The notes beneath the pieces are model-generated. The model worked only from the letters and a program-made list of their open reading frames with translations, made no database searches and was not told the DNA's origin. 64,000 bases of DNA, from NCBI GenBank assembly GCA_033442325.1, contig JAWQFM010000004.1, positions 1,795,393 to 1,859,392 on the forward strand, read 5' to 3'. This document shows, in pieces, positions 1-64,000 of this stretch (position 1 is its first letter; each line of letters begins with the position of its first letter). Origin of the DNA: Salpingoeca rosetta. Taxonomy: Eukaryota > Protista > Choanoflagellata. The position numbers and the translations under genes were made by a program.

Positions 1-5
1 CCCAC

Positions 6-449
6 TCACAAGAGAGGCGTTTGTTTGGTTACAATGGTGGCGCCGGCGTACGCTGTGGGAAAGTAGACGAGGACGTCGCACACAGACCACCACCACGGGT
101 GTGGGATGGCGGCGATGTTTGCAATGCCGCCGGCGAGGAACATGCTGCCAACCACGCCCGCGCTGCGCCCGATGATGGCCGAGCTAGAGAACTTGTAAGC
201 GACGTAGCCGCCAACGAAGGAGCCGCACCCGTGTGCGCCAATGACCCACAGCAGCGACAGCGGCGACGCCTCCCGCACGTGCGCGCGAATGATCTCCTTT
301 GCCTCCTCATACGGCGTGTCCTTGTGCAAGCCCTTGGGCGTGCCGAAGATGGTGTGCCCGACGTGCTCCAGCCCAGCAATCACCGTCGCACCAGAAACCA
401 GCCCACACACCACGCCAAGCGCGGTGTTCTTCACCTCACTCATCGTCAT
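6..449 (-). CDS. Small intronless ~4-TM membrane protein of unknown function, resembling a bacterial uncharacterised membrane family
   Basis: ATG at 449 (MTMSEVKNTALGVVCGLVSG...) to TGA at 6-8. Hydrophobic helices with GxxxG motifs (GSFVGGYVA) and a PHPWWW motif. The ORF-track extension to 632 is microsatellite read-through. Confidence 0.7.
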   Translation of the reverse strand: MTMSEVKNTALGVVCGLVSGATVIAGLEHVGHTIFGTPKGLHKDTPYEEAKEIIRAHVREASPLSLLWVIGAHGCGSFVGGYVAYKFSSSAIIGRSAGVVGSMFLAGGIANIAAIPHPWWWSVCDVLVYFPTAYAGATIVTKQTPLL

Positions 450-541
450 CGTGTGTGCTGCTTGTAGAGAATTGGCAAATATATCCATAAATGTTCGGCA
501 ACCACTGCAAACACAAACAACAGAAGAGCAAGCGCGCACAA

Positions 542-542
<1 letters not shown>

Positions 543-617
<75 letters not shown>

Positions 618-663
618 AACACACTCACTCACTCACTCACTCACACACACACGCACACACACA

Positions 664-704
<41 letters not shown>

Positions 705-797
705 TCACTCACTCACTCACTCACTCACTCACTCACTCACTCACTCACTCACTCACTCACTCACTCACACACACACACACACATACGCACACACTCA

Positions 798-842
<45 letters not shown>

Positions 843-848
843 ACACAC
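543..848. repeat. Compound (CA)n/(ACTC)n microsatellite between divergent genes
   Basis: Directly visible; ends about 11 nt before the ATG at 860. Confidence 0.95.
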
Positions 849-859
849 AAAAGCACATT

Positions 860-1509
860 ATGCTGGGTGCCGTAGAGTGGGCGCTAGTGGCGGATCACTT
901 GCTGAACGGTGGTGCCTGGACAATTGGGGTTTCGCCAGAGAAGCGGGATCAACTGCGCGACGTCCTCAACCTCATGCTGACGTGCCGCTCGCTGTACCAC
1001 AACCTCCCGTGGGCCATGCCAAAGTGGCGGGCGGCGCGTGGGTTCCTGTGCAGGTTTGTTCCACACTGGCTCGATACATTTCAACAGGACGGCGCCGACG
1101 CTGATGCTGCTGCTGCTGCTGCTGCTTCGCAGTGGCTGCTGAACCGCTTTCTGGTGTATTCCTGGCTCGGGTTCACGTGGGAGAGCACATGCCCCTTTAT
1201 CATCAAACTACGCCAAGGCGAGGCACGCCACAACTTGAAACATCCGCTTCGAGCCGACTTTCAACGATATGTGCGCATCAACTTTGACTCTTTGGAGCAG
1301 CTCCAATCGTGGCTTGATGATGGGGAGTTGAGGGAGACGGTGAAGATGAAGATGGAGGAGGAGGAGGAGGAGGAGGAAGAGGAGGAGGAGGAGGAGGAGG
1401 AGGGTGAGGGTGATGAAGGTGGCGAGGAGAAGGAGGAGCAAGATGAAGCGGAGGAAACGGGTGAGAAGAAGACAAAGTCTGGGTCACAGCAGCAGCAGCA
1501 ACAACAACG

Positions 1510-1540
<31 letters not shown>

Positions 1541-3154
1541 CAGCAACACGACGCCAAATCTGTGGCGCCTGCGCCTGTGCCGCTTGTGTTCCGCCCGGCC
1601 ATGGTGCGGGTGCGTGCAGTGATGAAGACTCGAGAAGACGTCGCCAGCTTTGAGCGGGCAATGAGCGCTCTTGGCAATCCTGAGGGGGACAGGATCCATC
1701 TGACGATTGCCACGCCAGTGCACCGGCTGTGCATCAGCAACGTGGATGAGCTGGAGCTGGAGACGGATGACGACAAGCCCGATGCAGTCATTGGTACGGT
1801 GGACTTGCATAACATCAACAAGGTCACCTGGCACCCGGCACGCCACCAGCGGGCCATTCACGGAGACATACGCAACGTGCAGCAGGTGTACGTGATGAAC
1901 TCACCACGCGCTTCAACCCTGATCAGCGACATCAGCGGCCTGACACACGTGCCGTCCGTAGGCCTCTACTGGCTCGAGCACCTGTCAGATCTCTCTCCGC
2001 TCCAGCACGCGCACTCCCTCAGGCTCAGCGACCTGTCCATCACCAGCCTCGCTGCCGTGTGCAACGTCCCCAAACTCGACGTTAGCATGTGCAGAAACCT
2101 GCGACTGCAGAACGAGGTTGTGTACAGCAAGTCGATCCACCTTAGTAACGCGTCCAACGCCGTTGGGCCCCTTCACCTGCCGCACGCGGACTCGGTGTGG
2201 CTGACGTGCTGCCAGCGCCTCGCGCGCGTCATCTGCAAGAAGCGCGTGCATGACTGGTCCGTGTACCACTGCCCTGGCCTCCGCTTGGTGCCAAAGTTCC
2301 ACCACGTGGCCCACCTCAGCCTGGACGCACGTGTCCAGCGCGAGTGCCTCGTGCACCTGACGCACCGCACAGATGCACTGGACCTCAAGTGCGCATCGTC
2401 AGAACGGGCGTTGGCGTGGCTTAATGATGTGGCCGACGCAACCACCAAGATCAGCCTGCGCACGGACAGGGTGCTTGAGCCCACAACCACGCTGCCGCCC
2501 TGCCTTGACCACCTGGACACGGAGGTGAAAGACAGCGCCGCGCTGGTGCACATGCGCAACGTTCGCAGCCTGCACATTCGCCCCAAGTTGTTGATGAAAG
2601 AGATTGACGTGAGCCCGCTCACTAACGTCGTTGACCTCCACATACAAGCCACCGCTACCGCCGTGTCGCCGATCGGCCTACACGCGCTGCGCAACTTGCA
2701 AACAGTGAACCTCTACACCTGCCGTCTCACAGACGACCATGCCCTGGTGTCGTCCCCGCCAGACAGGCCCCTGAAAAAGCTGGTTCTGCACGAGTGCACG
2801 GGCACCGCGGTTGTGCGCAACGTCGTGTCGTTCATCATGATTCGTGGTGGTGTTCGCCTCACCCAACTCTCGGACGTTACCAGGGTCAGGATTGACACGC
2901 TCAAGCCCCTGCGTGTGCTGTCCACGCACAATGTGCGCACGTGTCGCGTTGACTGCACCAGCGTGGCACCCGATGCCGACTTTTCTGGAGTGCATCGCCT
3001 CTTCTTCTGCGATTGCGTGTTTCCCACAACGACAACACCCATCACGCGTGGTGATGGTGGTGGGTATGGGCATGAAGGTGGCGGCTGCGTGCGCTTTGAG
3101 GACTGCACAACCGATGATGACCAGCGCATGCCTGAGCGCACGCGCTCGTATTAG
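860..3154 (+). CDS. Intronless protein: F-box-like N-terminus, polyE/polyQ linker, degenerate LRR solenoid (paralog A)
   Basis: 764-aa ORF from ATG 860. Motif W.LVA...LNLMLTCRSLYHNLPWAMPKW is shared with the gene at 36661. LRR-like units such as ISDISGLTHVPSVGL, LSDLSPLQHAHSLRL, LHALRNLQTVNL. Confidence 0.75.
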
Positions 3155-3158
3155 GGCT

Positions 3159-3159
<1 letters not shown>

Positions 3160-3241
<82 letters not shown>

Positions 3242-3295
3242 ATGAAACTCGGTGTGTGCGTGTATGAAACTCGGTGTGTGTGAAACTCGGTGTGT
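3160..3295. repeat. (TG)n tract followed by three copies of a TGAAACTCGGTGTG-containing unit
   Basis: Directly visible immediately after the stop at 3154. Confidence 0.9.
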
Positions 3296-3643
3296 AAATC
3301 GCGGCGTGAGCACGTGTGCATGTGGCAATGTTAACGGGCTTGTTACATGAAATACACGAACATGCCACTGTGTATACTCTGGTGCAGTCCGCAAGCTGGG
3401 CGAAGATGAGCGTTGAAGCGAGAGGAAACACAGTTCGACGACACGCTGCTGAGAAAGATTGTCAATCACGTTGGATTTGTTGACGGGTGTGTTATTGTGT
3501 ACCAGTACACCAGGGTAGAGCACAGACAACGCGCGAGGGCATCGAGACAGTGAAGATGTACTCAGGAGCTCGTAAGAGTCCAAGCAACGCAGAACACACA
3601 GGCAACGCCGGAGCAGCCAAAGCAAGACAACGCGAATCGTTGA

Positions 3644-5023
3644 TTAACACCCAGGGTCGATGACCAGCACGGTTTCAGCGTCGCGTGGAATACCGTATAT
3701 TAGGCCGTTGCCAATCACCACTCCGTCGCGCCACTTGCGCGGTTCTGCTGCGCCGCTAACTTCGATGGGCTTCGTGCTGGTGGTGTTTGCCACAGGGTCG
3801 ATGACGAGAATGGAGGCGGAGTTGTGCGGGATGCCGATGATGTTGCCGTTGGGTGCGAGCACGCCGCCAACCCAGTCGTCTACGCCGGCATGATCCGCAA
3901 CAGCAAGCAGGGTCGTCACGTTGGACGCTGGGTCGACGACAAGGACGCTTGTCGCGCGGCTTGGAATGGCGTACAAGAGGCCGTTGCCGGCGAGCACACC
4001 GCCAAACCACTTGAAGGGAGCAGATCCCAAGCCCGCGAGTGTCGTGGTGTCCGCCGTGAGGGAGACAGGGTCGATGATGAGAACAGAGCTTGAGGTGTCT
4101 GGAATGCCGTAGATGAGGCCGTTGGGTGCCTGAACACCGCCGTACCACTTGTTGCTGTCAGAGGCAAGCCCAGACAAAGTGGTGTTGTCGGCTGCGTTTG
4201 TGGTTGGATCGATGATCAGCACGGCTGTGGCTGATGACGGGATGCCGACTATGAAACCGTTATGAGCAGCCACGCCAGTGAGCCACTTAAAGTCGCGCAT
4301 GCCCAGGAAATCGATGCTCGTAACATCGGTTGTGTTGCTGCTGGGGTCAACAATCAGCACTGACGGCCGTGCAGCGGGAAACATGTAGATGAGGCCGGTG
4401 TGTGCCAACACGGCGCCGGCCCACTTGTACATGTCAGAGCCGAGCCCGGAGATGGACGTTGTGTCGACCGTGTTGGTAACTGGGTCGATGATGAGCACCG
4501 ACGGGGCGTTGTACGGCGTCGCATAGATCAAGCCGTTGCTGGCAAGCACACCGCCACGCCACTTGTCTGATGACGCGCCAAGGTCTCCAAACGTGCTGGC
4601 ACTTGCGTGACACACCTCAGCTCTCAGCGCGTCGATCCTTGCTTGGTTCAAGCTGATCGTGTCCTGCTGCATGGCAATCGTGCTCTGCTGCGCCTGTACG
4701 TTTTGCTGGTACACCTGCAGCATGCTCTGCTGTGCAGCCACTGTCTCGAAGAGCGCATCCACGTTCATCCCGTTGACCAAAACGGGCTGGCTCGCTGGAT
4801 CGCTCGTGTTGATGTGCAATGCGCCCTCATCATCCTCCACAAACACCACTTCTCCCCAGCTCATTGGTTCTGCGAGCAGGACGAGAAGGAGGAGGAAGAG
4901 GATGGTGGGCAGAGTGGGCAGGAAGCGGGGGAGGGAGGGAAAGGCTGCTGTGGTTGTTGTTGGTGTAGTTGTGGTTGTTGTTGTTGCGCTTGTGGTTGGT
5001 GTGCGTCTCATGTCGCTGAGCAT
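3644..5023 (-). CDS. Secreted/anchored protein: hydrophobic leader, EDDxGALHINTSDP module, coiled coil, 7 x ~46-aa repeats (predicted beta-propeller); copy 1, intact
   Basis: Intronless ORF. Seven repeats of KWxGGVLAxNGLIYxxPxxAxSVLIIDPxTN, Gln-rich heptads, ends IDPGC-TAA. Start is ATG 5023 or 5011. Confidence 0.85.
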   Translation of the reverse strand: MLSDMRRTPTTSATTTTTTTPTTTTAAFPSLPRFLPTLPTILFLLLLVLLAEPMSWGEVVFVEDDEGALHINTSDPASQPVLVNGMNVDALFETVAAQQSMLQVYQQNVQAQQSTIAMQQDTISLNQARIDALRAEVCHASASTFGDLGASSDKWRGGVLASNGLIYATPYNAPSVLIIDPVTNTVDTTSISGLGSDMYKWAGAVLAHTGLIYMFPAARPSVLIVDPSSNTTDVTSIDFLGMRDFKWLTGVAAHNGFIVGIPSSATAVLIIDPTTNAADNTTLSGLASDSNKWYGGVQAPNGLIYGIPDTSSSVLIIDPVSLTADTTTLAGLGSAPFKWFGGVLAGNGLLYAIPSRATSVLVVDPASNVTTLLAVADHAGVDDWVGGVLAPNGNIIGIPHNSASILVIDPVANTTSTKPIEVSGAAEPRKWRDGVVIGNGLIYGIPRDAETVLVIDPGC

Positions 5024-6649
5024 CTCGTCTGCCGTGCTGTGCTGCTCGCTTCTTGCTTGCTTGCTTGTCTTGTTGTGGTTTGTGCACAAGCAGAGAAAAA
5101 GCACCAAGCAAAATCGCACCAGCCACTGCTTCTTCTGTAGGTTTTGCTTGCAGCCAGCTCAAGAAGACACGCACACTCCTTCCTTCATTCCTTCAGGTAC
5201 TGCGTGTTGCCTGTTGCCTGTTGCAGAAGAGAGGAGGGGGATGAAGCACACCTTCCCTTCGTTCCTTAGGTAGTCGCTGTTACTGCTGCGTGCAGCTTCG
5301 CCACTCCACTCTCCTCGCTTCCACCACACAGTCCACTGCTCCCAGTGAGAGATCACATCACATCACTGTCCTTCTGTCCTTCCGCAAGTTCCGCAGGCTT
5401 CATTGTTGCTGTGTCGTCCACACACGACCAGACGAGACACCGCGTGTCGTCGACCAACCAGCTTTCCTTAGCTGAGGCAAGGAGGACACGGGAGAGGCAG
5501 AGACCCCTTCCTTCGCTGCACCGCCAGCTGATTGTAGTGGGGGTTGGGATGGGGTTTGATGTCAGCAAGAGCAAGAGCAGCACACGCTATTGCGTGTTCG
5601 CGTGCCACGTACACTTGGCTTGCTGTGACACAGTGGAAGAGGCAGAGGAACCACTCTGATTCCATTTACGCGTGGAGGATAGGGGGATAGCACTCATCGC
5701 AAGACCTCACCCCGACGTTCACCGAGACACACCTCTCCCTCGCTGGCATTCCACTGCGCACCTGAGCACGCGTGCATGGATGCACGCATGGATGCACGAG
5801 CATCCACTCTCCCTCTTTCCACTCATTGAGCAGCCAGACCAAGGCACCAGCCAGCAACGCGTGTGTGTTTTGATGTGAGGAAGTGAGGATGGTGTCTTCT
5901 CCTTGGGTCGTGTGCATGAGGTGTCTGGTTTGCTCACATGATGCATTCCAGCATGGTGTGTGTGTGTATGTATGCGGTGGCTTGATGTGCATCACGCTCA
6001 CGTTGTTGTCCCGTTTCCTGCCACGCTCCTAGCTGCTGCAGGTTGGCCTGCACCTGGCTGTGCGACTGGCGTTTGGCCGTGACCTCTCGCGTGTTCCCCC
6101 GCTGGGCTCAACCGCACGAGCAACGGTTCCACTGTGTTGATACCCGTGTCCAAGTTGTGGATGACATGGACTGCAGCTGCTTTGCTCGTGTACTGATGAC
6201 TGACTCAAAGAGTGATTGCATTGGTGTCCTTGAAGAGGTGGCATTCGTTCGGCATAAACGCGTGCATCATCGTAGTGGCACGGCTTTTCAAACTGCGTGG
6301 ATGCGAGAGTGTGTGAAGGGGTTCACGTCAAGCTCTTTGAGTGTTGCAGTGATGCAGTTGACACTGTTCTTGTTGTTTTGACAATCGAGCCGGGGTCAAT
6401 GTATGTATGTACAGTTGAAGAACAATGAACAGCGTCGATACGCAGGGTACACGGAGAGAGACAGAAGAAGGAACACAGAGGCTGACAGAAGCAGCAGGGT
6501 GGAAGACTGAAAGAGCCAAGGCGGTGCAGGAAGGGTGCGAGCAGGAAAGCATGTGCGCACACGTGCACAGACGGGCAGACAAACAGGCAGGCAGACAGGC
6601 AGACACAAAGACACGTGTACATATGCACACACAAGCGCATGCAAGCATC

Positions 6650-7908
6650 TCAGCACCCAGGGTCAATCACAAGGACCGACTCTGCAGAATGTGGAATGGC
6701 GTAGATGAGGTCATTTGGTGCAAGCACGCCATCCCACCACTTGTTGTTGCCGCTAAGATTGTTGATGGTCGTGGTGTCGGTGGTGTTAGTGGTTGGATCC
6801 AAGATGAGGACTGATTGCGAGCCATTTGGGATGCCGACGATTTTGCCGTTGGGTGCGAGCACACCACCAACCCACTTTCGAAAGCTTGTTGCTTCGGCGA
6901 TGACAAGCTCGTCGGTTGCGTTGGTGGCTGGGTTGATGACGAGTGTCGTCTCAACAGCACCTGGGATGGCGTAGATGAGGTCATTGCTTGCCAGCACGCC
7001 GCCATACCACTTAGCGTTTGTTTCCAGACCACTGATGGCGGTGAGGTCCATCGCGAAGGTCTCTGGATTGATGATGAGGACGGAAGGAGCCGTCAAGGGA
7101 ATGCAGTAGATAAGGCTGTTGTCCGCTTGCACACCGCCGTACCATTTGTATTGCTGGCTCGACAGCCCGGACAGCGTGGTGGTGTCGGCTGTGTTTGTCT
7201 CGGGGTCGATGATCAGCACGGAGGTTGCAGAAAATGGGATGCCGAAGATGATGCCGTTGGCGGCCACCACACCACTGTACCACTTGCGCTCACCTGACCC
7301 AAGTGAGTGGATACTCGATGTATCAGTGGTGTTGGTGTCTGGGTCGATGATGAGCATTGTCTCCCTGTTCGAAGGGAACATATAGATGAAGCCGTTGTGC
7401 GCCAGGACAGCACCACTCCACTTCGCTGAGTCCGTGTTGAGTCCAGAGATTGTGGTTGTGTCGACGATGTTGGTGCTTGGGTCAATGATGAGGACGGAAG
7501 GGGAGTTGTACGGCGCAGCATAGATCAGGCCGTTGTTCGCCAGCACACCCCCAAGCCATTTGCTTCCTGCTGAGCCGAGCTGGCCAAACGTGCTGGCGCT
7601 GGGAGTGCACACTTTGCTGCCAAAGACACGATCAATGGTGCTCTGATGCTCTGCTGCTCCGACACGGTACTCATCAACATGCTGAGGGTCTCGTGCACGT
7701 TCATCCCGTTCACAAACACCGGTTGGCTCATGGGGTCGCTTGTGTTGATGTGAAACGCGCCCGCATCATCCTCCACCAGCGTCACCTCCCCAACAACGCT
7801 GCTGATGAGGAGCGGCATCCAGCACACTGCCGCCGCCACCAGCAGCACGGGGAGCAGCAACATCCCACGTGCCTGCAGGCACCCCATCGTTCTCATCGGT
7901 GCCATCAT
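6650..7908 (-). pseudogene. Beta-propeller family copy 2, frameshifted in the coiled coil
   Basis: Leader and EDDAGAFHINTSDP module run from ATG 7908. The frame changes at ~7645 (CAGAGCAT|CAGAGCACC) into a complete 7-repeat propeller ending IDPGC. Confidence 0.8.
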
Positions 7909-8950
7909 ACTCCGAGTGGGTGAAGAAGAGAGAAGAGGAGAAGGAGAAGAGGAGAGAACAGAAGTAGAAGTTAAGTGTGCCTTCCTCCTTCCTCGTTCGC
8001 GTGTCTGTTCGCAGGACAGGCGCAGCACCAAGAGAAGAGAAGACAGGATTGGTTCGTTTGTTGTTTGTGGCGTTTTGGCTGGTTGTTGTGGTTGTGGACG
8101 ATTGTTGGGAATCGTGCAATGGATTTCCAGCCACACACAAGCAAGCAAGTTCACTGTTGTGTGTGTGTTGTTGTTGTTGGGGGAAGGAAGCACGTTGAAA
8201 CGCATCCCTCCATCCATCCATCCAGCCTTCCTTCCTTCCTTCCCTCAGCCTTCCTTCATCAGCTCATCACTGCGCCAACAAGGACAGAGCACACACGGCA
8301 CACGATGTGCGGTGTCTTGCTGCGTTGTACGCTCCAGCTTCATCACGCAGTGCAAAAGAAGGGCGTGAGTTGAACTCATGTCAAGGAGGCGGACATGTGT
8401 GACCAAAGAATACCCTGCTCATCCACAGGTGCGTGCGTGTGTGAGTGTTTGAGGTCATTCCATTACATTGCATTGCATTGCATTGCTCAGCCTTGTGTGC
8501 TCAACACACGTAAGCGCATATGCACACATACATCACACGTTGTTCCAATGACACGTGCTCACGCGCCGTCTTCCTCTCCTCCATCACCTCAGCTGTGCAC
8601 CTCACCTCCTCTCGTGTCTGACATCGTGTCTGACATCGTGTCGCTCTCCTCCTCCTCCCACCACCATCTTGTCCACCCTGCCTCTTTCCCCTGTGAACGC
8701 AGTGTCCCCACAGCCAAGGACGCACACAGGTGCACCTGATGCACGCACGTGATGCAGCTGCCCCTCTCTGTCCAACACACTCCCCAGCCACTGCTGCCGG
8801 TACCATCAGAAGTGTGTCCTTCCTCCTTCCCGTCTGGTTGGCACCAGCATGCATGCGCGCAGCGCCACCTTCACTTCACCAACACGGCGTGCTCCTCACC
8901 AAGGCAGCTGCAAGCATGCGTGATGTTCAGCTGTCCTTGCCAGACCGTGG

Positions 8951-13050
<4,100 letters not shown>

Positions 13051-15241
13051 GTACGTGTCCCTGATTCACAGCCCCCTTGTAACAGTGTGCTCGTGCTCGC
13101 TGCCAGGTACCGTGGCGCAAAGTGTTTGGAACGTGGACAAGCCCTGCCGTGTGGCCGCTCTGCTGCCCTCCGTTTGGTGGTCAGCACGATCGATCAGAGG
13201 CAACAGCGGGGGTGTGCACCAGCCCTGCGATGGTGAGCGTGTCCTGACCACGTACACCCTGGAGCAGTGGAACATGACAAGTGTTGCCGTTGTGCTGTAG
13301 AGCATGCGAGGCTGGCAGCCCTCACACAGCACAACGCCGGCCAGTACAGCTTTGAATCAGCCACTTGGACACGTGACGCCAAGCACGTTCTCCTGTATGG
13401 CCGAGCTTTGCGGTGCCGGCTGCGTAATGTGTGCTCAGCTTCAACACGAGCAACACCACGGCCGTCGCAATCCGCCCTGTTGGCCATCAAGGCGCGATGC
13501 CTGGAGCCATCGTCCTTGTCACCCACCTCCCGTTCAATTGACTGTGGCAGCGTTGCTGAGCTGCAGCGAGCCGTGCGCATGTTCCCTGCCACCGTGAGCA
13601 CTGCCGTGGAGGATGCCGAGACAGACACGCCGCTGTCTCTGTTGTTGTTTGCGCGCAGCAAGGCCAGCCACGCCCGCACTCTGTGCCATCTTCAGCACCT
13701 CCACCAGTGTGTCCTGGCTCGACTGCAACATGGTGCAGTGTGTCGTGGACAAGGTGTGTGAGGCCATCAGGGCCTTCTTCAACCTCGGAGGGTAACAAGC
13801 CCTGGCAGGGAAGCCCTGGTCACTGCGCGCGTCGTTCCTGACGCACACCCTCGTAGCAGACATCATTCTGCTGGTGTGCACGTTTCAAAGTGGGCTTGCG
13901 CTTGCGACCTCCACCGCCGACAAGCAGTACAGCCACCAGCAGCGAGCATGATTGTCTCACTGAGTCGGACAGGACATTCATCAGCGAAATGAGCAGCCGC
14001 GCGTGTCGGCACAACCTGCTGAAGTTGTCTGGTGAGCTGGCCAAGCTTGAGGACGCTGGGGCGCGCGTGGTGCCACTTGGCGCGTGCAGCTGGGTTTGTG
14101 AATGACGACACTGGTGGACAAGGGTGATGCTGAGCTGTTTGGCAGCTTCATTGTTCGCGTTAGCAGTGGCGTGGTACATGCTCACCGTCGCCCTCGTCAG
14201 TGGCAAGGACGCGGCCCAGCTGCTGCTGGGAGTTGGTGACAACAAGTCGGTGGTGATCATGCTGCTGCTGGGTGCAGCCGACAACGAGCCAGTGGTGATC
14301 ATCCTGGCGCTGGGTGAGCCGGCTGGTTGTGGACATGGTGCAGGAGGTGCGGCAGTCACGGCTTGTTGGACGTGATGGATGCGGCGTTAGTGTTTGCGGT
14401 GCGTGGCACGTACTCCTTCCCAGCACGCTCCCACGTTCCTTCCTCTGCTGTACCACCTGCGGTGCTGCCTGCAGCCGTTCCAGCCAGCGCATGATTCTGG
14501 CCCATCTGCTTCGACATGCGCCACTTCCTGCTCTGCTCGTCCTCGGCATCAGCAATTTGGCTGGGTGGACGTCGTTCCGGTTGCTGCTGCTGCTCAACGA
14601 CAACACGTTGTCGGCCAACGGGCTTGCTGCTCATGTTCAACAATGTGCTGCTGTGGATACCTTTGACGGCGGCTACATTGGTGGTGCTGGCTGCTGCGCA
14701 TCCTGCATGTCATCTCCATGGTGCTGAACCGGCTGATTGCGCTCATGTTGGACCGCGCAGATATTGAGTTCCAGCTGCTACGTGGTTCATGCATGAGGAG
14801 GAGGAGGAATCGATGGATGAATGTGCGACGCTTCTTTCAAATGGTGGCTGCAGCGTGCAGTGGCAGGGTGTGCTGTATGCGCTGGAGAAGGAGATGCAGC
14901 ACAGCGCGTGCAGAACGACGTTGCCGATCATCGTAGAATGACATGTGACATGACTTGAAGTTGATGGGTTGTGTTGGGTTGTCTTTGCGTTGGTGTTGGT
15001 TTATTGCTTGCACTTGGCGTCGTTCCAAACCCCGCAATACATGCATGCCGAAGACACATTCACTCATGCATACACAAGAAATAGCAAGCAAGTGCACATG
15101 CACACACACACACACGTGCTTTCGCTGTCAGCATTCGCACAAGTCATGTTGCAGTACATTGAAGTGTGTATTGTACTTCACCAGGCCCACTCACTGCCAA
15201 AGCAAGCCTGACAAGTGCCCACAACCACTCTGTCACTCTAT

Positions 15242-16192
15242 CTACTGGTTGCAGTGTTCGCCCGTGCATGTTGAGGGGCAGTTTGCGAGCTCAACCCCTG
15301 CATCCACACACATGCATCCAGATATGGTGACACCAGTGCAATTCACAGAGGTGATGCTGGTTTGGAAGAGAAGAACGTCGCCGTCCACATTGGTGATCTG
15401 GCCAAACTGAAAAGAAGAGAGGGCGGGGTTGCGGGCAATGTACATATTCCCGCCCACGCTGACGATGTTGCCAAAGTCGACCGACGTGAGGACGTTGTAT
15501 CGGAGGCTGAGGAAGCCGCCCACCATCGTCAGTGCGCCAAAGTCGATATCGACTGGCCCGTTGCTGTCGGCATGGATATAGCCACCCACGCGGGTGATGC
15601 GTTTGAAATCCAACAGAGTCAGGTCGTTGTTGTGCAACGACATGTCTCCACCGACGCTTGAGAGCAGGCCAAAGTCGATGAAAGTGAGGTCGTTCCTGGA
15701 CAAGTTCACGTCGCCATCGATGGCTTGCATGACCCCAAACGAGAATGATGTGAGGCCTTGTCCTTCCACGTCGATGTTTCCAGCTTGATCAATGGACACA
15801 GCCACGCCAGGGTTTGCTGCCTGCAGCAAGGTACTGGCCATGACATTCTTCTCGCTTGCCACAGCAGCCAGCACAAGCTGCAACGTGTCTGCGAGTCGAG
15901 CGGTTTCCTGCAGCTGACTTTGCATTTGCTCCACATCGACCCCATTCACCAGCACACGAGGTTGGTGCTTGACATTATTGTTGCTGTTGCTGGCTGTGGT
16001 GGTGCTGATGTGCAGGGTGCCCCACTCGTCCTCCTCAATCACCGCTGCATGTGCGAACAGCGTATTGTTGCTGCTGCTGCTGTTGTGGTTGTTGTGGTTG
16101 GGGATGGTGGTGTACAGCATGCACAGCAGCGCAAGGAGGGCATTGAGTGTGCTGAGTGTGAGGCAAGCGAAAGAGGAAGGACATCGCCTCAT
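15242..16192 (-). CDS. Secreted protein with the same N-terminal stalk module fused to receptor L-domain/Ecm33-like 22-aa repeats and a Cys-rich tail
   Basis: Signal-like N-terminus, then EEDEWGTLHIST...PRVLVNGVDV and a coiled coil. About six repeats of LTxxDFGxxxxVGGxxxxxxN. Five C-terminal Cys. Confidence 0.8.
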   Translation of the reverse strand: MRRCPSSFACLTLSTLNALLALLCMLYTTIPNHNNHNSSSSNNTLFAHAAVIEEDEWGTLHISTTTASNSNNNVKHQPRVLVNGVDVEQMQSQLQETARLADTLQLVLAAVASEKNVMASTLLQAANPGVAVSIDQAGNIDVEGQGLTSFSFGVMQAIDGDVNLSRNDLTFIDFGLLSSVGGDMSLHNNDLTLLDFKRITRVGGYIHADSNGPVDIDFGALTMVGGFLSLRYNVLTSVDFGNIVSVGGNMYIARNPALSSFQFGQITNVDGDVLLFQTSITSVNCTGVTISGCMCVDAGVELANCPSTCTGEHCNQ

Positions 16193-16557
16193 GACTGTAG
16201 GACTGTGAGAGGAGGGGGAGACAGAGGGAGACAGATAGGTGACCTCGTTCTCTCTGCGAGGACCGGGGTCATGGGAAGATGAAGGGGGGAGATGGTAGGA
16301 ATGAGGGATGGTGTGGGTGTGCTGTGCGGACCAAGCACAAACGAACGAACAAGCACAAACACAGCACAGCCAAACGCCTTCTTCTCTGCTTCACTTCTTC
16401 GTGCTGTCTGTGCAGAAGGATGATGTACGATTTCCATCACTTCTCCACACCCACACTCAGCACAACCAGCAAAGAAGCAGGCATCCAGCAAGCCAGCCAG
16501 CAAGCAAGGCAACAAGCAAGCAAGCCTGCCATCACCAGCCCGCGGTTCACAGTCATA

Positions 16558-17805
16558 ATGATGATGATGGCTGCCCGCTTCCAACCCCTCCTGCTGTTGC
16601 TGGTGCTGGTCGTCGTTGCACGCGTGTGCGGGGAGGTGGTATTGGAGGAGGATAAGGAAGGTGCACTGCACATCAACACAAGCGATCCAGAGAAGGAACC
16701 CGTGTTTGTCAATGGCGCGGACATCGGGAAGATGTTCGAGGTGGTGCAGCAGCAGGCCAGCATGTTGGAGGAGCAGATGGGTGTCAACGATGAGCTGCAG
16801 CAGCGCGACGAACAGCAGCAGGAAGCCCTCTGTCGCCGGTTTCCGCCGTCAACAGACACGACCACCCTGGCGAACGTCGGCACAGGAGGCGCCGACTGGC
16901 TTGGTGGCGTGCTGGCAAACAACGGCCTCATCTACGGCATCCCACACCGCTCTGCTTCTGTGCTCATCATCGACCCGACGACCAATGTTGCCGACACAAC
17001 GACCATCCCTGGCTTGGCCCCAGACGCGCGCAAATGGGGCGGTGGCGTGCTGGCACAAGATGGCCTCATATACGCCTTCCCATACGATGCCGAGTCTGTT
17101 CTGATCATCGACCCCATGAGCAACAGCGTGGACAATACTACTTTTAGCGTGCTCCCTTCTGGCACTGGTCAGTGGATCAGCGGCGTGGTGGCTGCTGACA
17201 ACGGCTTGATCTATGGCATCCCGTGGCGTTCCTCATCTGTGTTGATCTTGGACCCATTCATGAAGACAACGGACACCACAACTATGGCTGGGTTTGCAAG
17301 TGGGTGCTGCCAGTGGTATGGCGGGGCGCAGGCGGCCAACGGCCTCATCTACTCCGTTCCACGCGACCCCCAATCCGTGCTCATCATCGACCCAGCCACC
17401 AACACGGCCGACACCACCTCCATCGTGGGGCTCGCAGGCGACGACAAGTGGCAGGGTGCCGTGCGTGCGAGAAATGGCCTCATCTACGGCATCCCTTTCA
17501 AGAGTACATCGGTGCTTGTCATTGATCCAGCCACCAACACCACAGACACGACCTCCATCGCCGGCCTTTCATCTGAGCACGGCAAGTGGCGTGGAGGGTT
17601 GCTGGCGCCAAATGGAAACATCATTGGCATTCCCGCCATGGAGTCAAGCGTGCTCATCGTGGACCCACGCACCAACACAACCAACTTGTTGGAATCATTT
17701 GCTGTGGACGCTGCTGTGGACGCTGGCACCAACAAGTGGTATGATGGTGTGCTTGCCAACAACAACGGCCTCATCTATGGCCTGCCAAGTGGTTCGATGT
17801 TGTGA
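16558..17805 (+). CDS. Beta-propeller family copy 3, truncated in the 7th repeat
   Basis: Signal peptide, EEDKEGALHINTSDP module, coiled coil and six full repeats. The 7th ends GLIYGLPSGSML* and lacks the VLIIDPGC end seen in copies 1 and 2. Confidence 0.8.
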   Translation: MMMMAARFQPLLLLLVLVVVARVCGEVVLEEDKEGALHINTSDPEKEPVFVNGADIGKMFEVVQQQASMLEEQMGVNDELQQRDEQQQEALCRRFPPSTDTTTLANVGTGGADWLGGVLANNGLIYGIPHRSASVLIIDPTTNVADTTTIPGLAPDARKWGGGVLAQDGLIYAFPYDAESVLIIDPMSNSVDNTTFSVLPSGTGQWISGVVAADNGLIYGIPWRSSSVLILDPFMKTTDTTTMAGFASGCCQWYGGAQAANGLIYSVPRDPQSVLIIDPATNTADTTSIVGLAGDDKWQGAVRARNGLIYGIPFKSTSVLVIDPATNTTDTTSIAGLSSEHGKWRGGLLAPNGNIIGIPAMESSVLIVDPRTNTTNLLESFAVDAAVDAGTNKWYDGVLANNNGLIYGLPSGSML

Positions 17806-17990
17806 TGTGACTGGTCTGTGTGTGTGTAAGAGTGTTTGACTGGGACTTAGAGTAGGGTCTTGCTGTATACTGTGCGGGAGACGTAGTCGCAGGTAGTGCG
17901 GTTCATGTCTTCCTCCCCTTAGATCTGCTCTTCCTGCACAATGAGTCAATCGCACCACAGCACTCCGCTCGTGTGGTAGCGTGCTCAAAT
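17798..17990 (-). mobile_element. Possible 3-prime remnant of an LTR retrotransposon (polypurine tract plus short LTR) inserted antisense into propeller copy 3
   Basis: On the minus strand, CTAAGGGGAGGAAGA (PPT-like, ~17923-17908) is followed by TG...CAACA (17905-17798). It ends where propeller homology stops. The upstream frame ends ...LPHER...DLRGG, loosely like copia pol termini. No second LTR or target-site duplication seen. Confidence 0.35.
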
Positions 17991-18446
17991 TAGTTGCACG
18001 TGCATGTCTGTGGGTGACAGAGCATGTCCTACAGACCCACCCTTTTTCGATTCCCTTTCAATGCTTGCTGCCACACGCCAACCTCTGGCCTCTCCACCGT
18101 GACGCTGTGACGTGTGCCGAAGAGAAATCACATCATCCACCAGCAAAGCAAGCAAACATCTATCACACACTCGTTCTGTCAATCTATGCTTGGTCGTTGG
18201 TTCAAGTAAACAAGTCAAATGTCATGAAGACTTGACTGACTCAACCGTTCTTATATCTTGCTTGCTTGCTTGCAAGCACACAAATGCAAACAGAATTGTT
18301 TTGCACTTTGGAAGAGTGGTGCCACGCCCTCCCACAGTGTCTCGCCAAACCATTTCTTTTGTCATTCAACGAACCCTTCCCCACCCCACCCCTCTCTCCC
18401 TCGCCCGCCACTTCACGCCAGCCAGAAACAACGAAGAACAACAGCA

Positions 18447-19670
18447 ATGTGTGCTCTCCAACTTGCTTCGCCACGACCTTGGGTGGACTTGTATGCAGAG
18501 GTGCACAAACGCCCTACACCACAAGGAGGCGGCAGCAACATCTTGGACAATCTGCTTCTGAGGCATGGGCTGTATGAAGTGGGTGAGTCGAAAGATGTGG
18601 GTTCACTGTTTGGTGTGGCTGGCCCAGCCCTGGACAGCTGGATTGAGCGGAACCACAACAGAATCGTCGACGTTGGCGACATCAGGGCTTTGAGGGTGTT
18701 CAAGGGCACCAGCAATCCATGCATGGAAGCCGTGCGTCTGTTGGCGGTAGCGGCGGAACTGCAGAAGACCATCCACGTGTACTCGTACTTGGCCGACGTG
18801 CCGTTCATTGTCCGACCACCACCTGGATACCCTCCATCATCAGAAGTGACAAAGATCATCCACCGCACAGACGGGCACTTTGCCAAAGCCAAATCAGCCT
18901 GGCGGCGTGAAAAGATCCTGGTGCGAGCAACCTCAACGGTAGTGCCGTTTCGCTCTTGTGCCTCTTGTAGCCTTGCACGTCATCTCGGTGACCAGCGCGC
19001 CAGTTTGTTTGCTTGGCCATCTCACACCTTATTCCTTCATTCGCCCACGTGCTTGCGTGTTCTTGTTCTCCTTCAGGCCACACTCAAGAACTTTTTCCTT
19101 CGAGCTGGGAAGGGCAAAGTCATCATCAAAGGTGTTCTTGGAGCCCTTGGATTGACCCTTTTCATTGTCCTGACAGCATTGCTGCTCACATATGGCAGTC
19201 CCGGCACCTGTTCAGACATCAGACTCGAAAATACCAACGACACGATGGAGTACAGTGAGGCATACAAGAACTACGCGCACTGCCTTGCCACACGAAGCCG
19301 ATCGCTGTCCGCCTTGAGCACAAACTTTGGAATTCTGGGAGTGGTTATGGCCATCATGTTATCCCTCATCCAACATCGAAGGGGCCACAGTCTCATCAGA
19401 TCGGGATGGCTGCTGGCGTGCTGGGTTATCCTGTGTTGTGTTGTCATTACATTCACGGTCGCATGGAGCGTCGTGCTGAGAGTTGCGTTCCCGGAGTGCC
19501 CAGACGTACATCTATACCCCAGCAAGATGGACGCTGACTACATCGAGGATCTGGTGACTTGTCGAGAGGCTCGCACGGAGTTCTTTGCGACATTGGCCGA
19601 TGGCATCACAGCAACAATCGCAATCTTTGCGGTGAGCGTGGCCTTGGACAATGGTGGTGCCGAGGACTGA
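18447..19670 (+). CDS. OTU-like (apparently Cys-less) domain fused to a 4-TM region made of a duplicated hairpin
   Basis: ATG 18447; likely in-frame intron 18921-19076 (GTGCGA...TTCAG). OTU-like motifs: PTPQGGGSNIL, EAVRLLAVAAELQKTIHVYS, IIHRTDGHF. Four hydrophobic helices follow. Confidence 0.55.
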   Translation: MCALQLASPRPWVDLYAEVHKRPTPQGGGSNILDNLLLRHGLYEVGESKDVGSLFGVAGPALDSWIERNHNRIVDVGDIRALRVFKGTSNPCMEAVRLLAVAAELQKTIHVYSYLADVPFIVRPPPGYPPSSEVTKIIHRTDGHFAKAKSAWRREKILVRATSTVVPFRSCASCSLARHLGDQRASLFAWPSHTLFLHSPTCLRVLVLLQATLKNFFLRAGKGKVIIKGVLGALGLTLFIVLTALLLTYGSPGTCSDIRLENTNDTMEYSEAYKNYAHCLATRSRSLSALSTNFGILGVVMAIMLSLIQHRRGHSLIRSGWLLACWVILCCVVITFTVAWSVVLRVAFPECPDVHLYPSKMDADYIEDLVTCREARTEFFATLADGITATIAIFAVSVALDNGGAED

Positions 19671-21752
19671 TGGAATACCTCTCGTGTCAACAACACAATC
19701 AACTCAGAGAGGCCGTTCGGGTCGATGCCTGTGATGTGTAGTTATGTACCATTGACTGTTTCATGCTCCCATCTCGTAGTGTGGTGTGGTTGTGGAGTTG
19801 GCGGTGCGGTCGAAGGTTGTTGAGCTGAACTGTTGTACTCGTCTGTGTCATCGACTGCATGCTTGATTCAGCAGGAGCTCACGACCCGTTCAAAATACCA
19901 CAATAAACAACATGAACTCAGCTGACTCTTCCTTTGGTCACCATCAAACACTCAACAAAGACGGGTGAGTGAACACATCGACAGATCGCCGTGCCATCGA
20001 GCATGCGCTAAACAACACCCCAACAACAAACGATACGACACGCTATTCTTCTCTGCGAACCGCCAGCACACAGTCATTTGGTGCACCCCATCACGAACAG
20101 CCGAGCACGTAAATCTCATCCGCCCCCAGCTCCCTGTCTGCAAGCGCTGCGTACGCTGGGAGCGATACTGGTGGTACAGCAGTGCTCGCCGGTGGCGGTG
20201 GTGGTGGTGATGGTGGTGCGAATGATGACGACGACGATGACGACGATGAGGATGGTGATGATGCCACCAAGAAAAGCGAATACAAAAGGGCTGCCCCTGA
20301 ACGTCTGTGGCCCTATCGCTGCAGCCGTATCGGACATGGGTGACGGTGGCGCCGTGTTAGGAAAGGAAGGTGGACAAGCCCTACTGCTGCCGCTGCTTCT
20401 GCTGCCATCACAGCTGTTGTTGCTGTCGTTGCCGTTGCTGCAGATGAGGTCGAGATTTTGGCGTCTGCACTGCAATCCCGCTGCAGCGGTGGCAATGTGC
20501 TTGTGATGATTGGTGTCATTGACAATGTCGGCATCATGGCATGCGTCAGGGACGGTGGTGCGGCTGGTCCGTGTACAGGCGCAGGCAATGCTGGTGGGAA
20601 TGGGCCTGATGCCGCTCCCATATACTGGTTGCAGGAGTGGTTGCCGCGTTGTTCATTGTGGTGGCGCTATCGCGTGTGGTGTGGATGGATGCAACCCTCT
20701 CTGCCATGTCCTCTGCTTCGTGCACGAGTTCTTTCGCCTCCTCGACCACTTCAGCCACGCTCCCCTCCCCAGCCTGCTCTCCTGCGGTCGCCCACGCTGT
20801 ATGACTGCGGGTGGTGGCAGCAATGTCCCATGTGTGCGTTTGTGTGCAAGTGCATGAGCGTGCGCATGCGTGTGATCGAGGAGGAATAAAAGTGATGAAC
20901 AGGGACGTGACTGCAGCCGGCTTACATTGTGTGTGCATGGAGGTTGAGGCGTTGAGCAGGTGCTTGCATGAGAGTCGGGGAGGGGGCGTAGTTGTTGTGG
21001 CCGACGCTTCCTGATAGCAGCAAGGGGGTGGAAAAGGTGGTAGGATTGGATTCGAAGGCAGTGGTGGGTGGAAGCAGTCAGTAGAGTGAGTAGAGTGTAT
21101 TGCATACACACTGTCTTTCTACACACACATTGCTGTTACCTTGCGCTGCCTGCTCCTTCTTCATGTGCAAACTCTCAAAGCAACAGCAGCACGCTGAACA
21201 CGTTCAGCACGTGTGTCATCTTCTTGCACCGCCATGTGTGCGACACAGCGATCACGGTTCCATTGCCCACTGCATCGTGGAGTGGCTGCCACTGCTTGTG
21301 CAACAGATCAATAACACACGCGCAGCAGCTGTCCCTCTTCTATTGTTGTACCACAACAGCGAGCTGCTTGCTGGCTGGCTGGCTGGCGTGTACGCGAGGA
21401 AGGCCTTCCTTGTGATCGCATCCCCAGACCACCACAGTGTGCTTGCTTGTTTTCTTTCCTTTTTGCTTTCTGTCCTTTGCTTCTTGCTTGTTGGCGAAAA
21501 GTGGCGCTCGCATTGACAAAACGCACCACGCTGTTTGCTTCCTTCTTTTGCTTGCCATGTTGACAGAGAAGGAAAATCCTTGCATTTCTGGCAACACCTG
21601 CCACTCGATTTGGAAGCACTTTCCCTCCCTGCAGCAAGCAAGACAATATTTTTTATTGTGCCCTCACACACAAGCAAGACGATTGGTGGGTGTAATTGTC
21701 ACTTTTCGTTCAGGCACCTTCAGCAGAAACAAACCACAACACAACAACAGCG

Positions 21753-22700
21753 ATGGACGAAGTGGATGTGCGGACAGCAGTTGGGGCGGCTTTGACGGCC
21801 GTGGTGGGGGTGTCTCTTCTGTGGCTGATGTTTCTGTTGGGGCGCAGAAAGTCGCGTGAGCAGTTCCAGCACATCACCACCAACCACCCATCATCACTTC
21901 TTCTTGACAGTGTTGTGGCACTCACACAGACACAGGGCAGTCATGATACTGTGGATGAGGACGCGAGTGATGGTGAAGCAGTGCGGTGGAGGTGGTGGCA
22001 GCGGCAGGACAACCAGCTGGACGTGATGGAGCAGTTGATGCAAGAGGCAGGCTTGCAACATCACATCAAGGAACTCCTTCGATCTATCGCATGCGATGAA
22101 CCTGCGAGAGATATAGAGTGTGTTGCAATGTGACTTGCCGGGTTTGCATCATCACCGTTGTGCACATGCAAGCAGTCCTGCATGACATCTCCTGCAAGCG
22201 GTCCAATCATGTAATCAATGTTGTAGCTCGTCTCTGGCCTCTTCCGCACCTTGCACGTTTGAGAACTGACTGGTTGCACCAAACGCCTATTTTGCAGGCT
22301 GATCGGAACGACATTGGGAACCAAAGGCGCACAAAGCTTGGCAATTGCATTCGACAGGAGAAACAACAAAAACATCGAGGTTCTGAGGTGAGCACGCCCA
22401 CAGGCGTAAGTCTGTGATGTTGTGAGTGTTGCGATTCCAAGATATGACGCTTGCGATGTGTTTCCTGGACCATCTCCAGTGTGCAGTGTGTGGTTCGTGC
22501 CTGTAGTATTCATGTGCGCACACGCTTGCACGTCCGGACACACGGACATGGGCACACACACACACACACACACGCACACACACACGCACACACACACGCA
22601 CGCACACACACGCACACCCACCCACCCACACACACGCACACACACACGCACACCCACCCACCCACACACACGCACACACGCACACACACACGCGCGCGCG

Positions 22701-22759
<59 letters not shown>

Positions 22760-22775
22760 GCACACACACGCACAC

Positions 22776-22844
<69 letters not shown>

Positions 22845-25369
22845 CACATGCGTTCCTGTCGTGTTCAGGTTGTACGATAACCTGATTGGATCTGAGGACT
22901 GCGTCCTGTTGGCTGACGCCTTGCAAGGATACACTGATCTACGAGAGCTGCAGTCAGTCAATTGAGTGCAGTGCATACGTCGCAGTCATCCCGAGTGTGA
23001 TCATTGAGGGAACGAGGCATGCGACACGGTGATGGGCTTTCTTGTTGGGATTCTTTCCCTACCACCGGCCATTCTCCTTCTCACGCCTTCGTGTATATTG
23101 CCATTGGTGTCACTCTTTGCAGCATTGGGAACAACCCGATTGGACCTCAAGGCTGTCAAGCGTTGGCGACGGCTCTGCGTGGCCACTCAGAACTGCAGGA
23201 GCTTCTGTGGGTTTCACCCTGTGTGTCAGAATCATGCGTGGGTTATGCTTGTGATCTGACCTCCCTGCTTCTCTGGCGCCTTGCGTGTTGTTGTGGTGCA
23301 TCACAAATTCCATCACAATCACCATGCTGACAGCTCGCATCTCATCATAGCCACATCTCGGCCGCCTCGCCTGCTTTTGTCTTGAATCCACGCGCATGTT
23401 CTCTCGACTTAGGCTGATCAACGTTGGCGTTCCTGCTGCCCACGCAGTTGGTGCAGGGTGGCCAGAAGCACGGGACGTGCAGTGGTACATGTGCGTTCAC
23501 AGCTGCGGCGCTTCTTCATGCTCTGTCGTGTGTTGTACCTGCATTCCTCGCCCTTATGTGGATGAACTCAATTTTCTTTGGTCTGGGCTGGCACTTCTAG
23601 GTCGGAGGAACGAGAATTGACACGCGGCGTTGAACGGGAAGAGCAAGGTAAACCCTCACAAGTTGGTGTTGGTGTTTGTTTTGTTGAGCGGCCTTGTACA
23701 CTGCTCTCATGAGCTCGTGACACGGTAAATACGTGAACGTCACTGTGTCCCCCTTGTGTGGGAAAGGAACTGGTCAGGCCTTGTCATGGTCTTCACATGC
23801 TGACGAGGACGCACATCCGATCGCTGCCTACACTTTCTGTTTCAGCTCTGCCTGGGGTGACTTGTTTTAATCGCCTCGGAAACTGTGTGCCACTCAGCAA
23901 ACCTGCTTCTTCACCGCTCTTGTTTCATGTGCGCTGCTTCAGGCGACCAGCTCGCAGGACATGCAGGTGCTATGAGCACGAAGGAAGAAACAATCAGGCG
24001 GCTCCGTGAGTGCCGATACATGCTGCGAATTGCCTGTGCCCTCTGAGTGACCTCGAGTGACTCTGTGGCACCACTCACACGCCTGTGTTTCGTCTGCATT
24101 GCTTCAGGTGACCAGCTCGCAGAGCATGTAGATGCTATGAGAACGAAGGAAGAAACAATCACACAGCTCAGTGAGTGCCGATGCATGCTGCGAATTGCCT
24201 GTGCCCTCTGAGTGATCTCGCGTGACTCTGTGGCACCACTCACACGCCTGTGTTTCATGTGTGCTGCTTGGTTTGGAAGAACACCAAGTGTGGGAGAGCA
24301 CGTAATAGCTTGCGCGAGCAACAGGCACTTTGTTTTGTCTCCTCTGCCAACATATTTGCCTGCCTGTGTTGTCCTTGTTCATAATTCTCTCACGCCTGGC
24401 TGTGTTTCCCTTCTTTTCGTAGAGTCCCTCTTCAATCTCGACCTGAATCCAGCCCGCTTCGAGGAGAAGAAACGCGCAAAAGACCACGAAGGCAAGCCCA
24501 TCAAGGGCGCATTTGGCAAGCTATATCGCAGCACGTTTGCTGGGCACGACGTGGCGCTGAAGGAAGTTGACGATGTTGAAGAACGACCACGACTGCAGCA
24601 CCTGCTGGAAGCAATGAGCGACACAGCAACTTCAACATCAACAGCGGCACAGTCGCGTGTACCTGACAAGCGTGTGCTGAGAGAGGTGGCCGTCCTTGCC
24701 TCACTTCGCCATCCAAACATCGTGTCTTTTCTCGGGCTGTGTCATGACAGCGATCGCAGCACGCTTGCCTTCGTGCTGAGCTGGGCAGAGAACGGGTCCC
24801 TGTACGACTACATCCACGTGCACAAGAAACACATCAGCAACGTCGAGAAGCTGCGCATCTTGAGCGAGGTGGCGGCTGCGATGGAGTTCCTGCACGCCCA
24901 CGACGTCGTGCACCGCGACCTCAAGTCGCCCAACGTGCTGCTGGACGCATCGCTCTCCGCCAAGGTGGCGGATTTCGGCCTGAGCGCGTTCGTGCCAGAG
25001 AATGCGTCTGTGGTGTCGAAGGTGGTCGGCACACCGCTGTGGGCATCACCGGAGCAGTTGTTGGAGCAGCCATTGCGAGCTGACACGGACGTGTTCTCAT
25101 TTGGCTGCATTATGTGGGAGGTGTGGTTTAACACCAAACCTTGGCACCACGGGGAGTACAGCGGGGAATGCATATCCGGACGAACGCTTGGCGACAAGTA
25201 CAAGGCTCAGGAGTACCTGCCGCTTGATGTTGAGGAGGGGCGGAAAATGGAAGGCGCATTTAAGGCGCTGCTCCGTGGGTGCTTCCAGTCGAGCGGCAAT
25301 CGTGTTGGGTTCTGTCAGTTGCACACGGCCCTGAAGGCGCAACACGACGCTGGCGACCGGCTTTCTTAA
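21753..25369 (+). CDS. N-anchored RNI-type LRR / coiled-coil / TKL-like Ser/Thr protein kinase (8 exons)
   Basis: Phase-consistent exons 21753-22117, 22298-22387, 22869-22952, 23123-23206, 23413-23490, 23601-23647, 23943-24005, 24108-24170, then the kinase exon from 24423. [30 protein letters not shown] exons [27 protein letters not shown] and [27 protein letters not shown]. Kinase motifs [31 protein letters not shown]. Confidence 0.85.
23912..24269 (+). repeat. Tandem 165-bp exon+intron duplication (two full units plus a partial third)
   Basis: 63-nt exons [21 protein letters not shown] and [21 protein letters not shown] start 165 nt apart and are followed by near-identical intron sequence. 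Confidence 0.9.
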
Positions 25370-25728
25370 ATTGGCGAGAAGAAACAGCAGGAGCTGCTTC
25401 ACGGACCACCAGATGCGGTGTGGAAGTTTCCACAGCAGCTGCTGGCCGCGGTGCAAGCGACGGAGCTGTCGACGCGCCAATCCGTCCACATTGCACCACT
25501 TCAACCTGACGAGGACGCCGTCATTGAGGTTTGTGTTTGTGTGTGTGTGGGGGGGGGGTTGTCATGTGTCCTTCGTGTTCTTTGTGTTCTTTGTGTTCTT
25601 TGTATGCTTTGTGTGCTCGGTGTGCGTGCGTGCGCGTGCACGTGTCTTGCTTCTTCACAGTGCACTCAATGACCCCACCTCAGCTTGGTGCTGGCATCTT
25701 GCTCTTCGCCCTTCTCACTTTGGAATCC

Positions 25729-25821
<93 letters not shown>

Positions 25822-26719
25822 GCACGCACTTCCCACCCTGCAGCTCCTCCGCGCCGCTGGTGGCCGCACTGCTGCTGAGCCAAATCCGCTTTGCCCTTTC
25901 GGCCGCATGTTGTGTCGCGTCGCCATCACGTGGTGCGAGCAGAAGCTCGTCGCCTTCAACGGCGCCCTGCACCGCAACAACACCCGCTATCGTGGCCACC
26001 TCACCAGCGCCGGCCACCCGTTTGCGCCCAAATACGCCCACGACACGTTGACGGGCCAGGCAACAGATGCCGAGGAGCGGGCGGTGCTGGAGCGCGTCAC
26101 CCGTTCTGGCCGTCCTGGCGTTTACAACGTGCTTGACACGTCGCGCCTGTACAACATGCTTGACGCGAACTGCGTGGACAAAGATCCGCCCATTCGCCTC
26201 CAGCGCGTGTTCCATGGTGTGAGATCCCTTGAGGCCGTTGTTGGCATCCTGGGCGGTGACTTTGCACAACTGCAGACCCAAGGTGCGAAGTTTGGTGCGG
26301 GCTGTTACTTCACGCCAGACCTTGACTACGCCCTCGCTTACACTTCGCGCTGCCGGCCCAGCCACTCTTCTCCACCTGAACTGCACTGCCTCAAGCTTGA
26401 GCCAGGCAAAGCCTACCGCGTTGTTCTGGCGTGCGATGTCATGTACGGCAACCCGTACCCCGTGACGCACAAGAGCCTTCACCTCACCCGACGACATGAC
26501 CCGGAACGGAAATGGCGGTCATTCCGTGATCAGCCCCTCATCTCCAGACACGACGCTCACGTGGCAGTCATCGATTTCACCAGTGGCGACATTCGACATT
26601 CACAGCCGTTCCACCCACACACGCAGTGGGACCAGGGCGGCAATGTGCCGGCTGCGGAGATCGTAGTGACAGACCCTTCGTGCGTCCTTGTTCGAGCCGT
26701 CCTTGTGTTTGAGGCGTGA
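25370..26719 (+). CDS. PARP-like (ARTD, H-Y-E) ADP-ribosyltransferase domain, in frame with the kinase beyond a single TAA
   Basis: The frame continues IGEKKQQELL...DAVIE. A phase-0 intron at 25529-25843 leads to exon 25844-26719 with VFHGVRS, KFGAGCYFTPDLDYALAY, VVLACDVMYG and AEIVV. Confidence 0.8.
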
Positions 26720-27370
26720 GTGTTTCGAGTCCGCGAATGTGTGCTTGAAGTCTTTGGGCGTGTGTATTGCTTCTGTGTGTGTGTGCGTGTGTGTGTATTG
26801 CTTCTGTGTGTGTGTGTGTGTCCGTGCTGTGATTTGTAGGTCATTGCTGTGCGTGCTTTGCATCCTGTCCGCCACTGAAGTTCGTTCATTTCCATCAGTC
26901 CTCGTCTGTTCTGCTTGTTTGTTTGTGTGGACACCATTCCCATCTCCACTGTCCCCGCATACGCTGTTTTTTCGGTGCCACCGCAATCTCTGTTCCATCC
27001 CGCCCCTCCCTTCACTTTGCTTCGTGATTCTTCTTCCGTCTTTGAGAATCCACTTCATCTCCATCGCATTTCGTTGACGCACGCGTTTCTTCCTCTTGTT
27101 CCCGTGTTTAGTTGTTTGTCGTCTCCATAGAATGTGTGGTGTTTGTTGTGTGGCGTGTTCTGTTTTACCTTGCTTGCCTGGTTTGATTAAACAATGAGTG
27201 AGAAGCGATGTCTCATCCCACCACCACGCCAGAACCACACAAAGTCCTGGTTCAGGATCATCGGACGGAACATGCGTGAGGTTGTCGTTGCGCACTGTTG
27301 CCTTGGCTTGAAAAGTCGTGCAAATCTTTCGCTTCACACACAAACACAAACAACAACCCACTGCAACAAA

Positions 27371-28668
27371 ATGGCGGCGGCTGTCCTCCCACAGCTCCCA
27401 CAGCTCCCACAGCTCCTCCTCCATGATGCTGCCGTTTTGTCGGCTGTGTTCTTCCTGGTTGTGTGCGCGTGCCTATCGCCACACCACCAACACCAAACAG
27501 GGCCAAGCTGGCGCAAGATGATAACGGTGCTGTGCACGTCAACTCGAGTGACCCAGCAACCCAGCCCGTGTTCCTTAATGGCGTCAACGTCGTTTCGGAG
27601 ATGCAAACGCTGCGTGGAACCGTGGTGGCACAGCAGAGCATCTTGCAGGCGTACCAGTCAACGGTTCAAGCACAGCAGAGCATGATTGCCGCACAGAACA
27701 GCACGCTTCAATCCCAGCAGAGCATGATCGCCGCTCTTCGAGGCAGGGTGTGTGAGGCGACTGCCAGCACGTTTGGGCAACTCGGCTCCTCTTCATACAA
27801 GTGGCGTGGCGGCGTTTTGGCCAACAACGGCCTGATCTATGCGGCCCCGCACAACTCACCTTCCGTCCTCATCATCGACCCCAGGACCAACACGGTCGAC
27901 ACGTCCTCCATCTCCGGCTTTGGCACAGCCACATACAAGTGGGCGGGTGCCGTTTTGGCGCATGCAGGTCCCATCTACATGTTCCCGTCGAACAGCGCAA
28001 GCATGCTCATTATCAACCCCGACACCAATACGGCTGACACCACAAGCATCCACTCGCTTGGCACCAGTGCGCGCAAGTGGTACAGCGGTGTGGTGGCTGA
28101 CAACGGACTCATCTTCGGCGTCCCTTATTTTGCCGCGTCTGTGCTCATCATTGATCCTGAGACCAACACAGCAGACACCACAACATTGGGCGGGCTGTCT
28201 TCGGATGCATTCAAGTGGTATGGCGGCGTTCAGGCGCCCAACGGTCTCATCTACTGCGTTCCCGTGACAGCTTCCTCTGTCCTCATCATCAATCCAGAGT
28301 CGCTGACGATGGATGTCACCACAATTCAAGGACTTGGCACAGGTGGCTACAAGTGGCATGGCGGTGTGCTTGCGCAAAATGGGCTCATCTACACCATCCC
28401 ATACAGTTCCACGGCCACGCTCGTCATCAACCCGAACACCAACATCGCCGAGGAGCTGCCTGTCGCCCAGGTCTGCGGGTTCAGGAAAGCTGGCGGCGTG
28501 CTCGCACCCAACGGCGACATTGTCGGCATCCCCCTCGGCGCCCCATCGGCTCTCATCATCGATCCCACACGAACACAACAGACACAGCGACCAACGTGCA
28601 CTATTGCCCCTCCCATCGGTGGCCGTCCTACGCTGCTAGCCCTGATGCCCTCACTCCTCTTGTTATAA
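27371..28668 (+). pseudogene. Beta-propeller family copy 4, disrupted
   Basis: The signal peptide from ATG 27371 is out of frame with the QDDNGAVHVNSSDP module (~27490). Repeat 6 lacks its Trp. A frameshift occurs at ~28568 (DPT-TNTTDT) and homology is lost after ~28597. Confidence 0.8.
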
Positions 28669-28896
28669 TTATATAATTTATCTCTGTATTTTTTCTTCTG
28701 TGTTTCTTTACGTGTCTTTTTTGATGTGTTTATTTATTGTAACCCTTTCCTTCTTTAGGGTCGAGAGGGTACCATTCAGGGGTACCAAAGGTGGGGGGGA
28801 GCGGGGGGTGGGGACCCAAACCAAATGCGGAGGTAGCTAGTCACCCGGAAAAGGTGACAGGTCCAGGGGTGGACGTTTTTTTCCACCTACACATAT

Positions 28897-28963
<67 letters not shown>

Positions 28964-29291
28964 CGGAGCTTGCAGAGTAGTACAACAATACAATCAGACC
29001 ACATGGCGGTCCAACGATGGCAAGGGAAGGCGAAGAGCACGTACACCATGTGCCCACATGAACAATCACGAAACATCAAGGGAGCAAATGACGCGATACA
29101 AAGGGAAATGACATCACAGACAGAACAGCAGCCAGACAACGTGCGTGGAGAGGACTGACGAAGACCAAACAGAAGAGGTGTGGGAATACCCAACTAGGGT
29201 GACAAAGGCGAAGAGACAGGAAAAGCAGCGTAACTGCTGTTCACAAACACACACACACACACTCACATACACACACACACACAAATCAACT

Positions 29292-32200
29292 TCAAAGTGG
29301 CAGCCGTGAAAGATCGTGCACGAGTATGGCCTCGTCGTCGGACTGAGAAACGAAATACAATCCATCGCATGTCATGCGTACAGTCAGCGGGAACCCACCA
29401 AGATGAAGTTCGCCGTTGTGACCAAACGACTGCAGGAAAACCTCCAGTGAGTCTGCGTGCAGCAGCTGAAACCCGCCATAGCTTGGTACAACAATGTACT
29501 TCTTGCTGGGGTGTAGCGCAATCCAGTCCGCGCCGACCTCCATCCATGTCGGGCCCACTGAAGTGGTACGAACCAACGCTCCCGCCAGGGTCCAGCATCC
29601 CAACTGGCTGAAGGTAGTGTCGTAAGAGGCAAGTAGCCTTTGTTGTGGTAACCACAACAGCTCGAAGCCATGTAGCTCGCCTCCCATTCGCCTGATTGGG
29701 GACGCTCCGTTGTTCAGCTTCCATAGTTGAATGCCAGTGTCTGTTGCAGATGTTGCCAGCACGATAACACCTTGATCATCAGTGCACATCGCCACGCTGT
29801 ACACGGGACCATTGTGGCCCGTAAACACCTGAACAACTGTCGCCCCAACAATGATGCCTTCATTGTCTGCGTTCAGTTGCCAGAGCCTTGCCGTTTGGTC
29901 CTCCGAGCCAGTGACGAATTGGCGCACACGTGGGTACTGAGGGTGCCACACGCAACAGGTGATTGTGTCTGTGTGCTGCTGCTTGTTGTCTTCCTCGGGT
30001 TCGGGGCCATGCACTTGCTTGCAGTCAGGTAATGCCAGCACGTGGAGGTCACATCCGTCAATCACCACGCATGCATCGCTCGACGGTGAGAAGAACACTT
30101 TGCAGGGACCGGTGGACCTGCGACGAGTAATAACGTCCCGATGCACTCGTCCAGCGACCGTGTCGACAGCCATAAAGACTGCTGTCGAGTGAAGAACGAC
30201 GACACGCCCATCATGACTACCGCTCATCTCGTCAATGGTGAAGAGGCTGCCCTTGGGCAGGTCAATAGTCTTGACCAAAGTCATCGTTGTTGCATCGTGA
30301 AACTCAAGCGTACGCTTGTCACGCGACGCAATGAATACCATGGCCTTCTGCCGCTGCTGTCGTTGGAGTTGCTCCGGGTCAGCCATGATCGCAATCACTG
30401 GCGGCGGCGGTGGGCGCTGTTGGTGTAAGTGCTCGTGGACAGTCTTGCTTTGCTTGATCTGCTTCCAATCAAACACAGAGACCAAGGTATCCAGGCCAGG
30501 CCCTCCGACAGCCAAGAACGTCTCATCTGGAGAAAGCGCAACAAGGCCTGTGGGCGCAGGTCCAACGGAGCGCAGCCCCGTCATCGTGTCCACGTCATAC
30601 ACCTCTGTGTACCTCCCAGAATCGCTCGCCAACACCACAATGGTTCCATCAGCACTCAAACTCATTGTGTTGCTGCGCGTGCTGTTCACCTTTCCCACAC
30701 TCGTTCCATCGGCTCTCAGCTTGTACAGACTCGAGCCGCAACCTGCGACAACATCGAGACCCCCAGGCAACAAGCATAACGCTGTCACGCCCAAGCCCCA
30801 CGTGCGTTCCATGTCATAGCGTGCAACCTGCACCAGTGCTGCCCGGTCCTCTACTGCGGTGGATTGCCTCCACTGCTGAGCCGGAGCTGGCACTCCTTGC
30901 AGCTCAAACCAGATGACGCTGCCGCTCTTCGTGCCTGAGACCAGCGTGTTGTCGCGGATCTGCCCACAATTTAGCGCCTCCTGTACCGTACACTTCCACA
31001 TGCACTGGCTGAAGTCCGCGCTGAACAGCATGACATGCGTTGAAACTTGGATATCGTCACCAGGACTGCCATCAGCACCACCACCATCCGCTGCGGACGT
31101 TGCAGCGCCCTTTGAGGTCGCCACTGCGCTGCCAATCACCATCACCAATGCGTCATCGTCAGTCATCCGCAGCACCCGGCACTTCTCCGACTCAGGGTCA
31201 AACACATTCATAGAACCCGTGAGCTCATGCGTGTCCAGGTTCCACACATACACCATGCCATCCTCGCAGGCAACTGCCACCAGGCCGTTTGGTAGATGAA
31301 CGATGCGAGTTGCCTTTGCGTTGTCATTGGGCCTGCGCAACCTCACCACACGCTTACCGGTGCGTGCTTCCCACACGTACACATCTCCAAGCCCGTGACA
31401 CCCGCACACCCAACGGCTGTCTCGAGTGAAGATAATATCTTCAAAGCCCGTTAAGCTCGCCCCAGCCGAGCACACACAAACCAGTGGGTTGAGCTCCTGG
31501 GGTTTGTTGTATTGTTGCACTCGTGGTAGGCGGCAACCTGGCGTGGACAACAGAGTTTCTGCCGCCTTGAACACCGCTGTCTGGTCTGGATACAGCGAGG
31601 CGCGTGCGATGACTGCACCAGGTGTACGCTCGAAGATGTTGGCGTTGCGAGCCACAAACCGCGTCCAGATGTTGAAACTGTGTTTCTTGAGCAGGCTCTC
31701 CAGTGCGCCACCTTGACNNNNNNNNNNNNNNNNNNNNNNNNNNNNNNNNNNNNNNNNNNNNNNNNNNNNNNNNNNNNNNNNNNNNNNNNNNNNNNNNNNN
31801 NNNNNNNNNNNNNNNNNNNNNNNNNNNNNNNNNNNNNNNNNNNNNNNNNNNNNNNNNNNNNNNNNNNNNNNNNNNNNNNNNNNNNNNNNNNNNNNNNNNN
31901 NNNNNNNNNNNNNNNNNNNNNNNNNNNNNNNNNNNNNNNNNNNNNNNNNNNNNNNNNNNNNNNNNNNNNNNNNNNNNNNNNNNNNNNNNNNNNNNNNNNN
32001 NNNNNNNNNNNNNNNNNNNNNNNNNNNNNNNNNNNNNNNNNNNNNNNNNNNNNNNNNNNNNNNNNNNNNNNNNNNNNNNNNNNNNNNNNNNNNNNNNNNN
32101 NNNNNNNNNNNNNNNNNNNNNNNNNNNNNNNNNNNNNNNNNNNNNNNNNNNNNNNNNNNNNNNNNNNNNNNNNNNNNNNNNNNNNNNNNNNNNNNNNNNN

Positions 32201-34018
32201 NNNNNNNNNNNNNNNNNNNNNNNNNNNNNNNNNNNNNNNNNNNNNNNNNNNNNNNNNNNNNNNNNNNNNNNNNNNNNNNNNNNNNNNNNNNNNNNNNNNN
32301 NNNNNNNNNNNNNNNNNNNNNNNNNNNNNNNNNNNNNNNNNNNNNNNNNNNNNNNNNNNNNNNNNNNNNNNNNNNNNNNNNNNNNNNNNNNNNNNNNNNN
32401 NNNNNNNNNNNNNNNNNNNNNNNNNNNNNNNNNNNNNNNNNNNNNNNNNNNNNNNNNNNNNNNNNNNNNNNNNNNNNNNNNNNNNNNNNNNNNNNNNNNN
32501 NNNNNNNNNNNNNNNNNNNNNNNNNNNNNNNNNNNNNNNNNNNNNNNNNNNNNNNGCGATGCTGCTGACTCTTTGCCTTTCACTGCCGTGGTGGATATGA
32601 CAGTACACGTTGGCCATCAGGGTGCCGTGCGGGCAGTGCCGCTCTCCCGCCCAGGAACCGCGACACCACGACGGCAGCTGGGTGGGCTTTTTTTGATGGC
32701 ACATAGTGTGTGAGCGTGTGTGTGTGTATGTGTGTGCGTGAGTGTGTGTGTGTGTGTGTGCGTGTGAGCATGTGATGGGACAGAGGAAAGCAGAGCGCAT
32801 CCCACAATGAGGACATGCATGAAGGCAAGCACAACAAGAGACATTCGCATGCACGCACACACACAACGCACCTGCGATATGGGCCATGAGTGAAGTCTTG
32901 CCACTGCCAGATGGGCCACAGATGGCAAACGGAGCTGCGACCTCCTTGCCACCGGTAATGCGTTGTTGCACGTGTGCAAGGGCAGCATCAACCGTCTGCT
33001 GGGTGGCTGCTGTGGACACGAACCCACGTCGCCGCAGGTTGCCGAACATGGCGTGCGCCGCCGCCTCCTCCACCACTGTATCGCTCTCAAACGCGTGCTC
33101 GCGCGCAACACGCTCAATGTCCGTCGCCAGCATGTCGCAGAAGGCGTCGGCAAAGGTGCGCATGTACTCTGCGTGGTCGGTGCGAGCGAGGTCGATGCCT
33201 GGTCCCCATGGGATGGACATGGTCTTGATGCGAGATGGTGACAGCGCAGCCGGCACCGCCTCTGCACGCAATCGCTCCAGCAGCTGCTGCGCCTCCTCAT
33301 CCACCTCGCCATTGGTCATGTCGATGAACAGCTTGGCCGTGTCTGGGTCGTCCGATGCAACGTCGATGCCCCAGGCGGCGGTCAAAGACGAAGCACGCCT
33401 TGTCGCGCGCCTCTTTCGGCTGCACCTTGAACAGGCCGTTCTCAATCTCCTCCGCCGTCACGCTCTGCACGTACAGGGCACGTCGCTCGTTAGACAGCCC
33501 AGGCGCTCCCGTTGCTGCCTGGCGCAGACACATCTGCAGCGTGGGGAAGATGTCGGACCACCACGCATCAGAGTGCTCCTTCTTCACGGGCTTGAGCTCG
33601 CGGGTCGGCGGCACGACATTCTCGTTGAGGACGAACCACTCGTCCATGTACTCCATGGCCTTGTTGAGCGCAGCTGGGGTCACAGTGGACGCAGTTTGCT
33701 TGGCTTGCTTGGCCATCTCGTCCTTCAGCAGCTTGAACTCCTCCTCGGGGATCTTGGCGGGAAAGGGGCGGAAGCCGTACTTGTTGCCGAGGATGAGCAC
33801 GTAGCTGATGCCGCTCGATTCTTGCTGGCACCTCTTGATCTCCCGCATGCAGATCTATGAAACGAGTGAGTGTGGGAGGGGGAGGGATGTGGGGTGGTCA
33901 GTGTGCGCGTTGAAGCTCAGATTGAGAGTGGGAAGGGATTATCGGATTGCAAGCTGCAACCACCTCACACACACACACACACACACACATACACACACAC
34001 AGACACACACACACACAG

Positions 34019-34086
<68 letters not shown>

Positions 34087-34567
34087 CGCTGGTTTCGTGG
34101 GCGGCAGAGGCCTCAGAACGGATGCCCCAGCGCATCTCGGAGGACTGGTAAACTTGCACACGCAGGCGTTGTCCGAGGGACTTGAGGTACGGATACACGT
34201 CCTCGATCAAAGCGTTGCGCTCCACCTCCGTGTCAGTGAACGTGGAGGAGAGGAACAGGCGGATGGCCGGCTGTCGCGTGCCCAGCGCCTGGATCTCGCT
34301 GTCGGGAAGTGCGTCGCCTTCCAAAACACGCTTCAGTGTCTCAGCTGGTCGCTCACAGGGATCCAGCTTGGCACGCGCAGCATTGGCCAGGCGCTGCTGC
34401 CACTGGCCACGTTTTGATCGCGACACACCATCCCACAACACGGGGAGCAATGGCTCTTGTTGTTTGGTGTCAGTGTTCTTGGTAGCAGTGTTCCCGCTCG
34501 CGTTTGCACGCTCCTCGGCCAGCTCCCTCTCCTCATGCATCGCCAGCTTGCTCTGGTGGCAGCCCAT
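29292..34567 (-). CDS. DUF4062 - NACHT/STAND NTPase - WD40 protein (NWD1/NWD2-like, NLR-type architecture); spans a gap and has apparent frameshifts
   Basis: Starts MGCHQSK. DUF4062-type [19 protein letters not shown]...MRWGI...[11 protein letters not shown]. Walker [13 protein letters not shown], then [10 protein letters not shown] repeats ([38 protein letters not shown]). Introns 33855-34084 and ~32679-32871. Frameshifts at ~33371 and ~32625-32650. Confidence 0.8.
31718..32555. other. Assembly gap inside the NACHT gene
   Basis: Run of N. Confidence 1.
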
Positions 34568-35019
34568 CTTTGCTCGTTTGCTGTGCTGACGGTTGCAGAC
34601 ACAGTGGGGTGTGGCGGTGTGAGGGTGAAGTGAGGCGTGAAGTAAAATGAATGCACGCTGTCTGTTTGTGTCTGTTTGTTGGCGTATTTCTGTGGTTTAT
34701 TGGGGAAAACTCGTTGAAATCTTACACTGTTCCCAGCGCTCAAAGATGGGGAAGGCAATTGCGGCAAAACAAAGGGCAGCGGTGCGCATGGGTGAATGTG
34801 TGTGAGAGCACGCGCCTCTTGAGGGTGTCGCCAAGCATGTGCACAGGCAAACAAACAAACAAAATGCGCTGCACGCCGGAGTGTGCAGCGCAGAGCCAAA
34901 ACGCGCAAAAGCGAGTACATGGGAAACGACGTAAACGCAATGTCACGAAGAAATAATTGAAAGGGGCGTGGTGAGTGTTCAGTTGGTTGGGCAACGCCCC
35001 CTCCCACCTGATGGCCTGA

Positions 35020-35119
35020 NNNNNNNNNNNNNNNNNNNNNNNNNNNNNNNNNNNNNNNNNNNNNNNNNNNNNNNNNNNNNNNNNNNNNNNNNNNNNNNNN
35101 NNNNNNNNNNNNNNNNNNN
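35020..35119. other. Assembly gap (100 N, probably an unknown-size placeholder)
   Basis: Run of N. Confidence 1.
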
Positions 35120-35662
35120 TATGATGAATGCCACACACCAGCCCAGCAGCTCATCGAGTGCAGGCGACCCAGTGTTCTTGATCTCCTCTCTGTGTGCTGA
35201 CTTGCACTTTTCCACTCTGAGTACATGGAACAGTGCTGACCTGATGTGCTGAGCGCAAGCTGATGCATAGCCACTTTTGTATTGTCACCACAACAAGAAG
35301 TGTTGAAGGAACTTTGATACGCACGCAATCAAGGAGGTGCCATCAAGGGGTCGTCAGGCATGATTTATGGTGTTGGTGCCAGCAATTAACAACACGAAAG
35401 AATGCGCGACAGAAGGTACACAGGCACACACCATGAACGCGTCCTTGCCCTCCCACCAACAACACACAAGCAATTCAGTAACGTGGTGGTCCTTGGGGTC
35501 TCTCCAAACCTGCTAACCTGCGCCAGGCACTTGAACAACGCAACATGTGTGTTGTGGGTCACAAATACGTTAGGAGTGGGGAGAAAAGCAAAAAGTATCC
35601 ACCTGAAAGCACGCAAAAGGCACAACAGAACACAATATGTACAGCCCATGCAACCCAATACA

Positions 35663-35794
<132 letters not shown>

Positions 35795-36565
35795 CATGCA
35801 GCAAACGCGCAAACGCTGTCCTTCTGCTCATGGTGGCCCAATGATATCCGTTCCTCGTCCCCCGTCGTCTCTTGCCCAAGCACGCCGTGCCAGCTCTCGC
35901 CCTCCACCACCACCCACATCAGCACTGGATCCATACACAGCTCCTTGCCCACGCCATCTCCTGCAGGTCAGCCTCCTGTGATGCTGCATGGAAGCTCACC
36001 ACCATCACACTGCTGCTGCTGATGGTGGTTGTGGTTCCTATCTCATGTGGAAACTACTGTCCAATGGATCAAACAACAGAGGCGGTGTGATCCCTTTCCA
36101 CGAAGCGATGCGACACTGGGCACATTGCGGCTCGTTTGATCTCTGTCGAATGAATGGCCGTTTGATTGGGCGGGTCAGGTCGGTGTTAGCAACAGTCGAG
36201 AGGTCGAGAGGTGGAGAGGTGGAGAGTGTCAACGCTTGCAAACACACACACACGCACACACACATGCACAGGATCATTCTCATCATCTCAGCCCTTCTCC
36301 CACCTTCTGTCCCACCATCGCCACCTCTACACACTTACGCGTACCTGATCACTGTGACAGCAGAGGTAACAGAACCACACCAAATATCATCATCATCATC
36401 ATCATCATCAGATCAACACGCACCCATCATCGTCGTGTGCTCGTGGCCACCAACCAACCAGCCAGCCAGTGAGCACAACACACAAACTTGCCACTTCAAG
36501 TTCGGAAGATTGTGCGCATCATTCACAGACTTTCGTCAACCAAGCAACGCATGTCAACCAACCAA

Positions 36566-36635
<70 letters not shown>

Positions 36636-36660
36636 CCACACACACACACACACACACAAC

Positions 36661-39110
<2,450 letters not shown>

Positions 39111-39124
39111 GCGAGAGAGAGAGA

Positions 39125-39171
<47 letters not shown>

Positions 39172-39509
39172 TGAGATATTGTGTGCCTCAGCCTCGTGTA
39201 AGTGTTCAGCCTTAATGTCCTGGATGTTCTCATCACCACTCCAAGCCAATTCGAACCTGTGCATGCGCTCGTTGGGTCTTTTGCCAATCAAACACCTCAG
39301 CAGGCACAGTTCAAGCCGGATCATTTGCCACCACACCCACAAATCGCCAACAAGCAAGCCAACAAGACGGCAAGAAACAACAACAGACAGCAACCACCAC
39401 CATCAGTGTGCTCCACCAGCACCACCTTCTCCTCGTCCTCCTCGCCGTCGCCTTGAGTGACGCCACTAGATCTTGCAGCCTTGAAACAAACACTGACACG
39501 AGCAGCAGG

Positions 39510-40446
39510 ATGTGGGGGAGCCGAAGCAACAGCGGTGAGCTGGGCGAAGGCAGCGATGAGCCTGTGATGATGAAGGCGGGCGTGGTGCGTGCGTTTGGGC
39601 CTCCGGCAGCACTCAAGGTGGAGTCTGTGCCCATTCCTTCCTTGTCTGAGCCCAACGAGGTGCTGACGAAGGTGTTTGCCACGGGCGTGAACCCTGTGGA
39701 CACATACATTCGCGCGGGAAAGTATGCCAAGCTGCCGCAGCTGCCGTACACACCAGGCGCAGAAGGCGCTGGCGTCGTGGCCAAGGTCGGAGCGGATGTG
39801 AAGCACGTCAAGGTGGGCGACCGCGTCTATGTGACCGGCACCATCACGGGCACGTATGCGCAGTACTCGCTGTGTGCGGCAAGGGACGTGCGCTTGCTTC
39901 CGCAGCGCATCAGCTTCGCTCAAGGTGCTGCCGTCAGCGTGGCCTACCGCACAGCATACCGTGCTCTCTTCCAGGTGCGTGTGTGTGCATGTGTTGTGAG
40001 GGACAGAGGTCGTGTTGGGTGCTTTCAATTGTGTACACCTTGGTGTGATTGCCCCCTTGCTTGCTGAATCTGCGGTTGTGGCGTGTGGCTTGTGTCTGCA
40101 ATGTGCAACCCGCAGCTTCACATCACCAGCGGCACTCATCCCTCCGCCTTCTCCTCTGCCTCTTCAAGCCCACCATCACGCTGCTATCTTGCATGCATGC
40201 ATGCTTGTCGGTGCGCAGAAATCGTCTCCAAACCCTGGCGAGACTGTGTTGATCCACGGTGCGAGCGGCGGTGTTGGCCTTGCTGCCGTACAGCTCGCCG
40301 TGTCGCGTGGCCTCAAAGTGTTTGGCACTGCGAGCACAGATGTGGGCAAGGAGGCCATCCTTGAACACGGAGCTGCGGCCGTCTTTGATCACACCTCCCC
40401 GACATACGTACAGGAGGTCGGTGTGTGTGTGTGTGTGTGTGTATGT

Positions 40447-40488
<42 letters not shown>

Positions 40489-40781
40489 ATGTTCTGCTCT
40501 TGGTCGCTGTATCTCCTGTGGCTTCACAGTCATGTCCATCGCCCCTCAATAACCCGCCATCCTTGCTATTGTTGTCGCTCTTGTCGTCGTTGGCGTCATT
40601 CAGATCCAGCGCGCTGCGCCGCCAGAGGGCATTCGCCTCATCGTCGAGATGCTCGCCAACATCAACCTCAACAACGACCTCAAGGTGTCGTGTGTGTATG
40701 TGTGTCTGTGAATGTATATGTGTGTGTGTTTGTTTGTTTGTTTGTTGCATTCTCACCCCACCTCCCTGGCGTAATTGCATT

Positions 40782-40826
<45 letters not shown>

Positions 40827-41312
40827 ACACACATACACACACACACACATTTACGCACACACATTTACGCACACACGACCAACCGAGGACGCCGATGATG
40901 GTTGACTCCTTCTGCATGATGAGACGCGGGTCAATCGTCACCTCTCCTCTGTTGCCGACAATGGCAATGCGGCCGCCCCGCCCAATCATCTGCGCACGCA
41001 CGTGCACACACNNNNNNNNNNNNNNNNNNNNNNNNNNNNNNNNNNNNNNNNNNNNNNNNNNNNNNNNNNNNNNNNNNNNNNNNNNNNNNNNNNNNNNNNN
41101 NNNNNNNNNNNNNNNNNNNNNNNNNNNNNNNNNNNNNNNNNNNNNNNNNNNNNNNNNNNNNNNNNNNNNNNNNNNNNNNNNNNNNNNNNNNNNNNNNNNN
41201 NNNNNNNNNNNNNNNNNNNNNNNNNNNNNNNNNNNNNNNNNNNNNNNNNNNNNNNNNNNNNNNNNNNNNNNNNNNNNNNNNNNNNNNNNNNNNNNNNNNN
41301 NNNNNNNNNNNN

Positions 41313-41365
<53 letters not shown>

Positions 41366-41950
41366 CGTGCGTGTGTGTGTGTGTGTGGACACCTTCCTGT
41401 ACCGCCTATGCCGTATGCCCACACCGCCACTGCCGTTTTGCACCGCCACTGCCGTCGCCACTTCTGTATTGCAGGCGGAACACGCGAGGAGTGGGAAGCT
41501 GCGTACTGCGCCATCGACGCAGGTCTGTCATGCCCAGTAAAACACACCTAAACACACCACACAGACGCACACACTCTCACTCACTCACAGTGATACACAC
41601 ACACAGTTACACACACAGTTACACACACACACACTCACATTCACACACACATACACTCACTCACTCACTCACTCACTCACTCACTCACACACTCAGTCAC
41701 TCACTCATTCACCCATTTTCACAAACACCCCCCCCCCACCCACACACCTATCTTCCTCCCCCCCCCCCTTCTCCGCCCCGGTGCAGGCATGTCCAGCGGG
41801 GCGCTGGTGCCGCACGTCGGGAAAACGTTTCCACTCGACGATGCCGCGACGGCGCACATTGACGTCATGGAGCACGTGGGCGGTGCGCACGGAAAATTGG
41901 TCCTGCTGCCCTGGCCCGAGGAGACCGCCGAGGACGTGGTGTGCCTCTGA
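39510..41950 (+). CDS. CRYZ: NADPH:quinone oxidoreductase / zeta-crystallin (MDR family)
   Basis: GVNPVDTYIRAG, LPYTPG, AYRTAYRAL, GETVLIHGASGGVGLAAVQLA, IVEMLANINL, GAHGKLVL. Exons ~39510-39974, 40219-40416, 40603-40684, [40884-40989 inverted], 41475-41522, 41787-41950. Start could be ATG 39567/39570. Confidence 0.9.
40884..40989 (-). other. CRYZ exon 4 lying in inverted orientation
   Basis: Minus strand reads ag|MIGRGGRIAIVGNRGEVTIDPRLIMQKESTIIGVL G|gt. Its phases (0 then 1) bridge the flanking plus-strand exons exactly. Confidence 0.9.
41012..41312. other. Assembly gap next to the inverted exon
   Basis: Run of N flanked by microsatellites. Confidence 1.
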
Positions 41951-42042
41951 GGGTGGACGTAAATGTCAGTGTGATTGTGAATGCAGTTGTGAACGCGACT
42001 GTGAATGTGAATGCAGTTGTGAACGCGACTGTGAATGTAAAT

Positions 42043-42100
<58 letters not shown>

Positions 42101-42101
42101 G

Positions 42102-42136
<35 letters not shown>

Positions 42137-43008
42137 CGACAACCCCTCCCTCCTGTGCCTTTGATCAACACGTCACCTTCATGTGCTGCGTCTGCGTCTT
42201 CACCGCAACTGTCTGTTTGGTCAATGTTGTGCTCATTCACACCCTGATCGCCAACCAACCCCCCCCCCATACCCTTTCATCCTCGTTCATCCTCTTCTCC
42301 ACAAACACACCACCATATTCATTCGCGTGTCATTCCTGCGGGGTATGCGTTAGAACTGACGAATAGACTGAACGCTAAGCGAAGCGACGGAACCTAAACA
42401 GCGGAGGAGGAACAAACGGGTGCTGTTGTGCGCACAGCACAGCACAGCCAAGAACAAGAACCCAAGAACAAGAATGGAAAGCGGAAGGAGAGGAGCGTCA
42501 AGAGGAAATGAGGAGGAGGAAATAAAGACAAAGTAGGGAAAGCAGAGGAAGAACGAAACAGCCCTTGGAATGTGTGTGTGTGTGTGTGTGTGAGGAAAAT
42601 AAATGCGATGATGGCTGCTGTTGTTGGCAGCAGTGCAGCAGCGGGAAAACCAAACGAACACAAACGAGATCAGAAAAATGAAAAAAGGGACGTCACCGAT
42701 GATTGCATAAGGGCACAAGGGCTCAACATGAGCGAACAGAATGGCGGTTTGTGCTGAAACAGACGAGCAGGTGCCGTCGTTGAATAGAAATGACAGTGAT
42801 AAGCGCAGGCGTGTATGCGCGTGTGTGTGTGTGTGTGTGTGTGCGTTAGCAGAAACGCAGCTGGCGATATGACGTGAAAACAAAGGAGTAAGAAGGAGAA
42901 GGGGAAGGGCAACAACTGAAGCGTGTGCTGCTGCTGTGTCGCTGGTATTCCCTCCCCTGCTGCTCCTCCCCTTCCATGTCCCGGCGCGTTCATCACGGCA
43001 TCACGGCT

Positions 43009-44343
43009 TCACGCCAGGAGCGGGACCCCTTCGTCGTCGCTCATGTGTCCCGGCTCCAAGGACTCGTCGTCATCGTCGTGCAAATACGCATTGACCGGCG
43101 GCAGGCACATCTGGTGGTGGTGGTGGTGGTCGTGGTCGTGGTGGTGGTGAATTGGGGAGGGGGAAAGGGGTAAGGAGGAGGTGATGAGCGTAAGCAAGTG
43201 GAGGGGGAAGGGGAGGTAGGTGAGAAGAGAATACGGAGGGCGGGATGATGAGTTGATGCGTGAGTGCGCAAGACACGTGTTCAACAGTGACGCAGATGGT
43301 TGGTGGCAGCACGACCCAGTATGGGCTCCCCAACTCCTCATACATACACACATACACATGCATACACACACATGCATACACACACACACATACAAACACA
43401 TACACATACACATACACACCTCGTAAAAGTGGGCCATTCCTCCGACCGGCAGAAGAGGACCGATGATGACATAGACGGTGAAGCCGAGATACGGCACAAC
43501 CACCAGCACAACCAGCACAATGTAGTACCTGCAGCACGGCAGTTGCAGTGGTGGTGGGAAAAACCGTTCATGAGCATCGCGAGGATGGGGAGAACAATGG
43601 TAGCGACGGAGAGCACAAACGGATGACGATACAGGAAGGCGTCCACACGACAACACGATTGCACACCACCACAGCACACCACACCACAGTCACACACAAG
43701 ATCACGCCCACACATCATCACGACACACGCACCAGGTGGTTGCGTATTGCTGGAGCGTATCGATGAGGAGGTACGTGTTGATGCCAAACAGGAACACGCA
43801 CACCGTCCACGCTGTTGTTGAAGAAGACAGCCATACATACGCAGACGAGCCATGGAAAAAAGGGGAGGGGGATGGAACACATGTGAGCAAGCATGAGGTA
43901 TGGCGAAGGGTTGTGAATGAATCACACACAGACAGACAGACAGGCAGACAGACACACACACACACACGCACAGACACAGACAGACAGACAGACACACACA
44001 CACACACATCCCCTCCCCCTTCAGCGCGTCATACCGAGGTAGAGCAAAGCGCCCTTGAGGCGGCGCGCGCCCATGATGCCCCGAACAGAAACAAAATGGA
44101 GGAGCGGGAAGAGCGCAAACGGAAGTTGAAAACTCTGGAGGACATTCATCCACTCAAACATGAGGTTGAGGATGTCTTTGTTCGTCACTACGGAGATCTG
44201 ATCGCAAAGGGAAAGAGGGGCGGGGTGGTGTTTGGTGGTGAGCCGGGAGGGGCAGGCACACGGGTGCACGTGAGGAGCGGGATGAGTAGGAGACGAGGTT
44301 GAAAGACAGGTCATGCTGCTGAACACACATACACACACACACA

Positions 44344-44412
<69 letters not shown>

Positions 44413-44685
44413 CACATCACCACATCACACACACACACACACACACACATCACCACACCACACACACCACGACGGTGGGGATCATGGCGAGGGAGCGCGT
44501 GAGGGCGACGCGCTTCCACGGCGCCAACCGCAGGCGCAGGAATCCCTCCATCACAAACTGGCCCGCGTACGTGCCCTGACGTGACGAACGAGGGGGAGGG
44601 GGCATAAAGGGAGTGAGTGTGGAGGTGGGGGTGAGGTGAATGAGGCAGCAGGAAGGGACAGACAGAAGGCAGGGAAATTCAACCT

Positions 44686-44772
<87 letters not shown>

Positions 44773-45605
44773 AACAGCTACACACACACACACACAACAC
44801 AACACAACCACAACCACATACAAACAAACAAACAAACAACACACGCCCCCTCCACCAACCTGGACGTCGCTGGCGATGATGGCAATCTCCATCATGATCC
44901 AGAGCGTGAGTTTGGCGGGGCGCCCGTACGCCTCCCGGCAGACCTGCGCTAGATGGCGCCCGTTTGTCACGCCGAGCCGCGCACACAGCACCTGTGCCAT
45001 GGCGGTGTGTGAGTGTGTGTTTGTGAGTGAGAATGTGAATAAGAGTGAGAGAGTGTGTGTGAATGAGAGTGAGTGTGTGGTTGCATGTGTGTGTGCGTGT
45101 TGTATGTGAGACAGTGTGCGCTTTAGAAAAGTATATGCCGGTCAACACCAAAGCTGAGCGCTCAATTGAGCGTTATAAAGGCACCACCAAACCCACCTGG
45201 AAGAAGAGCCCGGCAATGGTTGACCACAGCAGCACCCAGAGCAGCCGATAGCCGGCAATGGCGCCTGCTTGCAGGTCCGACTCAATGTTGCCTAGTTCAT
45301 CACGCGGGCGTTGGGACGTGCACCAAATGGGAAGTGTGAATGCCACGCGAACACCCAGTAACCACACCACCATCAACGCCTTGCGAGACCAGTATTCCTT
45401 CCCCACACACACCTGGGTCGAGGTAGGCGATGCTCATGAGCCATCCTGGTCCCGTGTATGCCCACAAGGTCTTGAAGCTGAAGCGAGGCTGTGCGAACAA
45501 ACCGAAAAAGACGAGTATACACGGACAACGTGGGTCAGTTAACAGTTGCAAACCATTGCCAAAAAAGCCAGTCTAGCAACACGCACACACACACACACAC
45601 ACACA

Positions 45606-45642
<37 letters not shown>

Positions 45643-45852
45643 TCACTCACACTCACACACACTCACACACTCACACTCACACAATCCCCCCCCCACACAC
45701 ACACACACCGGGTGCTCGCTGGGTCGTGGCACGGCCACAGAGCCGCTCTTCACATGCTGGTAGCGGCTCTCCTCAATCAGCTCCTCGTCGGCACTGTTGA
45801 TGCCAAAGGCAGCGGAAGGCGCATTTGACCCCTCTGGCATCTCGAAACCCAT
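43009..45852 (-). CDS. NRAMP/SLC11 divalent metal transporter, with the central exons missing from this sequence
   Basis: [15 protein letters not shown]|[68 protein letters not shown]. Multi-exon from ATG 45852. Confidence 0.9.
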
Positions 45853-46692
45853 CTCCAAGCAAGGCGGAAACTGGTCACAGCCGAGCGGCGCTGTTGGTGT
45901 GCTGTTGGTGTGCTGTAGGTGTGCTGCGGCACCAAAGTCTGCTTCACTTGTGAGTGTGTGTGTTGGTGATGTGTAATAATGCAATGCAACACACCCAAGA
46001 CTAACAGAAAGCGTCACGGGTGCTTTCTCTCTCTCTCTCTGTGAGTGTGTGTGGCAGTTGATCACACGACGGTGGCAGCGGAAATGCGTGGGCACTGGAG
46101 CTGGAGGCTACCACACAAGCAAGCTCAGCCGGCCAAGCTCACGTCAGGGTGCGGTGCTCTCGCTGCTGCCAACCAACCACGTTGTCCCCACCGCGAAAAG
46201 GGTTTGACTTTTGCGCCATGCAAGGTCGAATTTCCACGAATATCTTCATCAGATCCTCCAAAATCACTCCGGAGCAAAAGCAGCGAAAGCAAGAAGCGAA
46301 GGCGGTTGTTGGAGGAGACAGAGCGTTTGTGCTTGCGTGTGTGTGTCGATGGTGAAGGCAGGCTGGTGATTTGCATTTACATATTGTCGGCTGATGTGGA
46401 ATGACAACACGCTGAGCTGGGGCATTGGGGTTACACGCGAACACAGATCAGTTACTCTTGTGAGCTGTGCGGCGCGCCAATCGATCCGTTGGTTGGCGCG
46501 GTAGTTTTGATTGTTGAATGTTGTGTTGTGAACAACATCAACCACATCATCGGCAATCAGGCACATCAAACAGCCGATTCAGCAGAACCGGACTTTGAGA
46601 AGGTGGAAGGTGGGAACGCGGGACAAGGAACAGGGGCGGAAGCTGGAGGCTTTGGCTTGCTCGACACTTGACGAACCGCAAGCAGCAGCACA
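45853..46692. promoter_or_regulatory. Putative bidirectional promoter region between NRAMP and ZIP
   Basis: 840 bp between divergent start codons. No specific motif identified. Confidence 0.4.
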
Positions 46693-46832
46693 ATGTCAGA
46701 TTTGGAGTATGGGGCGATACCGGGAACGCTTGTCACGGGCGCCCTGGGCTGCCTGTTGCCTTACATGACCAAGAAGTTGGATAAGGAAGTTCGTGGCACC
46801 GTCCTCGTACGCGGCAACGCCTTTGCTGCTGG

Positions 46833-46887
<55 letters not shown>

Positions 46888-47682
46888 TGTGTGATATTGT
46901 GTGTGTATCGGTGTGTGTGTGGGTGTGTGATGTTGAGTGTAACTGCTTGGACGCGATCCAAGCGGTTTGGGCCTTGCACTCAGCACCTTGTTGTGTCAAT
47001 GAGATCCCTCACTTTACTCACATCCTTATGTGCTTGTGTGTGTGTGCTTGTACGTTCGATTCTTCCACCTCTCTGCCCCCTCCTCCCTGCCGTTTGTGCC
47101 GCCAACAGTGCTGAGCTCGGCTGGGCTTGTGCATTTGTTACCTGATGCGACGGAATCCATCACCTTCACCAAGTTCCCCTTTGCCAGCTGCTTGGCTGGG
47201 GTCGTCTTCATCGTCCTCCTCTTTATCGAGGCACGTGGATGGTGGAGTGCTGCTTATGTTGTTCGCTGCCTGCAACCCCTGCTGCTTTTGTGCGTGATGT
47301 GTGTGTGTGTGTGTGTGAATGTGTGAATGTGTGAGTGTGTGTGGGTCTGTGATGTGAATGCTCACCCTGGGTCTGTGATGTGAATGCTCACCCTGTGCGT
47401 ATTGTGCGTGCCTTGTGCATGTTGTGGATGCAATGCAGATGGTGAGTCACCGGCCCATACGACAGACGCCGCCGCCGCCGCTTGTCAATGGGATTGATCA
47501 GATGGAGCGCGTCCAGTCGCCCCCGCCCCACGCCAACCTCGAGAGCCCTCTACTGGCACCCAACGTGCGTACTGTTGTGTTGCGGGGAGGGAAGAAAGGT
47601 GTGGGGTTGCGTGCCGCTGATGTTTCAATCTACCCCTGTTTGGAACGGTGTTCACTCTTACCTCTCGCAAAACACACACATA

Positions 47683-47778
<96 letters not shown>

Positions 47779-48718
47779 ACCTGGCGCGTGCGTCCCTGCA
47801 GGCCACTGCGCCCCCGCCAAAGCGACAGCTGCACGTGTACGTCCTCGCCATCGGCCTCGTCGCGCACAGCATCATCGCAGGCCTGGTTCGTCCCATATGT
47901 GTGTGTGTGTTTAGGCTTCGTTGCAGTCACGCTGCTGTGTTTGCCTCCTTTTCCCCCCGTTTCCTTCCACTTTTGACCCCCCCCCCCCGCCAATCACCAA
48001 TCACCAATCACCAATCACCAATCACCAATCACCAACATCGCCCTTCTCTCCTCGCCCCCCCCCCTTCGCTCTTGGCGTCACAGGCGCTGAGCCTGACGGG
48101 TCGACCGAGCACACAGATTGGCATCCTGGTAGCTGTATTGGCGCACAAGGCGTTTGCTGCCTTTGCCCTGGGCAACAGCACCGTGCGTAAAGGGTGGTCG
48201 CTGTCCCGCGCTGCGCCCTTGCTCGCATTCTTCTGCTGCTCCACCCCGCTCGGCATCGGTGCGTTGCTGCTGCTGTTGCTGTGTTGCTGTGTTGTTGTTG
48301 TGTGTGTGTGTGTGTGTGTGTCTGTGTGTCTGTGTGTGTCTGTGTGTGTGCGTGTGTCTGCACATGTGTTTGCGCAAGTGTCTGTGTGTGTGTCTGTGTG
48401 TCTGTGTGTCTGTAGATACACACGGTGAAACCCCATCCGCGCTGTCCCTCTTTCCCCCCTCCCAACTCCAACACCCCCCCCCCAACCTCCTGCTCCCCTC
48501 TCCACATGTCTGCAGGCATTGGGCTGGGGATCAAGACGACCATCACCTCAGACTCCAACCAGGCAGTGCCCATCCTGCAGGCGGGCGCATCGGGGGTGTT
48601 CCTGTACATGGGGTTCTGGCACCTGCTCCACGACATGATCACAGACATTGACCTGGTCGACTTCTTCATCTACGCCCTCGGCTACGGCACCATGTCTACG
48701 CTCGCCATATGGACGTAG
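46693..48718 (+). CDS. ZIP/SLC39 (ZRT/IRT-like) metal transporter
   Basis: Exons 46693-46834, 47109-47230, 47439-47564, 47802-47885, 48084-48258, 48516-48718. Motifs NAFAAGVLSSAGLVHLLPDA, AHSIIAGLAL, AHKAFAAFALG, STPLGIGIG, ASGVFLY. Confidence 0.9.
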
Positions 48719-49350
48719 CGGCGGTGATGGTGATGATGGTGCCAGGTGTGACAGTTGTGACAGGTGTGACAGCCTAATGATGGGGTGCGTGCTCTGCATC
48801 CTCTATGTGTACGCTCTATGTGCACGCGCTATGTGGACGCTGGCTGCACGCGCTGCCTGTGCGCTGCATGCTTCAAGTGTTCGCTCTGTCGTTCTCCCGC
48901 GCGCTCTCCCTGTGTGTTGACTAGCTGTTTGGATGGAGTGATGTGTGGTTGTGATTAGGTTGCGGCAATGTGTGATCTGCCCCTTTTAGCTTATGCCGTG
49001 TGAACTGACCTGGATTGATGTTAACAGAGCCCGTGTTTGTCCTTAAACCGTCAACGTTCGAAACAGGCACCCATGTGCAGTACGTGCGTGCTGGCTTGCT
49101 TGAAAAGGGGATGTATGAGGGATCGTGTGTACATTGTTGCTTACAGGTGTTGGTCAGTTACACAGGAGGGGCTGGGAGGCGAAGGAGGAAAGATGGGGGG
49201 GGGGAGGGTGATGTGGTGGAAGTACACGGGAACGAGGAAGGGAGGCGAGAAGAAAGCACAGATCTGAAAGACACACAGAGTGTGTCCCATTACATCACGT
49301 CTTGCCACAGCTCAACGTCAACGACACGAACAACGACGACAACGCTGGCT

Positions 49351-50096
49351 TCAGATGAGCTTCGTGAGAAAGGAGTCCTTGCAAGCACGGAGTATGTAGA
49401 CGAACAAGACGACAACAGCTATGAATGCAAGCACAAACACGGGCCACAAGAGAGATGTGCGTCTCCAAAACACAAACAAGGACACCACAAAGAATGCCGT
49501 GAAGCCGGCAGCAGCCGCCATGAAGTTGAGCTTCTCGTCGCGCTGTTGCGTGTTGGGAATGTGTGGTAGTGGGAGAAGTGGGGGGGACGTGTTGGCAGCA
49601 GTGAGAAAATGCAGAGAGGAAAGAGAAAGACTGGGGGTGACGTCACAGCAACTGTGCAAAAGACAAGAGGTCATGTCAGACGCACACACACACACACACA
49701 CACATGTGCGCGCAGTGTACTCACCGACATGGTCTTGAGGACACCCAGCCCCGTGGTCAGGCCGGTTTGGACTTTGTGTGTGGTGTCCCGATTCCTCTTC
49801 AGCTCTTCATTCTGTTGCACTGCAGATGCGACGATGGTGATTGTGATAGCGGGAGGGTGAGGGTGACGATGAGGACAATGAGCGGCGGCGTGAGGATGAT
49901 GTGAATCATACGAATACACACACACATACACATACACATACACACACACATACACACGCACACACACACCGAGCACGTCGAGGGAGGAGAGGCCTTGGTT
50001 GACGCTGTGCTCAAGATCCCGCCGCACCTCCAGCAGCTTGTTTGTCACATCTGCCTCGCCAGCCTGCTGCTGCACACGCCGCCGTCGCTCCCGCAT
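49351..50096 (-). CDS. Short Sec20-like SNARE with C-terminal hydrophobic helices (3 exons)
   Basis: Heptad SNARE-like segment DVTNKLLEVRRDLEHSVNQGLSSLDVL-VQQNEELK...GVLKTMS, then GFTAFFVVSLFVFWRR. Exons ~49969-50096, 49725-49819, 49351-49543. Confidence 0.55.
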
Positions 50097-50706
50097 TGCT
50101 GTTGCTGTGTCTGAGTGCGTGTGTGTTCGTTGTGCTGTGCTTCGCTTTGTTGTGCTGTGTTGTTTCTGGCTTCTTGTCATAATTTTACCAACTCAACCCA
50201 TTTTACCAACTCAACCCGTTTTACCAACTGAGAATTTACCAACACAAGCACAGCAACGAAGGTGAGCAGCAGCATCATGATGACGATGATCATGAACGAG
50301 TTTGACTTTGGGGCACGGTGGTGGTGGTGCTGGATGACGCCATGGAATGGAAGGAGACAATGCGTGTGCATGCGTGTGTACGCGCCTCCCGGGCGTGCAT
50401 CTCTTTGGCGGATATGCCCTTGAGAGATTGCATATGTGCCATTCTTTCCGTTCCGTTCGGTTGCATCCAATTGCAGTGCAAGAGTGGTGGTGAAGTGAGC
50501 ACACATGACACGATGCTCAACCCCAACCACGCAGAACACAGACACACTTGCACAACGTGCTGGTGTGCTGGTGCTCTGTCTACGATGTTGTGGTGATGGT
50601 GTGATGTGATGGCATGACGCTATGCGCGTTCTGTGTTGTGCCTTGCAAGCAGGCGACTCACCCTTTTGTTTGCGTATTTTTGTTCTCTCTTTGCGCTACA
50701 CGACAG

Positions 50707-52395
50707 ATGTTGGTGAACAGCGCGTCTCGGCCATTGGCGTGGTTCGCCCGTGCGTCTTCATTTCCTCGCCGCTCTGCCCAAGCCCTCGCCTCCTGCCACT
50801 GCTCTCACAGTCAACAGCACCACCAACAACAGCCGCGCCGCTGCTTCTCCCAGTCGTCCTCCAACCAGCAAACGCCAGCCAGCGTCGCCAACAGCAACAG
50901 CAACAGCAACCGCACAACAGCCGCCGTCCTCTTGTCGCTGGGCTCCGCCGCTGCGCTGACGGGAGGCTACCTGCTGCACGACAGCCAACAAAGCACACCT
51001 TCATCTTCCTCCCCCGCATCTGATCGACGCTCGCTCGTGCCCACGCTTCCTCGCCCTCGATTCCTCAGCATGGCGCACTGCGAAAAAGTGCCCGGCGCAC
51101 CGCCCGCCACCGCTCACATCTCCCGCCTCATGCTGCCAGGTGGGGTGTCTGTGTCATGTCGTGTCGTGTGTGTGTGTTGTTGTGTGTGCGTAAATGTGTA
51201 TCTGTGTGTGTGTGTGTGTGTGTGTGTTGTGTGTGCGTAAACCTGTGTGTGTGTGCGTGTGTGTGTGTGTTGGTCTGTGTCATGTCCTCTGCCTTTGTCT
51301 CTGTCATATTCCTCAGTCTCAGTACCGCTGCCGTTGTGAGCATTCCACGCTCACCTCTCTCCAAACCTCCTTCCCTCCTCCAACAAACATACCACCCATC
51401 CATGACAGACGACGCCAACCCCGCTGGCAACGTGCACGGCGGCACGATCCTGCATATGATCGACCAGGCCGGGTGGGCGGCTGCCACCAAGTACTACAAT
51501 GCCAACGCTGAGGACGGTGTTGTTGGCGTGGCCAGTCTGGCGCGCATTGAGCGCGTGGACTTTTTGCAGCCAATGTTCATTGGCGAAGTGTCGCAACTGG
51601 ACGCCAAGGTGACGTACACGTCCCCTCACACCATCGAGGTTGCCGTCGATGTCAAGGCAGAGAATGTCCTCACAGGCAAAACCAGAACCACAAACAAGGT
51701 GCGTATGATCGTGTGTGTGTGTGTGAAAGTGTGTGCGACTGTATGTGCTTGTGTTCTTCTTGCCGTGCCTGCTGTCTTCCGTCCCATCTACAGTCTACAG
51801 TGATGGACAACCCTTTGTCCAGTGCGCCCAACGCAGGCATTCACGTCCTTCCTCTTCCTTTCTCTCTCTCTCCCCATTCCTGCCTGCAGGCACGTGCGTG
51901 GTATGTGGTGAAGGAGTACACGCCGCATGTGGAGCACACGACGTCAGTGCTGGAGCGAAACAACACGCGCGATCTGTACATCAACGCGCCCGTGCTGCCC
52001 GTACCGCAGCTGGCGTTTGAGTCTGAGGAGCAAGCGGCCGAGGGCAAGCAGCAATATGAGCAGCAGTGCCAGGACAGGCTGACACGCGCAGAGGCGGATG
52101 CAACGCACCCCATCACCGACAGCCAGGCCACGCTCATCCACGTCATTCTTCCGTCTGACTGCCACAGCAACGGGCTGGCACAGGCTGGCACGGTCATGAA
52201 GCTGATGGACACGGCGGCCGGGGTGACGACAGTCAAGCACTGCCGCTCGAATGTTGTGACGGCGTCACTGGAAGCGGTGGACTTTCTGCGCCCCGTCTTC
52301 AACGGCGATCTGATTGAGATCCACGCCTACCCAATCTTCAACAGCAGCAGGTGAGGCTTGTGGTCGGGTTGCAGCGAGATTGTGCGTTTGTGTAC

Positions 52396-52451
<56 letters not shown>

Positions 52452-53150
52452 CTTCTCTGTGAGAGTGCGCGTCCGCCCGGTCCCTCGGCGTGGGTGAGTG
52501 TAATGTACTGTAGGGATGCGTGGAACTGGGAGCGGGATCTGTCTCGGGAAGACGGATGTGGCCCACATAACAACAAACGGATAGATGACGCGAGAGCGTA
52601 GTGTGCGGTTGTAGATTACGAAAAGTAACCTGATGTGAATGAGTATGTTGGGTTTGTTTTCTTCGTCCTATAGTGAGTCATAGAGGAGAGCANNNNNNNN
52701 NNNNNNNNNNNNNNNNNNNNNNNNNNNNNNNNNNNNNNNNNNNNNNNNNNNNNNNNNNNNNNNNNNNNNNNNNNNNNNNNNNNNNNNNNNNNNNNNNNNN
52801 NNNNNNNNNNNNNNNNNNNNNNNNNNNNNNNNNNNNNNNNNNNNNNNNNNNNNNNNNNNNNNNNNNNNNNNNNNNNNNNNNNNNNNNNNNNNNNNNNNNN
52901 NNNNNNNNNNNNNNNNNNNNNNNNNNNNNNNNNNNNNNNNNNNNNNNNNNNNNNNNNNNNNNNNNNNNNNNNNNNNNNNNNNNNNNNNNNNNNNNNNNNN
53001 NNNNNNNNNNNNNNNNNNNNNNNNNNNNNNNNNNNNNNNNNNNNNNNNNNNNNNNNNNNNNNNNNNNNNNNNNNNNNNNNNNNNNNNNNNNNNNNNNNNN
53101 NNNNNNNNNNNNNNNNNNNNNNNNNNNNNNNNNNNNNNNNNNNNNNNNNN

Positions 53151-53221
<71 letters not shown>

Positions 53222-53917
53222 GGGGGTGGTCTGTGTGTGGGTGTTCGTGTGTGTTTGTTTGTGTGTGTGTGTCTGTCTGTCTACCTCTGTCTGCCTGCCT
53301 GCCTGTCTGTCTACCTCTGTCTGCCTGTCTGCCTCTGCCTGTGTCTGTCTGTCTACCTCTGTCTACCTGTGTCTGCCTGTCCACCGATCTGCCTCTGCAT
53401 ACTCGTCTGCCCATGACCTTGCCTCCGGTTTGCTTCCATTTGCTCACCCCCTCACCCCCATCCTCCCCCCCCCCTTCGCCAAATTGCCAGGTCCATGGAC
53501 ATTGAGGTGAACGTGTTCAGCATCGACCACCTCACGTCTGAGCGCCGCCTTGCCACGCGGTCCATCTTCACGTTTGTCGCCCTGGACGAGCACCACCGCC
53601 CAAAGCCCGTGCCACCGGTCGCCATCACGACGCAGGCGCAGCAGGTGCGGTGGGACGTGCGACAGCGCAAGTATGAGGAGCGCAAGGCGGCGCGTGATGC
53701 ACTCAAGGCGAAGATGGGAGCACGCGGCAAGCAAGCAAAGGGTGATGGTGGTGAGCAGGAGGGGATGAAGAAGAGTCAGGATGAGGATAAGTTGGATAAG
53801 AAGGAGGATGAGGTGAAGAAGAGTGAGAGTGATGGTCAGGATGAGGTGAAGAAGGCAAAGACGCTGGATAGTGCAGACGTGTGTGAATGTGACAAGGGCA
53901 AGCAGGAGAAGGCGTGA
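50707..53917 (+). CDS. Double hotdog-fold acyl-CoA thioesterase, ACOT7-like, with a probable mitochondrial targeting peptide
   Basis: [28 protein letters not shown]...[32 protein letters not shown]. Exons 50707-51139, 51409-51698, 51890-52350, 53491-53917 join in frame across the gap. Arg/Ser-rich N-terminus. Confidence 0.85.
52693..53150. other. Assembly gap inside thioesterase intron 3
   Basis: Run of N; flanking exons join as NSSR-SMDIEV. Confidence 1.
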
Positions 53918-53939
53918 TGCGTAAGCCAAACAGCAGAAA

Positions 53940-54022
<83 letters not shown>

Positions 54023-54075
54023 TCATGGAGCTCCCTTTGCCAAGGCCTCTCTGTCCCTCCGTTCTTGCATTCATC

Positions 54076-55087
54076 TCAAAACCAGCAGAAGCATCTCTGC
54101 TTGTGCACATTCAAAAAAGAAACACAATCCTTGAACGGTGTTGGGTTGTGTTCGTCCAGCGCATCTCTGAGCGCCGGGTCCAGCGCGGCGTCCGAGTCTG
54201 TGACGACGAGCACGCGCGTCCCCTTCCCTTTGAGCGCCCGTATAAGCGGCGCGTAGTCGGGGTCTGTCACAAACAAGACAACCGTCTTCACGTCCGTCGG
54301 CATGTCTGCGAGCGCAAACGTTGTGATGGCCACGTCCACACCCGCGCCAACGGGCACCTCGATGGCCGCAGACTTGTAGCGGCAGTTGACGTCCTCGCAG
54401 TTGGTCCGAAAGGGCTTGAGGTACCGGAAATGGACGGCAATGTGCGCCTGCTGCATGTTCCTCAGCAAGGACTTGCGGGACTTGTCGGCCTTGCGATGTG
54501 ACGGAAAGTCGTGCAGGGACGAGTCCATCACCGCATCAAACAAGTGTATCTTCAAATGCGTATGTGCGTGTGTGTGTGTTTGTGAGTTTGTGCGTACGTG
54601 TGTGTGTGTGTGTGTTTGTGCGTGCGTACGCGTGCGTACGCGTGTGTATGTGTGTGTATGTGAGTGAGTGTGTGTGTGTGTGTGTGTGCGTGCGTGCGTA
54701 CGTACGAGAGTGCGCACGTATGCACGTGCGTGTTTGCAAGCAAACCAGTGGTGTTTGTGCAGGGCGGTCAGACAGACCACCAGAAAACGCGCGACAAGCA
54801 GAAGAAACGTCACCACCGCAAAGGAGGTCATTGGTCCTCTTGTGCGCTCTTCTCGCAGAACAAGAAAAGACATGTCCGTTGTAACCAAACTCAACAACGG
54901 AAACAGCAACGGAAACAGCGGCGCTTACTCTGGCGATGGAGAGACTCCAACGGTCTGCAATCTTCTCGCTCAGGCGCTCCAGCCATTTCGGGGCTGCCCG
55001 CACGCTCAACCTGTCACGCTCCAAAGGAGCAAAGTAACAGGTTCCATCCACGAGCAGCAGCGCCTTTTCACCCTTTGGCTCTTCCAT
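54076..55087 (-). CDS. NYN-domain (LabA/DUF88-type PIN-like) putative RNase, paralog 1
   Basis: Exons 54929-55087 and 54076-54549. Motifs ALLLVDG, IHLFDA, GAGVDVAI, VLFVTDPDYAPLIRALK. Confidence 0.75.
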
Positions 55088-56415
55088 GGCGACAGCAACA
55101 GCTTCTTTGAGCTGGCTCGCTGACTGGGTTCTCTTGTCTTGGGTGAGGGAAATGGGTGTGAAAGCAAAGCAAGAAGAAGATTCTGCTGCTGCTGCTGCTG
55201 CTGCTTCTGCTGCTGCGACGAGGTGTGTCAGATCTGTGTTGACGTCGACCAAGTCGCTTGTGTCTGCGGAAATATGTTTGAAATCTTAGGCAATCATCTA
55301 CACGGCCCATCGACTGACTCTGGCAAGACGATTTGCTTTGTTTGTGGTTTGGAAAGACTTTCTTGTTTTGATGGGAAGAGAGCAAGTGTTTGCAGATGTG
55401 GCAGGTTGAGGTTGCGAAACAGGCAACACTTTGCATATCGGGGTTGTACCCAGCTCGATCGCGACGTTGTATTTGGAACATGGTAGCCACAAAATTATGA
55501 ACACAGGGTATGAACACTACCTTGTTGGCTTTTTTTGTCAACACGCAAACACACACACACACACACACACTCCTATGCATAACTAAAGGCAGGGCGTCAG
55601 ACAGACACCAGAAAACGCGCGACAAGCAGAAGAAACGTCACCACCGCAAAGGAGGTCATTGGTCCTCTTGTGCGCTCTTCTCGCAGAACAAGAAAAGACA
55701 TGTCCGTTGTAACCAAACTCAACAACGGAAACAGCAACGGAAACAGCGGCGCTTACTCTGGCGATGGAGAGACTCCAACGGTCTGCAATCTTCTCGCTCA
55801 GGCGCTCCAGCCATTTCGGGGCTGCCCGCACGCTCAACCTGTCACGCTCCAAAGGAGCAAAGTAACAGGTTCCATCCACGAGCAGCAGCGCCTTTTCACC
55901 CTTTGGCTCTTCCATGGCGACAGCAACAGCTTCTTTGAGCTGGCTCGCTGACTGGGTTCTCTTGTCTTGGGTGAGGGAAATGGGTGTGAAAGCAAAGCAA
56001 GAAGAAGATTCTGCTGCTGCTGCTGCTGCTTCTGCTGCTGCGACGAGGTGTGTCAGTCTGTGTTGACGTCGACCAAGTCGCTTGTGTCTGCGGAAATATG
56101 TTTGAAATCTTAGGCAATCATCTACACGGCCCATCGACTGACTCTGGCAAGACTTGCTTGTTTGGTGGGGGTTCGTGGTTTGGAAAGACTTTCTTGTTTT
56201 GATGGGAAGAGAGCAAGTGTTTGCAGATGTGGCAGGTTGGTGCTGCGAAACAGGCAGCACTTTGCATATCGGGGTTGTACCCAGCTCGATCGCGACGTTG
56301 TATTTGGAACATGGTAGCCACAAAATTATGAACACAGCGTATGAACACTACCTTGTTGGCTTTTTTTGTCAACACGCAAACACACACTCACACACACACA
56401 CACACACACACACAC
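54760..56415. repeat. Tandem ~828-bp duplication of the NYN-1 upstream region, exon 1 and intron start
   Basis: Units ~54760-55570 and ~55590-56415, each ending in (CA)n. Start codons at 55087 and 55915. Confidence 0.95.
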
Positions 56416-56794
56416 AAAGCTATGATGAGCAGGACGGTTGATGAGTTACAATGATGAGCACACACAAACGCTCAAACTGGACGTTATTGGCGTGACTCAC
56501 TCATCTCCAATACCAGTCGTTGGAGACAAACAACAAAAACGACAACAACAACAACAACACACAACACACTCACACACGAAGCTGTCCACAAAAAGATATG
56601 CTTGTTCGACACAAATAGCAACACAGAATCAGCAAGAGAAAAAAAGCACCAGCGCTCAGTAGAAGCGAGCGTGGAGTTAGACTAGAAGTAGAAGGAGACA
56701 CGCAGCTCATGGGCATAGGCGGTGTCTTCTGTTTGTTCCAAAGAAAGTGCGGCGCGCACACGCGCACGCACACACACACACACAATAAGCGTTC

Positions 56795-58383
56795 TCACAC
56801 ATCGATTGCGTCCATCACTGCCATAAAGTCCGCAGACGGGTTGGCCCGCACAGCTGCACGCACCAGGGCGAGTTGAAGCAGGGAGACAAGTGTGGTGATG
56901 GTGTTGGTGGTGGTGGTGGTGGGGGAAACGATGGTGGTGCGTGGCAGTGTGGGAAAACGGTGAGTATGCATGTGAGTGCAACGTGACGTGCATGCAGCTG
57001 TAAAGCGATCAAACCACAACAAGAACACACGAACGTGAACGACAACGCCAATACCACCACCACAGGCAGCAACCACCACCACCGCCACCACCACCACCAC
57101 AACAAACACCAAGCAACAGCGCACCTTTCAAGATGGCTGGTCCAGAGTGACCGAGCGAGAAGAGCGCAACAATGTCGCTGGGCGAGAGGTTGTGCATGGG
57201 CGGTAGGCGTGCAAGCACGGCGTCGGGCGTGTCCAGCAACACCCCATCCTCTGCCCCTTCATCGTCATTCCCTTCATCGGCCTCATCATCCTTCGCGTCG
57301 CCAGCCTCACCCCTCAGCGCCCCGCGCTCTGTCGGCAAGAGCCGCAGCCCGTGTGCGAGTGCTGGTGCAAGTTCCCGCGATATAGATGAAGATGCTGGCG
57401 GTGATGACGATGGCTGTGGTGGCGGTTGTGCTCGCGGCACATCGGAGCCCGTGATGTTGAACAGCTCCGGCCTGTTATTCTGCAGTTTGCTCAGGAAGAT
57501 GATATCACTACAACATGTGTGTGTGTGTGTTTGTGGTGGATGGGATGCGACAAGGGGGGAGGACACACAACGAACGATGTGTGAGCGAGCAGTGGAAGGA
57601 AACAAGGCGAAGGTGGACGACCAAAATTCACAGTGAATAAACCGTGACACAGCATGACACAAGCAATACATACAACCAATCCACCAAGCACAGGAGCAAA
57701 CAGCACTACCACGCAACAGCAAGCAATGCAGCACCACGCAACAGCAAGCAATGCACCAAGCAACAACAAGCAACAACAAGCAACGCAACACCATCGCACC
57801 TCTTTGCCATGACGGAGCGAAGGCCAATGGAGAGGGCGGTTTCGCTGAAGAGCACGAGCTTGACCGTCTTTCCAAACTGGGGGCGACGCAGCGCCTCAAT
57901 GACCGGTACAAAATCGCCATCGCCGATGAAGCAGTACACGTGTGTCACATCTGGTGGCAGCGAGGTTAACAGGAAGGCGGCAATGTCCACGTCGACCCCA
58001 GCTTGCACAGGTCGCACCACCTCCTTCCCAGGCTGGGAGTGAACGCAGGTCTTTTCGGGGCAGCGAATAGCCATTGGCTTCAGGTGCTGGATGTGCGTCT
58101 TGATGAGGATGTCCTTTCCCGCCTCTGTTTGCATCTGCTCAAGCAAGGCCTTGTGAAAAGCGCGTCTTGCTTCGTCGTTGCGCGTCATCCCTGGAAAGTC
58201 GTGGTACTTGGGGTTGATGACCGCGTCAAAGTAGTGAATCTCCGACACGGTGATGCCGTGCAGCATGGATAGCGCGAGCGCCGCCTGCACCAAGTACGCG
58301 GGGTGTGCTGTTGGGTGGCCTGGATCTCGCAACAGCTGTTGCGTATAAAGGCCGCCATCCACAACCAACACTGCCTTCGCCAT
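56795..58383 (-). CDS. NYN-domain putative RNase, paralog 2, with Pro/acidic linker and C-terminal UBA-like helices
   Basis: Exons 57800-58383, 57125-57507, 56795-56853. Motifs AVLVVDG, IHYFDA, QAGVDVDIA, IGDGDFVPVIEALR. Tail SDIVALFSLGHSGPAILKAVRANPSADFMAVMDAI. Confidence 0.8.
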
Positions 58384-58905
58384 GACACGAGAGCGAGGTG
58401 CAAGGAACAGCAAGCACTGGGCAAAGAAAGAAAAGTGTGTGTGTTGTCAACAGCGCGCAAGGGCTGTCGAAGGGCTGCTGCGGCTAACTGTAGCCGAGCA
58501 CAGGTGGTGGTGGGGGGCCTTTCTTCTCCTTCCTTTCTTCTCCTTTCTTTCTTCTCCTTCTGTTCTTTTCCTCTGTTCTTTTCCTTTGTTCCTTGGTAAC
58601 AATCCTGGAGATGCACTGGCCCGCAGCACAGCGCGGTGGTGAGCGCGAAGGCGAAGGTGTTCAGATGGTGGCCGTCGTCGAGAGGAGGACGGCACAGTTC
58701 GGTTGTCTGGCTGGTAAGGACGAGAGAAAAGGTTGAGTGTGGCGTGGTGTCATGCCTCAAATGCTGCTGTGGTGATGACGAGTCACATGCAACCCCGTCG
58801 CCATGCATGTCACTAAAGCAAAACCGCTGACACCCTTCAATTACGACTGAATTCAGTGTTCAGCATTTCAGGCAGCGCAAACGCACAACAAACACAACAG
58901 CCACC

Positions 58906-59118
58906 ATGATGATGGCTGGGCTGTTGTGGGGTCCTCGCAGTCGGGTGCTCGCTTCTGCTTCTGGTGGTGGTGGTGGTGTTGTTCTTCTTCTTCTGCTGTT
59001 TGTTCTTCTCCTGGAAACGCAGCCCGCCCCTGCAGCAGCTCTAACCTGCGACGGCACCACCCTGGGTTGGTGCAATGATGCCACAGCCTCCGGCTTCAAC
59101 CTCACAGTAAGTGTGCGT

Positions 59119-59161
<43 letters not shown>

Positions 59162-59173
59162 TGTGTGTGTGTG

Positions 59174-59229
<56 letters not shown>

Positions 59230-59967
59230 CTGTGTGTGTGTGTGTGTGCGTGACGGACTTGGCTCATTGAAGCTCATGTGCCCTCGCTTGTACACCCTAC
59301 ACACTCGTACACACACACACACACCCTCTCTCACTCAACACCCCAACACTTAACACACACATGCACACCCCAACCCACGTTCCCGCTTCCCTTCCTCAAC
59401 CCCCCCCCCCCGCGGCCGCGCGCCAAACACCACCACGTGCGTGCAGATGCGCTGCCGCCTGCAGCGTTCATCGGGCAGTACTTTGGCGCGGACGGCGTAT
59501 CTGTTGTTGGTGCGGGTCCGCCGCCCTGCTACCCCATATCCCATCGCCCAGATGAGCACGTGCAGTTTGAGCTGTCATCCAACGAGCCCGACACCACATT
59601 TCAATGCCGCCTCCTCCCCTTTGACCACGCGCGAGGATTCTTTCCCGGCGCACCGGACATATGGTCCGCCAACAACACGCGCACGTGGCTGCTCGACCTG
59701 CAACACACGCTGAAACAACAGGAACAACAAGGACAAGAGGGAGGTGCCGTGGATAACACACGCGCACTTCTGCTCTCCGCCATCACCATTGCGTTGGCAA
59801 ATGGCATGACAGCTGCCGATATCACGACGGCTGCAACCGTTTCTACCGCTGATGATGATGATGGTGCATTGCGCCTCCTCGCTCGCCGCATCGCCCTGCA
59901 GACAACCCCGTTTGTCGCCTGCGGTGCCAACAGCGACAGCGATGGCACAGGCACCACACCACCCGGC

Positions 59968-60011
<44 letters not shown>

Positions 60012-60637
60012 GTCGTCGTCGTCGTCGACGACGCTTGTTCGGTACCACCACCTGCAGTTGCAGCATGGCGTGATGCGGTTTGAGGCGCGAGCACTCGACA
60101 CGGCCGGTAACACGGGCGACGCCGCGGCGTATGTGTGGTTCGTTGATGGCGATGCGCCCCGGGTTGGTGTGTCCACAGCGCACCATCGCACGAACACAAG
60201 TCTGCTCGACACGACATTCGCCGTCACGGAGACGGTCGTCGACGCAATGTTCACCGACCACACAGGTGGGCATGTGTACGTGCATGTGTGGATGCGCATA
60301 AGCGGGTGCTTCTGTGGACACACAAAGCCTGGTCTCTGCTGCAATTATATGCTCTTCTCCTCACACAATGTGGATGCTGCCTGCACCACTGTCACATCAC
60401 CATCATCATCATCATCATCATCACCACCACCACCACCATCAATCATCACCTCATCATTATCACCAGCATCGACGTGGGACTGCAACCGCTATTCGTTCCA
60501 GATCAAACTCGAGGGCGAAATCATCGCGCCCGTGAGTAGTCGCAACTGTTGTGCATGTGTGCCTGTGTGTGCCTGTCCTCTGTCTGCCGCTCTGCTGTAT
60601 CTATCCATTCCCAACTCGCTGTTGCACCACTAACGTC

Positions 60638-60675
<38 letters not shown>

Positions 60676-60677
60676 CT

Positions 60678-60717
<40 letters not shown>

Positions 60718-60742
60718 CTTAAACAACAACTTAAACAACTCA

Positions 60743-60775
<33 letters not shown>

Positions 60776-61141
60776 TTAAACCACAACAACAACGACAACA
60801 ACAACTTAAACCACAACAACAACGACAACAACAACAACTTAAACAACAACTTAAACAACAACTTAAACAACAACTTAAACAACAACCCACCACTCTCCTT
60901 CCGCACATTTGCAGTTCTTGGCGGACACGGCGCGATTTGTGCCGCGTGGTTCGTTCAGTGATGACGTCAATGCTTACAACATCACCAAGTACGACTACCG
61001 CGCCCTGTCAACTGTCCTTACACCGGTCCTCCCCGGCGAAACGCGCGCGTTTACGCTCTCGGTCGCCGCACGCGATGTTGCTGGAAACACTGGCAGCGAA
61101 CAGGCCCTCACCATTATCGTCGGTGCGTCATGCAGCTTTGT

Positions 61142-61175
<34 letters not shown>

Positions 61176-61187
61176 GTGTTGTGTGTG

Positions 61188-61239
<52 letters not shown>

Positions 61240-63065
61240 TGTCTGTCTGTCTGTCTGCCTGTCTGTCTGGTTGTCTACCCCTCTGTGTGCGTCTGTGCTG
61301 GAAATACACAATGAGCTACTTACCATTCTCAACCCACCTACCCCTTTTCCCCCGCCCCCAACAAACAATCACAGATCGCGACCCTGCCGATGCGTTCGTG
61401 ACATCATCGTTATCGTCCTCCTCCTCCTCCTCCTCCATCATCTCTCCGCTCGCATCGCCGCCACTCGAGTTCTTCTCGGACGAGGAGGGCAGTACGCGCG
61501 GTATTGCATACGCGTGCGCCATCAACCCAACAACAACGGGAACAACAGGAACAACGGGAACACCAGGAACAGCTGCCAGTGGACGCCTCGTGTGGCCGTG
61601 CACCCTCACGTCGCTCCTGTCAACCCTCCTCACCGCCCACAACGACAATGATAGCACCAACGACAACACGGCCGGCGCTGCTTCTCCCATGCGCATCACA
61701 GTCGCTGCTGTCGATGAAGCGCACGCAATCCCATCAGCATCCCTTTCCCAAACATCGTCGTCGTCGTCATCACGGCAGCAGCAGGTGGCCAGCGCGGTTG
61801 TCACTGTAGACACGACGGCGCCAACAGCGGTGCTCATATCCACACCGCCGGCACGCGTGTCCCGCAGCACAACTGCCGCATTTCAATTGCAGGCGAGCGA
61901 ACTGGCCCGGTTTTCCATCACCCTCCAGCAACAACAACAGCAGCAGCAACAACAGGATGGTGGTGGTGGTGGTGTCATCACGCGGCAGGTCATGCACACG
62001 GTGGAAGCCGTGTCCAGTCCGAACCAAGGAGCAGGACTCGTCTCGCGTGCGAGCGTGGTCCTCCCTGCGGGTATAGGGTCCACACAGCCGCTGGCCGACG
62101 CGCAGTACACGCTGCTGGTAACGCCCATCGACCTTGCAGGCAACACGGGCGCAACCCTCCGCATCACATGGACGGTGGACACGCAACCGCCTCTCGTCAG
62201 CGTTGCCGCGGTTGGCAGCTGGCTGCCCAGCACAGGGGCGGGCCGAACCGCCATCACGACAGCATCATTTGCGCTCACAGCGGTGGAGGACCCGTTTGTG
62301 TCGTTCCAGTGCGCACTCGAGTGCGTGCAGGCATTTTCGTGCCCGCAATCGCCGTGCACGCATCCGGGCGGCTCCATCACCGACGCCAGCGCAACGGTGA
62401 GTGGTGACGGCAGCGGCTGCGCTGTTGGCGATGAGGAGCTGCAGCCGTGCTCCGCGTCACTCGTCATCACGGGCGTGCCTGAGGGGACGCACGTGCTGTG
62501 GGTGCGGGCTGTGGATGGCGCCGGGAACGTGGGCGACACGACAATGGTGGAGTGGGTGGTGGACACGACGCCGCCGACTGCGACAATCGACACGACACCT
62601 GGCGTTGCGCCAGCGAGGAGAAGTGCGGCCTCCTCTGTTTCGTTCTCCATCGACGTGGACGAGACGCTCTCCACGCTCCAGTGTCTTCTCGTCAACGCAA
62701 CACGGGCAGCCCAACTCAAGACAACAGCAGCAGCAGCAGCAGCAGGTGGAGGTGGAGGACAGGGCAGTGCTGCTGGTGATGGCGATGGCAACGGTGGTGG
62801 TGGTGGTGATGCACTGGCGACATGGGGATGGGAGGTGTGCACGTCACCAGTCGCTTACGACGGATTGGCTGAGGGAGATTATGTGTTGTTCACACGAGCG
62901 ATTGACGCAGCAGGAAATGTCCAGGGACAGCCAACCAGTGCTGCTGGTGCTGGTGCTGGTGTGGATGGTGAGACGAGCAGTGTCCTGGTGGGTGCATGGG
63001 ATGAGTTTTCATTCACCATCGACACGACCGCACCTCATGCCACCATCTCCTCCGTGGCTTCCTCA

Positions 63066-63097
<32 letters not shown>

Positions 63098-63634
63098 GTC
63101 AGTGCCTGTTGTGACGCGTGATGTTGTGCGGTCGTTGACGGTCGCCTTCTCCGAGCAGCTGTCATCGCTTGCCTGCAAGCATTGTTACGCAGTTGGGGGC
63201 GTGACGAGCGATGATGCAACCTGTCGCCCTGCGACAACGTGCGACTTTGCAACGGGCACCATCGCAGCTGTCGCTGCAGGTGTTGCTGGGGAGCCCACGC
63301 TCGCCATCACCAACAACGGCACCGCCCTCGTGTCGTGCATGCAGGCATTTGAACGCGGCTGCAACGTGCAGGATCCAAGTGTACCGGGCACACCGACATG
63401 CCCGCTTGGATTTCTGCACGTGTGCGGGGTGACGCAGCTATCGTACAGCGCCACGTGCAACGCGTTTTCGGATGAGCAGCAGCAGCGTGCGTGCGTTGAG
63501 GAGAACACATACACACACTGGATCGAACTCACGCTCACAGACGTCGCCGGAAACACCGCAACACAGCGCATCGACACCTGGATCTTCGGTGAGCGAATTA
63601 GGGTGTGTTGTGGGTGTGTCTATGTGCGCGTGTG

Positions 63635-63678
<44 letters not shown>

Positions 63679-64000
63679 CTGTGCGTGTGTGTGCGTGCGT
63701 GTGGGTCAGTATCTGTTTAAGCATATGTGTGCGTATCCCACCAACCGCTCCATGCTGCCCAGTTTTTTTTTTTTTTTCGCGTTTCCTCATCAACCACTCC
63801 CCCCCCCCTCCGTCTCACATCAAACCACCGCCACTGCCACCCTCAACAGACATGTACAAACCGGCTGTCCGTGTCAGCGCACAGCTTCCATCATCATCGT
63901 CCTCCTCCTCGTCTCTGCAGTTGACGCAGCCATTCTTCGATGCCGTACAACAGGACTTTGCCACCGGTATTCCACAGCTCGCGTTTGCATCCGCACCGAC
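58906..64000 (+). CDS. Large secreted/surface protein with tandem bacterial Ig-like (Big) repeats; 3-prime partial
   Basis: Signal peptide, then repeated DxAGN...(W/F)xVDTTxP motifs (ALDTAGN, PIDLAGN, AVDGAGN, AIDAAGN, LTDVAGN). The exon 61375-63587 is an open frame with no stop before the window end, so it is absent from the ORF track. Other exons ~58906-59106, 59446-60265, 60466-60531, 60914-61122, 63850-end. Confidence 0.8.
60637..60886. repeat. Intronic (AAC)n tract interrupted by AACTTAAAC higher-order units
   Basis: Directly visible. Confidence 0.9.

Follow-up and report, generated by a model that had tools for sequence, protein, structure and literature searches.

Choanoflagellates carry 'Kinase TLRs' and 'Kinase TIRs', single chains that combine leucine-rich repeats (LRRs), a kinase and an immune-type output domain and for which a streamlined mode of signalling has been proposed (Richter et al. 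2018, PMC6040629); PARP and ADP-ribosylation are mentioned 0 times in that paper. Here we analyse a 64,000-nt stretch of the Salpingoeca rosetta genome (the window), identical to the reference sequence GL832960.1, with a locus annotated as encoding a 918-aa "TKL protein kinase" (public protein P0046). P0046 as annotated is like the Kinase TLRs/TIRs in being a choanoflagellate-specific single chain with LRRs and kinase paired directly with an output domain. Their order, however, is LRR-TM-kinase-TIR with extracellular LRRs, whereas P0046 has an N-terminal TM segment, RNI-type LRRs predicted to be cytosolic, and an ADP-ribosyltransferase (ART) as output.

The ART part finds its closest counterparts in PARP10, PARP12, PARP14, PARP15 and tankyrase, which have the same predicted fold and the same order of H-G, G-x-G-x-Y-F, a second Y and a final E-x-V-V strand, and tankyrase (Ank-SAM-PARP), too, carries a C-terminal ART behind repeats and an oligomerising segment. 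The S. rosetta domain, in contrast, is 11–19% identical to PARPs, has an N-terminal sub-domain (~110 residues) and invariant NPYP and HDAH motifs of its own, and in this family is fused behind a protein kinase, a fusion known from no characterised PARP. The triad of PARP10, PARP12, PARP14 and PARP15 reads H-Y-I/L, that of the S. rosetta domain H-Y-E.

For the kinase, Raf-like MAP3Ks (Arabidopsis CTR1/EDR1, RAF, MAP3K12) are among the closest domains by sequence and share the HRDLKSPN-type catalytic loop, but they are only ~30% identical, differ in their N-terminal regulatory part and have no ART. ROCO/LRRK proteins (LRR-Roc-COR-kinase) likewise have LRR or ankyrin repeats in front of a kinase of the TKL group, and one relative of P0046, P0009, has Roc-COR but lacks the kinase; in P0046 a coiled coil stands in the place of the GTPase switch, and membership in this group was rejected because neither Roc nor COR was found. 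NLR-type receptors offer a parallel in joining RNI-type LRRs to an effector domain within a cytosolic multidomain protein, and in forming a lineage-specific expanded family with apparently young, damaged copies. An NLR or STAND assignment was nevertheless rejected, since P0046 has no Pfam match to a NACHT/NB-ARC ATPase at E≤0.01. Assignment as an LRR receptor kinase or Toll-like receptor was likewise rejected, the TM segment not lying between LRRs and kinase and the LRRs being predicted to be cytosolic.

Gene model and domains

P0046 is reproduced exactly by joining 11 exons of the window (21753-22117, 22298-22387, 22869-22952, 23123-23206, 23413-23490, 23601-23647, 23943-24005, 24108-24170, 24423-25313, 25413-25528 and 25844-26719). 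The introns of the exon chain are GT-AG throughout and, in line with the preliminary description, the splice phases are consistent. The features of the locus are as follows.

21753..22117, + strand: exon 1, with start ATG, signal-anchor TM, GRRK, acidic low-complexity stretch and family-conserved N-terminal helix
22298..22387, + strand: RNI-type LRR exon 1 (90 nt, phase 2)
22550..22850, no strand: CA-rich microsatellite in intron 2
22869..22952, + strand: RNI-type LRR exon 2 (84 nt, phase 2)
23123..23206, + strand: RNI-type LRR exon 3 (84 nt, phase 2)
23413..23490, + strand: fourth, LRR-like capping exon, conserved in P0003 and P0044
23601..23647, + strand: first coiled-coil exon
23943..24170, + strand: two 63-nt coiled-coil exons (23943-24005, 24108-24170), each of 21 aa or three heptads
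24423..25366, + strand: kinase exon, Raf/CTR1-like TKL kinase
25314..25412, + strand: annotated 99-nt 'intron', GTCAGT...CAG, skipping the TAA
25367-25369, + strand: in-frame TAA (context TCT TAA ATT) after codon 606; CAA in the paralog
25370..25528, + strand: conserved kinase-ART linker, 53 codons in the kinase frame; donor GT at 25529
25733-25818: second (CA)n repeat, in the last intron
25844..26719, + strand: last exon, PARP-type ART, 291 aa and TGA

Both (CA)n repeats were excluded from read mapping and outside searches. The exon 1 donor that yields P0046 is at 22118, with an alternative in-phase donor at 22130. The exon chain is real, and comprises a signal anchor, four RNI-type LRR exons, coiled-coil exons, a kinase and a conserved linker.

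The TM segment reported earlier is found at residues 9–29 (nt 21777-21839; Kyte-Doolittle 19-residue mean 2.25) and is followed by GRRK. It is the only hydrophobic segment, lies upstream of the LRRs, and within the family is confined to the P0046 gene and its close paralog. Because it is a single N-terminal segment, flanked by acidic residues on its N side and by GRRK on the other, the remainder of the protein is predicted to be cytosolic, which agrees with the proposal that LRRs, kinase and ART face the cytosol.

Three RNI/NLR-type LRR exons had been described; the RNI type (LRR_6) is supported, but the count overlooked the fourth, LRR-like exon at 23413-23490. An L..N.IG..GA..LA.AL pattern of 28–30 residues is readable in these exons. 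The Pfam LRR_6/LRR_4 matches of P0046 itself are weak (LRR_6 19.9 bits against a gathering cut-off of 23.4), and its paralogs P0003, P0047 and P0009 score above that cut-off (43.1, 62.7 and 61.8 bits). The duplication noted for the coiled-coil exon is borne out: each 63-nt exon, together with intron sequence, forms a tandem unit of 165 nt, present in 2.1 copies in the window and 7.0 in the paralog.

The kinase is catalytically complete and TKL-like, as first read, with a Pfam Pkinase match of 4.6e-43 (147.9 bits; cut-off 31.7) and with catalytic Lys, alpha-C Glu, HRD, DFG and APE-like (SPE) motifs all present (VALK at 24551, HRDLKSPN at 24911-24934, DFG at 24971-24979, SPE at 25046-25054). Its best named relatives in the PDB are CTR1, RAF, JAK2 and MAP3K12.

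The ART domain and its family

The product of the last exon matches Pfam PARP (PF00644) with 24.3 bits (2.5e-5), and P0046 with 21.4 bits, both under the gathering cut-off of 26.7, which only P0029, an environmental relative, reaches (32.1 bits); the ART assignment thus rests on fold prediction. An AF2 model of the domain (pLDDT 91.4, pTM 0.91) gives 310 Foldseek matches at E≤1e-3, and all 50 of the 50 listed are PARP catalytic domains, so that the domain does model as an ART fold. VIA-align places it at Z 13–14 and an rmsd of ~2.5 Å over ~157 residues against PARP12/14/15/10 and tankyrase, its ESM-atlas neighbours are PF00644 clusters throughout, and a profile of 38 family members finds only PARPs in the PDB (PARP4, ZAP, PARP12, PARP10, PARP16; E 9e-4 to 0.1).

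The motifs first read as the H-Y-E triad are retained: H124 in VFHG (26207-26218), Y155 in GAGCYF (26294-26311) and E272 in AEIVV (26654-26668), on model strands 118–126, 152–157 and 269–275. H124 and Y155 align to the PARP/ZAP motifs, and E272, at the start of the penultimate strand of the model, would be the equivalent of the PARP Glu judging by its position. Conservation within the family is complete for Y155 and at least 90% for E272. The H is substituted in the relatives P0021-P0023, P0030 and P0031, and some family members may therefore be inactive. The C-terminal domain is thus predicted to have a PARP-type ADP-ribosyltransferase fold that keeps H-Y-E. The bacterial toxin ARTs reported in choanoflagellates as Tox-ART-HYD2 have the motif set H, D, GFY, W, R (PMC3482391); compared by this published motif only, the family was not assigned to them, having H, G-x-G-x-YF, Y and E and PARPs as its nearest structures.

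An ART query against 1.84 billion representatives gives 43 matches, the named ones coming only from choanoflagellates: S. rosetta (at least 14 proteins), Microstomoeca roanoka and Didymoeca costata. Their architectures include LRR-CC-kinase-ART, Ank-CC-kinase-ART and, in P0009, LRR-Roc-COR-TIR-ART (CC, coiled coil). Outside S. rosetta the named members are of the Ank-kinase-ART and LRR-Roc-COR-TIR-ART types. The M. roanoka proteins derive from transcriptome data, which puts kinase and ART on a single mRNA in that species. The preliminary description did not recognise the architecture from characterised proteins, and literature searches found no paper describing LRR/Ank-CC-kinase-ART; the architecture is not unique, however, but that of a multigene family of at least 14 in S. 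rosetta, already in public protein sets under the label 'TKL protein kinase'.

The in-frame stop codon

The kinase reading frame terminates at the TAA, and the linker continues in the same frame behind it, so that the 'join' between kinase and linker is not a splice; they can be united only if the stop is read through or the annotated 99-nt intron is spliced out. As written, the reference copy specifies TM, LRRs, CC and kinase (606 aa) and leaves out the ART. Of the earlier proposal that exons join the kinase to linker and ART, the linker and ART stand, but not the single chain, which in the reference sequence the TAA divides. Past the stop the frame remains open for another 344 codons, and because these codons look selected the lesion is apparently young or specific to the reference.

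A close paralog 700 kb away has CAA (Q) at the stop position and reads straight through it; the paralog itself carries a 2-nt deletion, hidden in the annotation by an invented intron. Exons of the two copies are 98–99% identical and introns 90–92%, with pN/pS of 0.24 in the ART exon and 0.42 in the kinase exon. RNA reads are essentially absent over the stop codon (depth 0 to 0.65), and the letters private to the window copy at 24303, 24725, 24820 and 25367 occur in no read or contig of four runs. RNA depth ends at about 25528-25543, where DNA contigs continue; from this drop and from conservation across paralogs we infer the linker-to-ART splice (25528 to 25844).

Were the 99-nt intron real, the public model would be right and the 918-aa P0046 would be made. 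Its GTCAGT...CAG ends are usable as splice signals, its removal keeps the frame and it matches the deposited annotation, but it covers the motifs F.QLH.AL and LLHGPPDA, conserved in 13/13 relatives aligned, another genus included, and would delete 33 codons with the last helix of the kinase (F.QLH.ALK). The homologous stretch is coding in the paralog and continuous in an RNA contig, the joint 25313 to 25413 is absent from two RNA read sets and from RNA contigs, and the 2-nt deletion of the paralog is masked in the same way by the same annotation. We regard a real intron as very improbable; 25314-25412 is probably an annotation artefact hiding the stop. The gene could also be intact. In that case the 2011 reference would have a base error at 25367, or the T would be an allele private to it, and the product would be a TM-LRR-CC-kinase-linker-ART polypeptide of ~951 aa. 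In favour of this, the contigs of RNA run X1 and DNA run X2 that span 25367 all read C, the share of 31-mers of the stretch in any public run is at most 0.66, the paralog has CAA, and past the stop the frame is open with a low pN/pS. The contigs reading C are not this copy, however: they differ from the window at 11–17 other places in 490 nt and mix letters of both reference copies and other family members, and being mosaic, simplified or paralog-derived they cannot show absence of the T. A lone C-to-T substitution is, moreover, atypical for a consensus error, and the damage in the paralog fits birth-and-death turnover of the family; we place an intact gene appreciably below an even chance. 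A real stop, which comes close to an even chance without reaching it, would mean two products or a decaying gene: a membrane-anchored LRR-CC-kinase, with the ART arising only through rare read-through or when translation initiates internally (in-frame ATG near 25906), or being absent altogether through loss of the transcript to nonsense-mediated decay. A stop upstream of the last exon junction is an established trigger of EJC-dependent decay, and the TAA, 159 nt upstream of that junction, is in the classic position. RNA reads with the letters of this copy were not found, although coverage is too low for any expression inference. Short ART-only predicted proteins exist (P0002, environmental P0018-P0024) and could represent either independent proteins or incomplete gene models. 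Against an ART made in this way, TAA followed by A is a strong termination context, so that read-through is unlikely, and any promoter or transcript dedicated to the ART exon is hypothetical.

A different alternative concerns the ART itself, which may have the PARP fold without being a protein ADP-ribosyltransferase: it might bind NAD+ or ADP-ribose, act as an NADase or modify nucleic acids, regulating the kinase or being regulated by it. The low identity to PARPs and the score under the Pfam cut-off would fit, as would the confidently folded extra N-terminal part, the loss of H in some members, the TIR domain accompanying the ART in one member, and the family-specific invariant NPYP and HDAH motifs, which are known from no PARP. 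H, G-x-G-x-Y-F, the second Y and E are nevertheless kept in most members, P0046 included, in the pattern of active H-Y-E enzymes, and we consider a non-transferase rather unlikely. Taken together, it is likely that the P0046 gene belongs to a repeat-CC-kinase-linker-ART family, the named members of which are choanoflagellate, and that the reference copy carries a nonsense codon.

A possible mechanism and its meaning

In intact members of this family, large proteins of predicted cytosolic location, the repeats, RNI-type LRR or ankyrin, would bind or sense a partner and restrain the enzyme parts, and the coiled coil, built of 21-aa exon units, would oligomerise the protein. Clustering would switch on the kinase, and the ART would then use NAD+ and ADP-ribosylate itself or nearby targets. 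In the P0046 gene and its paralog the anchor would hold the entire chain at a membrane, on its cytosolic side. Such a protein would be a sensor, kinase and effector in one chain, by analogy with the choanoflagellate 'Kinase TLR/TIR' proteins. The sensor/effector role proposed at the outset, with a phagosome or organelle sensor coupling phosphorylation to ADP-ribosylation, is likewise putative. A more specific and rather doubtful reading makes the family hitherto unrecognised intracellular receptors of choanoflagellates with a role in defence, whose variable modules of LRRs or ankyrins would sense microbial or stress ligands and whose kinase would license ADP-ribosylation or NAD+ consumption, the TM-bearing pair sitting, for example, on the phagosome membrane.

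The public models of both close paralogs mask a disabling lesion, a nonsense codon in one and a 2-nt deletion in the other, with an invented intron, and need correction. The family would give the PARP superfamily a kinase-coupled branch, one that PARP surveys have probably overlooked because its score lies under the Pfam cut-off, and would extend the 'streamlined' LRR/TIR-kinase proteins of choanoflagellates. It would also supply candidates for microbe sensing by these bacterivores and, if the receptor reading is true, the link between PARPs and innate immunity would have a non-animal origin.

Exon chain of the kinase-ART gene

The product of the last exon, used as a query, retrieved a 97%-identical Salpingoeca rosetta protein, and a query with the longer isoform of that relative retrieved P0046, a public S. 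rosetta protein of 918 aa named 'TKL protein kinase'. P0046 is reproduced exactly by eleven exons of the window, and the stretch encoding it (GL832960.1:1416694-1421660, assembly GCA_000188695.1) is identical to the window letter for letter, so that the gene is the annotated S. rosetta reference gene. The region carries GT-AG introns and (CA)n microsatellites at about 55% G+C; two introns of the gene are filled by long CA-rich microsatellites (22550-22850 and 25733-25818).

Features of the gene in window coordinates
21753, + strand: start ATG, from the splice reconstruction
Residues 9-29: hydrophobic segment, followed by GRRK (Kyte-Doolittle 19-residue mean 2.25)
Three exons of 84-90 nt, phase 2: RNI-type leucine-rich repeats (LRRs), pattern L..N.IG..GA..LA.AL
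23413-23490: fourth, LRR-like exon, following LRR exon three and preceding the coiled-coil part
Short exon, then two 63-nt phase-1 exons: coiled-coil part, the 63-nt pair being mutual copies in a 165-nt tandem unit
944-nt exon: kinase, holding [15 protein letters not shown] and SPE (Pfam Pkinase, 4.6e-43)
25370-25528: linker of 53 codons, directly behind a stop and in the same frame as the kinase
25844-26719: last exon, 291 codons, PARP-like ADP-ribosyltransferase (ART) domain, 3' end of the chain

A preliminary description of 21753-26719 was correct for the most part. Its exon chain, its N-terminal transmembrane segment (TM) with GRRK and its duplicated coiled-coil exon are matched by our own splice reconstruction, and the complete kinase that it proposed is borne out by the Pfam match and by the location of the catalytic motifs, SPE included. 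The three LRR exons it named were found, but the fourth, LRR-like exon had been overlooked, and the join it drew between kinase and linker does not hold, the reading frame of the kinase ending at a TAA (25367-25369) behind which the linker resumes in the identical frame.

Identity of the C-terminal domain

The same description had called the C-terminal domain an ART. The exon product scores 24.3 bits against Pfam PARP, just below the cut-off, and a single-sequence phmmer search of the PDB gave chance matches to Cry3A alone (E 0.12). Since the single-sequence search was uninformative, a family profile was needed: with 38 sequences, the top-ranked PDB entries were PARP4, ZAP, PARP12, PARP10, PARP16, PARP15 and the tankyrases (E 9e-4 upward), and in their alignments VFHG coincides with the H-G motif, GAGCYF...DYALAY with G-x-G-x-Y-F...Y. 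An AlphaFold2 model built on the 38-sequence alignment (pLDDT 91.4, pTM 0.91) has 310 Foldseek matches at E<=1e-3, the best 50 of the 310 all being PARP catalytic domains; VIA-align superposes it on PARP12/14/15/10 and tankyrase with Z 13-14 and rmsd 2.5 A over ~157 of ~185 residues, and in the ESM atlas all of its nearest clusters belong to PF00644. In the model, H124, Y155 and E272 lie on strands 118-126, 152-157 and 269-275. The ART call is thus confirmed at the level of the predicted fold.

Compared with known PARPs, the domain is a divergent branch (11-19% identity) that adds a well-folded N-terminal part of ~110 residues and has invariant motifs of its own, NPYP and HDAH. Tox-ART-HYD2 was considered as an alternative identity and is not favoured, its published motif set appearing not to fit; this HYD2 type is mentioned for choanoflagellates by Zhang et al. 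2012 and is a toxin-type ART different from the one here. Either mono- or poly-ADP-ribosylation would fit the H-Y-E triad, and the domain may instead hydrolyse NAD+ or merely bind it.

An interrupted reference copy and its close paralog

The public model skips the in-frame TAA by a 99-nt intron (25314-25412), which we consider an artefact of annotation, and the public model of the locus wrong. The 33 codons it removes cover the terminal part of the kinase (F.QLH.ALK.Q) and a motif LLHGPPDA.WKF, both kept in 13 of 13 aligned relatives, another genus included; the closest paralog retains the counterpart as coding sequence; the acceptor lacks the pyrimidine tract typical of the gene's real introns; and no joint for this intron was seen in two raw RNA runs and the RNA contigs, at a read depth of 0-0.65 at the stop. 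When all in-frame GT..AG mini-introns that would skip the TAA were enumerated, none had an acceptor rich in pyrimidines, as the genuine introns do, and the best candidate was the public model's own, rejected on conservation of the deleted codons. An alternative genetic code or programmed read-through is likewise unsupported, given the TAA-A context, a strong terminator context, and the standard-code annotation of S. rosetta. The locus is interrupted in the reference sequence, and as written there the copy would yield only a 606-aa anchor-LRR-coiled coil-kinase protein. The stop sits 159 nt upstream of the last exon junction, a distance at which mRNA decay is usually triggered.

The closest paralog (public models P0044 and P0001) lies 700 kb off on the same supercontig, within a segmental duplication of ~13 kb (window 15805-28593 against 802-15566 of L001, the retrieved GL832960.1 stretch), and has CAA at the stop site. 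Exons of the two copies are 98-99% identical and introns 90-92%, with pN/pS of 0.24 for the ART exon and 0.42 for the kinase exon, which argues that purifying selection acted on the ART during most of the period after duplication and that the stop lesion, if real, must be young. The paralog (L001:8001-13612, GL832960.1:711179-716790) is itself damaged: it has lost 2 nt (AGAG to AG) right behind DFG, at the equivalent of window 24997-24998, and both of its public models mask the loss with an intron that takes out [12 protein letters not shown]. In the reference, each member of the pair thus has a single disabling lesion. The 165-nt unit consists of a 63-nt exon (21 aa, three heptads) and a 102-nt intron; the window has 2.1 copies of it (23921-24269) and the paralog 7.0 (L001 9986-11146), where the public model uses only four of the 63-nt coiled-coil exons.

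The gene downstream of the window copy (27463-28668), which encodes a repeat protein (NGLIY..P...S.LIIDP.TNT; Pfam DUF5074, 4.8e-10), was duplicated along with the kinase-ART gene. Some 3 kb downstream of the paralog is a TRPM2-like gene (L001:16507-21612; LSDAT, TRPM2, Ion_trans, NUDT9/NUDIX), absent beside the window copy and belonging to the ADP-ribose-gated channel-enzymes, a family on which choanoflagellate work exists (PMC11479946). That the gene of a putatively NAD+-using ART adjoins such a channel may be coincidence.

To judge the T at 25367, we compared 24270-25725 (1,456 nt), which ends before the (CA)n repeat of the last intron, with raw reads of two RNA runs and with the contigs of two further sets, X1 (RNA-like, with a spliced joint and zero intron depth) and X2 (DNA-like). 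Every contig spanning the site, in both sets, reads C. We reject this as evidence against the T: in 490 nt these contigs differ from the window at 11-17 further positions, their letters mix both reference copies with letters found in neither, and contigs are known to drop variants, so that they are simplified sequences or mosaics, of the two copies and other family members, which cannot prove the T absent. None of the reads and contigs in the four data sets has the letter of the window at 24303, 24725, 24820 or 25367 (RNA depth 0-0.65 at the stop), and no single public run contains more than 0.66 of the 31-mers of this stretch. At 24523, 5/5 RNA reads and both contig sets have G against an A in each reference copy; taken with the mosaic letters, this points to a difference at this locus between today's cultures and the 2011 reference, or to a third close copy.

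The RNA contigs splice a coiled-coil exon directly to 24423 and are unspliced across the homologous kinase-linker stretch; RNA depth stops at ~25528-25543 while DNA contigs go on, which fits a donor at 25529. The predicted junction 25528 to 25844 is supported by the peptide ...DAV[IT]E|LL[RH]AAGG..., conserved in paralogous sequences, and also by transcriptome-derived Microstomoeca roanoka proteins with both kinase and ART in one ORF. Four X21 RNA reads and one X1 contig join 24322/24324 to 24421/24423 (a GC-AG intron if 24325-24422), adding an extra exon (24262-24324) that puts the kinase exon out of frame; this would represent a truncating isoform or, alternatively, transcription of a close copy.

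A choanoflagellate family with a portable ART module

Among 1.84 billion representatives, the ART query found 43 proteins, of which all named ones are choanoflagellate (at least 14 from S. rosetta, with M. roanoka and Didymoeca costata) and the remainder come from environmental contigs. Most S. rosetta members are LRR-coiled coil-kinase-ART proteins and those of M. roanoka ankyrin (Ank)-coiled coil-kinase-ART, whereas P0009 (PTSG_11903, S. rosetta, 1728 aa) has LRR_6, Roc, COR-A and TIR ahead of an ART at 1298-1556 and no kinase, showing the ART to be a portable C-terminal module. The coiled coil is built of 21-aa exon units in variable number, and the N-terminal TM is restricted to P0046 and P0044.

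The preliminary description did not recognise the architecture from characterised proteins. It belongs to a multigene family already in public protein sets, named there solely as kinases, but full-text literature searches turned up nothing on a choanoflagellate kinase-PARP fusion, and the architecture is that of a real family without a published description found. Among described proteins, those nearest in concept are the choanoflagellate-specific 'Kinase TLR/Kinase TIR' chains of Richter et al. 2018 (PMC6040629), a paper that makes no mention of PARP or ADP-ribosylation; a survey of PARPs across life counts eight PARP types in choanoflagellates, with kinase fusions absent from the passages searched.

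The single TM is flanked by acidic MDEVDVRT on its N-terminal side and basic GRRKSRE on its C-terminal side, and by the positive-inside rule the LRRs, kinase and ART would lie in the cytosol, with ATP and NAD+ at hand. In the most likely mode of action, the repeats would hold a ligand or partner and restrain the enzyme parts, and chains would assemble through the coiled coil; such clustering would activate the Raf-like kinase, upon which the ART would act on itself or on neighbouring proteins.

The locus combines known kinds of part, TKL kinases, PARP-type ARTs and LRR sensors, and its significance rests with the family, not with the window copy. The family shows lineage-specific expansion and module swapping, varies in its number of repeats and includes copies damaged recently, a pattern that, by analogy, resembles that of fast-evolving recognition and conflict gene families.
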